Assembly: GCF_056746865.1 (NCBI RefSeq)
Contig: NZ_CM163382.1
Length of the DNA stretch: 64,000 nucleotides
Direction: 5' to 3' (one strand)
Shown here: in pieces, positions 1-64,000 of the stretch
How the letters are laid out: each line of letters begins with the position of its first letter
How positions within the stretch are numbered: the stretch's first letter is position 1
The notes under the pieces: model-generated
Databases searched by the model: none
Seen by the model: only the letters and a program-made list of their open reading frames with translations
What the model was told of the DNA's origin: nothing
Made by a program: the position numbers and the translations under genes

Positions 1-664
1 CAACGGTACGGAAGAAAACCGCTCACCGGAAGCGTTATCCAAACACAGCGAAAGCAAGCGCGATTACTCTTACGACCGCAGCGTCCAGCATATTCAGCAT
101 CCTGGTTTTGCGGTGAAACGCCTCAACGTGGCGGTGGTGCTCAATCAAAACGCCCCGGCGCTGAAAAACTGGAAGCCGGAGCAGACTGCGCAACTGACCG
201 CGTTGCTGAACAATGCCGCCGGGATCGACGTCCAGCGCGGTGACAATCTCACCTTATCGCTGCTTAACTTTGTCCCGCAGGCGGTGCCGGTCGAACCAAT
301 TATTCCGCTGTGGAAAGATGACAGCGTGCTGGCCTGGGTACGCCTGATTGGCTGCGGCCTGCTGGCGCTGTTGTTGCTGTTCTTTGTGGTGCGCCCGGTA
401 ATGAAACGCCTGACGGCGGTGCGTGCGCCGGTTATCACACCAGAACCGGAAGCTGTCAGCGAACCGTGGATTGCCATGCCGGAAGAGGAGCGCAAAAACG
501 TCGACCTGCCGTCGCTGCCCGGCGATGACAGCCTGCCGTCCCAGAGTTCCGGCCTCGAAGTAAAACTCGAGTTCCTGCAAAAACTGGCCATGAGCGACAC
601 CGATCGCGTAGCCGAAGTTCTCAGACAATGGATCACCAGCAATGAGCGAATTGACAACAAATAA
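1..664 (+). CDS. lfiF: Flagellar MS-ring protein FliF, C-terminal part (5' end lies outside the window)
   Basis: Frame is open from the window edge to the stop at 664. It has a C-terminal TM helix (LIGCGLLALLLLFFVV) and an acidic FliG-binding tail, and is followed by fliG/H/I/J homologs in canonical order. Confidence 0.85.
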   Translation, partial: NGTEENRSPEALSKHSESKRDYSYDRSVQHIQHPGFAVKRLNVAVVLNQNAPALKNWKPEQTAQLTALLNNAAGIDVQRGDNLTLSLLNFVPQAVPVEPIIPLWKDDSVLAWVRLIGCGLLALLLLFFVVRPVMKRLTAVRAPVITPEPEAVSEPWIAMPEEERKNVDLPSLPGDDSLPSQSSGLEVKLEFLQKLAMSDTDRVAEVLRQWITSNERIDNK

Positions 665-1652
665 GAGCAACAGCTACCTGGAACAGGCGGCGATCCTGCT
701 ACTGTGCCTTGGCGAAGAAGCGGCGGCGACGGTGATGCAAAAACTCAGCCGCGAAGAAGTGGTGCGCCTGAGCGAAAACATGGCGCGGCTTTCCGGTGTC
801 AAAACCAGCATGGCGCGTAAAGTAATCAACAACTTCTTTGATGAATTCCGCGAACAGAGCGGCATCAACGGCGCATCGCGATCCATGTTGCAGGGGATCC
901 TCAACAAAGCCCTCGGCACCGAGATCGCCAGCAGCGTGATCAACGGCATCTACGGCGATGAGATCCGCTCGCGGATGGCGCGACTGCAATGGGTGGAACC
1001 ACGCCAGCTGGCGATGCTGATCTCCGAAGAGCATCTGCAATTGCAGGCGGTATTCCTCGCGTTTCTGACGCCGGAAATCTCGGCGGCGGTGCTATCGTAT
1101 CTCAACGAATCGGTGCAAAACGAAATTCTCTACCGGGTGGCGAAACTCAACGACGTTAACCGCGACGTGGTGGATGAGCTGGATCGCCTGATCGAACGCG
1201 GCCTGTCGGTGCTCTCTGAACATGGCTCGAAGGTGAAAGGCATCAAACAGGCGGCGGATATCGTCAACCGCTTCCAGGGTAACCAGCAGGTGATCCTCGA
1301 CCAGATGCGCGAGCGCGACGAGGACGTGCTGGAGCAGCTCCAGGATGAGATGTACGACTTCTTTATCCTCAGCCGCCAGAACGAAGAGGTGCGTCGACGT
1401 CTGCTCGACGAAGTGCCGATGGAAGACTGGGCGGTGGCGCTGAAAGGCACCGAAGCCCTGTTGCGCCGCTCGATTTACGCGGTAATGCCAAAACGGCAGG
1501 CGCAGCAACTGGAAGCCATCACCGCGCGCCTGGGGCCGGTGCCGGTCAGCCGTATCGAACAGATCCGCCGCGAAATCATGGGCATTGCCCGTGAACTGGA
1601 AGAGGCGGGCGAAATTCAGCTACAGCTCTTTGCGGAACAGACGGCGGAGTAA
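642..1652 (+). CDS. lfiG: Flagellar rotor/switch protein FliG (lateral system)
   Basis: 336 aa, the typical FliG length. It overlaps the fliF 3' end and precedes the fliH-like gene. Confidence 0.9.
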   Translation: MSELTTNKSNSYLEQAAILLLCLGEEAAATVMQKLSREEVVRLSENMARLSGVKTSMARKVINNFFDEFREQSGINGASRSMLQGILNKALGTEIASSVINGIYGDEIRSRMARLQWVEPRQLAMLISEEHLQLQAVFLAFLTPEISAAVLSYLNESVQNEILYRVAKLNDVNRDVVDELDRLIERGLSVLSEHGSKVKGIKQAADIVNRFQGNQQVILDQMRERDEDVLEQLQDEMYDFFILSRQNEEVRRRLLDEVPMEDWAVALKGTEALLRRSIYAVMPKRQAQQLEAITARLGPVPVSRIEQIRREIMGIARELEEAGEIQLQLFAEQTAE

Positions 1653-1654
1653 CC

Positions 1655-2365
1655 ATGACCATTGAAACACTGCGCGGGCGCTATCGCCTGCATCGTTTCC
1701 CGCCGCGCCAGCGTGCGGTGACCGGAGAACCGCTCACCGCCAGCATCAGCGCCGCCGATTACCAGCGCCAGTTGATGGACGGTTTTCAGGAAGGGCTGCA
1801 AAAAGGCTTTGCTCAGGGAATGACCGAAGGCCAAGAGCAGGGCTTTAGCGAAGGTCATCAGCAAGGTTTTGCCGAGGGGCGACGCCAGGGTTACACCGAA
1901 GGCAGCCTCGCCGGGCAGCAGGAAGGGCGCAAACAGTTTGTTGAGGCGGCGCAGCCGCTGGAAGCTATAAGCGGAAAAGTGAACGACTTTCTCGCCCATA
2001 TCGAACGTAAACAGCGGGAAGATTTGCTGCAACTGGTGGAAAAAGTCACCCGCCAGGTGATCCGCTGCGAACTGGCGCTGCAACCGACGCAGTTGCTGGC
2101 GCTGGTGGAAGAGGCACTGGCGGCCTTCCCGGCGATGCCGGAGACCCTGCAAGTGATGCTGAGTACGGAAGAGTTTAACCGCCTGCGCGACGCGGTGCCG
2201 GAAAAGGTCAGCGAATGGGGGCTGACGCCTTCGCCGGATCTGCCGCCGGGCGAATGCCGGGTCATTACCGATAAATCTGAACTGGATATCGGCTGCGAGC
2301 ACCGCCTTGAACAGTGCATGACCGCGCTGAAAGAAACACTCACGCCGGAGTCGCAGGGTGAGTGA
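1655..2365 (+). CDS. lfiH: Flagellar export/assembly protein FliH
   Basis: 236 aa with repeated Q/E-G-F motifs (GFQEGLQKGFAQG...) as in FliH. The stop overlaps the fliI start. Confidence 0.85.
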   Translation: MTIETLRGRYRLHRFPPRQRAVTGEPLTASISAADYQRQLMDGFQEGLQKGFAQGMTEGQEQGFSEGHQQGFAEGRRQGYTEGSLAGQQEGRKQFVEAAQPLEAISGKVNDFLAHIERKQREDLLQLVEKVTRQVIRCELALQPTQLLALVEEALAAFPAMPETLQVMLSTEEFNRLRDAVPEKVSEWGLTPSPDLPPGECRVITDKSELDIGCEHRLEQCMTALKETLTPESQGE

Positions 2366-3695
2366 TTTTTCCGCTTTCGATAACGCCCTGCGCTCGCTGG
2401 AGTCGATCCCGCTGGCCCGCGTCGCCGGGCGGCTGGTGCGTCTGAACGGCATTCTGCTGGAGAGCGTCGGCTGCCCGCTAATGACCGGGCAACTGTGCCG
2501 CATCGAAAGCGCCAATCACACGCTGATCGACGCGCAGGCAGTGGGCTTTAATCGCGACATCACCTACTTAATGCCGTTTAAACAGCCGGTCGGCCTGATG
2601 GCAGGCGCACGCGTCTTCCCGGAAGAAAAAGCCCACGACATCCTGATTGGCGAAAGCTGGTTAGGCCGCGTGGTTAACGGTCTCGGCGAACCGCTGGATG
2701 GCAAAGGCCGCCTGAACGGTAACGACCTTCTGCCGCCGCTGCCACCCTCAGTCAATCCCTTAACCCGCCGTTCAGTGGACGAACCGCTAGACGTGGGCGT
2801 GAAAGCGATTAACGGCCTGCTGACCATCGGCAAAGGCCAGCGTGTCGGGCTGATGGCGGGCAGCGGCGTCGGGAAAAGCGTGCTGCTGGGGATGATCACC
2901 CGCCAGACCAAAGCCGACATTGTGGTGGTCGGGTTGATTGGCGAACGCGGGCGCGAAGTAAAAGAGTTTATCGACCACTCGCTGGGCGCGGACGGGCTGG
3001 CAAAGTCTATCGTCGTCGTCGCACCCGCCGATGAATCGCCGCTAATGCGACTGAAAGCCACCGAACTGTGCCACTCCATCGCCGCCTGGTTTCGCGACCG
3101 CGGGCATCACGTCTTACTGCTGGTGGATTCCCTGACCCGCTACGCGATGGCTCAGCGGGAAATTGCTCTCTCGCTCGGCGAACCACCCGCCACCAAAGGC
3201 TATCCGCCATCGGCATTCGGCATGATCCCCAAACTGGTCGAGAGCGCAGGCAACAGCGAAAGCGCGGGATCGATGACCGCTATCTACACCGTGCTGGCGG
3301 AAGGCGACGACCAGCAAGATCCGATTGTCGACTGCGCCCGTGCGGTGCTGGACGGGCATATCGTATTAACCCGCAAGCTGGCGGAAGCGGGGCATTATCC
3401 GGCCATTGATATCGGCCAGTCGATCAGCCGCTGCATGAACCAGGTGACCAGCCTGGATCATCAGCAATCTGCCCGCGCGTTAAAGCAAAACTACGCCGCC
3501 TATATGGAGATCAAACCGCTGATCCCACTCGGCGGCTACGTGGCAGGTGCCGACGCCAGCGTCGACAAAGCGGTGAAAATGTTCCCGGCTATCGAGCGAT
3601 TTTTGCGCCAGGATATGCGCGAACCCGCCGCCCTGGAACTGGTGCAAAGCCGCCTGCAAATCCTCTTTCCTGGTGTCAAAAAGGCAGAACAGTAA
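2358..3695 (+). CDS. lfiI: Flagellum-specific type III export ATPase FliI
   Basis: 445 aa with Walker A (GSGVGKS) and F1/T3SS ATPase-like motifs. Confidence 0.92.
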   Translation: MSDFSAFDNALRSLESIPLARVAGRLVRLNGILLESVGCPLMTGQLCRIESANHTLIDAQAVGFNRDITYLMPFKQPVGLMAGARVFPEEKAHDILIGESWLGRVVNGLGEPLDGKGRLNGNDLLPPLPPSVNPLTRRSVDEPLDVGVKAINGLLTIGKGQRVGLMAGSGVGKSVLLGMITRQTKADIVVVGLIGERGREVKEFIDHSLGADGLAKSIVVVAPADESPLMRLKATELCHSIAAWFRDRGHHVLLLVDSLTRYAMAQREIALSLGEPPATKGYPPSAFGMIPKLVESAGNSESAGSMTAIYTVLAEGDDQQDPIVDCARAVLDGHIVLTRKLAEAGHYPAIDIGQSISRCMNQVTSLDHQQSARALKQNYAAYMEIKPLIPLGGYVAGADASVDKAVKMFPAIERFLRQDMREPAALELVQSRLQILFPGVKKAEQ

Positions 3696-3697
3696 CT

Positions 3698-4132
3698 ATG
3701 CGACAAATCATCGACACCCTGGCGCAGTTGCAGCGCCTGCGGGATAAATCGGTCAAAGACAAAACCGTCGAGCTGGCAAAGCAAAAACAGATTTGTGCGG
3801 GCTATGACAACAATATCAAAGCATTAGGCTACCTGGTGGAGAAAACGTCTGCAGGCGCGGCGGCCTCGGTGGAATCGCTGAAAAACGTTAGCGGCTACAA
3901 AGGCACCCTGCGCAAGGTGATCGCCTGGCAGGAGCAGGAAAAAACGCTGGCCGACATCAAAGCCACGCGAATGCAGAAAAACCTGACGGCGGCGGCGTGC
4001 GAAGAGAAAGTGGTGGCCCTGACGCTGGACGACAAACGCCGCGAGCAGCAGGAAAGCGCCACCGCGAAAGCGCAGAAAGCGGTGGATGACATCGCCGTTC
4101 AGTGCTGGCTGCGGCATAAGTTAGCGGAGTAA
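3698..4132 (+). CDS. lfiJ: Flagellar export chaperone FliJ
   Basis: 144 aa, predicted coiled coil, lying immediately after fliI. Confidence 0.7.
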   Translation: MRQIIDTLAQLQRLRDKSVKDKTVELAKQKQICAGYDNNIKALGYLVEKTSAGAAASVESLKNVSGYKGTLRKVIAWQEQEKTLADIKATRMQKNLTAAACEEKVVALTLDDKRREQQESATAKAQKAVDDIAVQCWLRHKLAE

Positions 4133-4134
4133 CC

Positions 4135-4539
4135 ATGAAAACGGTCATCACCTTCGGCACCTTTGATGTGTTTCACGTCGGTCATCTGCGCCTTTTACAA
4201 CGCGCCCGCAAGCTGGGCGAGCGGCTGCTGGTCGGCGTATCGTCCGACGCCCTGAACATCGCCAAAAAGGGCAGGGCACCGGTTTACCATCAGGATGACC
4301 GCATGGCGATTATCGCCGGTCTGGCGTGCGTGGATGGCGTTTTTCTGGAGGAATCGCTGGAGCAGAAAGCGGAGTATTTGCGGGGGTACGGTGCGGATAT
4401 TTTGGTGATGGGCGATGACTGGGCGGGGAAGTTTGACGATTTCTCGTGTGTCTGTGAGGTGGTCTATTTTCCCCGTACGCCATCGGTATCGACGACGGGG
4501 ATCATTGAGGTGATTAGGGGTAAATCAGCCACCTACTGA
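4135..4539 (+). CDS. Glycerol-3-phosphate cytidylyltransferase-like protein (TagD family; predicted to make CDP-glycerol)
   Basis: 134 aa with an N-terminal GTFDVFHVGHLRLL motif, the HxGH signature of the cytidylyltransferase fold. It starts 3 nt after the lfiJ stop, so it is probably co-transcribed with the flagellar operon. Confidence 0.75.
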   Translation: MKTVITFGTFDVFHVGHLRLLQRARKLGERLLVGVSSDALNIAKKGRAPVYHQDDRMAIIAGLACVDGVFLEESLEQKAEYLRGYGADILVMGDDWAGKFDDFSCVCEVVYFPRTPSVSTTGIIEVIRGKSATY

Positions 4540-4594
4540 TTTAATTCCCGCGGTGAGAGAAGATGATGCCGTCTGCCGTTTGGCTATGTTAAAT

Positions 4595-4690
4595 ATGTTT
4601 AAAAAATCGCGTTTTTTCGACATATCCCCAAAACATGTCGATGGCATAAACGTATTCCAACGACATGTTTAAAAATCGCATTTTATCGAC
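4595..4690. repeat. Direct ~32-bp repeats and CGACAT/ATGTCG inverted repeats in a convergent intergenic region
   Basis: GTTTAAAAAATCGCGTTTTTTCGACATATCCC at about 4597 and GTTTAAAAATCGCATTTTATCGACATATCCC at about 4658, with AACATGTCG...CGACATGTT between them. Confidence 0.6.
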
Positions 4691-7154
4691 ATATCCCTGA
4701 CGATTCCTTGCCCGCCAGCGCCTCCACAATCACCATCGCCGCCCGTTCTCCCGCCTTGCCATCCATAAACGCATCGCAATAGTGATGACGAATCTCCTTA
4801 AGCCGCGCCAGCAACGCACCCCAGTCAAACGCCTCTGACAACAAATAACGCAGTTCCGCAACATCATGAGCCACCGGCAATATTTCGCGGATTTGCTGGT
4901 CGGCGCTTTCGGGCGTGGAGTAACTTTTCTCACCGTCGAGCAACGCTGCCATTTCCGGAAAGTCGAGCAGGATTACCCGCTTATCAACGTGGATAGCATC
5001 GAAAATAAAGCCGCTGTTATCGGTCAGCACGTAATCGGCCTTTGCCAGTAGCGCCAGCGTGTGGTGGACGGAGTCGGTGCGCTGTTTTAAGTGCCTGCGC
5101 GCCAGGGCCAGCGATGCAGCTTCTTCCGGGCGCGAGCAGGTGCCGTGGTGCAGTTTGCAAATCAGATTCACATTGCCACTTAAGCGCCCCAATTTTTCTG
5201 CCCAGTGGGGCAGGGAGCTTAATGCGCCAAACGTGGGGGCGTAGAGCACCGTAGGTTTACGGGAATCGGGTTGAATATTTTCTGGCAGAATGCGGTCAAA
5301 CGTGCCGTTATGCCAGGCGTCGAAGCGCGGGTTGCCGACTGCTTTTGCATTGCCGAAATGCGCCAGCGCCCGCTGGCTGTAGTGGCTGTAACACAAAATG
5401 CGTTGATAAAAACGGTTCCAGTCGGCGTGGTTCCACGTCTCTTTGGCTAAGCCATACATGGCGCGAACGTTCACCGCTGCCAGGCCATTGAGCGCGGGCG
5501 TGTGGTAGGGGCTGACCAGGCATTTCACCCGCTGACCGTGTGCCTGCATTTCAGATAAGCGCATTCCTTTGAGCTGCGGATCGTCGATGCTTTTTAGCGT
5601 CTCCAGCATTTCATCCAGAAACGGTTTAAACACGCGGTCGTTGATCACCAGCGTGCAGCCTTGCCCCTGCGCCTGTAGGGCGGTGATGATTGGGCGGTAG
5701 AGCGCGTAATGGAAAGAAGTTTCCATAAAAAAGCCGATGGTGTCGGCGATGGGTAACGCGGATGGCTTTGTGATAGCAGGTAACTTATTGAAATAGTGAG
5801 CAATATTATCAGTCATTTTTTTCTCGATATCGCTAAAGCCTGGTCGCTGATAACTAAGGCTCGGGTAACAGGCCAGCCATTTGTCGGCGCGTAGCAGCGG
5901 CTGCCAGCCGTCTTCCAGCGAATGCTCATCGTTGCTCATCTGCTGCGCCAGTTGCGGGTAGTAGCGGCGGTTCACCAGATAAGCGCATACCTTGCGGCAG
6001 TCCCGCGCGTGCACCAGCCCCGGCAAACTTTTTAGCATCGTTCCCTGCGAAATTTCGCCGCCGAGGATCATCACCTGCCAGGGAATTTTCGCCAGGCTCG
6101 CCAGCAGCGTGTTCAGCACCTGAATATGTTTCTCCTGCTTGAGAATAACCGCGTCATCTTCCAGCAGCAGATAGTTTTGCCAGCCGTGCTGTTGCGCCAG
6201 GCGCAGCGCCTGCAAGTGCGACTGACGTCGTCCCCGTTGGCCGTTTTGATCTTCACTGGCGGCAAGGCGGGTGATCTTCTCAGGTGGAATATGCAGCAAT
6301 GCCAGTTCTTCACGGATCTGTTGTAAGCGATCCGGGCGTTTATCCAGATTCACAACAACTACCTGATCGATCGTCTGATGGTTGATCCCTTGGTGATGAG
6401 TGGCGTTATGTAGACTCAGATAAGCATTGCGCAGCAGCGGATCGCTGACGATATCTGTAAGCGCCGCGTTTACAGGCGTGCTGGCCCCGAGAATAAAGTC
6501 TTTATCAAAGGTGTTGTGGCTGTGCGAGATACACAGAATCGTGCGCTCGCCGGGCAGTTGTAGCGGGTTAACGCTGAAATTGTCGGTGAAACTTTTCTCT
6601 TCGCCTAAATTGCAATCATCGTCGTAACGGTGCTTTTTCAGGTAGTTACGGTGATAGCAAAAGGTGCCGTTGAGGATGTTATGTGGGCCAAAGCTGCGGC
6701 TTTGAAAGATGCGATTGATGTGGCTGTACCAGATGGGGATCTGGTCGGAGCCGGAGATGAGCGCCCGGTGTTTTTGCATCTTGGCGATGGTCCAGGAGAT
6801 TTTATCTGCCGGGTAGTAGTCGTCATCGTCCATGCAGAGGATGTATTCGCCGCGCGCCAGTTCGTTGAGCATATTGCGTTTTTTGCCCAGCGGCAGTTTT
6901 TCCGGGTGATGAATATAGCGGATGTTAAAGGCTTCCGGCGTGCCATTGGTCAGGCGGTCGATGATGTGTTGATGGCTTTGCGGGGAATCGTCGAGGATGA
7001 TGAGTTCGCGGCGGTCTGCCGGGTAGTCCTGATAGCGGTACATATAAAGCAGGTACGGCAGGAATGCGCTGCGGTTCCAGGTTGGCGTGACGACGCTGAT
7101 GAACGGTTTTTCGCGCTGGGTGGCGAGTGTTTTGATAATGGTTGGTGTTGGCAT
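4683..7154 (-). CDS. Multidomain glycosyltransferase: N-terminal GT2-like, central GT25-like, C-terminal CDP-glycerol glycerophosphotransferase (TagB/TagF)-like
   Basis: The ORF track gives 4683..7226, but its first 24 codons translate the repeat element, so the ATG at 7154 (MPTPTIIK) is the probable start. GT2-like motifs: VVTPTWNRS and LCMDDDDYY (DxD). GT25-like segment: VVVNLDKRPDRL...LLEDDAVI. TagF-like C-terminus: ADYVLTDNSGFIFDAIHVDKRVILLD. Confidence 0.8.
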   Translation of the reverse strand: MPTPTIIKTLATQREKPFISVVTPTWNRSAFLPYLLYMYRYQDYPADRRELIILDDSPQSHQHIIDRLTNGTPEAFNIRYIHHPEKLPLGKKRNMLNELARGEYILCMDDDDYYPADKISWTIAKMQKHRALISGSDQIPIWYSHINRIFQSRSFGPHNILNGTFCYHRNYLKKHRYDDDCNLGEEKSFTDNFSVNPLQLPGERTILCISHSHNTFDKDFILGASTPVNAALTDIVSDPLLRNAYLSLHNATHHQGINHQTIDQVVVVNLDKRPDRLQQIREELALLHIPPEKITRLAASEDQNGQRGRRQSHLQALRLAQQHGWQNYLLLEDDAVILKQEKHIQVLNTLLASLAKIPWQVMILGGEISQGTMLKSLPGLVHARDCRKVCAYLVNRRYYPQLAQQMSNDEHSLEDGWQPLLRADKWLACYPSLSYQRPGFSDIEKKMTDNIAHYFNKLPAITKPSALPIADTIGFFMETSFHYALYRPIITALQAQGQGCTLVINDRVFKPFLDEMLETLKSIDDPQLKGMRLSEMQAHGQRVKCLVSPYHTPALNGLAAVNVRAMYGLAKETWNHADWNRFYQRILCYSHYSQRALAHFGNAKAVGNPRFDAWHNGTFDRILPENIQPDSRKPTVLYAPTFGALSSLPHWAEKLGRLSGNVNLICKLHHGTCSRPEEAASLALARRHLKQRTDSVHHTLALLAKADYVLTDNSGFIFDAIHVDKRVILLDFPEMAALLDGEKSYSTPESADQQIREILPVAHDVAELRYLLSEAFDWGALLARLKEIRHHYCDAFMDGKAGERAAMVIVEALAGKESSGICR

Positions 7155-7198
7155 GGTGTTTGGGTGAGTTAATGGGTGAATGTGATGAATGTGCGTGC

Positions 7199-7313
7199 TG
7201 ATGCCCTCACCCCGACCCTCTCCCACAGGGAGAGGGAGAAAACCAGCGCTGATTTTAACACCGTGCTCGATCGGTTCCCTCGCCCCTTTGGGGAGAGGGG
7301 TAGGGGGAGGGGA
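7199..7313. repeat. G/C-rich nested-palindrome repeat element, copy 1
   Basis: CCCTCACCCCGACCCTCTCCCACAGGGAGAGGG ... CCCCTTTGGGGAGAGGGGTAGGGGGAGGGG, with the same architecture and flanks (GTGCGnnCTGATG) as the copy at 14561..14685. Confidence 0.7.
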
Positions 7314-7332
7314 AAAGCGCGCACAGAGCGAC

Positions 7333-8301
7333 TCACGTCAGCAGCGAAAACGCTGAAAGCAGCGGCTCTGCCGCACATAACGACTGAATTTGCTGGCGAA
7401 TCGACGCAGCATTTTCACTCTCTCGCCAGCGTTCAAACACCGCAAAAAGGGCGAAAATATCCTCCTGTCGCAGCGGTGAACCATCCAGCGTCCATAAACT
7501 GATTAACGTGCGGATAAGATAAAAATCGCACACCAGCGGGCAATAATCTGCTCCGTCTGCCTGCCCAATCACCTCATGGTAAACGCGGTAAATCAGCCAG
7601 TTACGCATCATCCAGGGCGCGGTAGCAAAATGCTGTTGCCAGGTGGTTTGCCACTGTGCCTGAAGCTGATGTTGTAACAGGGCTTCGCTGTTGGCGTCAT
7701 GTAGCGCCAGCAAAGGCATCTGCAACGGCAGCGAAGTTTTGCGCGGGCTTTCCGGCAAAATCGACCAGTCAAACGCACAACTGCCGAGCAGCGTCATCAA
7801 CTGGCGCGCCAGTTGTGGCACGGGCGGCAACTGGGCGAACTGTGCCTGTAGCGTGCCTTTTTTCGCATGATCGGCCAGCGCCTGCGGCAGCGTCGTCAAA
7901 CGGGCAAGAATATCTCCGTCTCTGCCCGGCATTTTACTGGCGCGGGAGAGTAAAATCCCGATGGCATACAGGGAAAGCTCTGGGGTTAAATCGGGGAGCG
8001 TGAGGGTACTCAAAATCACCTGGTTTACTATCGCATCGCGCGCGGAAAGCTCTGCGGCATTTTCTTCCACAGGACGGTAGGTGAGCTGTAAATCAAAGGC
8101 CCTGGCATCGTTGAGTACCGCTTCGCAGCTGGCTGGCTCTGTCAGCATCAGGCTCTGGCGAATCTCGTTTTTCCACACCTTGCGGATGTACAAAGGCGAA
8201 TCGGGATATTGCGTCATAAAATTGCGCACGTATTCCGGTTCGTAACATTCAATAAAACTCATAGGTGGCTTCCAGTCTTTATTACTTTGCGGAATATGCA
8301 A
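7333..8301 (-). CDS. Hypothetical protein (322 aa) at the end of the lfgA-lfgM-lfgN gene string
   Basis: Long ORF co-oriented with lfgN and ending just upstream of the glycosyltransferase gene. I recognise no motif. Confidence 0.5.
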   Translation of the reverse strand: MHIPQSNKDWKPPMSFIECYEPEYVRNFMTQYPDSPLYIRKVWKNEIRQSLMLTEPASCEAVLNDARAFDLQLTYRPVEENAAELSARDAIVNQVILSTLTLPDLTPELSLYAIGILLSRASKMPGRDGDILARLTTLPQALADHAKKGTLQAQFAQLPPVPQLARQLMTLLGSCAFDWSILPESPRKTSLPLQMPLLALHDANSEALLQHQLQAQWQTTWQQHFATAPWMMRNWLIYRVYHEVIGQADGADYCPLVCDFYLIRTLISLWTLDGSPLRQEDIFALFAVFERWRESENAASIRQQIQSLCAAEPLLSAFSLLT

Positions 8302-8388
8302 TAAGCGTGCCGGGAATTTTTATAATCAAAAACAAAGGATTGTGAATCAGGCGGAAAATCCGTTTCCGCTATGGGGAAGGTGTTCGCG

Positions 8389-8817
8389 TTATTCCTGATA
8401 CAGAAAATCTGCTTCGTTGCCTAAAAACGACTGGATAAATTCATACTGGCGAATCAACAGATCACCGTTTTTGTCGTTGTAGGTTTTGCAGCGTTCCGCT
8501 TTTTGCTCAAGGCGTTGCCACAACTGTTGTGCTGCCGCTTTTTGTACCGCCGGAAGCCAGGCAAACACCTGCGCCAGACCGTCACGATTTACGCTAACAC
8601 CGAGCATTTTCAGCAGGCTATGCCGCTGATGGCTATGTCCATGCAACTGCTCATAGTGATGGGTTATCTCATCGTTTACCGCCAGCAACTCTTCGCTGGC
8701 GCGGCGAATCATGCAGATCCGCTGACGTTGGAGAAGTTCGCGCAGGGAATCATACAGCGCGTCGTCGTCACGAATTCCCTGCAACAACGCCTTCACCTGT
8801 TGTAACCGGATACTCAC
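8389..8817 (-). CDS. lfgN: Flagellar export chaperone FlgN-like
   Basis: 142 aa, helical, in the flgA-flgM-flgN position. Confidence 0.65.
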   Translation of the reverse strand: MSIRLQQVKALLQGIRDDDALYDSLRELLQRQRICMIRRASEELLAVNDEITHHYEQLHGHSHQRHSLLKMLGVSVNRDGLAQVFAWLPAVQKAAAQQLWQRLEQKAERCKTYNDKNGDLLIRQYEFIQSFLGNEADFLYQE

Positions 8818-8829
8818 TTCATCGGCCTC

Positions 8830-9108
8830 TTAGTTCTGGAAAAAACTCAGCATATCGCTGGCTAACTGTTCGGTGTCCACTTGCAGGCTGCCGGAGGCCA
8901 GCATCGCCTGCATTTGCGCCACTTTATCGCTGTCGATATCGCTCTCTTGCTGGTCGTTCAGTGTTTGCTGGGCAGACTGCAATCCCGCCTGGGTAATGTC
9001 GTCGGCGCTTAGCGTCGTGGCGGTGGTCGCCGTGCTTTTGCGCGACTGGCTGGAGCCTGCCGTTGTGGCTGTCGGGCGATTGCCTGGCATAGTCGGGGTG
9101 ATTTTCAT
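8830..9108 (-). CDS. lfgM: Anti-sigma-28 factor FlgM-like
   Basis: 92 aa with a Ser/Thr-rich disordered N-terminus and a conserved FlgM-like C-terminal helix, lying between flgA and flgN homologs. Confidence 0.7.
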   Translation of the reverse strand: MKITPTMPGNRPTATTAGSSQSRKSTATTATTLSADDITQAGLQSAQQTLNDQQESDIDSDKVAQMQAMLASGSLQVDTEQLASDMLSFFQN

Positions 9109-9147
9109 CGCAACCTCGTCTCGGTATTTAGGTGGGTTACTCCAGTA

Positions 9148-9174
9148 AAGCGGTTAACAGGCGGCAAAACTTTA
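9148..9174 (-). promoter_or_regulatory. Candidate sigma-28-type promoter upstream of lfgM
   Basis: The minus strand reads TAAAGTTT-N11-AACCGCTT. The -35 half matches the sigma-28 consensus TAAAGTTT; the -10 half is a weak match to GCCGATAA. Confidence 0.3.
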
Positions 9175-9188
9175 ATCGCCTGCGCAAA

Positions 9189-9926
9189 TTACTCCGCGCT
9201 TACCGTCGTCACCACGCCGCTTTCCGCCACCATCGCGCTGATGACCCGCTGGCTGCTGGCGTTACGCACTTTCACCATCTCGCCTTTGCGACCATTTTTC
9301 AGCGCCACGCCGGGCATCGAGGCGGTGATCCCCGCGCTCTGGTAAACAATCATCACCGGCTGATCGCGTTCGACCAGCACTGGCGAAACCAGCTCTTCTT
9401 TGGTGATGGGCCTGCCCGGTTGCAGCGCGTGTTTACTGCTGAAACCAATCGCGTCATCGGGATCCATCAACACATTGCGGCGCTGGGCGCTGACGTTGTA
9501 GGGCTTCAACTCCACATCATTTGCCGTGAGCGGCGTGTCGCGGGCAACCAGTGACTTCGCCATTACCACCGGCACCAGAACATCCGGGCGCACCGCCACG
9601 TTCATCTGCCAGCTTTGCGGGCAACTGACGGTGAAGTTCATCCGGTTGAGGGTGATTTCCGCAGGCGAAGTGAGCGTGACGCCGGGTGTAGTCGCACAGG
9701 GGGCGGCGGTCGCAATCTGCGAGGGAATATAGACCTTAAAGGTGTAGCGATAGTCATGCCAGCGCCGCTGTTGCGCCAGCGATTCAATTTCCTGGCTCGC
9801 GGCATTTAGCACCTGGGCGTTGACTTGTTCCCGCGCGCTGTGTTGCACGGGGTGGACGGCGGCGTAGCCCGGTAAGGCCAGCACCAGGAGGAAGAACAAC
9901 TTCCGCCTGCAAAATTGAAAACTCAT
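9189..9926 (-). CDS. lfgA: Flagellar P-ring assembly chaperone FlgA
   Basis: 245 aa with a signal peptide (LFFLLVLALPGYAA), divergent from flgB as in canonical flagellar loci. Confidence 0.8.
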   Translation of the reverse strand: MSFQFCRRKLFFLLVLALPGYAAVHPVQHSAREQVNAQVLNAASQEIESLAQQRRWHDYRYTFKVYIPSQIATAAPCATTPGVTLTSPAEITLNRMNFTVSCPQSWQMNVAVRPDVLVPVVMAKSLVARDTPLTANDVELKPYNVSAQRRNVLMDPDDAIGFSSKHALQPGRPITKEELVSPVLVERDQPVMIVYQSAGITASMPGVALKNGRKGEMVKVRNASSQRVISAMVAESGVVTTVSAE

Positions 9927-9955
9927 AAACCCTTTCTCATCAGTGACTTAAAAAA

Positions 9956-9970
9956 TGGCACGGCGATTGC
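9956..9970 (+). promoter_or_regulatory. Candidate sigma-54 (-24/-12) promoter for the lfgB-lfgL operon
   Basis: TGGCAC-ggcga-TTGC with exactly 10 nt between GG and GC, about 38 nt upstream of the lfgB ATG. Confidence 0.6.
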
Positions 9971-10007
9971 TTAGCGTATGCGGATTGAAGCAGGAGTGAC
10001 GCAGGAA

Positions 10008-10343
10008 ATGGGGATCAGTTTTCAACAGGCATTGGGAGTGCATCCGCAGGCAGTGAAGTTACGTCTTGAGAGGACCGAGCTACTGACTGCGAATCTGGCG
10101 AACGTCGATACGCCAAATTTCAAGGCTAAAGATATTGATTTTGCCAGGGAGATGCAACGGGCAAATAACGCGGCGGTGGATGTCCAGTACCGCGTACCGA
10201 TGCAGCCGTCAGAAGATGGCAACACCGTGGAACTGAACAGCGAACAGGCACGGTTTTCACAAAATAGTATGGATTATCAAAGCAGTCTGACCTTTCTGAA
10301 TCTGCAAATCAGCGGCATCAGAGAGGGCATTGAAGGGAAATAA
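10008..10343 (+). CDS. lfgB: Flagellar proximal rod protein FlgB
   Basis: Contains the rod-family N-terminal motif (LANVDTPNFKA). The ORF track starts at 9978; the internal ATG at 10008 gives the typical ~111-aa length. Confidence 0.85.
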   Translation: MGISFQQALGVHPQAVKLRLERTELLTANLANVDTPNFKAKDIDFAREMQRANNAAVDVQYRVPMQPSEDGNTVELNSEQARFSQNSMDYQSSLTFLNLQISGIREGIEGK

Positions 10344-10345
10344 GC

Positions 10346-10777
10346 ATGTCATTTACTGATATCTATCAGATTTCCGGCTCGGCGATGACGGCGCAAACCA
10401 TTCGTCTGAATACCGTTGCCAGTAACCTGGCGAATGCCAATGCACCTGCCGGCAGCGAGGCGCAGGCGTATAAAGCGCGCAGCCCGGTGTTTGCGGCGGT
10501 GTATCACCACAGCTTGCTGGCGGGAACGCATCGTCATGCCATTGATGGTGCCAGCGTGCAGGTGCAGGACGTGCTGCAAACCGGCGGGGCGGTGAAACGC
10601 TATGAACCGCATTCGCCGCTGGCGGATGCTAACGGGGATGTCTGGTATCCCGACGTCAACGTGGTGGAACAGATGGCGGACATGATGTCGGCCTCGCGCG
10701 ATTTTGAAACCAACGTCGATGTGCTCAACAACGTGAAAAGTATGCAGCAAAGCCTGCTGAAACTGGGAGAAGCCTGA
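10346..10777 (+). CDS. lfgC: Flagellar proximal rod protein FlgC
   Basis: 143 aa with the SNLANANAP rod motif. The frame is intact. Confidence 0.85.
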   Translation: MSFTDIYQISGSAMTAQTIRLNTVASNLANANAPAGSEAQAYKARSPVFAAVYHHSLLAGTHRHAIDGASVQVQDVLQTGGAVKRYEPHSPLADANGDVWYPDVNVVEQMADMMSASRDFETNVDVLNNVKSMQQSLLKLGEA

Positions 10778-11490
10778 TGAATACCCTGGCGCTGAATGCG
10801 CAATCGCCGCAGCCGACCGCCACGGCGGAAAGCAACAACGTGGCAGCCAGCGACACGACAAGCAGCAGCGATAGCTCGCCCGTCGATACCTTCCTGACGC
10901 TGTTTGTCGCTGAGATCCAAAACCAGGACCCGACCGACCCGACTGACGCCACCGAATATATCGACCAGCTTTCTTCGATGGCGCAGGTGGCGATGATGGA
11001 AGAGATGAGCGTGCAGGCCAACACCAACGCGGTGCTGATGAGCAACATTCAGGTGATGGCGCTCGGCAACCTGGTGGGTGACGACATTATGGTGCAGACC
11101 ACCGCCTTGCAGGTGAGCGACCAGACCATTAATGGTCGCGCCACGCTTGACGACGCCTGTACCACCGCCGATCTCCACTTTACCGATGCCGCAGGCGATG
11201 ACTACACCGTCTCGCTGATCCCGCAGGGCAGTTCGTCCGTCGGGCCAGGCCAGGTCGATTTCTCGATTAATCCGGCGGATTACGGTATCCCGCCCGGTGA
11301 TTACGACGTCTCGGTGGTGACCAACACCGGGGAAGAAGAGGTGCCGATTGAAGTTTCCGGCGAAGTGGAAGATGTACGCATCCCGCTCGACGGCGGCTCT
11401 CCGGTGCTCAATGTTGCAGGCGTGGGCGAAGTGCCGTTCACCATGATTAGCCAGTTTGGCGTACCCGATGCCGACAGTGATGTGGCGTGA
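10777..11490 (+). CDS. lfgD: Flagellar hook capping/scaffold protein FlgD
   Basis: 237 aa, in the flgD position. Confidence 0.8.
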   Translation: MNTLALNAQSPQPTATAESNNVAASDTTSSSDSSPVDTFLTLFVAEIQNQDPTDPTDATEYIDQLSSMAQVAMMEEMSVQANTNAVLMSNIQVMALGNLVGDDIMVQTTALQVSDQTINGRATLDDACTTADLHFTDAAGDDYTVSLIPQGSSSVGPGQVDFSINPADYGIPPGDYDVSVVTNTGEEEVPIEVSGEVEDVRIPLDGGSPVLNVAGVGEVPFTMISQFGVPDADSDVA

Positions 11491-11504
11491 TGTCCGGTGC
11501 CAAA

Positions 11505-11592
11505 TTGCCTGATGCGCTTCGCTTATCAGGCCTACATGAAACTGCATGGTTTTGTAGGCCGGATAAGGCGTTCACGCCGCATCCGGCAAAAC
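11505..11592. repeat. REP/BIME palindromic units
   Basis: GCCTGATGCG...CTTATCAGGCCTAC and GTAGGCCGGATAAGGCGTTCACGCCGCATCCGGCA units in the flgD-flgE intergenic region. Confidence 0.85.
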
Positions 11593-11633
11593 AACGGGCA
11601 CGCTGTCAAAATTTGAATTAACAGGACGAAACA

Positions 11634-12836
11634 ATGAGTTATGAAATTGCCGCAACGGGGCTGAATGCCGTTAACGAACAGCTCGACGGGATCAGTAACA
11701 ACATCGCCAACGCCGGAACGGTAGGCTATAAGTCGATGACCACCCAGTTTTCAGCCATGTATGCCGGAAGTCAGGCGATGGGCGTCAGCGTGGCAGGCAC
11801 CGCGCAAAGCATTTCGCGCGGCGGTTCGCTGGTCTCCACCGGTAACGCGCTGGATCTGGCGATTAACAACGATGGCTTTTTTGTGACCTGCGACAGCGCG
11901 GGCAACATTTCTTATACCCGCGCCGGATCGTTTGAAACCGACAAAAACGGCTATATTGTCAACGCCTCAGGCGCTTATTTGCAGGGTTATCCGGTCGATG
12001 ACACTGGCACCCTGCAAACCGGTACGGTCACCGATATCCAGATCAAAACCGGCAATATCCCGGCGCAGGCCAGCAGCAGCCTGACCTTTACCGCTAACTT
12101 CGATGCCAGCGACGACGCTATCGACCGCACCACCGTACCATTCGACCCGACCAACAGCAGCTCGTACACCGACAGCTACACCACCACGGTGTATGACTCA
12201 TTGGGTAACGAACATTCGGTATGCCAGTACTTCACCAAAACCAGCGACAACACCTGGGAAGTGCAGTACACCTTCGACGGCCAGCAGCAGACCGGCGTTC
12301 CGGCGACGACATTAACCTTCGACCCGAATACCGGGAAGCTGACCTCGCTAACTACGCCGCAAACCATTGAGTTTCAGACCGACGCCGCCGCGCCCATCGA
12401 CTTAACCGTCGATTACTCCACCTGTACGCAATACGGCTCTGACTTCTCGGTCACCACCAACTCTGCCAACGGCTACGCTTCCGCGACTCAGAACGGTGTG
12501 CAGGTTGATGACGATGGCAAAGTTTACGCCACCTACAGCAACGGCGAGCGCATGTTGCAGGGCCAGGTGGTGCTGGCGACTTTCCCGAATGAAAACGGCC
12601 TGGAGGCAGTGAGCGGCACCGCGTGGGTACAAACCGGGGAATCCGGCACCCCGCTGATTGGCGTTCCAGGCTCCGGTACCTGCGGTACGCTCACGTCCGG
12701 CGTGCTCGAAAGCTCTAACGTCGATATAACCAGCGAGTTAGTCAACCTGATGACCGCCCAGCGTAACTATCAGGCCAACACCAAAGTTATCGCCACCAGC
12801 ACGCAGCTCGATGACGCGCTGTTCCAGGCGATGTAA
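11634..12836 (+). CDS. lfgE: Flagellar hook protein FlgE
   Basis: 400 aa with conserved rod/hook N-terminus (ISNNIANAGTVGYK) and C-terminus (TAQRNYQANTKVI). Confidence 0.9.
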   Translation: MSYEIAATGLNAVNEQLDGISNNIANAGTVGYKSMTTQFSAMYAGSQAMGVSVAGTAQSISRGGSLVSTGNALDLAINNDGFFVTCDSAGNISYTRAGSFETDKNGYIVNASGAYLQGYPVDDTGTLQTGTVTDIQIKTGNIPAQASSSLTFTANFDASDDAIDRTTVPFDPTNSSSYTDSYTTTVYDSLGNEHSVCQYFTKTSDNTWEVQYTFDGQQQTGVPATTLTFDPNTGKLTSLTTPQTIEFQTDAAAPIDLTVDYSTCTQYGSDFSVTTNSANGYASATQNGVQVDDDGKVYATYSNGERMLQGQVVLATFPNENGLEAVSGTAWVQTGESGTPLIGVPGSGTCGTLTSGVLESSNVDITSELVNLMTAQRNYQANTKVIATSTQLDDALFQAM

Positions 12837-13573
12837 TGGACCGTTTGATTTATACCGCCCTGAGCGGTGCTTCTCAGACCCTGTACGAGCAGCAGATCAG
12901 CGCCAACAACCTGGCGAACGTCAACACCAACGGTTTTCGCGCCGATATGGCAATGGCAACCAACGACAAGGTGAAAGGCGGCGGCTTCGACACGCGCTAT
13001 ATGGCGCAGGAAGGGGCCAGCGGCGTGAACGACAGCACAGGTGTTGCGGAGAAAACCGAACGCCCGCTGGACGTGGCGATTCAGGGCGCGGGTTACATTG
13101 CGGTGCAGGATAAAAACGGCAACGAAGTCTATACCCGCAACGGCAACATTCAGCAGGATGACCAGGGGCAACTGACCATCGACGGCAATCTGGTGCTGGG
13201 GGATAACGGCCCGATCATTCTGCCGCCGAACGCCATTGCTTCGTTTGGCAGCGACGGCACGCTGTCGGTGACGCCCGATGACGGCGACGTGACTGCAACC
13301 ATGGATATCGACCGCCTGAAGCTGGTGGATATTCCTGTCGCTAACCTGGCGAAAAATCCTGAAGGGATGCTGATAACTGCCGACGGCGTTCCGGCCCAGC
13401 GCGATGAAAATATCAAAGTCAGTGGCGGTTTTCTCGAAGGCAGCAACGTCTCGGCGGTGAGCGAGATGATGTCGTCCATCGCCATGAACCGCCAGTTTGA
13501 AGCGCAGATCAAGATGATGAAAACCGCCGAAGATATCAGCGACGCGGGCAACCGCTTATTGCGCGGCTCGTAA
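12836..13573 (+). CDS. lfgF: Flagellar proximal rod protein FlgF
   Basis: 245 aa with N-terminal ANNLANVNTNGFR. Confidence 0.85.
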   Translation: MDRLIYTALSGASQTLYEQQISANNLANVNTNGFRADMAMATNDKVKGGGFDTRYMAQEGASGVNDSTGVAEKTERPLDVAIQGAGYIAVQDKNGNEVYTRNGNIQQDDQGQLTIDGNLVLGDNGPIILPPNAIASFGSDGTLSVTPDDGDVTATMDIDRLKLVDIPVANLAKNPEGMLITADGVPAQRDENIKVSGGFLEGSNVSAVSEMMSSIAMNRQFEAQIKMMKTAEDISDAGNRLLRGS

Positions 13574-13579
13574 CCGCAC

Positions 13580-13720
<141 letters not shown>

Positions 13721-13751
13721 GCGGCCGAAAAACAACACGGAATTTACCACC

Positions 13752-14537
13752 ATGAACGCAGCACTATGGATCAGCAAAACCGGCCTCTCGGCGCAGGATG
13801 CTGAAATGAGCGCGATTGCCAACAACATCGCCAACGTTAACACCACCGGCTTCAAGCGTGACCGGGTGATGTTTCAGGATCTGTTCTACCAGACCCAGGA
13901 AGCGCCGGGCGCGATGCTCGATCAGAACAACATCATGCCGACCGGGCTGCAATTCGGTAGCGGCGTGCGCATTGTCGGCACCCAGAAAACCTTCACCGAA
14001 GGCAACGTCGAAACCACCGACAACGCCATGAATGTCGCCATTATGGGGCAGGGGTTTTTGCAGGTGCAAAAGGCCAACGGCGATATCGCCTATACCCGCG
14101 ACGGCAACTTGCAGGTGAACGCCGACGGCGTACTGACCAACTCGCAGGGCTTGCCGTTGCAGCCGGAAATCGACGTTCCGGCGGGGGCGACCAACGTCGC
14201 GTTTGGCGAGGACGGCACGGTGACGGCGATCTTACCCGGCGACAGCGATGTGACCGAGTTAGGGCAACTGACACTGGTGAACTTCGCCAACCCAGCGGGG
14301 CTTTCTGCCGAGGGCGACAACCTGTATCTGGAAACCGCCGCCAGCGGTCAGCCGACCGAAGGTGTGCCGGGCGAAGATGGGCTTGGCACCTTGCAGGACA
14401 ACGCGCTCGAAGGCTCGAACGTGGATATCGTCAACGAAATGGTGGCGATGATTACGGTGCAACGCGCGTACGAGATGAACGCCAAAATGGTGTCGGCAGC
14501 GGACGATATGTTGCAGTACATCAGCCAGACGCTGTAA
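13752..14537 (+). CDS. lfgG: Flagellar distal rod protein FlgG
   Basis: The ATG at 13752 (MNAALWISKTGLSAQDA) gives ~261 aa. The upstream in-frame extension in the ORF track runs through the REP elements. Confidence 0.9.
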   Translation: MNAALWISKTGLSAQDAEMSAIANNIANVNTTGFKRDRVMFQDLFYQTQEAPGAMLDQNNIMPTGLQFGSGVRIVGTQKTFTEGNVETTDNAMNVAIMGQGFLQVQKANGDIAYTRDGNLQVNADGVLTNSQGLPLQPEIDVPAGATNVAFGEDGTVTAILPGDSDVTELGQLTLVNFANPAGLSAEGDNLYLETAASGQPTEGVPGEDGLGTLQDNALEGSNVDIVNEMVAMITVQRAYEMNAKMVSAADDMLQYISQTL

Positions 14538-14560
14538 GGGAGTGGGGGCAACGTGCGGTC

Positions 14561-14685
14561 TGATGCCCTCACCCCGGCCCTCTCCCACAGGGAGAGGGGG
14601 AAAAGCGGTGCACGATGTAACAACGCGCACAGGTCAGTCCCCTCTCCCTTGAGGGAGAGGGTTAGGGTGAGGGGGAACAAACAGC
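14561..14685. repeat. G/C-rich nested-palindrome repeat element, copy 2
   Basis: CCCTCACCCCGGCCCTCTCCCACAGGGAGAGGG ... CCCCTCTCCCTTGAGGGAGAGGGTTAGGGTGAGGG. Two inverted arms, each itself a hairpin, closely similar to the element at 7199..7313. Confidence 0.7.
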
Positions 14686-14743
14686 TCCGCACCCACTAAA
14701 CAACCGGCCACCCCCGTGGCCTGCAACACTAAACAGGCAGAAC

Positions 14744-15409
14744 GTGAAAAATTATCTCTGGCTGGTGGCGCTGCTTCCACTCCTTAGCGGGTGTGAATCA
14801 CAGGCCATTCTGGTCAAAAAAGACGACGCATACTTTGCGCCACCCAAAACCGAAGCGCCGCCTCCGGCAGACGGGCGTGCCGGGGGCGTGTTTGAAACTG
14901 GCTACAACTGGTCGCTAACCGCCGACCGGCGGGCTTACCGCGTGGGCGATATCCTGACGGTGATCCTCGAAGAATCTACCCAGTCGAGCAAACAGGCGAA
15001 AACCAACTTCGGCAAAAACAACACCGTCGATATCGGCGCGCCGACCATTTTTGGTCACACCAAAGATAAGCTTTCCGGCTCTATCGACGCCAACCGCGAC
15101 TTTGACGGCAGCGCCACTTCCCAGCAGCAGAACAGCCTGCGCGGGGAGATCACCGTTTCCGTCCATGCGGTGCAGCCCAACGGCATTCTGGAAATTCGCG
15201 GCGAAAAATGGCTCACCCTCAACCAGGGTGATGAGTACATCCGCTTAAGCGGCCTGGTGCGCGCCGACGATATCCAGAACGACAACTCGGTTTCCTCCCA
15301 GCGGATCGCCGACGCCCGCATTTCCTATGCCGGACGCGGCGCGTTAAGCGACGCCAACGCCGCAGGCTGGCTGACGCGGTTGTTTAACCATCCTCTGTTC
15401 CCGATTTAA
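14744..15409 (+). CDS. lfgH: Flagellar L-ring lipoprotein FlgH
   Basis: 221 aa with a lipoprotein signal and lipobox (LLPLLSGC). Confidence 0.9.
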
Positions 15410-16524
15410 TGCCGGAGAGTGCAATGCAAAACTGGATAAAGGCCGCAGCGATCGCTGTAAGCCTGGCGCTGCCCGGCGTGGCGCTGGCGCAATCGCTGGA
15501 GTCGCTGGTCAACGTACAGGGCGTGCGTGAAAACCAACTGGTCGGCTACAGCCTGGTGGTCGGCCTCGACGGCACGGGTGATAAAAACCAGGTCAAATTC
15601 ACCAACCAGACCATCACCAATATGCTGCGCCAGTTTGGCGTGCAGCTGCCGAATAAAATCGACCCGAAGGTGAAAAACGTCGCGGCGGTGGCGGTGAGCG
15701 CCACGCTGCCGCCGATGTACTCGCGCGGGCAGACCATTGACGTCACCGTTTCGTCGATTGGCGATGCCAAAAGTATTCGCGGCGGCACTTTATTGCTTAC
15801 GCAGCTGCACGGCGCAGATGGCGAAGTGTATGCCCTGGCGCAGGGAAGTGTGGTGGTGGGCGGGATGAATGCCACCGGGGCCAGCGGTTCCAGCGTGACG
15901 GTTAACACACCGACCGCCGGGTTAATTCCCAACGGCGCGACGGTGGAGCGTGAGATCCCCAGCGATTTTCAGATGGGCGACACCATCACCCTCAACCTGA
16001 AACGCCCGTCGTTTAAAGATGCCAACAATATTGCGGCGGCGATCAACGCTTCGTTTGGCGGCATCGCCACCGCGCAGAGTTCCACCAACGTTACCGTGCG
16101 CGCGCCCACCAGCCCCGGCGCGCGGGTGGCGTTTATGTCGCAACTGGATGATGTACAGGTGCAGGCAGAGAAAATCCGCGCCCGCGTGGTGTTTAACTCG
16201 CGCACTGGCACGGTGGTAATGGGCGATGGCGTTGCGCTGCACGCGGCGGCGGTGTCGCACGGCAGTTTGACCGTCTCGATTAACGAAACCAGCAACGTCA
16301 GCCAGCCGAATGCCTTTGCGGGCGGGCGCACGGCGGTAACGCCGCAGAGCAATATCGCGGTGAATCACGCCCGTCCGGGGGTGGTGAGTTTGCCGGAGTC
16401 GAGCAGCCTGAAAACGTTGGTTAATGCGTTGAACAGTTTAGGCGCGACGCCGGATGACATTATGTCGATTTTGCAGGCGCTGCATGAAGCGGGCGCGCTG
16501 GATGCCGACCTGGAGGTGATCTGA
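15409..16524 (+). CDS. lfgI: Flagellar P-ring protein FlgI
   Basis: 371 aa with a signal peptide ([17 protein letters not shown]). Confidence 0.9.
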
Positions 16525-16823
16525 TGAAAGTTAACGGCAGCGGCGGGATTGATGGCAGCGACGCATTAATGGGGCCGAAGGTTCAGGCCAATGATATCAA
16601 GCAGGCTGCGGAACAGTTTGAGGCGATTTTTTTACGCAACATGTTGAAAGAGATGCGTAAAACCAACGAGTTGTTCGATTCGAAAGATAACCCGTTTAAC
16701 AGCGATTCGGTGCGCATGATGCAGGGGTTTTATGACGATGAGTTGTGTAACACCCTGGCGCAGCAGCACGGGATTGGGATTGCGGCGATGATTGTGAAGC
16801 AGTTGTCGCCGAAGCATAAATGA
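16524..16823 (+). CDS. lfgJ: FlgJ-like rod-assembly protein, N-terminal rod-binding domain only
   Basis: 99 aa in the flgJ position between flgI and flgK. It is too short to carry the C-terminal muramidase domain of enterobacterial FlgJ. Confidence 0.65.
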   Translation: MKVNGSGGIDGSDALMGPKVQANDIKQAAEQFEAIFLRNMLKEMRKTNELFDSKDNPFNSDSVRMMQGFYDDELCNTLAQQHGIGIAAMIVKQLSPKHK

Positions 16824-16837
16824 GGCTCCGACGTTCG

Positions 16838-16925
16838 GTGCCTGATGCGACGCTGGCGCGTCTTATCAGGCCTACGAGTCGCCCGTATGTAGGCCGGATA
16901 AGGCGTTCACGCCGCATCCGGCACC
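16838..16925. repeat. REP/BIME palindromic units
   Basis: GCCTGATGCGACGC...CTTATCAGGCCTAC and GTAGGCCGGATAAGGCGTTCACGCCGCATCCGGCA in the flgJ-flgK intergenic region. Confidence 0.85.
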
Positions 16926-16998
16926 CGGTTTACGGAACTTAAGAATCCCCAACCTAACGCCGCTTTTAACCGGCACGATTTACCGGTAAGGATCCAAC

Positions 16999-18375
16999 AT
17001 GGACATGATTAACATCGGCTACAGCGGCGCATCAACCGCGCAGGTGGAGCTGAACGTCACGGCGCAAAACACCGCCAACACCATGACCACGGGCTACACC
17101 CGTCAGGTGGCGGAGATCAGCACCATCGGTGCCAGCGGCGGTTCGCCGAACAGCGCCGGTAACGGCGTGCAGGTCGATAGCATTCGCCGCGTCTCCAACC
17201 AGTATCAGGTGAATCAGGTGTGGTATGCCGCCAGCGATTACGGCTATTACAGCACCCAGCAAGGGTATCTCACGCAACTGGAAGCGGTACTGAGCGACGA
17301 TAACAGCAGCCTGAGCGGCGGCTTCGATAACTTTTTCGCCGCCCTTAACGAAGCGACCACCAGCCCCGATGATTCCGCCCTGCGCGAGCAGGTGATCAGC
17401 GAAGCCGGGGCGCTGTCGCTGCGTATCGACAACACGCTGGATTACATCGACTCGCAAAGCACGGAAATCATCAGCCAGCAGCAGGCGATGGTGTCGCAAA
17501 TTAATACGCTCACCAGCGGTATCGCCAGCTATAACCAGCAAATCGCTCAGGCCGAAGCCAACGGCGATAACGCCTCCGCGCTGTACGACGCCCGCGACCA
17601 GATGGTGGAAGAACTCAGCGGGATGATGGATGTGCAGGTCAATATCGACGACCAGGGCAACTACAACGTTACCCTGAAAAACGGTCAACCGCTGGTGAGC
17701 GGGCAGCAAAGCTCGACCATCGCGCTGGAAACCAACGCCGACGGCACGCCGACCATGTCGCTGACCTTCGCCGGAACCACCTCGACGATGACCACCGACA
17801 CTGGAGGTTCATTAGGCGCACTGTTTGATTATCAAAACGACGTGCTGACGCCGCTGACCGACACCATCAACAGCATGGCGTCGCAGTTTGCCGATGCGGT
17901 CAACAATCAACTGGCGCAGGGCTACGATCTCAACGGCAACCCCGGCGAGCCGCTGTTTATTTATGACGCCAGCAACGCCGATGGCCCGCTGACCGTCAAC
18001 CCGGATATCACCGCCGATGAGCTGGCGTTTTCCAGTTCACCGGACGAAAGCGGTAACAGCGACAACTTACAGGCGCTGATCAATATCTCCACCGAACCGC
18101 TGGAGATAGCCAACCTCGGCAGCGTGACGGTCGGGCAGGCGTGCTCGTCAATCATCAGCAATATCGGCATTTACAGCCAGCAAAACCAGACGGAAGTCGA
18201 TGCCGCGTCCAATGTCTATTCCGCAGCGCAAAACCAGCAGAGCAGCGTCAGCGGCGTCAGCATGGACGAAGAGGCGGTTAACCTGATCACCTATCAACAA
18301 ATTTATGAAGCCAATCTGAAAGTCATTTCCGCCGGGGCCGAGATTTTCGATTCGGTGCTGGAAATGTGCAGCTAA
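16999..18375 (+). CDS. lfgK: Flagellar hook-associated protein 1 FlgK
   Basis: 458 aa with the N-terminal rod/hook-family motif and a conserved C-terminal helix. Confidence 0.85.
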   Translation: MDMINIGYSGASTAQVELNVTAQNTANTMTTGYTRQVAEISTIGASGGSPNSAGNGVQVDSIRRVSNQYQVNQVWYAASDYGYYSTQQGYLTQLEAVLSDDNSSLSGGFDNFFAALNEATTSPDDSALREQVISEAGALSLRIDNTLDYIDSQSTEIISQQQAMVSQINTLTSGIASYNQQIAQAEANGDNASALYDARDQMVEELSGMMDVQVNIDDQGNYNVTLKNGQPLVSGQQSSTIALETNADGTPTMSLTFAGTTSTMTTDTGGSLGALFDYQNDVLTPLTDTINSMASQFADAVNNQLAQGYDLNGNPGEPLFIYDASNADGPLTVNPDITADELAFSSSPDESGNSDNLQALINISTEPLEIANLGSVTVGQACSSIISNIGIYSQQNQTEVDAASNVYSAAQNQQSSVSGVSMDEEAVNLITYQQIYEANLKVISAGAEIFDSVLEMCS

Positions 18376-18389
18376 GCGGGAGCGCGAAA

Positions 18390-19319
18390 ATGCGAGTAAC
18401 CACCCAACAAACCTACGTCTCGATGACGCAAAGTTTTAATAATCTCTCCGGCGATCTGGCGCATGTGGTCGAGCAGATGGCAACCGGCAAGGAAATTTTG
18501 CAGCCGTCGGATGACCCGATCGCCGCCACGCGCATCACCCAGTTGAACCGCCAACAGTCGGCGATTGAGCAGTATCAGAGCAATATCGACTCCGCGTCGG
18601 CGGGGTTAAGTCAGCAGGAATCAATCCTTGATGGCGTCAACAACAGCCTGCTGGCGGTGCGCGACGACCTGCTGGAAGCGGCGAATGGCACCAATACCGC
18701 CGATTCGCTCGCAAGTCTCGGGCAGGATATTGAGTCGCTCACCGAATCAATGGTCGTGGCGCTGAACTATCAGGACGAAGACGGGCATTACGTGTTTGGC
18801 GGTACCATCAACGATCAGCCGCCGATTGTGGCGGTGGACGATGACGGCGATGGCGTGACCGACAGCTACAGCTATCAGGGCAACAGCGACCACCGCCAGA
18901 CCACGGTGTCGAACGGCGTGGAAGTGGATACCAACGTGGCGGCGAGCGATTTCTTCGGCAGCAATTTAGATGTGCTCAACACACTGAATACCCTGTCGCA
19001 GGAGTTGCAAGACCCAAACGTTGACCCGGCCGATCCGCAGGTGCAGAGCGATATTCAGAACGCCGTTGATGTGGTGGACACCGCCTCGGATAACCTCAAC
19101 GCCTCGATTGCGTCGCTCGGCGAGACGCAGAACACCATGTCGATGTTGAGCGATGCGCAGACCGATATCTCTACCTCTAATGATGAGCTGATTGGTTCAT
19201 TACAGGATCTCGATTACGGCCCGGCGTCGATCACCTTTACCGGACTGGAAGTAGCAATGGAAGCTACCCTCAAGACTTACTCGAAAGTGAGTGAGTTGAA
19301 TTTGTTCAGCGTTCTCTAA
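18390..19319 (+). CDS. lfgL: Flagellar hook-associated protein 3 FlgL
   Basis: The ATG at 18390 (MRVTTQQTY) follows the flgK stop and gives ~309 aa with a flagellin-like N-terminus. Confidence 0.8.
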   Translation: MRVTTQQTYVSMTQSFNNLSGDLAHVVEQMATGKEILQPSDDPIAATRITQLNRQQSAIEQYQSNIDSASAGLSQQESILDGVNNSLLAVRDDLLEAANGTNTADSLASLGQDIESLTESMVVALNYQDEDGHYVFGGTINDQPPIVAVDDDGDGVTDSYSYQGNSDHRQTTVSNGVEVDTNVAASDFFGSNLDVLNTLNTLSQELQDPNVDPADPQVQSDIQNAVDVVDTASDNLNASIASLGETQNTMSMLSDAQTDISTSNDELIGSLQDLDYGPASITFTGLEVAMEATLKTYSKVSELNLFSVL

Positions 19320-19335
19320 CTCTTTCAGGAACAGT

Positions 19336-20313
19336 ATGCAGGTCGGACTTACATCTTCGTCACTCGCCACCGGCGGCGCGCATAGCGCTGCGGTATCGTC
19401 GTCAACCGTTGCGCCCACTCAGGCGGTGCGGCAAAAACTCCCGGCGACGGCGAGTGAATATCCGGCCTCGCCGCTGATTACCACTCGCCCGCAGCGTTAC
19501 AGCGTGCAGCTTAACGACCAGCTCACCACGTTGCAGCAGGCGGATCACTATCTCGGGCAACTGGAGCAGCAGTTGCTCGATTATCGTCACAGCCAGCGCA
19601 AAGGCGGGCAGGCGCAGAGTTCGGCGCTGATGCAGATGCTGGACAAACGCACCGCGCTTTCCGGCGGTGCGGTGGACCGCCAGTTGCAGCCAGTGTTGCA
19701 GGGGGAAGCGCGGGTGACTTTTCACTCGCCGGATCTGGCGAATCTGGTACACAATCCCACGCCGGGAACGCGCATGTTCAGCGTCTCTGACGGGCGGCAG
19801 ACTCAGCTTTCGGCGGTGATGCTGTCTGAGGATGACAGCGCTGGGCAGTACCAGACGCGGCTGACCAACGCCCTGCGCCGCGTGGGCGTGCAGATGCATC
19901 AAAACGCCGATGGTATAAGTTTCTCCACCACTGAAAAACAGTGGCCCAACATTGAAAGCACCCTAAGCGTGCGCACCGATGGTGATAAATCAGCGTTTAT
20001 GCCACTAAAAACCTTTGCCGAACCGTCGCAGGCGGACCGCTTAGTGCAAAGCCTGCAACAGGGCGGAGCGGGGATTTCTCAGACGTTAGAAAGCATTAAT
20101 CAGCAGCGTGTGCAGATGGCGGTACAGCAGGAAAAGGCGCGGCAGTTGATCGACGGCATGTCGCGCTTCCCGCAAACGGAAAGCGCCGTGCAGGCGTCGG
20201 AAAATCTCGGCGGCGTGCTGGATAGCGCCAATCATAACTATCAGGTTTTATTGCAGGCGGTGAACGGTCAGGCGCGAATTTCCAGCCAGACGGTGAGGAG
20301 TTTATTGGGTTAG
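19336..20313 (+). CDS. lafW: Flag-2-specific protein of unknown function (position of lafW)
   Basis: 325 aa with a Ser/Ala/Thr-rich N-terminus, located between flgL and the regulator/flagellin genes. Function is not evident from sequence. Confidence 0.5.
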   Translation: MQVGLTSSSLATGGAHSAAVSSSTVAPTQAVRQKLPATASEYPASPLITTRPQRYSVQLNDQLTTLQQADHYLGQLEQQLLDYRHSQRKGGQAQSSALMQMLDKRTALSGGAVDRQLQPVLQGEARVTFHSPDLANLVHNPTPGTRMFSVSDGRQTQLSAVMLSEDDSAGQYQTRLTNALRRVGVQMHQNADGISFSTTEKQWPNIESTLSVRTDGDKSAFMPLKTFAEPSQADRLVQSLQQGGAGISQTLESINQQRVQMAVQQEKARQLIDGMSRFPQTESAVQASENLGGVLDSANHNYQVLLQAVNGQARISSQTVRSLLG

Positions 20314-20334
20314 GGTTATTGTCATTGTTGCTTT

Positions 20335-20378
20335 TATAGCTATTAAGCTATAGTTTATCTATAGCATAAAAGCTATGA
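20335..20378. promoter_or_regulatory. Two inverted repeats (TATAGC...GCTATA) upstream of the toxin gene; candidate toxin-antitoxin operator
   Basis: TATAGCTATTAAGCTATA and CTATAGCATAAAAGCTATG lie immediately upstream of a GAGGGA ribosome-binding site and the ATG at 20386. Confidence 0.5.
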
Positions 20379-20385
20379 GGGACCG

Positions 20386-20730
20386 ATGATGTGGGACGTC
20401 GAGACAACGGAGACTTTCGACAACTGGTTTGATGCCCAGACTGTTGCGCTGAAAGAAGATTTACTTGCTGCAATGCTGATTCTTGCTGAGTATGGCCCAC
20501 AGTTGGGCAGACCCTTTGCGGATACGGTTAATGATTCACAGTTTTCAAATATGAAAGAATTACGCGTCCAACATCAGGGAAACCCGGTACGTGCTTTTTT
20601 TGCTTTCGATCCTGCGCGCCGTGGCATTGTATTATGTGCGGGTGATAAAACGGGGTTAAATGAGAAAAAGTTTTATCGCGATATGATCAAGCTCGCTGAT
20701 TCTGAATACCGTAAGCATCTGAAAAAGTAA
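20386..20730 (+). CDS. Type II toxin, RelE/ParE superfamily (HigB-like 'addiction module killer' family)
   Basis: 114 aa with a C-terminal GIVLCAGDK...KKFYRDMIKLAD region reminiscent of HigB-like killer proteins. It lies 9 nt upstream of a small HTH gene, and the toxin-first order is typical of higBA. Confidence 0.7.
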   Translation: MMWDVETTETFDNWFDAQTVALKEDLLAAMLILAEYGPQLGRPFADTVNDSQFSNMKELRVQHQGNPVRAFFAFDPARRGIVLCAGDKTGLNEKKFYRDMIKLADSEYRKHLKK

Positions 20731-20739
20731 GGAACGATA

Positions 20740-21039
20740 ATGGCTACTCTAAAAGAACTGATGGCAAAGCAAAGCCCTGAAAGCCAGGTGCGTATTGCGG
20801 CAAAAGTTGAGGAAATGCGCCAGACCATCGCCTTGCATCAGCTGAGAGAAGAACTCAATATTTCGCAAACGGAAATGGCGGCAGCGATGGGCATTAAGCA
20901 ACCGACTCTTGCAAAAATGGAGCAGGCAGATAACGATCCTCGGTTGTCTACGCTAAAACGCTATGTTGCGGCTTTAGGTGGGGAATTGAGTATCGACGTT
21001 AAACTGCCGAATGGTAAGAGAATTGCATTTCAGATTTAA
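20740..21039 (+). CDS. Type II antitoxin, XRE/HigA-family helix-turn-helix protein
   Basis: 99 aa with an HTH motif (ISQTEMAAAMGIKQPTLAKME), tightly coupled to the upstream toxin gene. Confidence 0.75.
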   Translation: MATLKELMAKQSPESQVRIAAKVEEMRQTIALHQLREELNISQTEMAAAMGIKQPTLAKMEQADNDPRLSTLKRYVAALGGELSIDVKLPNGKRIAFQI

Positions 21040-21096
21040 TTTTGGGGTGCATTTTATGAACCGGATTAGATAAAACGGTATCTAATCCGGTAAACA

Positions 21097-21990
21097 TCAG
21101 CATTTCTGCACAGTATTTAACAACTTCTCTAAATTCTGATACATCGCGCTATTAATATCGCTATTCTGCCAGCTATCCACATTAAAAGTTAATTGCCAGC
21201 TACCGTTGCACTGGTTGCGCAGAACAATATCACTCTCCAGTCGGTTACGAACATATTTATAATAGGTTGTCATTGTCATATTATGCGCTGACAATAAATT
21301 ATCGAGTTTGTCTTTTCCTGGTGCGAGGGTTTGTGACAGTAACGGTACGGAATTATTTTCCTTTCCAGAACTAAGATGAAATATTTTTATTCTTGGACTG
21401 TTAATTGACTCTTTTACCAGTTGCGGGGCGTCAGGTGTACTTTTCAAGTGTGAATACCCCACGGTTGAGCCAACCAATATAACAGCTGCGGCCAACGCTA
21501 ACCCCATCAGTCCTTTATGTTTTTTTCTAACAGGCACATACGGTGTTGTCGAAGATATCTCTTCTGGGGCTGTATCCTGTATCTGGTCGGTAATAATCAG
21601 CGCTTCTGCAGGCGATGACTCCGGCAAAGACACATACTCTTTATTGCATAAGTAACCTTTCTTCGGAATTGTTTTAATAATGTTCTGTTGTTTGCCATCA
21701 TCGTCGATAGCAACGCGCAACGCATGGATCGCCGTCGGCAGGCTGTTTCCGCCGACAATACGGTTCTTCCATACTTCGGCACATAAATAAGATCGCGATA
21801 AAACCACATCGGCATTTTTTGCTAATGTTTCCAGCAAAATAAAATGGTATTCGCCGAGACGACGTGTTTCACCCGTTTCGCAATGTATTAAGGCATTAAG
21901 CGACGGGTCCATCCGCCAGTTGTTGATAATAATACTCATAGTTGAGTTTACCTTAGCAAGGGATAAATGTTTCCTGATAGTGCTTTGCAT
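21097..21990 (-). CDS. lafZ: Membrane-anchored ToxR/CadC-like transcriptional regulator (position of lafZ)
   Basis: 297 aa with an N-terminal winged-helix OmpR/CadC-type DNA-binding region, a single TM helix (GLMGLALAAAVILVGSTVGY) and a periplasmic C-terminal domain. The gene is AT-rich relative to its flanks. Confidence 0.6.
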   Translation of the reverse strand: MQSTIRKHLSLAKVNSTMSIIINNWRMDPSLNALIHCETGETRRLGEYHFILLETLAKNADVVLSRSYLCAEVWKNRIVGGNSLPTAIHALRVAIDDDGKQQNIIKTIPKKGYLCNKEYVSLPESSPAEALIITDQIQDTAPEEISSTTPYVPVRKKHKGLMGLALAAAVILVGSTVGYSHLKSTPDAPQLVKESINSPRIKIFHLSSGKENNSVPLLSQTLAPGKDKLDNLLSAHNMTMTTYYKYVRNRLESDIVLRNQCNGSWQLTFNVDSWQNSDINSAMYQNLEKLLNTVQKC

Positions 21991-22424
21991 AAAGCACAGT
22001 CTTATACGTCCCTGAGAAGATGATTTTTCTGCGTGATAATTAATATTTTATGGTGATAAGATTATTCTTAATCACTATATAGCGTGGAAATGTAACGAAA
22101 TGACAGGACAGGTACAATAGCCAAATGTGTACTATTTGCAACGCAATGTAAATTTTGGCATCAGTACATTGAGAACAAAACGCGATAATTGATGACAATC
22201 TTAACTATATCAAGCGTTTGATAAAGACATATTTTGATACCTGGCCATGTGGCAGATATTGCTAATAATCTTTTTATCTGAATTTAAACTCTGCTTTTTT
22301 TAGCTAAAAGTGGCATCGGATAATACGTGGCGAAAAAATTTTAACGGCGATTTTAAGTTTGCTCCTGAGGTGTCGTTTTTACAGGGTATCGAAACGAAAA
22401 CGATTAATCCCAAGGAGCAGTATC

Positions 22425-23339
22425 ATGTTATCTATTAACACCAATAACGCCTCAATGGCCGCCGTTAATGCAATCAGCAAAAGCAGCTCTTCTCTGTCTA
22501 CATCTATGGAACGCCTGGCGACAGGTAACCGGATTAACTCTTCTGCCGATGACGCCGCAGGCAAACAAATTGCTAACCGTCTGACAGCACAGTCCAGCGG
22601 TATGGGTGTTGCGCTGAGCAACATCAATGATGCCACCGCGATGCTGCAAACCGCTGACAGCATGTTCGACGAAATGTCTGACGTGCTGGGTCGTATGAAA
22701 GACCTGTCAACTCAGGCAGCGAACGGCACCTACAGCGACGACGACCTGCAGGCGATGCAGGACGAATACGACGAACTGGGCCAGCAGATGTCTGACATGC
22801 TGCAAAACACCACTTACGGCGGCACCAACCTGTTCGGTGTTTCCGGTACCAGCAACACCGGTACTGACGGTCTGTTCCAGAGCGCGGTAACTTTCCAGGT
22901 GGGCGCGGAATCTTCCGACACCATGACCGTGAATATTTCAAGCCAGCTGAATACCCTGGTGACGGATCTTTCTGCAATCAGCAACTCCTTTAGTGCGGAT
23001 CAGGCTGACACCACTGGCACCGCAGGCGTTTCTGGCGGTACTGAGCTGACTGCGTCTGGCTCGGCTAACCAGATGATCACCAGCATCTCTACCGCGATGG
23101 ATGACGTGTCTCAGATCCAGTCCAAGCTGGGTGCCTCTATCAACCGTCTGAACGACACTGCCAACAACCTGACCAGTATGCAAGACAACACCGAAGTCGC
23201 TATCGGTAACATCATGGATACCGACTACGCGACGGAAGCGTCCAATATGACCAAACAGCAAGTGCTGATGCAGACTGGCATCACCATGCTGAAACAGTCC
23301 AACAGCATGTCCAGCATGGTTTCCAGCCTGCTGCAGTAA
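22425..23339 (+). CDS. lafA: Lateral flagellin
   Basis: The ATG at 22425 follows an AAGGAG ribosome-binding site. It has the flagellin N-terminus (MLSINTNNASMAAVNA...RLATGNRINSSADDAAG) and C-terminus (MTKQQVLMQTGITMLKQSNSM), about 304 aa. Confidence 0.9.
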   Translation: MLSINTNNASMAAVNAISKSSSSLSTSMERLATGNRINSSADDAAGKQIANRLTAQSSGMGVALSNINDATAMLQTADSMFDEMSDVLGRMKDLSTQAANGTYSDDDLQAMQDEYDELGQQMSDMLQNTTYGGTNLFGVSGTSNTGTDGLFQSAVTFQVGAESSDTMTVNISSQLNTLVTDLSAISNSFSADQADTTGTAGVSGGTELTASGSANQMITSISTAMDDVSQIQSKLGASINRLNDTANNLTSMQDNTEVAIGNIMDTDYATEASNMTKQQVLMQTGITMLKQSNSMSSMVSSLLQ

Positions 23340-23344
23340 TGGCG

Positions 23345-23380
23345 GACTTGCCGATGCGGCGTAAACGCCTTATCCGGCCA
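23345..23380. repeat. REP unit downstream of lafA
   Basis: GCCGATGCGGCGTAAACGCCTTATCCGGCC. Confidence 0.7.
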
Positions 23381-23385
23381 CGAAC

Positions 23386-23414
23386 AACACCGCCTGCGGG
23401 CGGTGTTGTGCTTT
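23386..23414 (+). terminator. Rho-independent terminator candidate after lafA
   Basis: Hairpin AACACCGCCTGCGGGCGGTGTT followed by a T-rich run (GTGCTTT). Confidence 0.6.
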
Positions 23415-23496
23415 CAGCGGCAGGCTTTTTTCCGCCAGAACGGAAACGTCATTTCCGCCTGTTTTTCAATCTATTGATTATTCACATAAAAAATAT

Positions 23497-23511
23497 TGGC
23501 ACGCCTTTTGC
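23497..23511 (+). promoter_or_regulatory. Candidate sigma-54 (-24/-12) promoter for lafB through lafU
   Basis: TGGCAC-gcctt-TTGC with canonical spacing, about 33 nt upstream of the lafB ATG. Confidence 0.6.
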
Positions 23512-23543
23512 CATTAACCTGACATCGTTACCCGGAGTCATCA

Positions 23544-24860
23544 ATGATTAACCCAAGAACCATTGCGCAAGAAATTGCTTATGCGGATGTCGCCACCCAG
23601 GCGGCAAATTTGCAGGAGAAGCAGACCGAGCTGGACGCTGAAAGCAGCGGCCTGGACTCGCTCAGCTCGGCGTTAAGCGATTTCCAGAGCGCCGTTGACG
23701 CGCTGAACAGCGATACCGACGGCCCGGTGACTTTTGCCGCCACCAGCAATAATGACTCGGCGACCGTTTCCGCTAACTCGCAGGCACAGGCGGGAAGCTA
23801 CTCGTTTTTCGTTGAGCAACTGGCGCAGGGGCAGCAAACCACGTTCAGTATGGGCGACGACGCCTTTTCCGCTACCGGTACTTTTGAACTGACGATGGGC
23901 GACAGCACCATGGATATCGATCTGTCGGCGGCAGATCAGAACGGTGACGGCGACGGTTTTATCGACGCCAGCGAACTGGTGAACGCGATTAACGACTCCG
24001 ATGATAATCCAGGCGTTTCAGCGGCGTTGGTGAAAACCGACGGCACCACCACCATTATGCTCACCTCCGATAGCACCGGGGCGCAGAGCGCGTTTTCGGT
24101 GAGCGTAACGGGGCATGATGCCAGCAACGATAGCACCAGCGCGCCCGTTGCCACGGTTGTTTCCTCAGCCCAGGACGCGATTATTCATCTCGGTAGCGCC
24201 ACGGGCCCGGCGATCACCAACAGCAGCAATACGTTTGATGATGTGATCCCCGGCGTCACCATGACTTTTACCGAAGTCAGCGATTCTGACAGCGACCTCA
24301 CCACTTTTAACATCAGCGAAGATTCCAGCTCCAGCCAGGAGAAAGTACAGACTTTTGTCGATGCCTATAACACCTTGATTGATACGGTTGATTCGCTAAC
24401 CACTCACGGTGATGACAGTACCAGCGCCGGGGTATTTGCAGGCGACGCCGGACTCAGTTCACTGGCGAACCAGCTCGATGACATCGCCCATGCCAGCTAC
24501 AACGGCGTGTCGATTGTTGACTATGGCATCACCCTCGATTCTCACGGCCACTTACAGATTGACTCCGACCAGTTCAACGACGAAATGGCGAAAAATCCTG
24601 ACGGTCTGACCTCTATTTTCGTTGGCGACAACAGCATGGTAGCGCAGATGGACGACCTGATTAACACCTACACGGACTCCAGCAACGGCATCATCACCCT
24701 GCGCCAGCAGAACATTGACGATCAGATGAGCAAAATTCAGGACGAAGGCGATCAGCTTACTGATACCTATAACGCCAACTACGACCGTTATCTGGAGGAG
24801 TACACCAACACGCTGGTCGAGGTGTACACCATGAAAGCCAGCATGGCGGCATTCGCGTAA
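23544..24860 (+). CDS. lafB: Flagellar filament cap protein FliD-like
   Basis: 438 aa in the fliD position after the flagellin gene, with a coiled-coil N-terminus. Confidence 0.75.
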   Translation: MINPRTIAQEIAYADVATQAANLQEKQTELDAESSGLDSLSSALSDFQSAVDALNSDTDGPVTFAATSNNDSATVSANSQAQAGSYSFFVEQLAQGQQTTFSMGDDAFSATGTFELTMGDSTMDIDLSAADQNGDGDGFIDASELVNAINDSDDNPGVSAALVKTDGTTTIMLTSDSTGAQSAFSVSVTGHDASNDSTSAPVATVVSSAQDAIIHLGSATGPAITNSSNTFDDVIPGVTMTFTEVSDSDSDLTTFNISEDSSSSQEKVQTFVDAYNTLIDTVDSLTTHGDDSTSAGVFAGDAGLSSLANQLDDIAHASYNGVSIVDYGITLDSHGHLQIDSDQFNDEMAKNPDGLTSIFVGDNSMVAQMDDLINTYTDSSNGIITLRQQNIDDQMSKIQDEGDQLTDTYNANYDRYLEEYTNTLVEVYTMKASMAAFA

Positions 24861-24882
24861 CTCAGAAGGAATATCCCTAAAG

Positions 24883-25275
24883 ATGTACCAAGTACAGGAC
24901 GGCTATTCGCAATATAAAGAGGTCGATCTCGCGGCGCGTACTGCGGCGGCCTCTCCGCTTGAACTGGTGCTGGTGCTGTTCGCCGGGCTTCTCGACGAGC
25001 TGGAACGCGCCAAAAGCCATATTGAAGGGCGGCGTTTCGAGAAGAAAGCCCAGAGCATCAATAAATGCATCGACATTCTCAATGCGCTCACCAGTTCGCT
25101 GGAGTTTGAAACCGGCGGCGAGCTGGTGGTCAACCTTTCGCGACTCTATGACCACTGTGTGTATCGCTTGTATGAGGCCAGCGGCGAACTGTCGGCAGAG
25201 AAAATCGATGAAGTGATGCTGATCTTAAGCAACCTGCGCGAAGGCTGGGAAGGGCTTTCGGGCAAGCTGGGTTAA
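24883..25275 (+). CDS. lafC: Flagellin-specific chaperone FliS-like
   Basis: 130 aa of FliS-like size and character, following fliD. Confidence 0.8.
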   Translation: MYQVQDGYSQYKEVDLAARTAAASPLELVLVLFAGLLDELERAKSHIEGRRFEKKAQSINKCIDILNALTSSLEFETGGELVVNLSRLYDHCVYRLYEASGELSAEKIDEVMLILSNLREGWEGLSGKLG

Positions 25276-25279
25276 GACG

Positions 25280-25591
25280 ATGGAAAAACAACGCAGGCAA
25301 CTTTTCGCACTGGTTGAGGCGATGAACGAAGCCCTCGACAAGCAACGCTGGCGACGGCTTCCGGCACTGCATCAGCAGTTGATGCGCCAGTTTCACGATT
25401 ACGTGGCGGCGGAAACCGACGCGGCGCAGTTGTGTGCGGTGAAGGCGCAGCTGTACGGCGCGTTTAATGCCCTGATTAAACGGCGCGAGCAGCGTGCAGA
25501 AGTGTTGAAGGCGCGTATGGAACAGCATCAGCGGCATCAGGAAGGCGTACTGGCCTACTCAATTGTTAATTTACTTTCGGAGAAGTCATGA
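25280..25591 (+). CDS. lafD: Small helical flagellar protein (FliT-like position)
   Basis: 103 aa, predicted helical, between fliS and fliK homologs. Confidence 0.5.
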   Translation: MEKQRRQLFALVEAMNEALDKQRWRRLPALHQQLMRQFHDYVAAETDAAQLCAVKAQLYGAFNALIKRREQRAEVLKARMEQHQRHQEGVLAYSIVNLLSEKS

Positions 25592-26646
25592 ATCCGGCAT
25601 TGCTTGCCACGCTCGGAACGCTTGCGGAAACGGCGTCGCTGAAAACGGACATCTTACCGCCGGTGAGCGGTGAAAACGCGCCCGCGTTTACCCTGCCGAA
25701 AATGGCGGGCGCGGCGGTGGCAGAGCGCGTTCATAGCGCTAAAACCAGTCAGCAACAGGCGACGCGCCCGCAGGAGAACGATCCGGTGGCGATGCAGGCG
25801 CTAATGGCGCTGTTACTTCCGCAACCTGCCGCGCCGCATCAGGAGACGCCGCAGCCGCGAAACGCCGCAACATCGCCAGTTATTCAGCAATTGACGAAAG
25901 CGGTGGTGCAAAACGCGCCGCAACGCTCGACACAACAGCAGGAACTCACGCCGTTGCCGCCACAGTTGCAGGAACTGATCGGTCAGTTGCCGCAGGCGAA
26001 ACCCGAACAGCAGGCCAGACTGGCGACTTACGCCAGTGAAGATTTACATGCCATTGCGCCGACGCAGCCGCGCGTCTCAACACAGCCAGCTCGCCCGAAA
26101 ACTGAACTAACCCGTGTGACCGCGCGCCCGCAGGTCGAGCGTAAAACGGAAAAAGTGACGGACAGCGAACCGGTTATTGCGCGTGCGGTGTTGCAGGTTA
26201 AGACGCCGGAACTGGTCAGCGATCATCAGGAGATTGTCGCCAAACCAGCCACGCTTTCGATGGACGAACTGGGTGAAAAACTGACGACGCTTTTGAAAGA
26301 TCAGATCCACTTTCAGCTCAACAAACAACAGCAGATCTCCACCATCCGTCTCGATCCACCGTCGCTTGGCAAGCTTGAGATCGCCGTACAACTCGACAAC
26401 GGCAAACTGATGGTGCACATCGGCGCGAATCAAAGCGAAGTTTGCCGCGCGTTACAGCAGTTTAGCGACGATCTCCGCCAGCATCTGACGGCGCAAAATT
26501 TTATGGAGGTGAACGTACAGGTTTCCTCCGAAGGGCAGTCGCAGCAACAACAGTCGGGCCATCAGCAGGAAGAGGTGAGTGCCGCCTTACAGCTTGATGA
26601 TGCGCCTCAATTTCAACAGAACGAATCCGTTTTGATCAAAGTGTAA
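25588..26646 (+). CDS. lafE: Flagellar hook-length control protein FliK-like
   Basis: 352 aa with a Pro/Gln-rich central region and a FliK-like C-terminal domain. Confidence 0.7.
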   Translation: MNPALLATLGTLAETASLKTDILPPVSGENAPAFTLPKMAGAAVAERVHSAKTSQQQATRPQENDPVAMQALMALLLPQPAAPHQETPQPRNAATSPVIQQLTKAVVQNAPQRSTQQQELTPLPPQLQELIGQLPQAKPEQQARLATYASEDLHAIAPTQPRVSTQPARPKTELTRVTARPQVERKTEKVTDSEPVIARAVLQVKTPELVSDHQEIVAKPATLSMDELGEKLTTLLKDQIHFQLNKQQQISTIRLDPPSLGKLEIAVQLDNGKLMVHIGANQSEVCRALQQFSDDLRQHLTAQNFMEVNVQVSSEGQSQQQQSGHQQEEVSAALQLDDAPQFQQNESVLIKV

Positions 26647-26653
26647 AGGCAAT

Positions 26654-27121
26654 ATGAAGAAAATCGTGGTGGCGGGCGTGGTCAGCGCCGTTCTGGCGTT
26701 GGTGGTGGGGGCCGGAGCTGGATGGGGTGTCTGGCATCATTATGCCGGAAAAGGAAAACCGACGGCCGTTGCACGGGCGGAAACGGTGGAAACCCTGGAT
26801 GAAAGCAAAAGCGTGTTTGTGACGTTGCCGGAAACCATTGTCACGCTGCATGACAACAACGGTGCGGACCATTATTTGTCGGCGGAATTAGTGATGGTGG
26901 TCGCCAGTGATAAAGAAGCGGAAAAAATAAAACATCAGGAGCCGCTGTATCAAAGTATTGCAGTTGAATGCCTGACGGAAATGAAATTTGAAGATTTGCG
27001 CGGCATGAAAATATCCGCCATCCGCAAACTGATTTCTGATGCGTTAAAGAAAGATCTTCAGCGTCGCAAAATGAGCGCACCGTATAAGGATTTGCTGGTG
27101 AAAAAAGTGGTCTTCCAGTAA
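26654..27121 (+). CDS. lafF: Flagellar basal-body-associated protein FliL-like
   Basis: 155 aa with a single N-terminal TM helix and FliL-like architecture, preceding the sigma-28 and motor genes. Confidence 0.7.
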   Translation: MKKIVVAGVVSAVLALVVGAGAGWGVWHHYAGKGKPTAVARAETVETLDESKSVFVTLPETIVTLHDNNGADHYLSAELVMVVASDKEAEKIKHQEPLYQSIAVECLTEMKFEDLRGMKISAIRKLISDALKKDLQRRKMSAPYKDLLVKKVVFQ

Positions 27122-27140
27122 TCACCAGGCGGATATAAAC

Positions 27141-27857
27141 ATGCTACAGGACGTATTCGAGTCAGAAGAATTTGCTGCCGCGCCGGTATTAACCCCGCAG
27201 CAGGAGAGCCACTACTTGCAGGCCTATCTACCGTTGGTGCGTAAAGTGGTGCGGCAACTTGCTCCGCAGTGTAATTGCATTATTGACCGTCAGGATATGG
27301 AACAAACGGCGTTAATGGGGCTGCTTAATGCCATTCGTCGCTATGGGCTGCCGGACGAAGGTTTTGCGGGCTATGCCGTGCACCGGATTCGCGGCGCGAT
27401 CCTGGATGAGCTGCGCGCTCTCGACTGGCGACCGCGCCAGCTGCGACAGAAATATCATCAGATGAAAGATCTGATTCGTGAGACGCGCAAAAAACTGGGG
27501 CACGAACCGGAGTGGTCAGAACTGGCCGTGGAAGGGATTTCGCATGAAGATTATCTCGAATATCAGCAACTGGAAGGGGCGGAAACGCTCGCCAGCCTTG
27601 ACGAACTGCTGAACGGTGAAGGGCCAGGCATTCCACTTGCTGGCAGGGAACTGGAAGATCAGTTTGTTACCCAGCAAATGCTGCAATACGCGCTTTCACA
27701 ATTAAGCGAAAAAGAGCAACTGATCCTCTCCATGTATTACCAGCATGAGATGAATCTCAAAGAGATTGCGCTGGTATTAGGGCTAACCGAAGCCCGAATT
27801 TGTCAACTGAATAAACAGATCGCGCAGAAAATTCGTGATTTTGTCTATCCGAATTAA
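27141..27857 (+). CDS. lafS: Flagellar sigma factor (FliA/sigma-28 family)
   Basis: 238 aa with a sigma-70 region-2-like segment and a C-terminal region-4 HTH (LKEIALVLGLTEARICQLNKQ). Confidence 0.85.
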   Translation: MLQDVFESEEFAAAPVLTPQQESHYLQAYLPLVRKVVRQLAPQCNCIIDRQDMEQTALMGLLNAIRRYGLPDEGFAGYAVHRIRGAILDELRALDWRPRQLRQKYHQMKDLIRETRKKLGHEPEWSELAVEGISHEDYLEYQQLEGAETLASLDELLNGEGPGIPLAGRELEDQFVTQQMLQYALSQLSEKEQLILSMYYQHEMNLKEIALVLGLTEARICQLNKQIAQKIRDFVYPN

Positions 27858-27869
27858 AGTGAAGAAATC

Positions 27870-28733
27870 ATGCAAAAAATATTAGGTTTACTGGTGGTGC
27901 TCGGCTGCGTATTTGGCGGTTATTTTGAAGCGGGCGGGCAATTAGTGGCTATCTGGCAACCGGCGGAAATGATCATTATTTTGGGGGCGGGTTTCGGGGC
28001 AATGATTATTGGTAATCCGAAACATGTGCTGAAAGAGATTGCTCATCAAATTAAAGGCGTGATCAGTAAAAAACAGCTCGGGCCGGAGTTTCAGCGCCAG
28101 CTATTAATGTGTCTGTATGAGTTGCTCGAAATGGTGCAAAACGGTGGTCTGCGCATGTTGGATCAGCATATTGAGCAGCCGGAAGAGAGCACCATTTTCC
28201 AGAAATACCCGCTGGTGTTAACCCAGAAGCGGCTGGTGACCTTTATTGCCGATAACTTTCGCCTGATGGCGATGGGCAAAATCGACGCCCACGAACTGGA
28301 AGGGATTCTCGATCAGGAGCTGGACACCGCCGAAGAGTCGCTGCTAACGCCGTCACGCTCGCTGCAACGTACCGCCGAGGCGATGCCAGGGTTTGGCATT
28401 TGCGCGGCGGTGCTGGGCATCATCATCACCATGCAGTCGATTGATGGGTCTATCGCCCTGATTGGCCTGAAAGTGGCGGCAGCGCTGGTGGGGACGTTTT
28501 TAGGCGTCTTTATCTGCTACTGCCTGATGGACCCGCTCGCCAACGCCATGGAACAACAGGCGCGGGCGGAACATTCTTTGCTGGAATGCGTGCGCACCGT
28601 GCTGGTGGCGCAGGCAGGCGGCAAACCGACGCTGCTGGCAGTGGACGCCGGGCGTAAGCTGCTGCATCTGGCGTCCAAACCGACCTTCGCCAACCTCGAC
28701 GCGTGGGTGAATGCGATGCTGGAGCAAGAATAA
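27870..28733 (+). CDS. lafT: Flagellar motor stator protein MotA-like
   Basis: 287 aa with four predicted TM helices and conserved MotA C-terminal segments. Confidence 0.9.
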   Translation: MQKILGLLVVLGCVFGGYFEAGGQLVAIWQPAEMIIILGAGFGAMIIGNPKHVLKEIAHQIKGVISKKQLGPEFQRQLLMCLYELLEMVQNGGLRMLDQHIEQPEESTIFQKYPLVLTQKRLVTFIADNFRLMAMGKIDAHELEGILDQELDTAEESLLTPSRSLQRTAEAMPGFGICAAVLGIIITMQSIDGSIALIGLKVAAALVGTFLGVFICYCLMDPLANAMEQQARAEHSLLECVRTVLVAQAGGKPTLLAVDAGRKLLHLASKPTFANLDAWVNAMLEQE

Positions 28734-28735
28734 GC

Positions 28736-29659
28736 ATGAGAAAGACGGGCAACCGCCGCGAGCGTGGGGCAAAAACCACCATCGTCCGGCGGCAGATCAA
28801 AAAAAATCATGCCGGGCATCACGGCGGGGCGTGGAAGGTGGCGTTCGCCGACTTTACTTTGGCAATGATGGCGCTATTTATGACGCTGTGGATTGTCAAC
28901 AGCGTCAGTAAATCCGAGCGTGAAAGCATTATCGCCGCGCTGCACGGGCAGTCGATTTTTAACGGTGGCGGGCTGTCGCCGTTAAATAAAATCAGACCGT
29001 CTCATCCGCCAAAACCTGCCACCGTGGCGGTGCCGGAAGAGACGGAGAAAAAAGCGCATGACGTCAACGAGAAAACGGCGCTGCTGAAGAAGAAATCCGC
29101 TACTGAGCTTGGCGAGCTGGCAACCAGTATCAACACCATTGCCCGTGATGCGCATATGGAAGCGAATCTGGAGATGGAGATTGTTCCCCAGGGACTGCGC
29201 GTGCTGATTAAAGATGACCAGAACCGCAATATGTTTGAACGCGGCAGCGCGCAGATTATGCCGTTCTTTAAAACTTTGCTGGTGGAGTTAGCACCGGTTT
29301 TTGATTCGCTCGACAATAAGATCATCATCACCGGGCATACCGATGCGATGGCCTACAAAAACAATATCTACAACAACTGGAACCTTTCGGGCGATCGCGC
29401 GCTTTCAGCTCGTCGGGTGCTGGAAGAGGCCGGAATGCCGGAAGATAAAGTGATGCAGGTAAGTGCAATGGCGGACCAGATGCTGCTGGATGCCAAAAAT
29501 CCGCAAAGCGCGGGCAACCGGCGCATTGAGATTATGGTGCTGACCAAAAGTGCGTCCGATACGCTGTATCAATACTTTGGTCAGCATGGGGATAAAGTGG
29601 TGCAACCGCTGGTGCAAAAGCTGGATAAGCAGCAGGTGCTTTCGCAGCGAACGCGTTAA
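28736..29659 (+). CDS. lafU: Flagellar motor stator protein MotB-like (OmpA-type peptidoglycan-binding domain)
   Basis: The ATG at 28736 follows the lafT stop. It has a TM helix (FADFTLAMMALFMTLWIV) and a C-terminal OmpA-like motif (NWNLSGDRALSARRV). Confidence 0.85.
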   Translation: MRKTGNRRERGAKTTIVRRQIKKNHAGHHGGAWKVAFADFTLAMMALFMTLWIVNSVSKSERESIIAALHGQSIFNGGGLSPLNKIRPSHPPKPATVAVPEETEKKAHDVNEKTALLKKKSATELGELATSINTIARDAHMEANLEMEIVPQGLRVLIKDDQNRNMFERGSAQIMPFFKTLLVELAPVFDSLDNKIIITGHTDAMAYKNNIYNNWNLSGDRALSARRVLEEAGMPEDKVMQVSAMADQMLLDAKNPQSAGNRRIEIMVLTKSASDTLYQYFGQHGDKVVQPLVQKLDKQQVLSQRTR

Positions 29660-29697
29660 ATGCTGAATCTTTATGCATTTCTCAAACTCTGAAATCA

Positions 29698-29713
29698 CTG
29701 TATACTTTACCAG
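29698..29713. promoter_or_regulatory. LexA (SOS) box upstream of dinB
   Basis: CTGTATACTTTACCAG matches the CTG-N10-CAG SOS box, about 17 nt upstream of the dinB ATG. Confidence 0.85.
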
Positions 29714-29729
29714 TGTTGAGAGGTGAGCA

Positions 29730-30785
29730 ATGCGTAAAATCATTCATGTGGATATGGACTGCTTTTTCGCAGCGGTGGAGATGCGCGACAATCCTGCCCT
29801 GCGCGATATCCCTATTGCTATTGGCGGCAGCCGCGAACGTCGGGGGGTGATCAGCACCGCCAATTATCCCGCGCGTAAATTTGGCGTACGTAGCGCTATG
29901 CCGACAGGGATGGCGCTCAAATTTTGCCCACATCTCACGCTGCTTCCAGGGCGCTTTGACGCCTACAAAGAAGCCTCAAATCATATCCGCGAAATTTTCT
30001 CGCGCTATACCTCGCGCATTGAACCGTTATCACTGGATGAAGCCTATCTCGACGTCACCGATAGTGTGCATTGCCACGGTTCTGCGACCCTCATCGCCCA
30101 GGAAATCCGCCAGACAATCTTCAACGAGCTGCAACTGACGGCGTCTGCGGGCGTTGCGCCGGTAAAGTTTCTCGCTAAAATCGCTTCCGACATGAATAAA
30201 CCCAACGGTCAGTTTGTGATTACTCCGGCAGAAGTTCCGGCATTTCTGCAAACCTTACCGCTGGCAAAAATTCCTGGCGTCGGCAAAGTCTCGGCGGCAA
30301 AACTGGAAGCGATGGGGCTGCGGACCTGCGGTGATGTGCAAAAGTGTGATCTGGTGACTCTGCTCAAACGTTTTGGCAAATTTGGCCGCATTTTGTGGGA
30401 GCGTAGTCAGGGGATTGACGAGCGCGACGTTAACAGCGAACGGTTGCGAAAATCCGTCGGCGTGGAACGCACGATGGCGGAAGATATTCATCACTGGTCT
30501 GAATGTGAAGCGATTATCGAGCGGCTGTACCCGGAACTTGAACGCCGTCTGGCAAAGGTAAAACCTGATTTACTGATTGCCCGTCAGGGAGTGAAATTAA
30601 AGTTCGACGATTTCCAGCAAACCACTCAGGAGCACGTCTGGCCACGGCTGAATAAAGCTGATCTAATCGCCACCGCGCGTAAAACCTGGGATGAACGCCG
30701 CGGCGGGCGCGGTGTGCGACTGGTGGGGCTGCATGTGACGTTGCTTGACCCTCAAATGGAAAGACAACTGGTGCTGGGATTATGA
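29730..30785 (+). CDS. dinB: DNA polymerase IV (Y-family translesion polymerase)
   Basis: 351 aa with the Y-family N-terminus [26 protein letters not shown]. Confidence 0.95.
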
Positions 30786-30836
30786 TGTATACTATTATGT
30801 CTATTCTGGTGTGCATTATTATGAGGGGATCACTGT

Positions 30837-31130
30837 ATGCATCGAATTCTTGCGGAAAAATCGGTCAATATCACTGAGTTACGTAAAAACCCAGCTAAAT
30901 ACTTTATTGATCAACCAGTTGCGGTTCTTTCTAATAATCGCCCCGCAGGATATCTCTTAAGTGCCAGCGCATTCGAAGCGTTAATGGACATGCTTGCTGA
31001 ACAAGAGGAGAAAAAGCCTATAAAGGCGCGCTTCCGTCCAAGTGCTGCAAGATTAGAGGAAATTACACGCCGAGCTGAAAAATATCTTAATGATATGACG
31101 GATGATGATTTCAATGACTTTAAGGAATAA
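30837..31130 (+). CDS. yafN: Antitoxin YafN (Phd/YefM family)
   Basis: 97 aa, immediately upstream of the yafO reading frame. Confidence 0.85.
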   Translation: MHRILAEKSVNITELRKNPAKYFIDQPVAVLSNNRPAGYLLSASAFEALMDMLAEQEEKKPIKARFRPSAARLEEITRRAEKYLNDMTDDDFNDFKE

Positions 31131-31132
31131 GG

Positions 31133-31531
31133 ATGCGGGTATTCAAAACAAAACTCATTCGCCTGCAACTTACAGCAGAGGAACTTGAAGCGTTAACGGC
31201 GGATTTTATTTCCTATAAGCGTGACGGTGTTTTGCCAGATATATTTGGTCGCGATGCACTCTACGACGACTCGTTTACCTGGCCATTAATCAAATTTGAG
31301 CGAGTTGCTCATATTCATCTGGCAAATTAGAATAATCCATTTCCGCCACAGTTGCGCCAATTCAGCAGAACGAATGACGAAGCGCATTTGGTATATTGTC
31401 AGGGTGCGTTTGATGAGCAAGCATGGTTGCTCATTGCCATTCTGAAACCTGAACCTCATAAACTGGCTCGAGATAACAACCAAATGCATAAAATTGGGAA
31501 AATGGCAGAAGCGTTTCGCATGCGTTTTTGA
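31133..31531 (+). pseudogene. yafO: yafO toxin gene interrupted by an in-frame amber codon at codon 66
   Basis: The frame stops at TAG (31328..31330). The same frame then stays open for 66 more codons to TGA at 31529..31531, giving the 132-codon length expected for YafO. Confidence 0.6.
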
Positions 31532-31540
31532 ATTTATATT

Positions 31541-31993
31541 ATGAATAACATACATATAAGAAACTATCAGCCTGGCGATTTTCAGCAACTATGCGCTATT
31601 TTCCTTCGAGCGGTTACGATGACTGCCAGTCAGCACTATTCTCCACAGCAAATTGCCGCCTGGGCGCAGATTGACGAATCTCGCTGGAAAGATAAACTCG
31701 CGAAATCACAAGTGCGGGTTGCAGTCATTAATGCACAACCGGTTGGTTTTATTTCCCGCATTGAACATTATATCGATATGTTATTTGTTGACCCTGAATA
31801 CACCCGCCGTGGGGTTGCCAGCGCTTTGTTAAAACCTTTGATTAAGTCTGAATCCGAACTTACGGTGGACGCCAGCATAACCGCAAAGCCCTTTTTTGAA
31901 CGTTATGGTTTTCAGACAGTTAAGCAGCAGTGCGTTGAATGCCGGGGAGCGTGGTTTACTAATTTTTATATGCGATATAAACCGCAACATTAA
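31541..31993 (+). CDS. yafP: GNAT-family N-acetyltransferase YafP
   Basis: 150 aa in the dinB-yafNOP operon position. Confidence 0.8.
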   Translation: MNNIHIRNYQPGDFQQLCAIFLRAVTMTASQHYSPQQIAAWAQIDESRWKDKLAKSQVRVAVINAQPVGFISRIEHYIDMLFVDPEYTRRGVASALLKPLIKSESELTVDASITAKPFFERYGFQTVKQQCVECRGAWFTNFYMRYKPQH

Positions 31994-32171
31994 ATCCAGC
32001 TTGCAATGAAAATAACGCCCGCCTAGTATGTGCGCGTTTTCTTATTCCACAAACTGCAAGGAGGTAAATCATGACAAATCCTTTATCAATGACTCTTTGC
32101 AGACCTTTCCAGGATTAATTCTTTTTTTCTTGCCCTGGATTCGTCTGCCATTTCCTGATTTTTATTCATAA

Positions 32172-33323
32172 ATGGAATGGTTTATGGGCAAATATATTCG
32201 TCCCTTATCCGATGCGGTATTTACCATCGCATCTGATGACCTGTGGATCGAGAGTTTAGCGATCCAACAATTACACACCACGGCAAATTTACCCAACATG
32301 CAGCGCGTAGTAGGGATGCCAGATTTACATCCCGGACGCGGCTACCCGATTGGCGCAGCGTTCTTCTCCGCAGGCCGTTTTTACCCGGCACTGGTCGGCA
32401 ATGATATCGGCTGCGGCATGGCGCTATGGCAAACAGATATTCTCGCTCGCAAATACAACGCCGATAAGTTTGAAAAGCGATTATCAGCTTTGGATGACGT
32501 TGCTGAAGAAAGCTGGCTGGAGGAAAACCTGCCGTCAGCATTTGCACAGCATCCGTGGCGCAGCTCGCTTGGCTCTATCGGTGGCGGAAACCACTTCGCA
32601 GAACTGCAACAAGTTGATGAAATCATCGACGCTGAACTGTTTGCACTGGCAGGTCTGGATGCGCAGCATCTGCAACTGCTGGTTCATAGCGGCTCGAGGG
32701 GGTTGGGGCAGTCTATTTTACAGCGGCATATTGCCTCGTTTTCGCATCATGGTTTGCCTGAAGGCAGTGACGACGCGCTACGGTATATTGCGGAACATGA
32801 CGATGTGCTAGCGTTTGCGCGTATTAATCGCCAGATGATTGCTTTGCGCATAATGCAACAAGTTAAGGCCACCGGAAGTCCGGTTCTGGATGTGGCGCAT
32901 AACTTTGTTAGCGCGTGCCAAATCGGCGATCAACAGGGTTGGTTGCATCGTAAAGGTGCCACGCCGGATGACAACGGTCTGGTGATTATTCCCGGTTCAC
33001 GCGGTGATTACTCCTGGCTTGTACAGCCTGTTGCGAACGAAAAAACGCTCCACTCGCTGGCGCATGGGGCAGGGCGTAAATGGGGGCGCACCGAGTGTAA
33101 AGGGCGTCTGGCAGCGAAATGCACGGCGACGCAACTCTCGCGTACTGAACTTGGCAGTCGGGTAATTTGTCGCGATAAACAACTCATCTTTGAAGAAGCG
33201 CCACAAGCCTATAAATCGGCTGAAAGCGTGGTGCAATGTCTGGTGCAAGCCGGTTTAATTATTCCTGTCGCGCGGCTGCGTCCGGTGCTAACGCTCAAAA
33301 ACAGTGGAGGGAAAAAAGGATGA
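32172..33323 (+). CDS. rtcB: RtcB-family RNA ligase paralog (partner of PrfH)
   Basis: 383 aa with RtcB-like metal-binding segments ([14 protein letters not shown]; [10 protein letters not shown]). Its stop overlaps the prfH start in an ATGA arrangement. Confidence 0.85.
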
Positions 33324-33934
33324 TCTTGCTACAACTCTCCTCAGCGCAGGGGCCGGAAGAATGTTGCCTCGCAGTGAAAAAGGCGCTGGACAGGTTGATT
33401 AAAGAAGCTACCCGACAAGACGTCGCGATAACGGTGCTGGAAACAGAAACGGGTCGCTACTCTGACACGTTGCGTTCAGCGCTGATTTCTCTGGATGGCG
33501 ATAACGCATGGGCATTAAGCGAAAGTTGGTGCGGCACTATCCAGTGGATTTGTCCGAGTCCGTATCGGCCTCATCATGGGCGCAAAAACTGGTTTCTGGG
33601 CATTGGGCGTTTTACTGCTGATGAGCAGGAACAATCGGATGCAATCCGTTATGAGACGCTGCGTTCGTCGGGGCCGGGCGGTCAACATGTCAATAAAACC
33701 GACTCGGCGGTACGCGCCACGCATCTGGCATCCGGGATTAGCGTGAAGGTTCAGTCAGAGCGCAGCCAACATGCCAACAAACGGCTGGCGCGATTGCTGA
33801 TTGCCTGGAAGCTGGAGCAACAGCAACAGGAAAATAGCGCGGCGCTGAAATCGCAGCGGCGAATGTTCCATCACCAGATTGAACGTGGCAACCCGCGACG
33901 AACGTTTACAGGGATGGCTTTTGTCGCTGTGTAA
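33320..33934 (+). CDS. prfH: Peptide chain release factor homolog PrfH (GGQ motif)
   Basis: 204 aa with [16 protein letters not shown], the class-I release-factor GGQ motif. The start overlaps the rtcB stop. Confidence 0.85.
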
Positions 33935-33995
33935 TTGAGGAATGTCTCCCGCCGTTTTCTATATGAAAGCGGCGGGAAAAACGAAAGGAATAGTC

Positions 33996-34505
33996 ATGTT
34001 TATCGGTCATCTTCCGGCTGGTTATTTAATAACTTGTACTTTAATGAAACGCTTGCCACTGATTGCTCGTCATGCGCGCTGGGCGATGGTTATTGGCTTA
34101 CTTGGGGCCGTTGCGCCCGATTTTGATCTTTTTTGGTGCTATCTGGTTGATAACGGGCAACGACATCATCATCTTTACCCGTCTCATTGGCCATTATTAT
34201 GGTTTGCTCTGCTGGCGGCGACATTAGTCTGGGCAGGAATTGCGAAGAATAAACTTCCGGCGTGGCTGGGCGTGGTGTTTTGCCTGAATAGTATCGCGCA
34301 TTTATTACTCGATACGCTGGTCGGTGATATCTGGTGGCTGATGCCTTTCGTTAACCAACCGTTTGCATTCTTTCATATTACGGCGGTACATCATCCGTGG
34401 TGGCTCAATTTTTTATTACACTGGTCGTTTTTACTGGAACTGGCATTAGTGGTTGCCGCCATTGCCATGTGGTGCAGGCGTAATGCCAAAATGGTAAATG
34501 CATGA
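33996..34505 (+). CDS. Inner-membrane protein, YdjM/DUF457-like membrane-bound hydrolase family
   Basis: About 169 aa from MFIGHLPAGYLI, with several TM helices and His-rich motifs. The ORF track's upstream extension is probably spurious. Confidence 0.5.
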   Translation: MFIGHLPAGYLITCTLMKRLPLIARHARWAMVIGLLGAVAPDFDLFWCYLVDNGQRHHHLYPSHWPLLWFALLAATLVWAGIAKNKLPAWLGVVFCLNSIAHLLLDTLVGDIWWLMPFVNQPFAFFHITAVHHPWWLNFLLHWSFLLELALVVAAIAMWCRRNAKMVNA

Positions 34506-34521
34506 AAAAATTATTCTGACT

Positions 34522-34803
34522 TTAAGCGGCGTAACATGTTTCCTGGGGAAATTCTCCCGTGGTTAAGTATGCTCTCCTGACTTTGCCCCAGGCTCTGAAC
34601 ATATAAAATTTCTGCTTTTCACCCTTAAGTTCTTTCACGGATTCCAGCGCAAAACCTTCTTTGGTGATCAGAAATTCTCCCCATGAAATATGGTCGCAGC
34701 TATATAAATATGCGACCTTTTCATGAGTTTCATAATGTTTTGTTATTTCGATATAGATAGCCATTGGCTTCAAACAGTAGTCCACGCCCGCAGGCGTGGA
34801 CAT
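34522..34803 (-). CDS. Hypothetical small protein
   Basis: 93-aa ORF in the gap between the membrane-protein gene and pepD. No motif recognised. Confidence 0.25.
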   Translation of the reverse strand: MSTPAGVDYCLKPMAIYIEITKHYETHEKVAYLYSCDHISWGEFLITKEGFALESVKELKGEKQKFYMFRAWGKVRRAYLTTGEFPQETCYAA

Positions 34804-34811
34804 TATTGTAA

Positions 34812-36269
34812 TTACTTCGCCGGAATTTCTTTCAGCAGTTCAGTCAGTAGTGTCCAGTAATGACCTACGCTTTCGATGTGAACTTGCTCATCCGGAGAGT
34901 GTGGACCGGTGATGGTTGGCCCGATAGAAACCATGTCCATTTCCGGATACGGTTTTTTGAACAGACCACATTCCAGGCCCGCGTGGATAATCTGGATGTT
35001 CGGCGTCTTGTTGAACAGACGCTGATAAGTTTCACGTACCAGATGCATCACCGGAGAATTAGCGTCCGGCTGCCAGCCAGGATATGCGCCTTTCGCTTCG
35101 GTTTTCGCGCCAGCCAGTTTACCCAGCGAATCCAGCATGCTCACCACGTAGTCTTTACCGCTGTCGATCAGAGAACGGATCAGGCAGTGAATTTCTACGT
35201 TATTGTCAGTCATGGTCACCACACCGACGTTCAGGGAGGTTTCCACCACACCTTTTGCCACATCGGAATTGCGGATCACACCGTTCGGGGTGGCGTTCAG
35301 CAGACGAATAAAGGTATCGCGAGATTTCGCAATCAGGGCAGCTTTATCGTTCGCAACAGAGTCCAGCAGCAATGCCAGATTTTTCTCTTTCTCTGCCAGC
35401 TCGTTTTTCAGGATTTCCTGATAGGTATTCACCAGAGATTTCAGGGCGTCGACTTTATCAGCTGCGACAGCAATGGTCGCAAAGGCTTCACGCGGGATGG
35501 CGTTACGCAGTGTGCCACCGTTGAAATCGATAAGGCGCAGGTCCAGCTCTTCTGCATGACCCGCCAGGAAGCGCACCAGCAGTTTGTTGGCATTACCCAG
35601 GCCAACGTGGATTTCACCGCCGGAGTGACCGCCTTTTAGACCTTTTAAGGTTAACTTGAAGGTTTCAAAACCAGCTGGAACTGCTTCACGATCTAAATGC
35701 AGGTTGGAGGTGAAGTCGATACCCCCCGCGCAACCCATGTAGATTTCACCTTCCTCTTCGGAGTCGGTGTTAATCAGAATATCAGCCTGCAACCAGTTGC
35801 TCTGTAAGCCAAAAGCACCATCCATACCGGCTTCTTCGGTCATGGTCAGCAGCACTTCCAGCGGGCCGTGAACCACGTTTTCGTCAGCCAGAACCGCCAG
35901 CGCAGACGCCATACCAATGCCGTTATCCGCACCCAGCGTGGTGCCGCGCGCTTTAACCCATTCGCCATCAATATAAGGCTGGATAGGATCTTTAGTGAAG
36001 TCATGCACGGTGTCGTTATTTTTCTGCGGCACCATATCGAGGTGGGCCTGCAAGACGACCGGTTTACGATTTTCCATACCTGCGGTAGCAGGTTTACGAA
36101 TCAGGATATTACCTACCTGATCGCGTTCGACATGGAAACCTTTCTCTTTTGCCCAACCAACAATGTATTCAGCGAGTTGCTCTTCATGATAGGACGGGTG
36201 AGGAATAGAACAGATTTTGGCAAAAATATCCCACAGCGGCTGTGGAGATAATTGAGACAGTTCAGACAC
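34812..36269 (-). CDS. pepD: Cytosol nonspecific dipeptidase (aminoacyl-histidine dipeptidase)
   Basis: 485 aa with M20-family metal-binding motifs, in the conserved pepD-gpt-frsA-crl-phoE-proBA neighbourhood. Confidence 0.93.
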   Translation of the reverse strand: MSELSQLSPQPLWDIFAKICSIPHPSYHEEQLAEYIVGWAKEKGFHVERDQVGNILIRKPATAGMENRKPVVLQAHLDMVPQKNNDTVHDFTKDPIQPYIDGEWVKARGTTLGADNGIGMASALAVLADENVVHGPLEVLLTMTEEAGMDGAFGLQSNWLQADILINTDSEEEGEIYMGCAGGIDFTSNLHLDREAVPAGFETFKLTLKGLKGGHSGGEIHVGLGNANKLLVRFLAGHAEELDLRLIDFNGGTLRNAIPREAFATIAVAADKVDALKSLVNTYQEILKNELAEKEKNLALLLDSVANDKAALIAKSRDTFIRLLNATPNGVIRNSDVAKGVVETSLNVGVVTMTDNNVEIHCLIRSLIDSGKDYVVSMLDSLGKLAGAKTEAKGAYPGWQPDANSPVMHLVRETYQRLFNKTPNIQIIHAGLECGLFKKPYPEMDMVSIGPTITGPHSPDEQVHIESVGHYWTLLTELLKEIPAK

Positions 36270-36529
36270 GTTAAGTCTCCTTGTCGATCACCCGCAAAAC
36301 AGTATTGCAGGTCACAGGGTTAGCAGAAAATGTTGTCAACACAAGACAGGCTTGCGAGATATGTTTGAGAATACCACTTTATCCCGCGTCAGGGAGAGGC
36401 AGTGCGTAAAAAGACGCGGACTCATGTGAAATACTGGTTTTTAGTGCGCCAGATCTCTATAATCTCGCGCAACCTATTTTCCCCTCGAACACTTTTTAAG
36501 CCGTAGATAAACAGGCTGGGACACTTCAC

Positions 36530-36988
36530 ATGAGCGAAAAATACATCGTCACCTGGGACATGTTGCAGATCCATGCACGTAAACTCGCAAGCCGACTGAT
36601 GCCTTCTGAACAATGGAAAGGCATTATTGCCGTAAGCCGTGGCGGTCTGGTACCGGGTGCGTTACTGGCGCGTGAACTGGGTATTCGTCATGTCGATACC
36701 GTTTGTATTTCCAGCTATGATCACGACAACCAGCGCGAGCTTAAAGTGCTAAAACGCGCAGAAGGCGATGGCGAAGGCTTCATCGTTATTGATGACCTGG
36801 TGGATACCGGTGGCACTGCGGTTGCGATTCGTGAAATGTATCCAAAAGCGCACTTTGTCACCATCTTCGCAAAACCGGCTGGTCGTCCGCTGGTTGATGA
36901 TTATGTTGTTGATATCCCGCAAGATACCTGGATCGAACAACCGTGGGATATGGGCGTCGTATTCGTCCCGCCAATCTCCGGTCGCTAA
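36530..36988 (+). CDS. gpt: Xanthine-guanine phosphoribosyltransferase
   Basis: 152 aa with the PRPP-binding motif [14 protein letters not shown]. Confidence 0.95.
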
Positions 36989-37079
36989 TCTTTTCAACGC
37001 CTGGCACTGCCGGGCGTTGTTCTTTTTAACTTCAGGCAGGTTACAATAGTTTCCAGTAAGTATTCTGGAGGCTGCATCC

Positions 37080-38324
37080 ATGACACAGGCAAACCTGAGC
37101 GAAACCCTGTTCAAACCCCGCTTTAAACATCCTGAAACCTCGACGCTAGTTCGCCGCTTTAATCACGGCGCACAACCGCCTGTGCAGTCGGCCCTTGATG
37201 GTAAAACCATCCCTCACTGGTATCGCATGATTAACCGTCTGATGTGGATCTGGCGCGGCATTGACCCACGTGAAATCCTCGACGTCCAGGCACGTATTGT
37301 GATGAGCGATGCCGAACGTACCGACGATGATTTATACGATACGGTGATTGGCTACCGTGGTGGCAACTGGATTTATGAGTGGGCCACCCAGGCGATGGTG
37401 TGGCAACAAAAAGCCTGTGCGGAAGAAGATCCGCAACTCAGTGGTCGTCACTGGCTGCATGCGGCTACGTTGTACAACATTGCCGCCTATCCTCATCTGA
37501 AAGGAGATGACCTGGCCGAGCAAGCGCAGGCTTTGTCAAACCGCGCCTATGAAGAGGCCGCTCAGCGTCTGCCGGGCACCATGCGGCAGATGGAGTTTAC
37601 CGTACCCGGCGGTGCGCCCATCACCGGCTTTTTGCATATGCCGAAAGGCGATGGCCCGTTCCCGACAGTATTAATGTGTGGTGGTCTGGATGCGATGCAG
37701 ACGGACTATTACAGCCTGTATGAACGTTATTTTGCGCCGCGCGGCATTGCGATGCTGACTATTGATATGCCGTCGGTGGGCTTTTCTTCAAAATGGAAGC
37801 TCACCCAGGACTCCAGCCTGTTGCATCAGCACGTCTTAAAGGCGCTGCCTAACGTACCGTGGGTAGATCACACTCGCGTCGCGGCCTTTGGTTTCCGTTT
37901 CGGCGCTAACGTTGCCGTGCGTCTGGCATACCTTGAATCGCCGCGTCTGAAAGCGGTTGCCTGTCTTGGTCCGGTAGTTCATACCCTGTTGAGTGATTTT
38001 AAGTGCCAGCAACAGGTGCCGGAAATGTATCTTGACGTTCTGGCGAGTCGTTTGGGTATGCATGATGCTTCCGACGAAGCGTTACGCGTGGAGTTGAATC
38101 GCTATTCATTAAAAGTGCAAGGATTGCTGGGACGTCGTTGCCCAACGCCAATGTTATCAGGCTACTGGAAGAACGATCCGTTCAGCCCGGAAGAGGACTC
38201 ACGCTTAATCACCTCATCAACTGCTGACGGTAAATTGTTAGAGATCCCATTTAACCCGGTGTATCGGAATTTTGACAAAGGTCTTCAGGAAATCACCGAC
38301 TGGATCGAAAAACGATTGTGTTAA
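37080..38324 (+). CDS. frsA: Esterase FrsA (fermentation/respiration switch protein)
   Basis: 414 aa alpha/beta-hydrolase, in conserved synteny. Confidence 0.9.
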
Positions 38325-38783
<459 letters not shown>

Positions 38784-38821
38784 GTGAAATGTGCCGGATG
38801 CATCACATCCGGCAATATCCA

Positions 38822-39877
38822 TTAAAACTGATAGGTCATGCCAACCGCGACAATATCATCATTATTGATGTTCAGCTTATTATCGCTATCCAGTTGGTTT
38901 ATTTTATAATCAACAAATGCCGACATATTTTTGTTGAAATAATACGTAGCACCAACATCGATATAATTGACCAGATCTTCATCACCGATGCCTTCAATAT
39001 CTTTCCCTTTCGATAAGACATAACCCAGCGACGGACGCAGACCAAAGTCAAACTGGTATTGGGCGACCGCTTCAAAGTTCTGTGTCTTATTGGCAAAGCC
39101 GCCAGTTATTGGCGTCATTTTGCGTGTTTCAGAATAGAAAGTTGCCAGATAAATATTATTGGCATCGTATTTCAGACCTGTTGCCCATGCTTCTGCACGC
39201 TTGCCTGTGCCACGGCTTTGCAGGTTCTGCTCGTTAGTGCGATCGGAGTTGGTATAGGCCCCACTGATGGCGAAATCGCTGCCACCAAAGTCATATGTCA
39301 ATGACGTACCGAAGCCATCGCCGTTTTGCTTTTTAACGTCGCGGTTTTCGTTTTTCCCTTGATATTGCAGGGTTAAGTTCAGGCCATCGATAACGCCGAA
39401 GAAGTCAGTGTTACGGTAAGTGGCCAGACCGCTGGCGCGTTTGGTCATAAAGTTGTCGGTCTGCGCCGAGGAGTCGCCACCAAATTCCGGGAACATATCG
39501 GTCCAGGCTTCCACGTCATACAGCGCGCCCAGGTTACGACCATAATCGAAAGAACCCAAATCTTTATATTTCAACCCGGCAAAAGCGAGACGCGTTTTTT
39601 GCTGTGCAGTATCACTCTCCGCTTTATTACCGGCAAACTCTGCTTCCCAACGACCATAACCAGTCAGTTGATCGTTAATTTGTGTTTCGCCTTTAAAACC
39701 AAAACGGATATAACTCTGGTCGCCATCTTTACTGTCGTTATCACTCATATAATGCATGGCTTTAACTTTGCCATAGACATCCAGTTTATTACCGTCTTTG
39801 TTATATATTTCTGCGGCCTGTACGGATGCAGATGCCACAATGCCCATCACCACTAATGCCAGAGTGCTCTTTTTCAT
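38822..39877 (-). CDS. phoE: Outer-membrane phosphoporin PhoE
   Basis: Signal peptide [21 protein letters not shown], porin beta-barrel and C-terminal Phe. An alternative start lies 2 codons upstream at 39883. Confidence 0.9.
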
Positions 39878-39950
39878 TTTCATTCCTGATTTTAATTAAC
39901 GCGCGAATATTCAGCGGGAGAGTCCCGTTGAAAACAGGAAAGTTTTTAAC

Positions 39951-39977
39951 CTGAGATTGTTAAAGATATATTACAGA
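39951..39977 (-). promoter_or_regulatory. Pho box (PhoB binding site) in the phoE promoter
   Basis: The minus strand reads CTGTAATATATCTTTAACAATCTCAG, i.e. direct CTGTAAT/CTTTAAC-type repeats upstream of phoE. Confidence 0.7.
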
Positions 39978-40164
39978 TTAATAATATTCTTAAAATGTGG
40001 TAATTTATTAAATCTGTAATAAAAGCGTAAACAACTGCCGCTACGCTTGCTGATCCCGCGCAACAAAACGCCATGCTTTGCTCGCAGATGGTTGGCAACC
40101 GACGACAGTCCTGCTAAAACGTTCGTTTGATATCATTTTTCCTAAAATTGAATGGCAGAGAATC

Positions 40165-41268
40165 ATGAGTGACAGCCAGACGCTGGTGGTAAAACTCGGC
40201 ACCAGTGTGCTAACAGGCGGATCGCGCCGTCTGAACCGTGCCCATATCGTTGAACTTGTTCGCCAGTGCGCGCAGTTACATGCCGCCGGGCATCGGATTG
40301 TTATTGTGACGTCGGGCGCGATCGCCGCCGGACGTGAGCACCTAGGTTACCCGGAACTGCCAGCGACTATCGCCTCGAAACAACTGCTGGCGGCGGTAGG
40401 GCAGAGTCGACTGATTCAACTGTGGGAACAGCTGTTTTCGATTTATGGCATTCACGTCGGGCAAATGCTGCTGACCCGTGCTGATATGGAAGACCGTGAA
40501 CGCTTCCTGAACGCCCGCGACACCCTGCGAGCGTTGCTCGATAACAATATCGTTCCGGTAATCAATGAGAACGATGCTGTCGCTACTGCAGAGATTAAGG
40601 TCGGCGATAACGATAACCTTTCTGCGCTGGCGGCGATTCTGGCGGGTGCCGATAAACTGTTGCTGCTGACCGATCAAAAAGGTTTGTATACCGCTGACCC
40701 GCGCAGCAATCCGCAGGCAGAACTGATTAAAGATGTTTACGGCATTGATGACGCACTGCGCGCGATTGCTGGCGACAGCGTTTCAGGCCTCGGAACTGGC
40801 GGCATGAGTACCAAATTGCAGGCCGCGGACGTGGCTTGCCGTGCGGGTATCGACACCATTATTGCCGCGGGCAGCAAGCCGGGCGTTATTGGTGATGTGA
40901 TGGAAGGCATTTCCGTCGGTACCCTGTTTCATGCCCAGGCGACCCCGCTTGAAAACCGTAAACGCTGGATTTTCGGTGCACCACCTGCGGGTGAAATCAC
41001 GGTAGATGAAGGGGCAACCGCCGCCATTCTTGAACGCGGCAGCTCCCTGTTGCCGAAAGGTATTAAAAGCGTGACTGGCAATTTCTCGCGTGGTGAAGTC
41101 ATCCGCATTTGCAACCTCGAAGGTCGCGATATCGCCCACGGCGTCAGTCGTTACAACAGCGATGCATTACGCCGTATTGCTGGACACCACTCGCAAGAAA
41201 TTGATGCAATACTGGGATATGAATATGGCCCGGTTGCCGTTCACCGTGATGACATGATTACCCGTTAA
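40165..41268 (+). CDS. proB: Glutamate 5-kinase
   Basis: The ATG at 40165 ([16 protein letters not shown]) gives 367 aa with amino-acid kinase and PUA domains. Confidence 0.95.
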
Positions 41269-41279
41269 GGAGCTGGCCG

Positions 41280-42533
41280 ATGCTGGAACAAATGGGCATT
41301 GCCGCAAAGCAAGCCTCGTATAAATTAGCGCAACTCTCCAGCCGCGAAAAAAATCGCGTGCTGGAAAAAATCGCCGATGAACTGGAAGCACAAAGCGAAA
41401 TCATCCTCAACGCTAACGCCCAGGATGTTGCTGACGCGCGTGCCAATGGCCTTAGCGAAGCGATGCTTGACCGTCTGGCACTGACGCCCGCACGGCTGAA
41501 AGGCATTGCCGATGATGTGCGCCAGGTGTGCAACCTCGCCGATCCGGTGGGGCAGGTGATTGATGGTGGCGTACTGGACAGCGGCCTGCGTCTTGAGCGT
41601 CGTCGCGTACCGCTGGGGGTTATTGGCGTGATTTATGAAGCTCGCCCGAACGTGACGGTTGATGTCGCTTCGCTGTGCCTGAAAACCGGTAACGCAGTGA
41701 TCCTGCGTGGTGGCAAAGAAACCTGTCGCACTAACGCTGCAACGGTGGCGGTGATTCAGGACGCCCTGAAATCCTGCGGCTTACCGGCGGGTGCCGTGCA
41801 GGCGATTGATAATCCTGACCGTGCGCTGGTCAGTGAAATGCTGCGTATGGATAAATACATCGACATGCTGATCCCGCGTGGTGGCGCTGGCCTGCATAAA
41901 CTGTGCCGCGAACAGTCGACGATCCCGGTGATCACAGGTGGTATAGGCGTATGCCATATTTACGTTGATGAAAGCGCGGAGATCGCTGAAGCATTAAAAG
42001 TGATCGTCAACGCGAAAACTCAGCGACCGAGCACATGTAATACGGTTGAAACGTTGCTGGTGAATAAAAACATCGCCGATAGTTTCCTGCCCGCATTAAG
42101 CAAACAAATGGCGGAAAGTGGCGTGACGTTACACGCTGATGCAGGTGCACTGGCGCAGTTGCAGACAGGCCCCGCGAAGGTGGTGGCTGTTAAAGCGGAA
42201 GAGTATGACGATGAGTTTCTGTCATTAGATTTGAACGTCAAAATCGTCAGCGATCTTGACGATGCCATCGCCCATATTCGTGAACACGGCACACAACACT
42301 CCGATGCGATCCTGACCCGCGATATGCGCAACGCCCAGCGTTTTGTTAACGAAGTGGATTCGTCCGCTGTTTACGTTAACGCCTCTACGCGTTTTACCGA
42401 CGGCGGTCAGTTTGGACTGGGTGCGGAAGTGGCGGTAAGCACACAAAAACTCCACGCGCGTGGCCCAATGGGGCTGGAAGCACTGACCACTTACAAGTGG
42501 ATCGGCATTGGTGATTACACCATTCGTGCGTAA
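41280..42533 (+). CDS. proA: Gamma-glutamyl phosphate reductase
   Basis: 417 aa aldehyde dehydrogenase-fold protein following proB. Confidence 0.95.
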
Positions 42534-42647
42534 ATAAAACCGGGTGATGCAAAAGTAGCCATTTGATTCACAAGGCCATTGACGCATCGCCCGGTTAGTT
42601 TTAACCTTGTCCACCGTGATTCACGTTCGTGAACATGTCCTTTCAGG

Positions 42648-42723
42648 GCCGATATAGCTCAGTTGGTAGAGCAGCGCATTCGTAATGCGAAGGTCGGAGG
42701 TTCGACTCCTCTTATCGGCACCA
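42648..42723 (+). tRNA. thrW: tRNA-Thr (anticodon CGU)
   Basis: GCCGATATAGCTCAGTTGGTAGAGCAGCGCATTCGTAATGCGAAGGTCGGAGGTTCGACTCCTCTTATCGGCACCA: cloverleaf, T-loop GGTTCGA, encoded CCA end. Confidence 0.92.
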
Positions 42724-42850
42724 TTTAAATCAAGTAGTTACCTCACATTCAATTACACCACATTTTCCTCCTGTGCCGTATTTGTGCCATTGTAACCCTG
42801 GCAATTCATCAAAATACTGTTCTGACATCAGGCAGTGCAGGTGCAGACAT

Positions 42851-43066
42851 TTAAGCCAATTGCTGCCGCCATTCCTTGACGTGGTCAATCAGGGCGCGGA
42901 GCTTTGGTGCAATATTGCGACGCTGTGGGAAATACAGATAGAAGCCCGGAAATTGTGGAAGAAAGTCATCAAGCAGCGATACAAGCTTACCGCTTTCAAT
43001 ATATGGCCTGAAAGTTTCCTGAGTGGCAATTGTTATGCCTGCGCCGGCAAGAGCCAGCCTCAACAT
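42851..43066 (-). pseudogene. Remnant of a LysR-family regulator (C-terminal fragment only)
   Basis: The 71-aa ORF ...LVSLLDDFLPQFPGFYLYFPQRRNIAPKLRALIDHVKEW resembles a LysR C-terminal substrate-binding domain end. No N-terminal HTH portion is present. Confidence 0.4.
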
Positions 43067-43164
43067 CAGACGCAGATCATTCTGCTAATCCCACCGATGC
43101 TTCGGTCTGGAGTGGTAAATTAATATTGGACACAGTTTTATTTTCTCTCTTTTTCGAGGGCTAT

Positions 43165-43431
43165 ATGAACAGGAAGAATACATCCCTAAGCGGTTAATGC
43201 TGGCGTAATCAATAGACCAGCATTAATCACGGATGATTACCAATCAGACAGATATGGTTAAATCGTCGAATTCATAATTAATACTTTTTCTTACGCCGCT
43301 GAACAGCTTGAAAAGGATACATATTTTAAATATCAGTGAAGTGAACAGTTTATTGCCGTTATTAATAGAGATGGAGGAATAAATACGCGTATTCTACTAT
43401 TGCAACAAAAACAACGATGATGATCAGTTTT
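43165..43431. repeat. Copy A of a ~270-bp duplicated segment (homologous to 63041..63193 plus 63890..64000)
   Basis: By eye, roughly 80-90% identity to two separated segments near ykgO/ykgM. In copy A the two halves are contiguous. Confidence 0.75.
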
Positions 43432-43641
43432 CATAATGAAGTAACCTGACAGATATAAAAATGTTGATTGAGGCTCAATGCCCGGATGAAGGTTGTCGAG
43501 GGAGCCAGGTGGTTTTTTCTTTTGGGTGATCTCCATTGCTGGATAGTCCCCTCTTTCTCGCTCAAAGCAGACCCTGGAATTGAACGCAGAGGGACTACCT
43601 GACACAATTTTGCACAGTGAAGAGTCGGTCGTTATTAACGT

Positions 43642-44526
43642 TCAGATTTTCAATGTATCAATGACCATCCGCAGGGCGGGGGAGACGTTGCGATGAGGGT
43701 AATAGAGAAACAATCCCTCCATTCGCAGGCTGTAACGCTGCAACACCCTGATAAGCTTACCGTGTTCTAAATCATCCGCGACCAGTTCAACAGGAACATA
43801 GGCCAATCCGAGGCCCAGCCGGGCTGCTTCTGCTTCCATATAGCTGTCGGATAAGGCCCATTGCCCTTCAGGGCGATGAGTGATTTTTTTATCATCCTGA
43901 TTGAGTTCCCACTGGTATACGCTGCCGTCGGCAAACTGATAGGCGATACAGGGATGCGCCTTTAAATCCGCCGGGGTTTGCGGAAAACCATAGCGACGAA
44001 AATGTTCCGGAGTCCCCACAATTGCCATCTCCATATCGGGCGTGATGCGTACCGCGACCATACCCTGGCCGACTTCAGGCCCCAGGCGGACACCTGCATC
44101 GAATCTTTCCTCGATGATATCGACGAACCGGCTCTCATTTATCAGTTCAAGCCGGATATCAGGATATCGCTGTTTAAATACCGCCAGCTTTGGCAGCAGG
44201 CATTTATCAATCGCGTGCTGGCTGGCATTGATACGCACCGTGCCGGAGGGCGTCTCTCGATAGTGCGCCAGCGTGGCAAGCCCAAGATCTAACATTTCAA
44301 ATCCAGATGCCGTCTTCTGGTAGAGCTGCTCGCCTGCTTGTGTCAGCGACAGTTTACGCGTGGTGCGCACTAGCAGCTGGACGCCGAGCCTTTCTTCAAG
44401 CTCGCGAACAGAACGGCTGACTCCTGACTGAGCAAGACCCAGCCGCTGAGCCGCTGCGGTAAAGCTGCCTTCCCGCACCACCTGCATAAACAGGTACAGC
44501 TCGTTGTAGTTCTCCCTTTTCGCCAT
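43642..44526 (-). CDS. LysR-family transcriptional regulator
   Basis: 294 aa with an N-terminal HTH (FTAAAQRLGLAQSGVSRSVRELEERLGVQLL), divergent from the hydrolase gene. Confidence 0.85.
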   Translation of the reverse strand: MAKRENYNELYLFMQVVREGSFTAAAQRLGLAQSGVSRSVRELEERLGVQLLVRTTRKLSLTQAGEQLYQKTASGFEMLDLGLATLAHYRETPSGTVRINASQHAIDKCLLPKLAVFKQRYPDIRLELINESRFVDIIEERFDAGVRLGPEVGQGMVAVRITPDMEMAIVGTPEHFRRYGFPQTPADLKAHPCIAYQFADGSVYQWELNQDDKKITHRPEGQWALSDSYMEAEAARLGLGLAYVPVELVADDLEHGKLIRVLQRYSLRMEGLFLYYPHRNVSPALRMVIDTLKI

Positions 44527-44691
44527 TGAAACATCCCCCCTTCATGCCGGCAATCTCCGCATTAATTTATAACAATATGGTATTAATCTTAGCATTAATC
44601 GCCCCCTAATCAGCACTAATTCTGCTCATTATAATGACCCCATCAAAGCAAAGCACCGCAGCGTTTTCCGTCGGAAACCTGTATCTCTCTA

Positions 44692-45849
44692 TTGTTTTTT
44701 ATGGGGATTTTTATGAAAGCCTTCACCCGAACGCTAAAAACCGCGATGCCGACCATGCTGCTTTTCGCATCATTAAGTGGAGTCACGACAATGAGTTATG
44801 CTGATTCAACCAATCCTAATGCCCCTGTGTCCATGACAGATAAATGGGATAAAACGTTCGCCGAGAGCCAGAAAGTCGATCACCGTAAAGTCTCGTTCCC
44901 GAACCGATATGGCATCACCTTAGTGGGCGATCTTTACCTGCCTAAAGACCGTGGCGATCGCAAGCTGGCGGCGATTGCGGTCAGTGGGCCATTTGGCGCG
45001 GTGAAAGAGCAATCCAGCGGCTTGTATGCGCAGACGCTGGCGGAACGAGGGTTTGTTACCCTGGCGTTCGATCCTTCTTACACCGGGGAAAGCGGCGGCT
45101 ATCCGCGAAACGTCGCCTCACCGGATATCAACACTGAAGATTTCAGCGCGGCGGTGGATTTCTTAGGGCTGCAAAAAGAGGTAGATCGCAACCGTATCGG
45201 GCTGCTCGGTATTTGTGGCTGGGGCGGCATGGCGCTGAACGACGTGGCGATGGATACCCGCGTTAAAGCGGTAGCTACCAGCGTGATGTATGACATGAGC
45301 CGGGCGATGGGTCATGGTGTGGGGGATGGCAAAGACCGTTATTCTACCGCCGACCGTCGTGCCGTTCTGCAATATCTGAATGAACAGCGCTGGCAGGATG
45401 CGCAGAGCGGAACGTTCGCTCACGGTGGTCATGATATTAATGTCGATAGCAACGGCAAGGTCAGTGCGGGCGAGCGCATTCTGCCAGAAACGCTGCCGGC
45501 AAATCCTCATCCGGTACTGAAAGAGTTCTTTGACTACTATCGCATGCCGCGCGGCTTCCACGAACGTTCCGTTAACTCTACCGGGGCGTGGACGGCAACG
45601 ATGCCGCTGTCATTTATGAATATGCCGCTGTTGAGCTACGCCAGTGAAATCACCATTCCGACGCTGATTGTGACCGGTGAGAAAGCACATTCACGCTATT
45701 TTGCTGAAGATGCTTACAAGGCGGTTGGCAGTAAAGACAAAGAGTTGGTGGTGGTACCAGGGGCAAATCACGTGGACCTGTACGATAACGTGGCCGGAAA
45801 AATACCTTTCGCGAAGTTCGAACAATTTTTCCAGACCAAACTGAAATAA
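44692..45849 (+). CDS. Secreted alpha/beta-hydrolase with a Cys-type nucleophile elbow (dienelactone-hydrolase-like)
   Basis: Signal-peptide-like N-terminus and a GICGWGG (G-x-C-x-G) motif. Confidence 0.65.
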   Translation: MFFMGIFMKAFTRTLKTAMPTMLLFASLSGVTTMSYADSTNPNAPVSMTDKWDKTFAESQKVDHRKVSFPNRYGITLVGDLYLPKDRGDRKLAAIAVSGPFGAVKEQSSGLYAQTLAERGFVTLAFDPSYTGESGGYPRNVASPDINTEDFSAAVDFLGLQKEVDRNRIGLLGICGWGGMALNDVAMDTRVKAVATSVMYDMSRAMGHGVGDGKDRYSTADRRAVLQYLNEQRWQDAQSGTFAHGGHDINVDSNGKVSAGERILPETLPANPHPVLKEFFDYYRMPRGFHERSVNSTGAWTATMPLSFMNMPLLSYASEITIPTLIVTGEKAHSRYFAEDAYKAVGSKDKELVVVPGANHVDLYDNVAGKIPFAKFEQFFQTKLK

Positions 45850-45924
45850 AACCTCTCCTGAATTGATGCAAAGCCACCGGCCATAGGCTGGTGGCTTTTA
45901 TCCTGATCTTTGTGAAATTTCACT

Positions 45925-47118
45925 ATGTCGACACTAAGCCAAACACTATCACCTCATCATCAGCGCGCATACTGGGGCGGTATTTTTGCCATGACCCTGT
46001 GCGTGTTTGTGCTGATTGCTTCTGAATTTATGCCCGTCAGCCTGCTCACGCCGATTACCCGCGATTTAGGCGTGACGGAGGGGCTTGCAGGGCAGGGGAT
46101 TGCTATCTCCGGCGCGCAGGCGGTTCTGACCAGCCTGACGCTTTCAACGCTAGCTGGAAAGATGAATCGTAAGTTCCTGCTGCTGGGGATGACGGTTCTG
46201 ATGGCCGTATCGGGGCTTATTATTGCGCTGGCTTCCAGTTATCTGATGTATATGGTCGGTCGTGCGATGATTGGTGTGGCTATTGGCGGATTCTGGTCGA
46301 TGTCAGCGGCAACGGCGATTCGTCTGGTGCCGCAGCATCAGGTCACGCGTGCGCTGGCAATTTTCAACGCCGGTAATGCGCTGGCGACGGTCGTGGCCGC
46401 ACCGCTGGGAAGCTATCTGGGGGCTACGGTCGGATGGCGAGGCGCTTTCTTGTGCCTGGTGCCCATCGCGGTTGTCGCCTTTATCTGGCAGTGCATCAGC
46501 CTGCCAAGCATGGATGCGAATAAAAGCCACACTTCATGTGGCGCGGTATTCCGCTTATTTAGCCGCCGCATGGTTGTGGTCGGCATGATAGCTTGTGGCC
46601 TGTTTTTCATGGGGCAGTTTGCGCTATTCACCTATGTGCGCCCGTTTCTGGAGTCGGTGACACGGGTTAATTCCTTAGGCTTGTCGTCGATTTTGCTGAT
46701 TATCGGCGTGGCCGGTTTTATTGGCACGCTGGTTGTTTCGGCATTTCTCAACAGAAAATTCTACCCCACGCTGATGGCCATACCCGGACTGATGGCCGTC
46801 ATTGCCATCGGTCTGATGCTTACCGGGCATCACGTCTGGACGGTCTCGCTGCTGTTAGGACTCTGGGGCATGCTGGCCACCGCCGCGCCAACCGGATGGT
46901 GGACATGGATTGCGCGTACGTTGCCTGACAACGCCGAAGCTGGAGGCGGGCTCATGGTCGCGGTGATTCAGCTCGCCATCGCCCTTGGATCAACGGCAGG
47001 AGGCATTGTGTTTGACCGCCTTGGCTGGCAGAGCACGTTTGCTATGAGTAGCGTGCTGCTCCTTTGCGCTGGCGTACTGACCTTTGTTACCGCACGCCAG
47101 AAGGCCGGTGCGCTTTAG
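45925..47118 (+). CDS. MFS-family transporter
   Basis: 397 aa with about 12 predicted TM helices, following the hydrolase gene. Confidence 0.85.
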   Translation: MSTLSQTLSPHHQRAYWGGIFAMTLCVFVLIASEFMPVSLLTPITRDLGVTEGLAGQGIAISGAQAVLTSLTLSTLAGKMNRKFLLLGMTVLMAVSGLIIALASSYLMYMVGRAMIGVAIGGFWSMSAATAIRLVPQHQVTRALAIFNAGNALATVVAAPLGSYLGATVGWRGAFLCLVPIAVVAFIWQCISLPSMDANKSHTSCGAVFRLFSRRMVVVGMIACGLFFMGQFALFTYVRPFLESVTRVNSLGLSSILLIIGVAGFIGTLVVSAFLNRKFYPTLMAIPGLMAVIAIGLMLTGHHVWTVSLLLGLWGMLATAAPTGWWTWIARTLPDNAEAGGGLMVAVIQLAIALGSTAGGIVFDRLGWQSTFAMSSVLLLCAGVLTFVTARQKAGAL

Positions 47119-47298
47119 TCCGGCGAGGGCGCGCGTTGCTGAATAAGTTACACAAGGCGATGAGCGCCCACTATGGGTTGGGCGCTCTTTTAAACGATTT
47201 AGGTGATTTTCTAAAACGGCTACTGCAGATTTTTTCTCTTAATTTATGGGTATTTCCCCCGGAGGCGAGAAAGCGCTCTCCACGCCCGGCCGCAAGGA

Positions 47299-48255
47299 TC
47301 AGGACGACGGGGGCAGGCATGAATCCTCATCCTGATGGAGACGTACAGAGGCGACTTCTGCCAGCACGGAGAGTGCCAGAGTATGCGCATCCCGGGCTTT
47401 GGGGAATATCCCGACGGGTGCCCGGATTTGCGCTGTCTCCTCCCTGGACCATCCCAGCTCGTGGAGCTTTTGCAGACGTAAAGTGTGGGTTCGATAGCTG
47501 CCCAATGCGCCGAGATAAAAGGGTTTTGCTTCTCGCGCGGCCTGCAACACTGGCAGCTCCCGGTTGAGATCATGGCACAGCAAAATGACCGCCGTATCGG
47601 TATCGATCTGAGCGCTGGCTGAGGCCGGAAAAAGATCGAAGATATGGCTGTCATAGCCTGTGGCTGCTGCAAGACTCGCGGTTGCCTGCGCCTCAAGAGA
47701 ACGTCCGTAAATCATCAGACTGACGCATGGCCTGAACCCCACCTCAAAGCCATTGAGATTCCAGCCCGTCCGGGTTTGCGTGGGCAGGCACACCAGCGAT
47801 TGAGCTTGCGGATCGTAGCGCAGACCCGCCGGTTTTCTCTGTTCCAGGCGGTTCAGCACGGCGAGCAGAGGCTGTGCCGAGCGTAGTTTATGGAGCGTCA
47901 GCGTGATCCCACCGCCGCAGGGCAGAACGATGTCAAACCACGGCGAACCTTCGCCATAGCAAATTTCGCGATCGCGGCCTGAGCCCATCACCTCCAGCGC
48001 TTCAAAAGCGGCAGCGGCCTCCACGCAGCCGCCAGAGACAAAACCGCAGTAACGGCCATCTTCGCGCACCACCATCTGCGCCCCGAGCGGGCGCGCCGCG
48101 CCGCCGCGTATCTCCACCAGCGTCACCAGCACCGCTCCTTTACCGGACATTAGCGCCTCTACGGCGAAGCGCAGAATGGTCCGGTGGTCATCGGTGAGAA
48201 ACGCCTGCTCTGGCTTATGCCAGTGCTCGTCTTTGTCAAAAAGCGAGTATGACAT
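47299..48255 (-). CDS. paoD: XdhC-type molybdenum-cofactor insertion chaperone
   Basis: 318 aa, lying downstream on the minus strand of the three oxidoreductase subunit genes. Confidence 0.8.
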   Translation of the reverse strand: MSYSLFDKDEHWHKPEQAFLTDDHRTILRFAVEALMSGKGAVLVTLVEIRGGAARPLGAQMVVREDGRYCGFVSGGCVEAAAAFEALEVMGSGRDREICYGEGSPWFDIVLPCGGGITLTLHKLRSAQPLLAVLNRLEQRKPAGLRYDPQAQSLVCLPTQTRTGWNLNGFEVGFRPCVSLMIYGRSLEAQATASLAAATGYDSHIFDLFPASASAQIDTDTAVILLCHDLNRELPVLQAAREAKPFYLGALGSYRTHTLRLQKLHELGWSREETAQIRAPVGIFPKARDAHTLALSVLAEVASVRLHQDEDSCLPPSS

Positions 48256-48264
48256 TGTTCCTCC

Positions 48265-50463
48265 TTAAACCACATCCGGCAGTTTATCGAGCAGCTTATC
48301 CAGAGTGATGGGATAATCCCGTACCCGAATACCGGTGGCGTTATACACCGCGTTGGCGATAGCCGCGCTCACGCCGCACAGGCCCAGCTCACCGACACCT
48401 TTGGCCTTCATCGGGGAGGAGATGGGGTCGGTATCATCCAGGAAAATCACCTCCTGTTTTGGGATATCCGCATGAACCGGCACCTCATACCCCGCCATAT
48501 CGTGATTAACGAAGTAGCCCAAACGGTCATCCACCGCCAGCTCCTCCATCAGTGCCGCGCCCATGCCCATAGTCATTGCGCCAATGACCTGGCTGCGTGC
48601 GGTTTTCGGATTCAGGATGCGTACTGCAGCACACACAGCGAGCATACGCCGGACCCGAACTTCTCCCGTCGCGCTATGCACGCCGACCTCCACAAAATGC
48701 CCGGCAAAGGTCGATTGCTGGTACTCCTTGCTCAGTGTTCCGAATTCAATGCTCTCTTCCGCTGTCAGCCTGCCGCCTGCGGTGGCCTCATGTAGCGTGG
48801 CGCTTCGGGTACCGTTGGTAATCTTGCCGTCGGCAAACTGCGACTGCCCAGGATCAAACCCGACTGCCGAGGCAATCATTTCGCGAAGTTTCACACAGGC
48901 GGCGTAAACGCCGGAGGTGGAGGTATTCGCGCCCCATTGTCCACCAGAACCCGCAGAAACCGGGAAACTGGAATCGCCGAGGTGAACCGCAACCTGCTCC
49001 AGCGGTACGCCAAGCATTTCCGCTGCCGTCTGAGCCAGAATTGTGTAGCTGCCGGTGCCAATATCGGTCATGTCCGTTTCCACGGTAACGGTGCCGTTTT
49101 GTTCTAGGTGAACCCGAGCACCCGATTTTTCCAGCAGATTATTGCGAAAGCCCGCCGCAACACCGTGGCCGACTAGCCACTCCCCGTCGCGTACCTGTCC
49201 GGGTGTGGCGTTGCGCTGCTTCCAGCCAAATTTATCCGCTCCGGTGCGCAAGCACTCAATAAGCTGACGGCGAGAGAAGCGGCGCGTCGGGTCGGCGGGG
49301 TCAACCTGAGTGTCATTCAGGATGCGAAACTCGACGGGATCGATGCCTGCTTTTTCCGCCAGTTCATCGATCGCGATTTCGAGCGCCATCAGACCGGGGG
49401 CTTCGCCGGGCGCACGCATGGCGTTCCCTTCCGGCAAATCAAGCGTGGCGAGCCGCAGGCCGGTATGACGATTCGCCCCTGCGTAGAGTAATTCGCTTTG
49501 CTGTACCGCCGTTTCCGGCGTGCCGCCGGGCAGGTTTCCGGACCAGCTTTCATGTGAGATAGCAGTGATTTTCCCGCTCTGGTCGGCACCGATACGCAGG
49601 TGCTGAAGGGTGGCGGGGCGGTGCGTTGTGTTATTGGGAATAGTGGGGCGGGGGAGCATCACTTTAACCGGACGTTTCACCGCACGGGCGGCGAGGGCCG
49701 CCAGCAGCGCATCGCTTCTCAGGAACAGCTTGCCGCCAAACCCTCCGCCGATATACGGGGAGATAATACGCACATTCTCCACGGGCACTTTCAGCGTTTT
49801 TGCCAGATCGGTGCGGCACCAGTCAATCATCTGATTTGAGGTCCAGAGGGTAAGCTTATTTCCATCCCAGACGGCCATCGAGGCATGCGGCTCCATCGCC
49901 ATATGGCTCTGGTCCGGGGTCGTGTAGGTAGCATCAATCTTCACCGCAGCGGAGGTGAAAGCCCCGTCAAAGTCACCAACATTTTTATCGGGCGTGTCTT
50001 CCGGCGGCTGACTGACGGCCTGTTTCTCGTCCGCCAGGGAGTAAGCTCCTTTATTACGGCGATAGTGCGCCTGCACCAGCGAGGCCGCCGCTCGTGCCTG
50101 TTCGAAGGTCTCGGCCACTACCAGCGCAATGGCCTGATGATAGTGCTCAATAGTGGGGCCGGCTAACAGCCTGGCGGTGTTTTTGTCGCCTTTGCCGAGT
50201 GCCCCGGCGTTACTGGCGGTAATGACAGCCAGTACGCCCGGCGCTTTTTGCGCGGCGTCCGTATCAAGGGCGGTGAGGCATCCTTTGGCAATGGCGGAAC
50301 CGACGATATAACCATAGGCGGCGTTGGGAGCTTCTTCATACCATTCGTAGGCGTAGCGTGCCGTGCCGGTAGTTTTCAGCGGTCCGTCGATGCGGTCATG
50401 GGGACGACCGACAACCTTCAGCTGATCGATCGGGTTTTCCCCTGCGGGTTTATCAAATTTCAT
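48265..50463 (-). CDS. paoC: Aldehyde oxidoreductase molybdopterin-binding large subunit
   Basis: 732 aa of the xanthine dehydrogenase/aldehyde oxidase MoCo-subunit family. Confidence 0.9.
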
Positions 50464-51416
50464 GCCTGTGCCCTCGCTTCAGCCAGTACGGAGGCAAGCG
50501 TTCGCTTCGCCAACAGGAGTTTAAAGGTGTTTTCAGCGGTGGGATGGGCGCTGGCGAACAGCGCGTCATACACGGCCTGCGCCCCCTGGGATAGCTGAGC
50601 ATTCGCAGCCTCAATGCGCCAGGGCTTATGTGCTACTCCGCCCAGCGCGACGCGCCCGCTGCCGTCAGGCTGAATAATCGCCGCGACCGATACCAGGGCA
50701 AAGGCGTAGGAGGCGCGATCGCGCACCTTACGGTAAATATGTTTTCCGCCGAGCGGCGGAGGTAACGTCACCGCAACGATAAGCTCACCGGGAAGCAGGG
50801 CGGTTTCAATGTGCGGCGTTTTCCCCGGTGGGTGATAAAAATCAGCCAGTGTGATACTGCGAGTCTTTCCCTCCGGCGTGATGGTTTCCACCACCGCATC
50901 CAGCAACCGCATTGCGACCGCCATATCGCTCGGATGGGTGGCAATGCAGGCTTCGCTTACGCCTACCACCGCGTGCTGACGGCTAAAGCCTTCAAGTGCC
51001 GCGCAGCCGCTCCCGGGCAGGCGCTTATTGCAGGGCTGATTGGTGTCGTAAAAATAGGGGCAGCGCGTGCGCTGGAGCAGATTACCTGCGGTGGTTGCCT
51101 GATTACGTAACTGACCAGACGCGCCAGCGAGCAGGGCGCGGGAGAGTACCGCGTAATCACGACGCACGCGCTCGTGAGCCGCCAGGTCGGTGTTCCGTAC
51201 CAGTGCGCCGATGCGCAGCCCACCCGCGTCGGTCACTTCAATCTTATCGAGCCCGAGGCCGTTCACATCGATAAGGTGGGTGGGCGTTTCAATTTCCAGC
51301 TTCATCAGGTCCAGCAGATTGGTCCCGCCCGCGATAAATTTTGCGCCGGGTACGCGCTGAGCGCTAAGTGCCGCCTCGGCCGGGGTGTTCACTCGTTCAT
51401 AGGTAAACGCCTTCAT
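50460..51416 (-). CDS. paoB: Aldehyde oxidoreductase FAD-binding subunit
   Basis: 318 aa, FAD-binding CO dehydrogenase/xanthine dehydrogenase medium-subunit-like. Confidence 0.9.
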
Positions 51417-51903
51417 GATTTTATCTCCCCCGCAGCGTCTTCAATGGCGGCAAGGATGTTAGCGTATGCTCCACAGCGACAGATGTTGCCGCTCATACGT
51501 TCACGGATCTCATCGGCAGTTCTTTCTGGAGGGGAAACCAAATCGACCGTGACGTGACTGGGAATGCCGTCCTGAATCTCTTTTAGCACCGCTACTGATG
51601 AGCAAATTTGCCCGGAGGTGCAGTAGCCGCACTGGAAGCCATCATGCTTGATAAAGGCCGCCTGCATGGGGTGAAGATTCTCTGGTGAACCCAGGCCTTC
51701 AATGGTGGTGATCTCGGCCCCCTGATGCATGACTGCAAGCGTCAGGCAGGCATTAAGCCTGCGACCATTGACCAGCACGGTACAGGCTCCGCACTGTCCG
51801 TGATCGCAACCTTTCTTGGTACCGAACAGATGCAGATTTTCACGCAAAGCGTCCAGTAGCGTGGTTCGGGTATCCACCTCAAGCTGCTCGGTTTTGCCGT
51901 TCA

Positions 51904-53162
<1,259 letters not shown>

Positions 53163-53769
53163 CACCTTAAGTGTCAGGGGCATTATCTCTGGCGCGGGTG
53201 TAGCTGCCGGAACGCTTGCTGCAAGCGTAGAATGAGGATAAACCACGGCGGTCGCCGCCGTTGCGGCGCTGACTTTAATCAGATCGCGACGGGTCAAACT
53301 AAAATCGTGCGGCTCGTGCTTCCCAACCCGATTATCTTCGGGGTATTCGCCTTGGTTGCTCATACCAGGCCTCCGGTATTCTAAAGGGGAAAATAAGAGA
53401 GCGTTGCGAGAGTGCTGATGCTTTTTTAAACGTTAAGCATAGTCGGTGAGAGCAGGAGGATTATTCTTAAAACGCGAATGCAGCTATGAGCCCGGCTAAT
53501 TAATTCATATTCGCCGATGACGGGAGCTCGTTTATTGCTTTAGTTGTGCGATGCAAAAACCGATAAGGAAACCTGTGATTGTCAGCTCTGCATCACCCTA
53601 CAAATCTTTGTCACTTCTAACATAAAAATAGGGAGAAATGATGGTGCTTATATTCATTGGCGATTAGGAAACTATCTTGTTATACAAAACAATACAGTTC
53701 TTTACATTTGTCTTGTTTTATGAATACTCCTGAAGAGGTGTATAACATAATGGTACAAGCAGGGTAGAT

Positions 53770-54384
53770 ATGAATATATTTGAACAAACTCCACCGAACC
53801 GCAGACGTTATGGTCTTGCTGCATTCATTGGGCTGATTGCTGGCGTTGTTTCCGCATTTGTGAAGTGGGGTGCTGAAGTTCCATTGCCGCCACGTAGCCC
53901 GGTGGATATGTTTAATGCAGCGTGTGGCCCGGAATCATTAATCAGGGCTGCTGGGCAAATTGATTGCTCCCGTAATTTTCTCAATCCTCCGTATATTTTT
54001 CTTCGAGACTGGCTAGGGCTGACAGATCCCAATGCGGCTGTTTATACCTTTGCCGGGCATGTCTTTAACTGGGTTGGCGTTACGCACATTATCTTTTCGA
54101 TAGTGTTTGCTGTCGGTTATTGTGTGGTTGCTGAAGTATTTCCAAAAATTAAACTCTGGCAGGGCTTACTGGCAGGTGCTTTAGCCCAACTTTTTGTTCA
54201 TATGATTTCATTCCCTCTCATGGGACTGACGCCACCTCTGTTTGATCTCCCGTGGTATGAGAATGTTTCTGAAATTTTTGGACATTTAGTCTGGTTCTGG
54301 TCCATTGAAATTATTCGCAGAGATTTACGAAACAGAATTACTCATGAGCCAGACCCTGAGATCCCTTTAGGCTCAAACAGATAA
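53770..54384 (+). CDS. yagU: Inner-membrane protein YagU (DUF1440)
   Basis: 204 aa with multiple TM helices, located between the pao and ecp genes. Confidence 0.85.
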
Positions 54385-54397
54385 TGCATTGAATAAT

Positions 54398-54426
54398 AAA
54401 AATGGCGCAAATGCAGCGCCATTTTT
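54398..54426. terminator. Bidirectional rho-independent terminator candidate between yagU and ykgJ
   Basis: AAAAATGGCGC-AAATGCA-GCGCCATTTTT: an 11-bp perfect stem flanked by A-runs and T-runs. Confidence 0.7.
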
Positions 54427-54632
54427 ATAGGTTAAAAACATTGCTTTTTACTTTCTGAAGCAGATAGCCAGTGAGTACATCGCGCTACTTCAGGATGCTG
54501 TAGATCCGGAGAACACTATAGAGGAAGAGGCATTGTTGCTGGCAGATGGAAGAAGTTTCGGGTTTTGTTATCCCTGAAAAACGAAGCCCCGCGGTTATAG
54601 CTGGCGGGGCAGTGCAATTAATTATTGCATAT

Positions 54633-54962
54633 TTATAACGGTGTCAGCCCGTATTTAGCTCTTGCACGATTGCAAGCCTCATTGACGACTCCGTTCTCAC
54701 CAGACATGGCGAATTCTCTGCATGTGGACGATCGATTTTTATATATCGTGCAGCAGGCATTTTTGCCCGGGGTTCCTGCAAGGGCAATACATCGGGGGTT
54801 TTTCTGATTGGTACCGCTCATGCATCGGTGAAAAGGGGATATTTGTTCAGTGAGCCTGGCGGGAATGGTACCGCCAGCATCGTCGGCTTCGGCCCAGTAA
54901 AAAGAGACGCGGAAAAATGCACAACAGGCACCACACGTCATGCATGGATTCAGATTGCTCAT
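54633..54962 (-). CDS. ykgJ: Cys-rich zinc/iron-chelating domain protein YkgJ
   Basis: 109 aa with CxxC clusters ([11 protein letters not shown]; CRCGAY-like). Confidence 0.8.
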
Positions 54963-55275
54963 AATTCACCAGTACAGCTATAAATCGTAAAGAGAACAGC
55001 GGTACATCGTATGTAAGAACGTACCGCGGTTGGCTGGGGAACTTTCGATAGTGTGAGTATTGAATGATTTCCAGCCGTTACCGATTTTACGTACTAATTC
55101 GTGAATAAACCACTCGTTAGCAGGCTGCCTGGCACCTTTCCGTGTCTCCTGAACACTATGGTGTACATATGAGAAAGCCCATCATTACAGGTGACATTGA
55201 CGATCGCTTCCACATCATTTAAACGATTATTTGAGTCTCTGAGGTGGAATTCTTCCCTCGACCGATGGATAAGTC

Positions 55276-55986
55276 TTAGTCCGCCGAAGGGGGCTTAGCC
55301 GGACAGGAATCGCTAATCTTAATGAATTTGTCGTTATAGACCAGATAATGATTCCCCGGCTGACGTAACTCAGGCTGATGAACCACGTCTCCCGGACGTA
55401 GATACCAGGCATCGCCTTCCTCTTCGGTCGAATCACATCCTGGCTTAATCAGTAGCTTAAACCATGTGTTGCCAGTGTTACTTACCGTTCCTGTCACCTT
55501 GTCGAAGGACCATTTAAACTGAACCTGACGAGGTCGTACTACCAGAATGGTATCCATCACCACCACCGGCTCCGTGCTAACCTCGCCGCCGGTTGGGCTG
55601 CGTCTTGTCTGGTTGCGAGTGGGGACCTCGCGAAATGAGACCCGGTAGTAGCGCTCGCGGTTATCCCGTGGACCATGATAGTAAAATTTAAAATACTCGC
55701 TCTCACCAGCCTGCAACGCCAGCTGGCGGGGGGCGAAAAGCAGTTCACCATCCACCGGTCGGGTGCGCAATTCACTGCTGCCCGGGCTATCGATAGCACT
55801 GATGGCAATACGGTATATCCGTGCGCTTTTGTTGTTATTCACTACACGTTTGCTGACAAAGTCAGTCTCGGACGGCAGCGAAAATGTCAGATTGCCGACC
55901 GAAATCGCCTGTGTCAAAGGTGCCGCCAGCATACAGACCGCTGTCAGCAGGGCCTTAGTTAATGTTACGCCACGTCGCCTGAACAT
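55276..55986 (-). CDS. ecpE: ECP (Mat) pilus chaperone EcpE
   Basis: The probable start at 55986 ([21 protein letters not shown]) gives 236 aa. It is the last gene of the ecpRABCDE string. Confidence 0.85.
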
Positions 55987-57598
55987 GAATCTCTCCTGAA
56001 GCGCTGACTTCGCCAAACCAGCCGTTATCATCTACCGTACGCAGAGAAATGGCGTTATCCATTGGAATCGAAAATTTGACTGTGGTCTTATCCATCTGCC
56101 CCACTTCGCCAGAGATATCAGTCCACGGTGTGGTCAACCACAGCGCATCGGTCATATCCCGCCAGCTATCATCGCACCCGGCATCGTAGGTTTTTGTAGC
56201 TCCGTTGCGGGTAATAAAGGAAAGTGTCGCCGGGAACGGTACTTTCGCCTTACCGTCATCGGAGCTGAAGACACAATAGGAGCGCCCGCCAATCACCTGC
56301 GCGGGTCCGGTCACCTTGATCAGCACTTCGTCGGCAGCTGTTTTACCGCTGGTGGTTACGATATAGCCGAAATCGAGTGCCGACTCGCCGCTGCCAACAT
56401 ATCCCTCCCGCGACGGTGTCTGAGTATATTCATCGGAGATAATACTGATGCTGAAATCACGGGGTTTGATAATCAGCGTGTTGGAGGTAGAAAATTCATA
56501 CCAGCCAGACTCCGGTGATGTGGTGTTCTGAAAGCGAAAGTTGAACAGATCTTTGGTGTTGATATCGCTGATCCCCAGGTTCACCATCTGCTTAAAGAAG
56601 TTGCTCGAGAAGAAAACATAGATCGAGTCTGCGCTCTTCATCTCGTTGAAGGTGTAGTAATAGGCAGTATTGCTCACCGGTTTCCATGAACTGCCATTCA
56701 GACTGAACTGCATATCGTACGCCCCGACGGCCGAGGCTAACGACGAGTTGGCGATCGCCGGGAAGATATGGATTGAGGTGTTGCTGAGTCCGTTTGTTTG
56801 CAGGGTATAGTTAACCATCTTACAACTTAATCCTGAACGGCTGCCGATGGTTTGCGTCCGGCAGTCGGCGTTCCCTTCGCCCAGAGTCGGTACTCCGTCG
56901 CTGTTGATAAACACCTCCGCCAGCGAGTGGGTATTTATCAACCGTAGATTTGCTGCTTTCGTATGGGTGACGTTGCGAACATACCAGTTGCCGGAGGCCT
57001 GATCCTTACAGCGTGCGCCGCTGCTGGCGTCATAGTTCACAGAGGTCTGGCAGGCATTGATGGTCATTGTAAAGCTGCTGCCGACGGGCATTTGTTGCAG
57101 ATACTGGTAAAACGCGTCTGACAACATGCCGTGCATCCACTTCGCGCCGCCGCTGGTCACCGTCGCGCCATAAAATCCACTGGCGTCGGTGGTTTGCGGC
57201 AGGATAAGACTGGTGGTCATATTACACCCTGCGTACCAGTTGATGCAGCGCAAGCCAGTTAAAGGAGATGAAACTGGTGAATTTTCCAGCCACATATCAA
57301 ACTTCCAGTTGGTATAAAGGCCGGTGTTGTAACCGTTATCAATGTAGCCGAGACTTTGCTGATAGATGGTTCCTGAACCATTGTATTTTAAACCGGTCCA
57401 GCGGTTGGCACCGGTCAGGCGCGGATCCAGCGCCCCGCCAGGCGTGACGAAAAAGTTGTCGTCTGAGTTGTTTTCGACAAACACAAACTCGCGTGCCGGA
57501 GCATCCGCCCAGGTTGTTTTGCTCACTGCCGCTCTGAGCGCGGTTGCAGGCCAGATTAGCGCAAAGATTATCATCGCTATCAGTAGGTTAACTCTCAT
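55955..57598 (-). CDS. ecpD: ECP pilus tip adhesin EcpD
   Basis: 547 aa with a signal peptide, between the usher and chaperone genes. Confidence 0.9.
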
Positions 57599-60119
57599 TC
57601 TCTTCTCCTGTCTGCGTCACCGCCGCCCACGATGAGAGGCCGCTGCAGACCACATCACCGACCCAGACGGCACCGCGCGCCTGGTTGAGTTCCAGCGCCA
57701 CTTCGCAGGTTTTATTGCCACTGTAGCGAAAATCGATAGTGGGGTATTTCTTATCCACGTCCATGACAAACTCGCCGTTTTCATCGGTTCGAGTTCGGCC
57801 GATATGGTTGTTAATCCGTGCGTTAGCCAGCAGTGTGCCGTCTTCCGCACGGATACGACCGGAGACGGTAACCATCTGCTTCACTTCTGGCTCAATGACA
57901 GCGACATTGCCTGGATAGAGAGTCAGATGACTTTTGCGGCCGCTGACGATATCGTAGCTGTCGAGTGAGTTTTTGCTGTTCTGTAACTCCACCTCATATC
58001 TCCCATAGGGAGAGAGCGGGAGATAGTTACGCTTGCCGTTAAGCGGGAAAATCCGCCCGTTGATTTTGGCGCTGATCTGACCATCGTTCTCCAGGCCAGT
58101 GTCGAATATCACCCCAGCGTTGCCATCGGTCTGCCCGCTGGCAGCGATGTTTTTACCCTGCCAGCCGATGCTGCCGTTGGCGGTCAAATTGGTATTGATG
58201 TAGCCGTCCGCCGCGCTATTGACGTTCAGCGTTCCGCTGGCGTAACGAGCGTCGAACTGTGCATACGCCCCACCGCTGAGGGTTTTGTCATCACCGGTAT
58301 CGCCGGAGATGGCTCGTGACAGATTGGCACCAACAGTGCGAATGGTTCCTTCATCAAACTGTTTGCGTGCTGACAGGTTTGCCATGGTGTAGCCGTTTTG
58401 ATGGGTCATCCCTGCGCTAAACCAGTTGCCCAGTGGTAGCGAGAGATCGAGAGCGATATATTTCCCTGTATTGGCGCTGCTGTCGCCGTTGTTATAGCGC
58501 TGAATACCGGCCCGCAGGCCAAGCGAACCAAAGGTACCGCTGTAGACACTTTGATAGTAATCTGCCGTGTAATAATGGCTGTTGTAGCGGCGGTCATCAT
58601 TGTAGCTGATGCTGAACGTACCCAGCTTCGACCACAGTGAGTTCAGGTTGAGTGTGCCGCCGATTGCACGGTTGTCGGCATCGCTACGTCGCAATTGATT
58701 GCCAATGCGGGTTTTTTCCTGGTTAACCCACAGCGAACTGAAGCCTCCAGGTAGAGTGGCGCTGATGCTGGCGATGTTGCTCCATGAGCTGTCACTGGCC
58801 AGCATGTTTTGCAGGTTAACGTTGATCGCCCCCCCAAGCGGCAGCGTCAGACGGGTTTCACCCACCGCCTGATTATCGTATCCATATCCCGTTGCCGCCC
58901 AGCTAAGCGTACTCAGTGAGCCGGAGGTCGAGGCACCTGCCAGCCAACTCTCTTTAGCTGGTCGCGTCTTTTTCCCGTTTTCCGACCAGCGATCCATATG
59001 AAAGCTACCGCCCCATATCTGCCACGCCAGTGGTGCACCGACGCCGCGCCCCCGGCTAAACAGCTTATTGACCCGTTGAGTGCGTTTGCTGATCACGCGA
59101 CCGTTAACGATGACCTCAACTTCCACATCGTAAATACCGTACGGTAGACCCCGGGTATCCACTTCATGATTGCCCATGGTGAAGTTCTGAACGCTTAGTA
59201 GCCGCCCATCACGGGTGAGATGTACTTCGCCCGCCGCCGGTAAAAAGGCGATCACTGGCGTGGCTGACTGGCTGCTGTCGAAGATGGTGGAGCTGGCCTG
59301 GTTTCCCCAGGAAAGGCCGTAAATCTTCCCTGCTGAAATGGCGGTCATCGGCCCTAAGGACTGCAAGTTCCAGGTATCGAGCATTCCACCGGCAAATCGG
59401 TGACCGGCAAAATCGCGTTCATACATCGCTTTATATAATTCACTGTCCTGTTGACCGCTACCGATCCCGTACAGCGAGCCGTCGAGCACCACGTGATGTT
59501 CGCGCAGTGCAGTAACGTTATTCAGCGACAGATAGCTGGATGTGTTGCTCCCGCCGTTACGCAACTGGTTGTTATAGACGCCGAAGTTATAGCTCAGATT
59601 ACTGCTGAGGGTGTTAACACTGGACTGCCCGATGTCTTCGCTACGTGAGCGTAGTACGGTGCCCAGCGCTTCGCGCTTGACCACCAGCTGCAGCAGCAGT
59701 TGGCGCAAGCTGAGATCCAGCTGCGCGTTGTCAGTCAGGGGGATGGTAAGGGCCTCATTGAACGGGGCGTTCGCCAGAGCCATCAGCTGCTGTCGAGTTT
59801 GTTCGCTGACACTGGCGTTATCTTCACTCTCTTCCAGCTGTATTTTCCGGATGCGTAGCTGTCCATCATCCAGCCAGATAAAAGCGCTGCCGATTCGCTG
59901 ATCGTCCTGGCGCCCCTGGCTACCGGCGAGATGAATATAAAGTGGGACGCTCATGCCGTCCTGAAGCGCCTGACTGAAGGCCTGCGGAATAATCACCCCA
60001 CCTATTTGCTGCGCACTTATGTCAGCAGCGCTGGCATCGGGCTGAACGAACAAAAAGACCATGCCGAAGGCAAACTGGGCTTTCAGTCCTGGGGAGAACC
60101 GTCGTAAAGGCATTGTCAT
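57588..60119 (-). CDS. ecpC: ECP pilus outer-membrane usher EcpC
   Basis: About 841 aa usher-sized beta-barrel protein. Confidence 0.9.
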
Positions 60120-60138
60120 TATCCATCTGCACAGCTAT

Positions 60139-60807
60139 CTATTTCACGGGAATGAACTTATCACCCTGCCAAAGTGCAACCCGTCCTTTGTTATCCGCCG
60201 TGTCCACGCGGGTAAAACGACGCGACTTGCCCGGCATCAGGTAGTAATTCTCTTTACACTCCTTACCATTGGCGGCTTTCAGGCAGGGGCCGTAGGCGAG
60301 GATCCGCAGCGTCGCATTTCCTGTATTTGTCAGGGAGCCGTTGGCGTACTGAAAGTGGTAGTTCGCCTGGCGGGGGGCGACGACCAGAATGGTGCCGATG
60401 CGGGCGGAAGCAGTGGCCACAGCGCTACGGTTGGCATTATCGCGCTGCGCATCACTGAGGGCCTGATCAAACCAGACAATGCGGTAGTAGCGCTCTTTTT
60501 CATCTGCTGGTCCCTTATAGAAGAAGCGGATCACTTCGCTGGCTTGGGCGGGTAGCAGCAAGCTGGCGGGAGTGAGTAGCAACTCATCCGGCTTGTCCAT
60601 TGCGATAACCTGCCCGTCGTCAAGCGGTGAAGAGAGCCGTTCGAGACGGATATTGATGAGGCGGCCACTGTCGGTACTGTTTTGGATCGTTTTGCTCAGC
60701 GTGCTGCTGTCACTGTTCATAAACGATGATATATCGCCGACATCCAGCGCCTGGGCCGGAGATATTCCGGAAAACAGCAGAGCGAGAGGCAGAAGGTGCT
60801 TTTTCAT
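60139..60807 (-). CDS. ecpB: ECP pilus periplasmic chaperone EcpB
   Basis: 222 aa with a signal peptide, downstream of ecpA. Confidence 0.9.
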
Positions 60808-60821
60808 AACAATTCCGTCCA

Positions 60822-60850
60822 GGAATAAAGCAGGGGGGCTACCCCTGCTG
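60822..60850 (-). terminator. Stem-loop / attenuator-like terminator between ecpA and ecpB
   Basis: The minus strand reads AGCAGGGGTAGCCCCCCTGCTTTATTCC: a GC-rich hairpin followed by a T-rich run, directly after the ecpA stop. Confidence 0.6.
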
Positions 60851-60864
60851 GTACATCAGAGAGA

Positions 60865-61452
60865 TTAACTGGTCCAGGTCGCGTCGAACTGTACGCTAAC
60901 GTCGCCGCTCCAGATGCCTTCCGGTAGAGTGCTGTAATCGGTTACTGCGGTGGTACCATTGGTGGTGCCGCTGATGATGGAGAAAGTGAAACCATCCTGT
61001 GCGGTGGTACGATTGCTGGCATTGTAACCGTTAGCCAGTGGGCTAAGGTTGCCGCCCAGTACGCCGTTGGCGGTATCGATCATCACGGTATCGCCAGTTT
61101 TTTCGACTGCCGCGCCGTTATAATCCACGCCCACATTCAGTGTGGAACCTGAGGTATCCAACTGGGTTAAGGTGTTGGTGATAAGACGTGAGGTCAGTTT
61201 AAAGGCGGTAGCCGTTGAGTCACCCTCGATAGCCACGTCAAATAGACCTTTCTGTGAGTTAAAACCTTTAATGCCTTCGGCATACTGGAACGCCAGGCTA
61301 CCGAGTGGCGTCACAACCAGCTTACTGGTGGTGTCTTTTTTGGCTGTTGCTGACCAGGTCGCTACAGCCTGAGCTGTTACGTCAGCAGCCTGCGCCACAC
61401 CTGAACCGGTAAACACCGTTACCAGAGCTATTGCCAGAACCTTTTTTTTCAT
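60865..61452 (-). CDS. ecpA: ECP (Mat) major pilin subunit EcpA
   Basis: 195 aa with a signal peptide ([22 protein letters not shown]), second gene after ecpR. Confidence 0.9.
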
Positions 61453-61526
61453 TGCTTTTCTTCCCGAGTTGAATTGAGGACGTGATGTCCCTGTGAGTCA
61501 TTTTTTAAAACTAACTTGCCTGGAGT

Positions 61527-62138
<612 letters not shown>

Positions 62139-63040
62139 TTACAGGTACATTCAGTTTCTTTAGTAAATCGGAAGTAAATAAGATACGTAGCACATATCAA
62201 TATAGGTTAAACGAGATTAAGTTTTAATTATTTTCGATTGGGCTTAAATTTATGTTTTTTTCCTGATGAGTGTCAATATGTGAACAGAAAAGGAATTCCA
62301 TGGTTAAGTCAATATTTACAAAAAATGAAAATATTGCTTTTTTGATAAGAAGAAAAAGACATTCAGTTTCATAAGGTTATTGGCAATATAACGTTCAATT
62401 CTTACTTGCATTTTATATTAGCCAGGAACTTTGCCCTGAGGTGTTAGGAATAGTCTTAATGTGTTGTGTAATGGACTAGTAAAAAAACAAGTTTAAATGA
62501 TAAGAAATAGAATATAAAACTATAATGAGTCATAATTAAAGATGATTTGCCAATCAGTAAAGTGTTTTAATGGATTAACATGCCGCACAAAATGGTTATG
62601 GGTGTTCATTCCAATAAGTGATGAAAAATTAAACAGGTGTAAGTACGTCATCTGTCCGGTAAGCCCCCTAAGAGCCAAATTAAGTGAAGTTAAACGAAGA
62701 CTGCCAGTTGTCACAGGAACGATGGCCTCTTTGCCAGGGCACTGCATTCAGTCATCTGTGCGCGTTACTCTAACTGGCACTCGAACGTCGGCGATGGGGT
62801 TACCGGTGGATCAGGCCGTTCCTGTGGCGTAAACGTTTTTATGTCAGTACCAACAGATTTACCACATTTATCATCTTAACCGTTTGAGTGTAAATGCAGG
62901 CTGCGTCGCAAAGGGAGGAAACTGAGTGGCGTGTTCAGTCTAAAAGAGAGTTGATGCCAGCATACAGGGCGCACCTGGTCAACAAGTCAACATTAATATA
63001 ATGGAATATTCGGAGAGAAACGTCAGGCAGTTGACCTTAA

Positions 63041-63193
63041 ATGAACAGGAAGATACATCCCCAGGAAAATTAATGCTGGTGTAATAAATACACCAACATT
63101 AATCCGGTCTGATTATTAATCAGACAAATATCGTTAATTCGTCGAATTTTGAATCAACGTTTTTTCTTACGACCCTGAACGGCCTTAAAACGT
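63041..63193. repeat. Copy B, part 1 of the duplicated segment (matches 43165..43315)
   Basis: Visible alignment, e.g. ATGAACAGGAAGATACATCCCC...TTAATCAGACAAATATCGTTAATTCGTCGAATT...TTTTTCTTACGACCCTGAAC. It overlaps the 3' end of ykgO. Confidence 0.75.
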
Positions 63194-63293
63194 GGATTAG
63201 ATTTACAAATCACATATAGCCGTCCTTTTCGCTTCACAATCTGACAGTCTGGATGGCGTTCTTTTGCGGTACGCAGAGAGTTAAGGACTTTCA
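63153..63293 (-). CDS. ykgO: Ribosomal protein L36 paralog (zinc-independent type)
   Basis: 46 aa [18 protein letters not shown]...AVQGRKKKR. Its start overlaps the ykgM stop. Confidence 0.8.
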
Positions 63294-63560
63294 TCATGCC
63301 CCCTTTTTCGTGCTAACAAAACGACCAAAACGTTGGGTGAATCGTGCAACATTTCCTTCTGATGCCACTGTTCTCAGCTTCCCTGTATAGAACGGGTGCG
63401 ATTTAGAAGAGACATCAATTGTCACGTACGGATACGTTACGCCATCCAGCTCAATCTCACGGTCTGTTTTGATAGTCGAGCCGATTTTAAAGTACTCATC
63501 AACACTGGTGTCATGGAACACCACAGTACGATACTCAGGATGGATATTGGGTTTCATCAT
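63294..63560 (-). CDS. ykgM: Ribosomal protein L31 paralog (type B, non-zinc-binding)
   Basis: 88 aa [19 protein letters not shown]... lacking the CxxC zinc ribbon, with a Zur box immediately upstream. Confidence 0.9.
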
Positions 63561-63568
63561 TTTTACCT

Positions 63569-63586
63569 GTTATGTTATAACATAAC
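63569..63586. promoter_or_regulatory. Zur box (zinc-uptake-regulator operator) for ykgM-ykgO
   Basis: Perfect 18-bp palindrome GTTATGTTATAACATAAC, 9 nt upstream of the ykgM start. Confidence 0.8.
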
Positions 63587-63610
63587 CGTAAAGATACATG
63601 CTCATCCGGA

Positions 63611-63844
63611 TCATTTCAACACCCAATCCCTGTGACCATTTGTGGTATGTGGAATTTCCTCAACGGGGAAGTCTGGCATTGTTAACAGCCATTGGCTGAC
63701 GCTCCCATAAACGCCTGGATGAGTGATTGATGATGGTTTCGCTGAGAGTATGGATTTTTCGAGAATGGAGGTTATCTCCACTTTACTGGCCGATGATTTA
63801 TCGCAGTATGATTGATTACCTGACAGCGTGTATTCCTCTCCCAC
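63611..63844 (-). CDS. Hypothetical small protein upstream of ykgM
   Basis: 77-aa ORF with no recognised motif. Confidence 0.3.
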   Translation of the reverse strand: MGEEYTLSGNQSYCDKSSASKVEITSILEKSILSAKPSSITHPGVYGSVSQWLLTMPDFPVEEIPHTTNGHRDWVLK

Positions 63845-63889
63845 GGATATAATAATTACTTACAAAAAGGGAGAGGATGCATATTTTAA

Positions 63890-64000
63890 ATATCACTGAA
63901 GTGAACAGTTTATTGCCGTTATTAATAGAAATGGAAAAATAAATAGGCGTATTCTACAATTGCGACAAAAACAACGATATTAATCAGTTTATGACTGATT
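63890..64000. repeat. Copy B, part 2 of the duplicated segment (matches 43319..43431)
   Basis: CATATTTTAAATATCACTGAAGTGAACAGTTTATTGCCGTTATTAATAGA... is about 90% identical by eye to 43319..43431. It runs to the window edge. Confidence 0.75.

Follow-up and report, generated by a model that had tools for sequence, protein, structure and literature searches.

The yafO toxin gene of the dinB operon analyzed here is very probably a lineage-fixed pseudogene of the ST69 dinB-operon haplotype, in which a single G>T change has cost the gene about half of its toxin fold, leaving a non-toxic product and the antitoxin YafN as an orphan. The gene lies within a 64,000-nt stretch of contig NZ_CM163382.1 (hereafter the window), and coordinates refer to the window unless another record is named.

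The sequence of events that we propose begins in the ancestor of the Escherichia coli ST69 (phylogroup D) dinB-operon haplotype, where one G>T transversion would have converted the Glu66 codon GAG to the amber codon TAG. Translation on the SOS-regulated dinB-yafN-yafO-yafP mRNA would then halt after 65 residues, the 65-aa product, missing roughly half of the toxin's RelE-like (BECR) fold, would be non-toxic, and the antitoxin YafN would survive as an orphan. In the usual order of decay of such modules, the toxin may disappear at any stage, whereas the antitoxin must not go first; an intact yafN beside a dead yafO fits this order.

The dinB operon and the yafO lesion

All four genes of the operon, in the order dinB-yafN-yafO-yafP, are on the plus strand of the window. 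At the head of the operon, in the dinB promoter, direct reading identifies a canonical LexA (SOS) box of the CTG-N10-CAG form, CTGTATACTTTACCAG (29698-29713, plus strand), and a promoter scan placed a promoter-like site at 29679-29706, overlapping the LexA box; across 29500-32300, the promoter and terminator scan returned no more sites than in shuffled sequence. The operon and its SOS control have been described previously (PMC3105422; PMC2814082). The first gene, dinB (29730-30785), encodes an intact DNA polymerase IV of 351 aa, based on its ORF, the Pfam domains IMS, IMS_C, and IMS_HHH, and the RefSeq annotation of the matching genome of strain 118UI. For a core gene, this dinB is unusually divergent, with 44 differences in 1,056 nt (4.2%) from K-12 and 38 (3.6%) from Ecol_316, whereas the dinB genes of K-12 and Ecol_316 differ from each other at only 22 positions.

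The antitoxin gene yafN (30837-31130) is intact, as the initial annotation had held, and encodes a 97-aa protein of the Phd/YefM family that matches PF02604 (31.5 bits, against a cut-off of 29.8); in carrier genomes this protein is annotated as WP_000554757.1. It is directly upstream of yafO and co-oriented with it, with 2 nt between the yafN stop codon and the yafO ATG. The PGAP name for YafN, “type I toxin-antitoxin system antitoxin”, is inconsistent with its being the protein antitoxin of a type II system. Downstream of yafO, yafP (31541-31993) encodes an intact 150-aa GNAT acetyltransferase, supported by its ORF and by Pfam, and annotated as WP_001059547.1 in carrier genomes.

The ancestral yafO gene of 132 codons extends over 31133-31531, an extent supported by translation, Pfam, alignment to K-12, and the RefSeq label “pseudo, internal stop”. 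The initial annotation had described a frame that stops at an amber codon after 65 codons and then runs open for 66 more to the expected stop before yafP, and direct reading and translation agree with it exactly: an ATG at 31133 is followed by 65 sense codons and the TAG at 31328-31330 (together the 5′ ORF, 31133-31330), and then by 66 sense codons (31331-31528) and the normal stop TGA at 31529-31531 (together the untranslated 3′ remnant, 31331-31531), with yafP beginning at 31541. That a single nonsense codon inactivates an otherwise full-length gene, also claimed there, is upheld by the comparison with a reference yafO that had been proposed as a check. Over 399 ungapped columns, the gene differs from the yafO of K-12 MG1655 at five positions, and the sole disabling difference is G>T at yafO nt 196 (window 31328), which replaces GAG (Glu66) with TAG (E66*). 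Intact yafO orthologs are present at the same locus in K-12, O157, and Ecol_316.

When codon 66 is restored, the protein scores 135.1 bits against the Pfam family PF13957 (YafO_toxin; cut-off 25) over residues 27-130; in the window, the TAG at codon 66 interrupts the ORF within this domain. The two fragments also pass the Pfam threshold when scored alone, the 65-aa fragment with 36.5 bits (matching profile positions 2-36 of 101) and the 59-aa fragment reported by ORF callers downstream of the stop with 78.4 bits. A run of 66 open codons after the TAG would arise by chance with P ~0.02; at the sequence level, the real evidence that this frame is a remnant of yafO is its 99% identity to K-12, rather than the chance probability.

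Predicted toxin fold and probable loss of function

A sequence search found no solved structure of YafO on which catalytic residues could be mapped, and an AlphaFold model together with conservation in the family was used instead. The AlphaFold2 model of the repaired protein, built on 57 homologs, has a mean pLDDT of 97.6 and a pTM of 0.91. Among solved structures its best match is HigB2 (probability 0.99, TM 0.47-0.54), followed by YoeB, HigB1, and RelE, all with weak E-values (best 6.7e-3). The predicted fold of the repaired YafO is RelE-like, and YafO has been assigned to the BECR fold (PMC11980606).

In the model, the elements before codon 66 are β1 (residues 2-5), two helices (7-12 and 15-31), β2 (38-43), a short helix (51-55), and β3 (59-63), and those after it are β4 (85-90), β5 (97-104), and two C-terminal helices (108-112 and 115-131). 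The conserved residues of the family are divided in the same way: F25, Y28, K29, F38, G39, D41, H60, and H62 precede the stop, and S/N81, L86, the invariant Y88, the near-invariant H109, A125, and F128 follow it. With these latter elements beyond the TAG, the 65-aa product ends before the last two of the five β-strands, has neither of the C-terminal helices, and is missing half of the family's conserved residues. Based on this mapping, the E66* allele is best read as null, and we infer that the 65-aa product has lost its toxicity.

One carrier of the TAG provides a natural genetic test of this reading. Strain EC1 (NZ_CP058574.1), a viable urinary isolate, has a 767-bp IS1 inside yafN (L006 3221-3987), flanked by a 9-bp target duplication, CAAGATTAG, that corresponds to window positions 31048-31056. 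As a result, YafN keeps residues 1-73 and ends in a 24-residue tail encoded by IS1 in place of its own last 24 residues; in antitoxins of the Phd/YefM type it is the C-terminal part that binds the toxin. Singletary and colleagues reportedly found in 2009 that cells require yafN only if they also have yafO. The viability of EC1 despite its disrupted yafN argues that the TAG allele makes no harmful or meaningful amount of active toxin, although the truncated YafN might keep some neutralizing activity, which would weaken the argument. In 51489 and NMBU-W13E19, two other carriers of the TAG, it is yafP that contains IS1.

Distribution of the E66* allele

Of 5,426 complete E. coli genomes, 140 contain an exact copy of a 55-mer centered on the T of the TAG, a query on which megablast cannot seed unless this T is present. 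The 140 carriers are also the only genomes among the 5,426 that are at least 99% identical to the window over yafN-yafO-yafP, and the next best genomes (O157:H7 and K-12) are ~97.8% identical; no relative of the window haplotype of yafN-yafP falls between 97.8% and 99%. The exact 65-aa ORF was found on at least 1,000 public contigs and the 59-aa downstream ORF on 992.

The carriers share one near-clonal dinB-operon haplotype and come from humans, poultry, cattle, wild birds, and water on several continents. The window differs from strain 118UI, typed as MLST 69 and phylogroup D (PMC8900328 Table 2), by one mismatch in 50 kb, from M12 by two SNPs in 22.5 kb, and from a strain named “O15:H18 ST69” by seven differences in 13.9 kb. 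Differences from RM14516 are mostly in a recombined block at 35-45 kb, and the dinB operon is nearly identical. This block, from pepD to thrW (window 35000-45000), holds most of the 159 differences, with flanks that are almost identical, which suggests that recombination has imported this segment locally within the clone. The lesion is thus reproduced in independent genomes of one clade (140 genomes, with near-clonal flanks in the carriers compared), as expected of a lineage-fixed pseudogene. The 3′ remnant has not decayed further, which is uninformative because the clone is too young. For the intact ancestor, a 133-nt segment of the window type with GAG restored had no 133/133 match in complete genomes, a weak result in that two diagnostic SNPs at the ends of the query were trimmed by BLAST.

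The initial annotation had named as a refuting circumstance that the 65-aa product is the native form in this lineage. The truncated state is indeed fixed in the lineage; what is fixed, however, is a pseudogene and not a functional short protein.

The neighborhood of the operon varies among carriers. Directly upstream of dinB, the window has a complete lateral-flagella (Flag-2) cluster from fliF to lafU (1-29659), which is also found in 118UI and EC1. The carriers strain ST69, M12, and RM14516 have instead a Flag-2 deletion like that of K-12, in which flhA/lfhA is truncated, lafU is shorter, and a copy of ISEc31 lies alongside; Flag-2 is thus present in some members of the clone and deleted in others. 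Window positions 51905-53162 match, in inverted orientation and with 100% identity, the copy of ISEc31 (IS3 family) that adjoins the Flag-2 deletion in the other carriers. Inside the Flag-2 cluster, based on the 118UI annotation, a gene for a toxin of the RelE/ParE family is followed by a helix-turn-helix gene (20389-21039), a second putative toxin-antitoxin pair. At 32184-33934, the genes for an RtcB-family RNA ligase and for release factor H (prfH) are intact in the window; both are pseudogenes in K-12 and Ecol_316/A10.

A second TAG haplotype is rare and mosaic (L011 1501-1698, L012 858-1055, and L013 1079-1276; protein P0004, on 13 contigs, with V33I). Its backbone is that of Ecol_316/A10, with an identical dinB and only three differences, at yafO nt 196, 197, and 223. 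This pattern suggests either one short recombination patch from a donor of the ST69 type or recurrent mutation; a single patch of this kind would explain all three differences at once. One NCBI copy of this allele (EBL5940112.1) is labeled Salmonella enterica. Because the TAG is also found on this mosaic haplotype, E66* extends somewhat beyond the ST69 haplotype, and either recombination or recurrence has played a part in its history.

Dispensability of yafNO and the cause of fixation

The yafN-yafO module is dispensable, and about half of E. coli lack it. In 2,589 of 5,414 genomes, dinB is directly beside yafP and yafNO is absent (only the yafP part of the query matched); likewise, yafNO is missing from about half of the ECOR strains, for which at least three independent deletions were inferred, with a pair of ATGA sequences as the recombination sites (Gutierrez et al., 2011; PMC3105422); the window contains both of them.

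Two other, independent inactivating lesions of yafO were identified in public assemblies, each internal to contigs, each on a K-12-like haplotype, and each with yafN intact upstream. One is C268T (L008-L010 1501-1770), which produces Q90*, also an amber codon (CAG>TAG), and the other is an 11-bp deletion of yafO nt 212-222 that causes a frameshift (L014 and L015 1501-1734). Both are far rarer than E66*, occurring on tens of contigs as opposed to at least 1,000.

Codon 66 is tri-allelic among complete genomes: GTG (Val) in ~1,829 records, GAG (Glu) in ~862, and TAG in 140. The Glu66 of K-12 is therefore the minority allele relative to Val66 (L016 3492-3494 for Ecol_316; L002 2497-2499 for K-12). 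We considered residue 66 as a critical site that had been hit repeatedly by selection, and rejected this, given that Val66 is the majority allele, Glu66 the minority one, and the position tolerates change. The yafO of the Ecol_316/A10 form also carries R75C.

The loss of YafO could itself have been adaptive, in that the ST69 ancestor would have benefited from ridding itself of a toxin induced by SOS; this alternative, raised in the initial annotation as selection against the toxin and in our view possible but doubtful, differs from a pseudogene fixed without such an advantage in its cause only. It would account for the several routes by which yafO or yafNO has repeatedly been lost (E66*, Q90*, the 11-bp deletion, and the removal of both genes from about half of E. 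coli), but recurrent loss is equally expected of a dispensable gene under relaxed constraint. The same TAG on a second backbone, with the three differing sites contained within yafO nt 196-223, could reflect the spread of a null allele by recombination; however, the data are too clonal for dN/dS or for a frequency-based test, and most genomes that have yafO keep an intact gene. For the E66* pseudogene, we infer that fixation came about through relaxed constraint, or because the allele was carried along by the successful ST69 clone, rather than through demonstrated positive selection.

Readthrough and residual function of the fragments

Amber suppression or readthrough, which the initial annotation had raised as a further interpretation, found no support, with tRNA genes scanned across the 64-kb window. 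Under this interpretation, the TAG would be decoded at a low level, by a suppressor tRNA encoded elsewhere in the genome or by a near-cognate tRNA, giving a small amount of full-length YafO and an attenuated toxin-antitoxin system; we regard this as very unlikely. The 3′ remnant is intact and in frame, as readthrough would require, but the same would be expected in so young a clone with or without readthrough. Both of the L011-haplotype substitutions downstream of the stop are synonymous. The base after the stop is A (TAG-AAT), and TAG-A is not the strongest termination context. The identity of the stop as amber carries no signal, however, given that GAG, like the CAG of Q90*, can reach a stop in one step only as TAG. 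No suppressor tRNA gene is present in the 64-kb window, where the sole tRNA is Thr(CGT). Retention of an intact yafN in almost all carriers would be in keeping with residual toxin, but EC1 is viable with its yafN disrupted by IS1. In addition, PGAP handles yafO as a pseudogene, and the stop is found in one clonal haplotype and a rare mosaic one rather than being conserved across divergent lineages.

A function for the fragments themselves is highly improbable. The 65-aa N-terminal peptide, or a C-terminal product initiated at TTG 31352, would have to bind YafN or the ribosome, or the two would have to reassemble as a split toxin. Both ORFs have been called on about 1,000 contigs, each scores above the PF13957 threshold, and the N-terminal fragment keeps the near-invariant H60 and H62. 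TTG 31352, the sole early in-frame candidate for a restart and the start of the reported 59-aa product, is only 22 nt past the stop, but no Shine-Dalgarno sequence was found before it or before any later in-frame start in yafO. In the model, the five strands form one sheet, which the break would divide into β1-β3 on one side and β4-β5 on the other. There is no sign of selection on either fragment, and the disrupted yafN of EC1 again argues against residual toxicity. Lastly, a sequencing or assembly error at the TAG in one record, the circumstance that the initial annotation had named as refuting its claim, has a negligible probability; it is refuted by the identical base in 140 complete genomes, obtained independently by many laboratories and from many hosts and countries, as well as on no fewer than 1,000 contigs of public assemblies.

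Existing annotation and comparable systems

RefSeq (PGAP) labels yafO as “pseudo, internal stop” in all five carriers inspected (118UI, strain ST69, M12, RM14516, and EC1). The gene is thus an ordinary lineage-fixed toxin pseudogene that public annotation has already flagged. A literature search on the yafO pseudogene and on yafO in ST69 found no paper that explicitly describes E66*. A published analysis did find two clusters of ORFs with a YafO domain, “YafO (76P)” and “YafO (77P)”, only in ST69 (text and supplementary file 5), and gave them as partners of the chromosomal YafO hit 16H, terming them novel antitoxin markers (PMC10790755). Because each half of the E66* gene passes the Pfam YafO_toxin threshold by itself, 76P and 77P are most likely the two ORF halves of the pseudogene, mis-scored as partners.

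The operon shares its locus, gene order, and LexA box with the K-12 yafN-yafO type II module (YafO UniProt Q47157, PF13957), and yafN, dinB, and yafP are intact; it differs in having TAG in place of GAG at codon 66, such that 65 of 132 residues are encoded and the module no longer has a working toxin. The two-gene dinB-yafP operon of CFT073, all B1 strains, and others (PMC3105422) likewise has no YafO and keeps dinB and yafP, but reached this state by another route, in that yafN and yafO were deleted between the two ATGA sequences and yafP was fused to dinB. Here, in contrast, a point mutation kills only the toxin and leaves an orphan yafN and 200 nt of untranslated yafO remnant, making ~210 nt in all between the premature stop and yafP. 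The Q90* and 11-bp-deletion alleles are closer in kind, each with a single inactivating lesion between an intact yafN upstream and yafP downstream, but involve other mutations on K-12-like haplotypes. The same pattern of a dead toxin and a retained antitoxin is found in the parE-1 pseudogene of CFT073 with its intact higA (PMC7232551), although the toxin family is different and E66* is fixed in a pandemic clone.

Possible effect on yafP and significance

The ATG of yafP begins 9 nt after the normal yafO stop, and no Shine-Dalgarno sequence was found in the 25 nt upstream of it (window 31516-31543). Given these two features, the translation of yafP may depend on coupling to ribosomes that arrive via yafO, and a premature stop would break such coupling. 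A stop located 210 nt earlier could then lower YafP, and a related proposal is that the null allele is advantageous and spreads by short recombination patches of the L011 type; we consider these extensions improbable. If true, a lower level of YafP would change how ST69 handles nitroaromatic genotoxins in the SOS response.

Taken alone, the finding matters little: a further chromosomal toxin gene has decayed next to a surviving antitoxin gene, and half of E. coli do without the module altogether. E66* is nevertheless a clean and stable marker of the dinB-operon haplotype of ST69, a pandemic uropathogenic clone. It also illustrates that ORF-based surveys of toxin-antitoxin systems can mis-score the two halves of a pseudogene as lineage-specific “novel antitoxin partners”, as has apparently happened in the published analysis of ST69. 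Studies of persistence, the SOS response, or toxin-antitoxin biology should not take for granted that ST69 strains have a working YafNO.

Follow-up and report, generated by a model that had tools for sequence, protein, structure and literature searches.

An intact rtcB2-prfH gene pair in Escherichia coli, a probable ribosome rescue-and-repair operon, and the conserved leader that may control it

In the window, a stretch of 64,000 nucleotides of Escherichia coli DNA that was analysed as a whole, an intact gene pair for an RtcB-family RNA ligase (rtcB2) and a release factor homologue (prfH) was found downstream of dinB-yafNOP, preceded by a promoter-like site and by a leader with a small open reading frame of its own (Table 1). 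A full-length RtcB-PrfH pair joined by an ATGA overlap had been predicted here, and the observation is confirmed: both open reading frames are in place on the plus strand, each matches its family profile over the full model, and no frameshifts or internal stops were found in rtcB2 or prfH. The stop codon of rtcB2 (TGA, 33321-33323) overlaps the start codon of prfH (ATG, 33320-33322), with GGAGGG and AAGGA sitting closely upstream of the latter. Eight other Enterobacterales loci share this 4-nt overlap, which is reduced to 1 nt in a Pseudomonas. Both genes would be carried on one mRNA, and this arrangement suggests that prfH is translationally coupled to rtcB2 via the ATGA.

Table 1. Features of the rtcB2-prfH locus, in window coordinates
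Feature	Position	Strand	Description or basis
Promoter-like site	32001..32029	+	-35 TTGCAA, 17-nt spacer, -10 TAGTAT
Conserved operon leader RNA	32054..32183	+	Invariance in Escherichia, segments conserved in 8 other Enterobacterales genera
Leader segment A	32054-32063	+	Takes in Shine-Dalgarno (SD) AAGGAGG, 32058-32064
Leader small open reading frame	32071..32118	+	15 codons and TAA, encodes MTNPLSMTLCRPFQD
Leader segment B (GCAGAC)	32093-32104	+	
Leader segment C	32108-32113	+	
Leader segment D	32134-32139	+	
Leader segment E (GUCUGC)	32143-32148	+	
Leader segment F (CCAUUUCC)	32148-32155	+	
ERIC-like repeat insertion site, polymorphic	32165..32166		Inside leader, 18 nt 5' of rtcB ATG
Leader segment G	32174-32180	+	
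rtcB2, PrfH-associated RtcB RNA ligase	32184..33323	+	379 aa; family models, motifs, dN/dS
Stretch deleted in K-12	32391..33417		1,027 bp; blastn and junction sequences
ATGA overlap, rtcB2 stop and prfH start	33320..33323	+	Direct sequence reading
prfH, peptide chain release factor H	33320..33934	+	204 aa; TIGR03072, PDB 7SA4 match

The open frame of rtcB2 reaches back to 32172, and counting from this first ATG (32172-33323) gives the 383 codons that were originally assigned to the ligase. That start is not conserved, being ACG in strains LHM10-1 and STO_Bone1B, whereas ATG 32184 (MGKY...) is the start in nine of nine Enterobacterales alignments, in RefSeq and in the NCBIfam model; therefore, RtcB2 is most likely 379 and not 383 amino acids long. 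The RefSeq protein WP_000521550.1 begins at ATG 32184 in strain 118UI, which is identical to the window here. Matches to NCBIfam NF007153 (637.7 bits, cut-off 407, model positions 1-378 of 379) and to TIGR03073 'release_rtcB' (616.1 bits, cut-off 271.8) place the protein by sequence in the PrfH-associated clade (TIGR03073 release_rtcB/PRK09588) and not with RtcB1. The catalytic motifs are present, namely D74/C77 (NDIGCG), H137 (GNHF), H168 (HSGSRG), H239 (AHN), and H294 (HGAGR), and the metal-binding and histidine-nucleophile motifs align to RtcB of Pyrococcus horikoshii and T. thermophilus. By analogy with RtcB structures, these six residues presumably make up the metal-binding set and the guanylylated histidine. 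E. coli RtcB1, a protein of 408 amino acids, is encoded in the RtcR/sigma-54 controlled rtcBA operon and shares the fold, the catalytic motifs, and the GTP-dependent ligation of 3'-phosphate and 5'-OH ends; it belongs, however, to a different clade, has RtcA instead of PrfH as its partner, and acts on substrates of the tRNA type. RtcB1 does not relieve ribosomes stalled by colicin E3 (PMC13166195), and the RNA substrates of RtcB1 and RtcB2 are mutually exclusive (PMC9304027).

PrfH matches TIGR03072 over the full model (1-200 of 200; 328.8 bits, cut-off 166.65) and carries its GGQ motif at residues 120-122, in line with the full-length GGQ protein that had been expected. It is identical at 199 of 202 positions (98.5%) to chain 8 of PDB 7SA4, the structure of the ATCC 25922 protein on a damaged ribosome (Tian et al. 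2022 PNAS). All 14 contact residues (A9, G11, P12, R52, S53, R83, H85, H86, R88, K89, N90, R181, H184, and R189) are present and identical to those listed in PMC9304027, where they contact the phosphate of the cleaved A1493, h18/S12, C1914, and C1054. The last three residues are VAV, where IEG is usual. The GGQ catalytic domain (Pfam RF-1, PF00472) is common to PrfH, RF1/RF2, and ArfB, but PrfH lacks domain 1 and the stop-codon reading of RF1/RF2, and its alignment to RF2 is limited to residues ~115-308 (domains 2-4). Assignment to prfB was rejected (94 bits against a cut-off of 370), as were prfA (82-83 bits, cut-offs 400-423), with only the central and GGQ regions aligning in both cases, and ArfB (33.7 bits, cut-off 100).

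The function of such pairs is already known. The RFH operon was first predicted by Baranov et al. 2006. The 70S ribosome stalls once its 16S rRNA has been cut between A1493 and G1494 by a ribotoxin such as colicin E3 or CdiA-CT(ECL). PrfH recognises the cleaved 3'-terminal A1493 phosphate in a pocket formed by R83, H86, R88, and R189, and its GGQ loop hydrolyses the peptidyl-tRNA on ribosomes cut at A1493/G1494 (Baranov 2006; Tian 2022; Maviza 2022), so that the subunits can separate. The cut 16S rRNA is then re-ligated in the free 30S subunit by RtcB2 in a GTP-dependent reaction (Tian 2022; Maviza et al. 2022 IJMS), and this repair is faster with PrfH (PMC13166195). Biochemical, structural, and in vivo demonstrations were given in 2022 for the ATCC 25922 alleles by biochemistry, cryo-EM, and in vivo assays (PMC9304027), and the native chromosomal operon of this strain was found to give protection from colicin E3 (PMC9223846).

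The window operon agrees with that of ATCC 25922 in species, chromosomal position, the two genes, and the ATGA overlap; with its RtcB in the same PrfH-associated family (TIGR03073, PRK09588) and every ribosome-contact residue of PrfH identical, it is an allelic variant. Compared with three other intact alleles, dN/dS is 0.12-0.14 for rtcB2, with 9-15 residue differences in the protein, and 0.05-0.09 for prfH, which indicates that both genes are under purifying selection (0.05-0.14). No sequence features arguing against function of rtcB2-prfH were found. Sequence, family models, a near-identical structure, and the literature concur on the intact and coupled rescue-repair pair of the original prediction, and the locus is taken to be a functional RtcB2-PrfH operon for the rescue and repair of ribosomes with a probability of roughly 0.9. 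The same mechanism of release and 16S re-ligation would apply to the window proteins, which are near-identical to the studied ones, and by analogy the strain is probably tolerant to ribotoxins of the colicin E3 and CdiA-CT(ECL) type, unlike K-12, BL21-type, and O157:H7 strains.

The gene pair itself adds nothing new, as it is a further intact allele in a system published from 2006 to 2026. What could matter is its regulation, for which the leader open reading frame and the switch predicted from it provide a concrete and easily tested hypothesis. In the literature searched, to which Morita 2009 did not belong, neither an account of how the RtcB2-PrfH operon is switched on nor any mention of the leader peptide string or of an rtcB2 leader peptide was found. 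The conserved 15-codon leader open reading frame is a new addition and may represent a previously unreported on-switch of the operon.

About 122 nt of the leader show no variation among 6 strains of E. coli and 3 further Escherichia species, and the region is present in 5,387 of 5,426 genomes, with an identity of at least 98.8% among the matches listed. Its wider conservation was traced from PrfH homologues and their contigs; a degenerate pattern back-translated from the open reading frame did not reach beyond three Escherichia species, owing to variable N-terminal codons. In nine of nine Enterobacterales taxa, the open reading frame has exactly 15 codons, and its ATG follows an SD at a spacing of 6 nt; codons 1 to 8 are free to vary, and the end reads [LI]CRxxQx-stop. 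In Pseudomonas sp. PDM18, the leader open reading frame has 13 codons (MQALITLCRSRLA), and the Pseudomonas leader shares with that of E. coli the core GCAAAGGAG...CTTTGCAGG...GCCTGCC...ATCCT...GGATTGG...ATGGGCAA. The open reading frame is annotated neither in K-12 nor in strain 118UI, and an Rfam scan of 29400-35000 (E<=1) matched no family. The ERIC-like insertion site within the leader is unoccupied in the window as well as in uk_P46212, IAI39, and E. whittamii. LHM10-1, STO_Bone1B, and Escherichia sp. E1V33 carry a form of ~56 bp at this site, whereas K-12 and Escherichia sp. MOD1-EC7003 have the full 129-bp form. The K-12 interval that a published riboswitch screen reports from the yafP-rtcB spacer lies mostly on this ERIC insert and not on the leader.

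The segments of the leader could form two alternative folds. In RNA free of ribosomes, segment A, which takes in the leader SD, would pair with B, and E and F together would pair with G and the rtcB AUG, thereby masking the start of rtcB. If a ribosome halted on the leader AUG or on early codons, it would cover segment A, upon which B would pair with E and C with D and the rtcB start would open. Ribosomes cut by E3 were reported to park at start codons; therefore, damage would switch on its own repair system. Such an ermC-type translational switch is less certain than the coupling of prfH to rtcB2.

Several results are consistent with the switch. The predicted cost of opening rtcB from -13 to +6 drops from 11.0 to 6.6 kcal/mol when a ribosome is placed at the leader AUG, values which depend on the assumed 5' end and the assumed ribosome footprint. 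The change goes in the same direction in 8 of 8 scored Enterobacterales as well as in Pseudomonas, and with the ribosome at codon 10 or at the stop, the cost is 9.5-19.6 kcal/mol, near or above the value of the free RNA. The predicted opening of 4.4-4.7 kcal/mol was reached by shuffled controls in 2/120, 1/120, and 0/120 cases, and the pairing potential of the leader was 93-97% compared with 14-52% in slid controls. Other measures gave less: the z-score of the whole-spacer fold is only -1.7, and one compensatory pair was seen, which was equalled by 111 of 500 shuffles and is not significant, covariation being nearly absent because almost all paired columns are invariant. As to other ways in which the leader could act, transcription attenuation is not indicated, as a scan of 31994-32183 detected no intrinsic terminator, and the B:E/C:D hairpin is followed by CAUUUCCUGAUUUUU with no canonical adjacent U-tract. 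Termination-reinitiation was rejected because the stop of the leader open reading frame lies 60-72 nt from the rtcB ATG.

Two known systems resemble the predicted switch. In P. aeruginosa, the 13-aa leader peptide PA5471.1 is reported to control the orthologous armZ-PA5470 operon by ribosome stalling. PA5471.1-armZ(PA5471)-PA5470 consists of an RtcB2-family gene and then prfH, with a short leader open reading frame upstream; the window likewise contains a short leader open reading frame with its own SD, which is predicted to be translated. The P. aeruginosa leader lies ~250 nt upstream and is said to act by transcription termination, and ArmZ has acquired an anti-repressor role for MexZ as well, whereas the E. 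coli leader open reading frame ends 65 nt before rtcB and its effect is predicted to fall on the ribosome-binding site of rtcB. The E. coli leader resembles the PA5471.1 leader, with a mechanism that we infer from folding predictions. The second system is the translational attenuation of ermC/cat, which has no sequence relationship to the leader but shares its logic: there are four pairing segments, a stalled ribosome frees segment 2 to pair with 3, and the downstream ribosome-binding site is exposed, as predicted for rtcB2. In ermC/cat, the stall is caused by a drug together with the nascent peptide, whereas for rtcB2 the stall signal would come from damage to the ribosome or from an early stall of a general kind; segment 1 of the rtcB2 leader furthermore takes in the leader's own SD, unlike in ermC/cat. 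Taken together, control of rtcB2-prfH in E. coli and other Enterobacterales by the 15-codon open reading frame, acting in an ermC-like RNA switch as a homologue of PA5471.1, is proposed tentatively and with somewhat less than even confidence. If true, the repair enzymes would be made in response to the damage that they repair, and the literature on colicin defence would be linked with that on antibiotic induction of MexXY.

A predicted switch that responds to any early stall, and not to E3 damage alone, raises the possibility of a role broader than defence against toxins of the colicin E3 type. The operon might then belong to a general response to stalled translation, caused for instance by antibiotics or amino-acid analogues, in which PrfH rescues other stalled ribosomes and RtcB2 has other RNA substrates, as was proposed for PA5470/ArmZ. 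The orthologous Pseudomonas operon is induced by many ribosome-targeting drugs, PA5470 was reported to relieve azithromycin stalling, and K-12 ykfJ was reportedly inducible by 4-azaleucine (PMC3516279 citing Morita 2006). In addition, a PrfH subfamily represented by Capnocytophaga gingivalis also rescues stalled ribosomes that are intact. The window PrfH, however, belongs with the E. coli type (451 bits to 7SA4) and not with the Capnocytophaga type (142 bits to 9MOR), and E. coli PrfH was active on damaged ribosomes only. Repair by RtcB2 was confined to 30S subunits cut at A1493/G1494 and did not extend to tRNAs, and the operon reportedly gave no protection against tRNA-targeting colicins. A broader role is therefore regarded as unlikely, and rescue and repair of ribosomes cut at A1493/G1494 is preferred as the function of the operon.

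The position of the pair next to dinB-yafNOP had suggested a connection to the SOS response. The adjacency itself stands, and, as judged from gene order, it is an ancestral arrangement, since the dinB-rtcB-prfH synteny holds across Enterobacteriaceae. A scan of the whole window for LexA boxes (CTGT-N8-ACAG, one mismatch allowed) returned no more hits than expected by chance; a box was found upstream of dinB (29698-29713), but none in the yafP-rtcB spacer (31994-32183). Expression as the distal part of a LexA-controlled dinB-yafNOP transcript would still be conceivable by read-through, as rtcB2 lies on the same strand 190 nt downstream of yafP (178 nt if counted from ATG 32172) and the scan detected no canonical intrinsic terminator in between. 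A weak hairpin with a U-run at ~32014-32050, noticed by eye and not scored, could nevertheless end the dinB transcript, and a promoter-like site as well as the leader are conserved between yafP and rtcB. The promoter-like site matches 8 of 12 consensus positions; TTGCA and TAnnAT recur at the same spacing in Citrobacter, Klebsiella, and Salmonella. Between yafP and rtcB, a consensus scan of 31400-34900 listed neither a promoter nor a terminator, the site being passed over because 8/12 is below the scan threshold. From this site, we tentatively infer that rtcB2-prfH has its own promoter, with a predicted transcript start near 32036. A sigma-54 -24/-12 motif upstream of rtcB2, also considered by eye, was rejected because its GG-GC spacing is wrong. 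Moreover, the leader stays with the operon in Pragia and Pseudomonas, in which the genomic context differs, with unrelated neighbours and dinB not among them. With no LexA box in the spacer, a promoter-like site and leader of its own, and a leader that travels without dinB, SOS co-regulation of the pair is not supported, and membership in the SOS response by read-through appears improbable.

An intact pair was counted in 2,674 of 5,426 complete E. coli genomes (49%), where a genome was scored as keeping the pair if at least 80% of the locus was present; as about half of the E. coli genomes sequenced contain the pair, an intact copy is ordinary. In K-12, both genes had been noted as disrupted, and NC_000913.3 indeed annotates ykfJ (b0235) and prfH (b0236) as pseudogenes; alignment by blastn together with the junction sequences traced this to a 1,027-bp deletion. 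It arose between imperfect 9-bp repeats, TACCCGGCA (32382-32390) and TACCCGACA (33409-33417), and takes out RtcB codons 70-379 and PrfH codons 1-33, out of frame. The same deletion was found in the sampled O157:H7 and BLR(DE3) records. Other deletion classes keep 42%, 32%, and 22% of the query among the matches listed, and in one strain, a 22-bp duplication frameshifts rtcB. That the window pair is likewise silent or decaying and contributes nothing, as in K-12, O157, and other lineages that lost it, would fit with such a loss-prone locus and with the lack of a consensus sigma-70 promoter above the scan threshold, but it is very improbable given the continuing selection among intact alleles, the full set of catalytic and contact residues, the conserved leader and promoter-like site, and the protection that the operon provides at native level in ATCC 25922. 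At the DNA level, the window allele shares ~96% identity with most E. coli copies, and its downstream neighbours, a YdjM-family gene and a 93-codon open reading frame with no match in Pfam or NCBIfam, are absent from most E. coli.

An intact, translationally coupled rtcB-prfH pair (rtcB2-prfH, a ribosome rescue and repair operon) had been the original prediction, and it was borne out. Against NCBIfam profile models, each with its own cut-off, RtcB matched NF007153 (RNA ligase RtcB family protein; 637.7 bits, cut-off 407, model 1-378 of 379) and TIGR03073 (release_rtcB; 616.1 bits, cut-off 271.8, model 1-356 of 356), and PrfH matched TIGR03072 (peptide chain release factor H; 328.8 bits, cut-off 166.65, model 1-200 of 200), all far beyond chance level. 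The observation is confirmed because neither frame in the window contains a frameshift or an internal stop. The rtcB stop TGA (33321-33323) overlaps the prfH ATG (33320-33322) within GGATGATC, with GGAGGG and AAGGA immediately 5' of the prfH start. The ligase is most likely 379 amino acids long and not 383 as proposed, because ACG stands in place of the first ATG (32172) in two further strains of E. coli, whereas RefSeq, the NCBIfam model, and each of the nine Enterobacterales genera place the start at ATGGGCAA (32184).

RtcB carries the catalytic motifs NDIGCG (D74, C77), GNHF (H137), HSGSRG (H168), AHN (H239), and HGAGR (H294), which align with those of archaeal and Thermus RtcB structures. 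PrfH (GGQ at residues 120-122) lacks RF domain 1, scores far under the RF1, RF2, and ArfB cut-offs, and is identical at 199 of 202 positions to chain 8 of PDB 7SA4, a structure of PrfH from E. coli ATCC 25922 bound to a damaged 70S ribosome (PMC9304027). All residues reported there to contact the cleaved A1493-phosphate, h18/S12, C1914, or C1054 are kept (A9, G11, P12, R52, S53, R83, H85, H86, R88, K89, N90, R181, H184, and R189). Both genes are under purifying selection: in comparisons with three further intact alleles from E. coli, dN/dS was 0.12-0.14 for rtcB and 0.05-0.09 for prfH.

Baranov et al. predicted in 2006 that the two genes form an operon and are translationally coupled. Later, PrfH was found to free peptide only from ribosomes with 16S rRNA cut between A1493 and G1494, and RtcB2 to re-ligate this cut in free 30S subunits while tRNAs were not repaired; together they reversed the damage in vivo (Tian 2022, PMC9304027). 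The native chromosomal operon shielded ATCC 25922 from colicin E3, whereas K-12 BW25113 was unprotected (Maviza 2022, PMC9223846). In a 2026 study, PrfH sped up repair by RtcB2, and ribosomes damaged by E3 were seen to collect at start codons (PMC13166195). The family models, the near-identical solved PrfH, and this literature support the proposed rescue-and-repair role; others have already described this system, which is common, and the pair itself is of little interest.

As expected, the K-12 copies are disrupted: MG1655 ykfJ (b0235) and prfH (b0236) are annotated as pseudogenes, and alignment revealed a single 1,027-bp deletion, flanked by the imperfect repeats TACCCGGCA and TACCCGACA, that takes out codons 70-379 of RtcB and 1-33 of PrfH and is out of frame. 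The same deletion of about 1 kb was described by Baranov 2006 and Tian 2022 (PMC9304027). Among the 5,426 complete genomes of E. coli that were searched, 2,674 (49%) have the pair at 80% coverage or more. Sampled rows from the other genomes show several deletion classes, with query coverage of 42%, 32%, and 22%; the first of these is the K-12 type, to which O157:H7 and BLR(DE3) records also belong. In STO_Bone1B, a 22-bp tandem duplication frameshifts rtcB (L004, its fetched locus, 1211-2372) and leaves prfH intact, another independent route to operon loss. Such carriage, the deletion classes, and the frameshifted strain argue that an intact pair is ordinary in E. coli and has been lost repeatedly. 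In the E. coli genome searches, 15 matches to this chromosomal region sat on plasmid-labelled records.

The sole part that may be new, and cheap to test, is the leader between yafP and rtcB, which lies outside the region of the original prediction. This spacer is better conserved than its flanking genes (identity at least 98.8% in sampled full-length rows vs about 96% for genes). Of 5,426 E. coli genomes, 5,387 have it, and a block of some 122 nt within it shows no differences among six E. coli strains, E. whittamii, and two other species of the genus. The spacer contains a small open reading frame whose existence is well supported by comparison with the loci of PrfH homologues in eight other Enterobacterales genera: all eight have the identical Shine-Dalgarno sequence, the identical spacer, and exactly 15 codons, 60-72 nt 5' of the rtcB ATG. 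Codons 1-8 are free to vary, and the C-terminus follows [LI]CRxxQx-stop; a Pseudomonas sp. has 13 codons (MQALITLCRSRLA) with the core motifs kept. A promoter-like TTGCAA-17-TAGTAT is conserved in four genera. No paper linking rtcB2 with a leader peptide was found in the literature searched (Morita 2009 lay outside this scope). The invariant block also holds an opposite-strand reading frame with AGGA only about 1 nt from its ATG, judged by eye to be probably incidental.

Coordinates of features in the window
Feature	Position	Strand	Remarks
Flag-2 lateral-flagellar genes	26172-29659		5' of dinB
dinB LexA-like box	29698-29713
yafO toxin gene	31133-31531		in-frame TAG 31328-31330 = codon 66 (E66 in K-12)
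Promoter-like element	32001-32029
Leader RNA	32054-32183
Segments A, B, C, D	32054-32063, 32093-32104, 32108-32113, 32134-32139
Segments E, F, G	32143-32148, 32148-32155, 32174-32180
Leader Shine-Dalgarno AAGGAGG	32058-32064	+	6-nt spacer to ATG
Leader ORF, 15 codons	32071-32118	+	MTNPLSMTLCRPFQD
Opposite-strand ORF, 21 codons	32120-32163	-	MADESRARKKELILERSAKSH
ERIC-like insertion site	32165/32166		empty
rtcB ORF from first ATG	32172-33323	+	read in sequence
rtcB from conserved start	32184-33323	+
K-12 deletion equivalent	32391-33417
prfH	33320-33934	+	read in sequence, in frame
882-bp segment	33927-34808
YdjM-family inner-membrane "metal-dependent hydrolase" gene	33996-34505	+	Pfam PF04307, E=1.5e-8
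93-codon ORF	34522-34803	-	no family match
9-bp hairpin	34780-34801		GTCCACGCC-CGCA-GGCGTGGAC

Conserved pairing stretches of the leader (segments A-G) allow two mutually exclusive pairings, one joining A with B and E+F with G plus the rtcB AUG, the other B with E and C with D. Their pairing potential is 93-97% vs 14-52% in slid controls; paired columns are nearly all invariant, and the single covarying pair (A-U, G-U in Klebsiella, G-C in Pragia) is not significant. By constrained folding, opening rtcB -13 to +6 in E. coli was computed to cost 11.0 kcal/mol in free RNA and 6.6 kcal/mol with a ribosome parked at the leader AUG; for a ribosome placed on codon 10 or on the stop, the cost was 9.5-19.6 kcal/mol across taxa. 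All eight Enterobacterales taxa that were scored, and Pseudomonas as well, show a change in the same direction. Shuffling the B-D region gave a change of 0.3 +/- 1.4-1.9 kcal/mol, and the observed value was attained in 2/120, 1/120, and 0/120 trials. We infer a switch in which a ribosome on the leader AUG would open the rtcB start site, the same logic as ermC-type translational attenuation. A precedent for leader-ORF control is the orthologous P. aeruginosa operon armZ/PA5471-PA5470, where control is exerted by PA5471.1, a 13-aa leader that senses ribosome stalling. K-12 ykfJ was reported inducible by 4-azaleucine (PMC3516279, citing Morita 2006). In K-12, a 129-bp ERIC-like repeat (fetched locus L001, 5335-5463) is inserted 18 nt 5' of the rtcB ATG, within the leader loop joining F and G; this site is polymorphic, some strains having an insert of about 56 bp. 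The K-12 interval picked out in a published riboswitch screen consists mostly of this repeat.

The proposed location beside dinB-yafNOP holds, but SOS co-regulation of rtcB-prfH finds no support: the sole nearby LexA-like box is that of dinB, a motif scan found none in the yafP-rtcB spacer, and the operon neighbours are unrelated in Pragia and in a Pseudomonas. Transcription by read-through from yafP may occur. The adjacency to dinB is old synteny, since the order dinB-(yafP)-rtcB-prfH-pepD-gpt-frsA is common to Citrobacter, Klebsiella, Salmonella, Kosakonia, Enterobacter, and Cronobacter. Across 13.8 kb the window is 100% identical to strain 118UI, where lateral-flagellar genes are followed by dinB, yafN, yafO, yafP, rtcB, prfH, a YdjM-family gene, a hypothetical gene, pepD, gpt, and frsA. 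RefSeq annotates yafO there as a pseudogene ("internal stop"); the antitoxin gene yafN is intact in the window. In uk_P46212, LHM10-1, STO_Bone1B, and IAI39, yafN-yafO is missing and dinB overlaps yafP directly. The 118UI annotation shows intact Flag-2 genes (FliK-like, FliL-like, FliA/WhiG sigma factor, motA, and lafU); K-12 has the pseudogene remnants lfhA and lafU at this position.

Between prfH and pepD, an 882-bp segment stands in place of 61 bp in K-12 and changes the last three PrfH residues to VAV instead of IEG. It occurs in only 327 of 5,426 E. coli genomes and looks ancestral, lost from most E. coli, because E. whittamii and Escherichia sp. MOD1-EC7003 have it. Directly downstream of pepD (minus strand) lies a perfect GC-rich hairpin, which makes up codons 1-8 of the 93-codon reading frame, so that the annotated start of the latter is doubtful.

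Follow-up and report, generated by a model that had tools for sequence, protein, structure and literature searches.

In E. coli K-12 the chromosomal interval thrW/CP4-6/ptwF/yagP/paoD holds the CP4-6 prophage with intF, and a pseudo-tRNA lies immediately to the left of a fragment of a LysR-type gene. Also in K-12, the LysR-type regulator PgrR (YcjZ) is encoded divergently from YcjY, an alpha/beta hydrolase with a GxCxG elbow; PgrR is listed as a peptidoglycan-recycling regulator, by SELEX it targets the ycjY/ycjZ spacer, and ycjY-...-mpaA belongs to its regulon (PMC5934670). YcjY is a protein of 306 aa that has no signal peptide and no demonstrated activity; mpaA and a dehydratase pseudogene share its operon, and it sits in a peptidoglycan-recycling neighbourhood. 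In Pseudomonas aeruginosa PAO1 a hydrolase of the same family, PA2218 (PDB 2HDW), has as its neighbours in locus-tag order PA2219, annotated “membrane protein OpdE”, and PA2220, annotated as a transcriptional regulator; from this adjacency the latter two would be homologues of the MFS and LysR proteins described below. Two further points of comparison are NepI (YicM), a purine ribonucleoside efflux pump, and dienelactone hydrolase, a Cys-His-Asp enzyme.

The window analysed here is a stretch of 64,000 nucleotides (contig NZ_CM163382.1 of assembly GCF_056746865.1) in which proB and proA lie upstream of thrW. The strain is an E. coli, the locus corresponds to its proBA-thrW-paoD interval, and the thrW attachment site there is currently unoccupied.

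The thrW site and its flank

42648-42723, + strand: thrW, tRNA-Thr(CGT), found with ARAGORN
42738-42792, - strand: putative vestige of a thrW-type tyrosine integrase gene, its last 17 codons and the stop, by nucleotide comparison
42851-43081, - strand: C-terminal remnant of LysR1, 76 codons of 299, a pseudogene of the K-12 yagP type (Pfam LysR_substrate, E=5e-9)
43077-43081: junction of a 2,050-bp deletion with microhomology TCATT/TCGTT, by alignment to the long form
43162-43430: old partial duplicate of the 3' ends of ykgL, ykgO and ykgR, by self-BLAST
43362-43430, - strand: ykgR' pseudogene, with an in-frame stop in its translation

A preliminary description of this DNA had reported a thrW without a prophage, where K-12 has CP4-6, and this was borne out. 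When all ORFs were compared with PHROGs and Pfam, no phage-like match, and none to Phage_integrase, was obtained in 42.7-43.6 kb, and no intact tyrosine integrase gene adjoining thrW was found with these profiles in that interval. The search it had proposed for att-like direct repeats showed the thrW 3' half to be single-copy in the window: the 25-nt 3' end, allowing up to 3 mismatches, was found in the tRNA itself only, and the 52-nt 3' half gave chance matches of at most 11 nt in blastn-short. An attR-like repeat was found neither in the window nor in the long form of the flank. The T-stem pair of thrW is G50-C64 in the window (42697/42711) and U50-A64 in IAI1 and the long-form strain (alignment of L003, L001, L012 and L013).

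The statement that no integrase or phage genes follow thrW holds for intact genes only. A remnant in 42.7-43.6 kb had itself been named as evidence against that description, and one exists, a 17-codon, 55-nt integrase vestige that is visible at the nucleotide level only. Read in frame, it gives NGTNTAQEENVV, a stop, LNVR and a further stop. Strain TST3 has an intact integrase of 384 aa (L019 2514-3668; Pfam Phage_integrase, E=1e-34), which ends in NGTNTAQEENVVYLNVR and its stop codon; vestige and intact gene differ at 6 of the 55 nt, five differences being synonymous and one nonsense (TAT>TAA). The breakpoint of the vestige is identical in IAI1 and the long form, the same flank follows the (pseudo-)tRNA in K-12, and it is present in about 3,870 of the 5,426 complete E. 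coli genomes compared. As judged from these comparisons, the segment is the scar of an integrase gene and is common to most E. coli. Alternatively, the 55 nt may be flanking host DNA that islands have captured, as an extended att identity segment; the synonymous bias of the differences fails to separate these two origins.

Comparison with the thrW-adjacent regions of other E. coli, also proposed beforehand, told three forms of the flank apart. The long form (388 genomes) has an intact LysR1 gene (L001 2751-3650), an SDR oxidoreductase gene and a 92-aa ORF; this fullest form consists of two divergent LysR-controlled modules, LysR1 with the SDR oxidoreductase and LysR2 with the hydrolase and MFS genes. 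The window lacks 2,050 bp of it (L001 2982-5031), a deletion that took the N-terminal three quarters of LysR1, the SDR oxidoreductase and the 92-aa ORF, and whose junction is present in 179 of the 5,426 genomes. The junction of IAI1 and K-12 (2,685 genomes) is independent: 339 nt of LysR1 are kept, against 231 nt in the window, fused about 50 bp from paoD. In K-12, B and IAI1 both modules are gone through this separate, larger deletion of about 6 kb, with which LysR2, the hydrolase and the MFS transporter were lost.

The C-terminal LysR fragment reported near thrW was recovered as 76 codons with a LysR_substrate match; it is a remnant of the same gene as yagP, and a sequence identical to it carries the PGAP label “missing N-terminus”. 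A recent duplication linking this fragment to the adjacent intact LysR2 was rejected, their identity being only 30%. On the alignments, the first module (LysR1/SDR) has been destroyed in the window by the 2,050-bp microhomology deletion, which left a yagP-type stump, and the second is intact; the DNA from the scar to paoD is an accessory flank undergoing erosion by deletions. The locus is ordinary accessory-genome variation.

The duplicated segment of about 270 bp is also real. It consists of two blocks, 43162-43314 matching 63038-63190 (78.6% identity) and 43314-43430 matching 63874-63990 (90.6%), and is a copy of DNA that flanks ykgO-ykgM and ykgR at 63.0-64.0 kb. The duplicate is without the 684 bp that hold ykgO-ykgM, whose ORFs lie at 63154-63560, in agreement with the annotation of other genomes.

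LysR2, the hydrolase and the transporter

43642-44526, - strand: LysR2, intact LysR-type regulator of 294 aa (Pfam)
44527-44712: divergent control region (four-genus alignment)
44569-44583: candidate LysR box ATAAC-N5-GGTAT (T-N11-A), by consensus and conservation
44630-44635: predicted -10 TATAAT, by consensus and conservation
upstream of ATG 44713: Shine-Dalgarno GGGGA, conserved
44713-45849, + strand: alpha/beta hydrolase of the PA2218/YcjY family, 378 aa (PDB and family alignment)
44713-44802, + strand: predicted Sec signal peptide of the hydrolase, N-terminus MKAFTRTLKTAMPTMLLFASLSGVTTMSYA/DS
45214-45216, + strand: Cys168 in the nucleophile elbow GICGWG (family alignment, residue positions)
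45679-45681, + strand: Glu323, putative acid (family alignment, residue positions)
45769-45771, + strand: His353 (family alignment, residue positions)
45925-47118, + strand: MFS transporter of DHA1/NepI-like efflux type, 397 aa (Pfam)

The intact regulator described as divergent from the hydrolase carries both Pfam LysR domains (HTH_1 PF00126, E=1.4e-23; LysR_substrate PF03466, E=4.7e-35), and its homologues in other genera are of equal length. Every NCBIfam match of LysR2 lies under the equivalog cut-off. By BLASTP it is 41% identical to K-12 PgrR (E=9e-74); with identity at only this level and no mpaA, ycjG or mppA nearby, LysR2 was rejected as a PgrR orthologue. In the control region the candidate LysR box, the -10 and the Shine-Dalgarno are invariant in E. 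coli, Serratia, Klebsiella and Yersinia, and the box would precede the inferred hydrolase transcription start by about 66 bp. A generic promoter scan reported no site in this spacer.

The hydrolase ORF spans 44692-45849. Its likely start is ATG 44713, which gives 378 aa, the length of most homologue clusters, and this start codon and its Shine-Dalgarno are conserved in four genera; PGAP places the start later, giving a protein of 352 aa without the signal peptide. The N-terminus has K2, R6 and K9, then the hydrophobic AMPTMLLFASLSGV, then SYA/D. The signal-peptide hydrolase with a GxCxG elbow is present as described, the signal peptide as a prediction and the elbow as GICGWG, which holds the only Cys in the entire protein. 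The protein matches PA2218 along its full length (residues 23-375, E=7.9e-125) and YcjY (5XB6) at 34% identity (E=1.6e-43). This full-length homology, the GxCxG elbow, the C-terminal His and a VKEQ motif (residues 97-100) that is invariant in the family alignment place the protein in the PA2218/YcjY family. LysR2 and the hydrolase are paralogues of K-12 PgrR and YcjY.

Within the family, most members retain the Cys and the His. The nucleophile Cys is Gly in 4 of 18 diverse members, and VKEQ, D120, S127, D181-x-R183 and R280 are conserved more than it is; the chemistry that the family has in common may therefore be something other than hydrolysis. Dienelactone hydrolase is similar in having its Cys in a GxCxG elbow and a His near the C-terminus, but the window hydrolase is about 140 aa longer, has a large insertion and has Glu as its putative acid. 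The DLH profile (PF01738) was not among its Pfam matches above threshold, and on that ground it was rejected as a dienelactone hydrolase; some relatives only have a weak DLH match.

The MFS transporter reported after the hydrolase was confirmed by its match to MFS_1 (PF07690, E=2.7e-37, residues 24-355); it has hydrophobic segments along the whole protein and is conserved beside the hydrolase in other genera. The gap between the two genes is 75 bp, and they are probably co-transcribed. NepI is the best-scoring named family and aligns end to end (residues 13-388 against model positions 15-389), but at 289.8 bits, below the NCBIfam equivalog cut-off of 584, the protein was rejected as NepI itself and is a paralogue, so the NepI substrate is not transferable to it. 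Other matches are to sugar efflux (173 bits) and Cmx (135 bits) families, those to aromatic-acid and sialate symporters being weak (<45 bits); transport direction is not readable from sequence.

Distribution of the trio

LysR2, the hydrolase and the MFS transporter occur together in 908 of the 5,426 genomes (17%), and the hydrolase and MFS genes are not ubiquitous core genes of known function, the case that the preliminary description had set against its own reading. The trio remains together in Serratia, Klebsiella, Yersinia, Kluyvera, Hafnia and Enterobacter and, with rearranged gene order, in Pseudomonas, Luteimonas, Bosea, Brevundimonas, Microvirga and Paracoccus; the three genes are linked, with shuffled order, across the alpha-, beta- and gamma-proteobacteria. 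Pseudomonas differs in that the MFS gene precedes the hydrolase gene: in P. guariconensis the LysR gene is divergent from MFS-hydrolase, the MFS and LysR proteins being 60% and 41% identical to those of the window. Among 80 loci, an MFS gene is found in 19 and a LysR gene in 29. Homology to the E. coli copy stops at the gene boundaries in Serratia, Kluyvera, Klebsiella, Yersinia, Hafnia and Enterobacter. In this respect the three genes behave as a single functional unit.

It is likely, in our view, that the locus is an unoccupied thrW site with an integrase scar, a deletion-eroded accessory flank and an intact LysR2-regulated periplasmic hydrolase/efflux unit. Alternatively, the whole interval from thrW to paoD (LysR1, SDR, LysR2, hydrolase and MFS) could be cargo of an ancient thrW-integrated island whose integrase and attR have since been deleted; it would then be a degraded island and not chromosomal backbone. 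The direct abutment of the integrase vestige on thrW favours this, as does the restriction of the trio to 17% of genomes; furthermore, the trio likewise adjoins thrW in Serratia marcescens, where it is inverted, occupies unrelated loci in Klebsiella, Yersinia, Kluyvera and Enterobacter, and shares 91.6% of its nucleotides with the copy in Kluyvera and 86.6% with that in Serratia. Against it, the attR-like repeat is missing from both window and long form, the GC content of the trio (0.51-0.57) is intermediate between the values of its neighbours, and its absence from most strains is accounted for by deletions whose junctions can be identified within LysR1 rather than by an insertion site that is empty. 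In K-12 the LysR1 stump has the right end of CP4-6, the pseudo-tRNA, on its left, and present-day elements therefore treat this DNA as flank. An ancient island is an unlikely origin for the interval.

Function of the trio

The preliminary description had suggested a small regulated catabolic or detoxification unit. The unit stands, being kept across genera; its catabolic version is the weaker option, with an efflux-type MFS and a hydrolase predicted to be exported. In that version the MFS would import a substrate which the hydrolase cleaves for nutrient, LysR2 inducing both genes. A divergent LysR gene with an enzyme and a permease is a common catabolic operon layout, and the weak symporter matches point the same way, but the strongest MFS matches are exporters, the hydrolase would act before uptake and not after because of its predicted signal peptide, and catabolic enzymes were absent downstream of the trio in every genus examined; we regard this function as improbable. 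Equally improbable is a periplasmic counterpart of PgrR-YcjY acting on peptidoglycan-derived peptides, since the shared divergent layout, the identities to PgrR and YcjY, the PgrR regulon and the classing of the hydrolase family with S9/S15 peptidase-like folds are set against a partner that is an efflux-type MFS rather than a peptide importer, a predicted signal peptide that YcjY does not have, the lack of a demonstrated YcjY activity and the absence of any mpaA, ycjG or mppA-like gene near the module in the genomes examined.

For the periplasmic hydrolase/efflux unit that we prefer, LysR2 would bind the conserved T-N11-A box and, on sensing a small-molecule effector, would activate transcription of the hydrolase and MFS genes as an operon, its promoter having a -10 that is good and a -35 that is poor. 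The hydrolase would be exported to the periplasm via its Sec signal peptide, where a triad of Cys168, His353 and Glu323 could cleave an ester, lactone, thioester or amide bond, and the NepI/OpdE-like MFS would pump the compound or its product out of the cytoplasm. We infer that the trio carries out regulated periplasmic hydrolysis and efflux, and that it would serve detoxification or export, not uptake and catabolism.

The thrW–paoD interval and its allelic forms

The DNA between thrW and paoD shows accessory-genome decay of an ordinary kind next to a tRNA hotspot, and it also contains a well-conserved regulator/hydrolase/efflux module. Every element listed in the preliminary description was located in the window and that observation is therefore confirmed; its interpretation is, overall, partly supported.

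Features of the interval
40.1-41.3 kb: proB, upstream of thrW
41280-42533: proA, upstream of thrW
42648-42723: thrW, tRNA-Thr(CGT), the lone tRNA gene after proBA
42738-42792, minus strand: 55 nt resembling the 3' end of a thrW-type tyrosine integrase gene
42851-43081: C-terminal fragment (76 codons) of a LysR gene of the K-12 yagP type (LysR1)
43642-44526, minus strand: intact LysR gene (LysR2)
to 45849, plus strand: alpha/beta hydrolase gene, divergent from LysR2
to 47118, plus strand: MFS transporter gene
47299-48255, minus strand: paoD, then paoC; right-hand border of the interval

Used as a query, 42600-47300 (4.7 kb) gave matches of 100% identity in many complete E. coli genomes, strain 118UI among them. 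In K-12 (BW25113) the CP4-6 genes yagM-ykgV-yagN-intF and a pseudo-tRNA adjoin the same LysR fragment on its left, a gene order that bears out the statement that CP4-6 lies at thrW there. The fullest arrangement, seen in strain LH50-c and in O157:H7, runs thrW, LysR1 (299 aa), a divergent SDR oxidoreductase, a 92-aa ORF, a ykgR' fragment, LysR2, hydrolase, MFS, paoD.

Forms of the interval among 5,426 complete E. coli genomes
Long form (388/5,426): full LysR1, SDR and 92-aa ORF, an extra 2-kb segment
Window form (179/5,426): 2,050 bp (2982-5031 of the long-form sequence L001) deleted at TCATT/TCGTT, junction at 43077-43081; 76 LysR1 codons remain
IAI1/K-12/B form (2,685/5,426): 339 nt of LysR1 remain, fused to sequence some 50 bp away from paoD (window ~47244)
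ST131-type form (as in STO_Bone2): part of an integrase gene, a reverse-transcriptase gene of 3.2 kb and AbiEi/AbiEii, which meet the flank near window 43198; LysR2, hydrolase and MFS are retained

More of LysR1 is left at the IAI1/K-12/B junction than in the window, and this form must therefore have arisen by an independent deletion. The comparison accounts for the K-12 pseudogene yagP, the remains of a LysR/SDR module which O157:H7-type strains have kept intact. That the LysR fragment could be a recent copy of LysR2 was ruled out, since the two share only short seeds of 79-80% identity and the proteins are 30% identical. The 92-aa ORF of the long form was likewise rejected as a paralogue of YkgL, to which it shows no similarity.

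Between the LysR1 fragment and LysR2 lies the duplicated segment of about 270 bp. In a self-comparison, 43162-43314 matched 63038-63190 (78.6% identity) and 43314-43430 matched 63874-63990 (90.6%); the distal copy is the ykgL-ykgO-ykgM-ykgR locus. The copy beside thrW contains 3' ends only, namely that of ykgL, ~37 nt of ykgO and 23 codons of ykgR, and lacks precisely the 684 bp bearing ykgO and ykgM, which are Zur-regulated ribosomal-protein paralogues. Either ykgMO was deleted from this copy, or the copy keeps the pre-insertion state of the locus. Its ykgR frame is broken, PGAP annotates it as a partial pseudogene and it is also found in the long form; the duplicate is old and non-functional. 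In FDAARGOS_1289 an IS150 (L002 3521-4890) lies between the ykgR' fragment and LysR2, at about window 43.6 kb, and the rest is 100% identical to the window.

A probable trace of an integrase gene beside thrW

The thrW site of the window is empty yet not pristine. The statement that no integrase or phage genes follow the tRNA holds at the level of profiles, in that no ORF of at least 40 aa in 42.7-43.6 kb matched a PHROG or Pfam phage or integrase family, but it needs a qualification at the nucleotide level. In strains that carry an element at thrW, homology to the window runs on for 69 nt after the tRNA, reaching the terminal part of an integrase gene, and the 55-nt vestige is detectable solely by comparison of nucleotides with such occupied strains. 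Strain TST3 has an intact 384-aa integrase of this type (L019 2514-3668; Phage_integrase, E=1e-34) ending ...NGTNTAQEENVVYLNVR*, and 42738-42792 on the minus strand, read in the integrase frame, gives NGTNTAQEENVV*LNVR*. The two differ at 6 of 55 nt, comprising five synonymous changes and one nonsense change. IAI1 and LH50-c, the latter a long-form strain, have the same breakpoint, gccattg|taacc, and at least 80% of the segment 42724-42800 is found in 3,868 of the 5,426 complete genomes.

We read the 55 nt, from these comparisons, as a probable species-wide scar of an old thrW element. Alternatively, it could be host flank captured by modern islands as extended att homology; since the island copy would be a coding sequence under either reading, the synonymous bias does not tell them apart. 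No att-like repeat or second copy of the 3' half of thrW was found in the window or in the long form, which is the longest allele.

The 77 nt immediately 3' of thrW are unusually divergent, with at least 99% identity in 176 genomes and 80-90% in most. Within the tRNA, T-stem pair 50-64 (42697/42711) is G-C in the window and STO_Bone2 and U-A in IAI1, LH50-c and R10, which is a compensatory double change. Together, the T-stem change and the divergent 77 nt suggest allele exchange with integrating elements. The thrW flank of STO_Bone2 (L012 5631-12011) bears a small defence-type islet. Besides an integrase fragment and an ash-family gene, it includes an AbiEi/AbiEii toxin-antitoxin pair and a gene of 3,210 nt for an RNA-directed DNA polymerase.

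Distribution and protein content of the module

Only 908 of the 5,426 genomes hold at least 80% of 42600-47300; the hydrolase and MFS genes are therefore accessory, and not the ubiquitous core genes they might have proved to be. The module is present in O157:H7, ST131 and the lineage of the window, and absent from K-12, B and IAI1. Outside E. coli the trio forms a conserved block, with homology stopping at the gene boundaries, in Serratia marcescens (86.6% nucleotide identity), Kluyvera (91.6%, window 43557-47135), K. michiganensis, Y. frederiksenii, Hafnia, Phytobacter and Enterobacter; the flanking genes differ between genera and are unrelated. All three homologues also occur within a few kb, with the gene order rearranged, in Pseudomonas guariconensis, Luteimonas, Bosea, Brevundimonas, Microvirga, Paracoccus and one metagenome contig. 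Such repeated linkage is evidence for a joint function of the trio. Across 80 species loci a LysR gene accompanied the hydrolase homologue in 29, an MFS gene in 19 and a Cyclophil_like2 gene in 12. Cyclophil_like2 (PF18050), absent from the E. coli module, is often the immediate neighbour of hydrolase homologues in several phyla (L008 8601-9104; L016 4576-4998; L017 4493-4858), and may be their functional partner. A divergent second allele of the LysR-hydrolase pair (~78% nucleotide and 87% amino acid identity), without the MFS gene, was seen in E. coli STEC299 and in Escherichia sp. ESNIH1 (L024, L026), the latter with two copies.

In S. marcescens (L004 7212-8662; L005 9092-13084) the module adjoins thrW and proA, inverted relative to E. 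coli, and one strain has a P4-like satellite (primase, AlpA, Ash) in the thrW site beside it. Adjacency to thrW was rejected as a general rule, being true only of E. coli and S. marcescens among 13 loci checked for tRNAs. This limited adjacency also speaks against a reading of the whole thrW–paoD interval as a degraded island. The integrase vestige, the inverted module beside thrW in S. marcescens and the patchy distribution would fit such an origin; however, attR is absent, the absences are accounted for by deletion junctions, modern elements use the interval as flank, and the GC content is unremarkable, base composition being uninformative as an island signal. A degraded island is unlikely.

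LysR2 (294 aa) has both LTTR domains. PGAP starts the hydrolase at 44791 (352 aa) and the MFS protein at 45991 (375 aa), as against longer-form starts at 44713 and 45925; the PGAP starts remove the predicted hydrolase signal peptide and 22 MFS residues. Hydrolase homologues are usually 378 aa long and those of the MFS protein 395-397 aa, and ATG 44713 with its upstream GGGGA is kept in four genera. The longer form of each gene is preferred on account of these lengths and of the conservation around the start, and ATG 44713 is most likely the hydrolase start. The N-terminus so predicted (K2/R6/K9, a hydrophobic core and SYA|D) resembles a typical Sec signal peptide.

The mature hydrolase has a lone Cys, within GICGWG. 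P. aeruginosa PA2218 (PDB 2HDW) is a full-length homologue (E=7.9e-125) and E. coli YcjY a paralogue (5XB6, E=1.6e-43). The family comprises 460 clusters (50% identity) at E<=1e-30, from Proteobacteria, Bacteroidota, Firmicutes, Melainabacteria and others. In an alignment of 18 diverse members the Cys is present in 14 and a C-terminal His in most; VKEQ (97-100), D120, S127, D149, D181-x-R183, R280 and Y357-D358 are invariant. The MFS protein (397 aa) matches efflux families best, under every equivalog cut-off: NepI at 289.8 bits (cut-off 584), followed by sugar efflux and Cmx.

Proposed regulation and possible role

Across four genera the divergent spacer (186 bp in the window) shows strong conservation. 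It carries a candidate LysR box, ATAAC-N5-GGTAT (a T-N11-A dyad, 44569-44583), and TATAAT at 44630-44635 with a poor -35; this predicted layout is that of a classic activator-dependent LTTR promoter. A generic promoter and terminator scan, whose counts were not above shuffled expectation, called no sigma-70 promoter in the spacer.

One of the closest known systems is PgrR (YcjZ)/YcjY of K-12: LysR2 is 41% identical to PgrR, the hydrolase is 34% identical to YcjY, and both pairs are divergent. The ycjY/ycjZ spacer is among the SELEX targets of PgrR, and ycjY-...-mpaA is listed in its regulon table (PMC5934670). Inspection by eye revealed no obvious operator motif common to the two spacers. By their annotation, the genes next to PA2218 in P. 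aeruginosa match the trio pattern too: PA2219 (opdE) is a membrane protein and PA2220 a transcriptional regulator. The literature on PA2218, YcjY, opdE, thrW and yagP yielded no work on the function of the hydrolase family, apart from an old proposal that YcjY and other GxCxG proteins might act as cPHB polymerases (PMC3709699).

In the proposed scheme LysR2 would sense a small molecule and activate hydrolase-MFS transcription, the hydrolase would be exported to the periplasm and there, through a putative Cys-His-Glu triad, cleave an ester, lactone, thioester or amide bond, and the MFS protein would export the compound or its product. Of the catabolic or detoxification unit suggested in the preliminary description, the catabolic half is the less probable, given an efflux-type MFS and an enzyme predicted to be exported. 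A role in peptidoglycan-peptide metabolism, as suggested for PgrR-YcjY, is possible but improbable, and no neighbouring gene supports it. A more far-reaching reading, to which we give a low probability, would make the trio of PgrR-like LysR, predicted exported PA2218-family Cys-hydrolase and OpdE/NepI-like MFS a horizontally mobile unit, spread across Proteobacteria, by which a specific toxic compound of natural origin (for example an ester, lactone or peptide-like antibiotic) is inactivated and expelled; its patchy presence in E. coli could then give a strain-specific resistance or niche phenotype.

These findings are of modest practical value, and specialists in the plasticity of E. coli genomes would find nothing unexpected in them. 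Across the species, the "empty" thrW flank already bears an integrase-gene scar or extended att homology. The trio, Proteobacteria-wide, with a solved structure (2HDW) and missing from standard laboratory strains, is a reasonable target for function discovery in the strains that carry it.

Follow-up and report, generated by a model that had tools for sequence, protein, structure and literature searches.

The closest known counterpart of the locus considered here is the ykgM–ykgO operon of Escherichia coli K-12 (L31p/L36p, PL31p), whose products bL31B and bL36B take the places of bL31 and bL36 in ribosomes, bL31B also repressing the translation of rpmE (PMC9825181). The K-12 operator, identical to the one described below, confers 560-fold repression by Zur and is the tightest of four Zur operators, with a Kd-app of 0.025 × 10^-18 M2 in EMSA (PMC4219657). 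Deletion of zur or treatment with TPEN results in an approximately 1000-fold derepression from the same operator (PMC7297116), and in the Nissle strain induction by calprotectin reaches about 2500-fold (PMC10410751).

The recognition sequence of Zur was derived by crystallography by Gilston et al. (2014, PMC4219657) as the 18-bp skeleton RNNNYRNNR*YNNYRNNNY, composed of two overlapping RNNNYxxxRNNNY dimer sites. The central TATA is contacted by Tyr45 of Zur and was proposed to tell Zur boxes from Fur boxes, while the Zur footprint extends over ca. 30 bp (PMC4219657). The E. coli operators of znuABC, zinT, and pliG resemble that of ykgM in having the RNNNYRNNRYNNYRNNNY skeleton and in binding two dimers (PMC4219657), but are less palindromic. 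Relative to the ykgM operator, with its Kd-app of 0.025, that of zinT is bound similarly (0.053), and those of znuC (8.2) and pliG (520; all values × 10^-18 M2) much more weakly; repression at znuC and pliG is 7- to 8-fold, against the 560-fold given above (PMC4219657).

The same gene pair, as ykgM–rpmJ2, is repressed by Zur in Yersinia pestis, with the box spanning −34 to −16 relative to the start codon and the mapped Zur footprint upstream of ykgM overlapping the −10 (PMC2706843). The Y. pestis box is imperfect (GATGTTACATTATAACATA), whereas in E. coli it is a perfect palindrome (PMC2706843). According to the review literature, YtiA/RpmEB of Bacillus subtilis and RpmE2 of Neisseria are alike in being zinc-free paralogues derepressed in zinc limitation that replace the zinc-binding protein, but they have another operator consensus and other sets of genes.

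The locus under study lies at the right end of the window, i.e., the whole 64-kb stretch of DNA that was analysed, and judging by its sequence it is almost certainly the E. coli ykgM–ykgO operon with its Zur operator, an explanation that nothing observed speaks against. The 1.2 kb around ykgM–ykgO match the chromosome of strain 118UI of E. coli with 100% identity; its annotation gives ykgM as type B L31 and ykgO as type B L36, and the same 1.2 kb are found at >95% identity in ca. 5,000 complete E. coli genomes. Both genes are located on the minus strand and both are intact, the list of open reading frames and the sequence being consistent with the genes annotated in RefSeq. ykgM (63294–63557, stop included) codes for the zinc-free, C- protein bL31B of 87 amino acids; it begins with the annotated ATG at 63557, with another in-frame ATG 3 nt upstream at 63560, and ends with a TGA stop at 63294–63296. 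A single ykgM ATG, aligned to the second E. coli ATG, is found in six other genera, among them Klebsiella, Salmonella, Enterobacter, Proteus, and Pseudoalteromonas. ykgO (63154–63294, stop included) codes for bL36B of 46 amino acids, with the annotated start at 63294, an additional in-frame ATG at 63297, and the stop codon at 63154–63156; the first-pass annotation let the operon begin at 63153, 1 nt beyond this stop. In the RefSeq annotation the operon is flanked by ykgR, also on the minus strand, from 63922 onward and cut by the end of the window, and by ykgL (62894–63119), convergent to ykgO and frameshifted here.

The same neighbours, ykgR, ykgL, and ecpR, are found in K-12, and the two loci share the accessions of the YkgM and YkgO proteins, the 18-bp operator, the promoter-like hexamers, and the Shine-Dalgarno sequence. 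They differ in a C for T substitution 2 nt upstream of the box, in the last YkgM codon (GCA here, GCG in K-12), in the frameshift in ykgL, and in a decayed ykgO'-'ykgR copy near thrW, present here and absent from K-12. Of the 5426 complete E. coli genomes, 5058 have a ykgM copy with a query coverage of at least 80%, and all ten genomic contexts returned for the exact YkgM protein were the canonical ykgR–ykgM–ykgO–ecpR locus.

The assignment of the two proteins to the type B families is supported by several comparisons. YkgM scores 122.9 bits against the NCBIfam type B L31 profile NF002462 (cut-off 86), while it stays under the type A L31 cut-off of 70 with both NF000612 (59 bits) and NF001809 (53.7 bits); YkgO scores 91 bits against the type B L36 profile NF002021 (cut-off 70), and the Pfam L31 and L36 families match the two proteins as well. 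Over residues 1–68, YkgM is 100% identical to chain D7 in 6i7v, a structure of the E. coli 70S ribosome; the chain is deposited as "50S ribosomal protein L31 type B", and YkgO is 100% identical to chain C5 of the same structure over the residues deposited. There is no cysteine among the 87 residues of YkgM, and in a pairwise alignment with RpmE the CSKC of L31 is aligned to SSKS (CxxC to SxxS). In YkgO the Cys3His zinc motif is incomplete, with only C17, C30, and H14 present, and in a pairwise alignment with RpmJ a Phe stands opposite the His that serves as a zinc ligand in type A L36. YkgM is a type B (C-) bL31 and YkgO a type B bL36. The reading of the pair as zinc-sparing ribosomal paralogues under Zur control, put forward in the first-pass annotation, is supported by the profile scores, the fit and conservation of the operator, and the published K-12 data.

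The predicted Zur operator is a perfect 18-bp palindrome, GTTATGTTATAACATAAC, composed of the halves GTTATGTTA and TAACATAAC, located at 63569–63586 and found only once in the window; all nine half-positions (9/9) are palindromic, as had been noticed at first reading. The minus strand across it reads ...TATCTTTACG GTTATGTTATAACATAAC AGGTAAAA ATG ATG AAA CCC, so that the distance to the first ATG is 8 nt (63561–63568), and to the annotated, conserved ATG 11 nt, instead of the 9 nt reported earlier. The comparison with the known Zur box consensus proposed in the first-pass annotation gave a positive outcome. The two halves satisfy 8 of the 8 constrained positions of the skeleton, which by itself is loose, with 270 matches in the 64-kb window; the four central bases are TATA; and there is a single mismatch, at an end base, to the 18 specified positions of the 20-nt IUPAC pattern TGWNAYRWTATAWYRTNWCA, the K-12 operator having the same mismatch. 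Apart from this box, no unrelated site in the window has fewer than three mismatches to the pattern, the next best one, with three, being situated at 22091–22110.

Palindromy alone is not statistically remarkable; what makes the box significant is which sequence it has, where it lies, and how well it is conserved. In 64 kb, some 0.24–0.37 perfect palindromes of 18 bp are expected, and another one, unrelated to the box, is indeed present inside a gene at 7798–7815; one could regard the box as having arisen by chance in AT-rich intergenic DNA without acting as an operator. We find this scarcely credible, considering that the palindrome fits the Zur skeleton, that in the upstream regions of ykgM from eight taxa it is the sole block of invariant columns (the start codon aside), and that the exact sequence recurs beside zinc-uptake genes in distant Proteobacteria; moreover, binding of Zur to this operator sequence has been published, with EMSA and footprinting, and these data together with the conservation already refute such a reading. 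Equally negligible is the chance that the palindrome serves another regulator of the Fur family, namely Fur itself responding to iron, although the two regulators are paralogues and each has AT-rich inverted repeats as its boxes: at best, 10/19 positions agree with the 19-bp Fur consensus, the central TATA proposed as the discriminator between Zur and Fur boxes is present (Gilston et al., PMC4219657), and the exact 18-mer is flanked elsewhere by zinc genes, not iron genes.

The alignment of ykgM upstream regions mentioned above comprises eight taxa, among them E. coli, two Klebsiella species, Salmonella, Enterobacter, Proteus, and Pseudoalteromonas. Except for the start codon, its invariant columns are confined to the box, with diverging flanks on either side, and the distance from the box to the start codon is 29–33 nt in each aligned taxon. 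Orthologue boxes carry asymmetric changes and keep 7–8 of the 9 palindromic positions, while the box does not vary among the E. coli loci examined, which were those of K-12, CFSAN027346, and 10 additional contigs. Reference genomes, taken as one genome per species, contain the exact 18-mer in at least 120 stretches, against approximately 4–40 expected from composition, and among the 80 listed all are from Alpha-, Beta-, or Gammaproteobacteria. The 126 open reading frames that read away from the listed sites include 20 COG0523/CobW GTPases, 12 ZnuC-type ABC ATPases (ABC_tran), 11 Fur-family regulators, 6 ZnuA proteins, 5 TonB-dependent receptors, 3 FolE2, 2 ZrgA, 2 L31, and 1 ZinT. The zinc-starvation genes flanking the exact 18-mer across Proteobacteria (COG0523, znuA, znuC, zur, folE2, and zinT) are those of the classic Zur regulon, and hence the 18-mer behaves as an ideal proteobacterial Zur box.

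Upstream of the operator a consensus scan of the minus strand predicted a −35-like hexamer TTGAAA (63614–63619) and, after a 17-nt spacer, a −10-like hexamer TATCTT (63591–63596) that ends 4 nt upstream of the box; a promoter-like match of this quality (9/12) is no better than in shuffled sequence, with two found and 3.4 expected. A TTGA is located at an equal distance from the operator in Klebsiella, Salmonella, and Enterobacter, five orthologues from Enterobacteriaceae have a TAnnnT hexamer at 3–4 nt on the upstream side of the box, and the whole layout, TTGA, 17 nt, TAnnnT, 3–4 nt, and the box, can be discerned in the three genera. Since the −10-like hexamer ends 4 nt upstream of the operator, transcription would start at about 63584, on the upstream margin of the operator. 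Between the operator and the start codons, on the same strand, a Shine-Dalgarno-like AGGT (63565–63568) abuts the palindrome (...ACATAAC AGGTAAAA ATG ATG AAA), and a purine-rich GAGG or AAGG motif occupies the equivalent place in the orthologues.

With transcription starting near 63584, most of the palindrome would be present in the mRNA, folded into a hairpin of 7 bp that stops 2 nt short of AGGT, and it could be imagined that such a hairpin in the 5'-UTR, beside the Shine-Dalgarno sequence, additionally tunes translation or mRNA stability. This appears very improbable. The hairpin is weak (−7.1 kcal/mol, z = −0.92, with 33 of 200 shuffled sequences folding as well), the transcription start on which the idea depends is a predicted, not a mapped one, and a ykgM-lacZ fusion was unaffected by bL31 supplied in trans (PMC7297116). 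The orthologues, furthermore, keep the DNA motif with asymmetric changes (the 7–8 of 9 palindromic positions given above) that would weaken a hairpin.

The ykgM and ykgO reading frames had been described as overlapping by an ATGA motif. The letters are indeed present, within GCATGATGA (63299–63291, minus strand), the junction reading GGG GCA TGA TGA AAG, but this is a strain polymorphism and not the conserved arrangement: the ATGA reading arises because the last YkgM codon in this strain is GCA, which creates the upstream ykgO ATG at 63297 by a synonymous difference from the GCG of K-12. In K-12 and O157:H7 the junction is GCGTGATGA, with GCG as the last YkgM codon followed into GTGATG, and in one E. 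coli contig it is GCGTAATGA, with the variant GCGTAATG. The conserved and annotated arrangement is a one-base overlap of stop and start, TGATG, found here as well as in K-12, Klebsiella pneumoniae, and Pseudoalteromonas, while in Salmonella, Enterobacter, and K. aerogenes the two genes are separated by a gap of 2–5 nt. Translational coupling of the two genes is consistent with either overlap, ATGA or TGATG.

In strains with GCATGATG YkgO might nevertheless begin at the upstream ATG, giving a protein of 47 amino acids and a true ATGA overlap, as this codon is in frame and is shared by this strain with 5 of 10 other E. coli contigs. Such a start is unlikely. In K-12, O157:H7, and other strains the corresponding position is occupied by GTG or by no start codon, the family profiles for YkgO start at the second Met, ykgO has a single ATG, at the downstream position, in Klebsiella, Salmonella, Enterobacter, and Pseudoalteromonas, and RefSeq annotates the 46-aa form.

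Downstream of ykgO, on the minus strand, lies a structured region of three hairpins (63061–63159; −40.9 kcal/mol, z = −5.83, none of 200 shuffled sequences folding as well). The last hairpin (63067–63105), followed by UUUUCC, is likely to be an intrinsic terminator, as the folding suggests, possibly common to ykgO and the convergent ykgL. A strict terminator scan found none downstream of ykgO despite the strongly folding hairpins, while a terminator is drawn at this place in Fig. 2A of PMC7297116. The sole match in a permissive Rfam scan of 62500–64000, a "folP RNA" over the hairpins downstream of ykgO, was dismissed as due to chance, as it scored 20 bits where the gathering score is 99.

The regulation of the operon can be envisaged as follows. 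When zinc is replete, zinc-loaded Zur would occupy the palindrome as two overlapping dimers, each on one RNNNYxxxRNNNY element, and its footprint of ca. 30 bp would cover the putative transcription start and reach both the −10 hexamer and the ribosome-binding site, so that RNA polymerase would be excluded by Zur and the operon kept silent. Such repression by promoter occlusion is suggested by the predicted layout of promoter and box taken together with the size of the footprint and with the position of the Y. pestis footprint on the −10. When zinc becomes limiting, Zur would lose its zinc and leave the DNA, and the promoter would fire several-hundred- to thousand-fold. A single mRNA would then serve both ykgM and ykgO, their translation being coupled by the overlap of stop and start codons, and the cysteine-free bL31B together with bL36B would replace the zinc-binding bL31 and bL36 in the ribosome. 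The exchange of the two proteins should lower the cellular demand for zinc and free the zinc bound to ribosomes, and bL31B would additionally repress rpmE translation. Zur binding, the extent of repression, incorporation into ribosomes, and rpmE repression are taken here from the literature on the identical K-12 operator, while the sequence features, the protein families, the fit of the operator, its conservation, and the association of the 18-mer with zinc genes were observed directly. Published work on the identical operator already covers the check for a zinc response proposed in the first-pass annotation, together with its refutation test, and with a positive result.

The first-pass annotation also stated that the operon is partly covered by a duplicated segment and serves as an anchor for interpreting the repeat structure. 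The duplication does cover the last 37 nt of ykgO, but ykgM and the operator lie outside it. Its left arm (63038–63190), comprising these 37 nt, the hairpins, and the 3' end of ykgL, shows 78.6% identity to 43162–43314, and its right arm (63874–63990), comprising the 3' part of ykgR and 48 nt downstream of it, 90.6% identity to 43314–43430. Self-comparison of the window thus delimits a decayed second copy of 269 bp (43162–43430), in which the 3' end of ykgO is fused to a 3' fragment of ykgR; PGAP annotates a partial ykgR at 43362–43430. This relic is colinear with the main locus except for the 683 bp equivalent to 63191–63873, i.e., most of ykgO, the whole of ykgM with its operator and promoter, and the spacer as far as 48 nt past the ykgR stop, and consequently it contains no ykgM, no operator, and no promoter. 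As an anchor the locus identifies 43162–43430 as a deleted, promoter-less copy of the segment from ykgO to ykgR.

The relic is located ca. 440 bp downstream of the tRNA-Thr gene thrW, between a LysR fragment and a gene for a LysR regulator. thrW is the integration site of CP4-6 in K-12. The relic is also present in O157:H7, and at ≥80% coverage in 612 genomes. The LysR and alpha/beta-hydrolase genes neighbouring the two sites code for proteins of just 34–47% identity, which confines the DNA duplication to ca. 270 bp and rules out longer homology around the relic. No second ykgM was found within 49 kb of the main locus in CFSAN027346 or in O157:H7 strain 8368; it turned up beside the urease genes instead. 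Many STEC genomes carry such an extra, stand-alone type B L31 gene (ykgM) beside urease genes (ureG), with a Zur-like AT-rich repeat some 105–125 nt upstream of it, and three further E. coli records of the plasmid collection contain a divergent stand-alone ykgM copy only. A search of a phage collection gave no match, and in the plasmid collection the whole-operon matches from E. coli were F-prime plasmids, mislabelled chromosomes, or chromosome-like fragments. There is perhaps an even chance that the relic is the remnant of a once-complete second ykgO–ykgM–ykgR module at the thrW hotspot that suffered a 683-bp deletion, and that, together with the stand-alone ykgM genes of STEC, it reflects the repeated gain and loss of zinc-sparing paralogues in E. 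coli lineages. With its two arms unequally diverged (78.6% and 90.6% identity), the relic would be of old or of foreign origin.

The operon is a textbook ykgMO/Zur system, real and already known, and its earlier interpretation is right save for small positional details. Every defining feature that can be tested computationally was found at the locus, and binding, regulation, and ribosome incorporation have been published for the identical sequence. As the system is established for exactly this sequence, the finding itself adds nothing new; mildly new, and peripheral, are the deleted relic near thrW, the polymorphism of the ykgM–ykgO junction, and the stand-alone L31B gene of STEC next to the urease genes. 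Its practical value is that of a secure annotation anchor, which settles what the right end of the window is and how it is oriented, and shows that the repeat at 43162–43430 is not a second functional zinc-sparing locus. The ykgM promoter is in use as a calprotectin biosensor for gut inflammation, and for the bacterium itself the importance of ykgMO is that translation in E. coli can go on, and zinc bound to ribosomes is set free, under zinc starvation imposed by the host.

The ykgM–ykgO operon, coding for the type B L31 and L36 ribosomal proteins, lies on the minus strand of the window (ykgM at 63294–63557, ykgO at 63154–63294), and the junction of its two genes (63291–63299) is polymorphic among E. 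coli. It exists in three forms: GCATGATG in the strain studied here and in five of ten other contigs, GCGTGATG in K-12 and O157:H7, and GCGTAATG in a single contig. The change is silent for YkgM, yet it makes or abolishes an in-frame ATG upstream for ykgO. Downstream of ykgO there are hairpins, overlapped by the 3' end of the convergent ykgL gene (62894–63119), which in the window strain carries a frameshift splitting it into ORFs of 35 and 27 aa. These hairpins match the Rfam family folP RNA weakly (63040–63141, minus strand; E = 0.29), scoring 20 bits where the gathering score is 99, and the match was judged to be due to chance. In the ykgR–ykgM spacer, O157:H7 strain 8368 carries an insertion of ISEc8, an IS66-family element (479–2791 of the stretch L011 from that strain), at a site corresponding to about 63722–63729 of the window. 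The predicted −35 sequence of ykgM is situated roughly 100 bp downstream of the insertion, and despite the latter the operator and promoter of ykgM are intact in O157:H7.

A decayed second copy, in which the 3' end of ykgO is joined to a 3' fragment of ykgR, is located at 43162–43430 (junction at 43314), ca. 440 bp downstream of the tRNA-Thr gene (42648–42723). The 683 bp that carry ykgM, the Zur box, and the greater part of ykgO are missing from it, and its two arms have diverged unequally from the main locus (78.6% versus 90.6% identity). This copy is found in O157:H7 and in about 612 genomes; K-12 does not have it. A second ykgM-matching place is present in about 650 of 5070 E. coli genomes. 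STEC genomes have an additional stand-alone type B L31 gene (WP_000803992.1), found outside the window, e.g., at 6002–6265 of L022, a stretch of the O157:H7 EDL933 record NZ_CP124742.1. This gene starts with GTG, is 81% identical to ykgM at the DNA level, and is not paired with a ykgO; it is situated ca. 1.2 kb downstream of ureG, and a hok/gef gene adjoins it. At ca. 105–125 nt upstream of this gene only a weak Zur-like AT-rich repeat is found.

Elsewhere in the window, paoA is disrupted by an IS3-family element, ISEc31 (about 51900–53450), and the reading frame of yafO (31133–31531) is broken by an internal stop. The RefSeq record identical to the window lists the two genes as pseudogenes. 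Among the flg genes of the lateral-flagella (Flag-2) region, intergenic gaps are occupied by three identical copies (35–36 bp; 11553–11588, 13583–13617, and 16888–16923) of a REP-type palindromic element, GCCGGATAAGGCGTTCACGCCGCATCCGGC, whose predicted fold is a stable hairpin (−22.5 kcal/mol, z = −3.15). In the same region, a second perfect 18-bp palindrome, CAACTGGCGCGCCAGTTG (7798–7815), is found within a gene for a hypothetical protein; it has no relation to the Zur box and may well have arisen by chance.

The exact 18-mer of the ykgM operator (63569–63586) recurs in reference genomes, in 120 stretches or more, of which the 80 listed (L023–L102) belong to Alpha-, Beta-, and Gammaproteobacteria; the adjoining genes include COG0523, znuA, znuC, zur, folE2, zrgA, zinT, and TonB-receptor genes. 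Because the exact 18-mer recurs beside zinc genes across Proteobacteria, the E. coli site corresponds to an "ideal" pan-proteobacterial Zur box.
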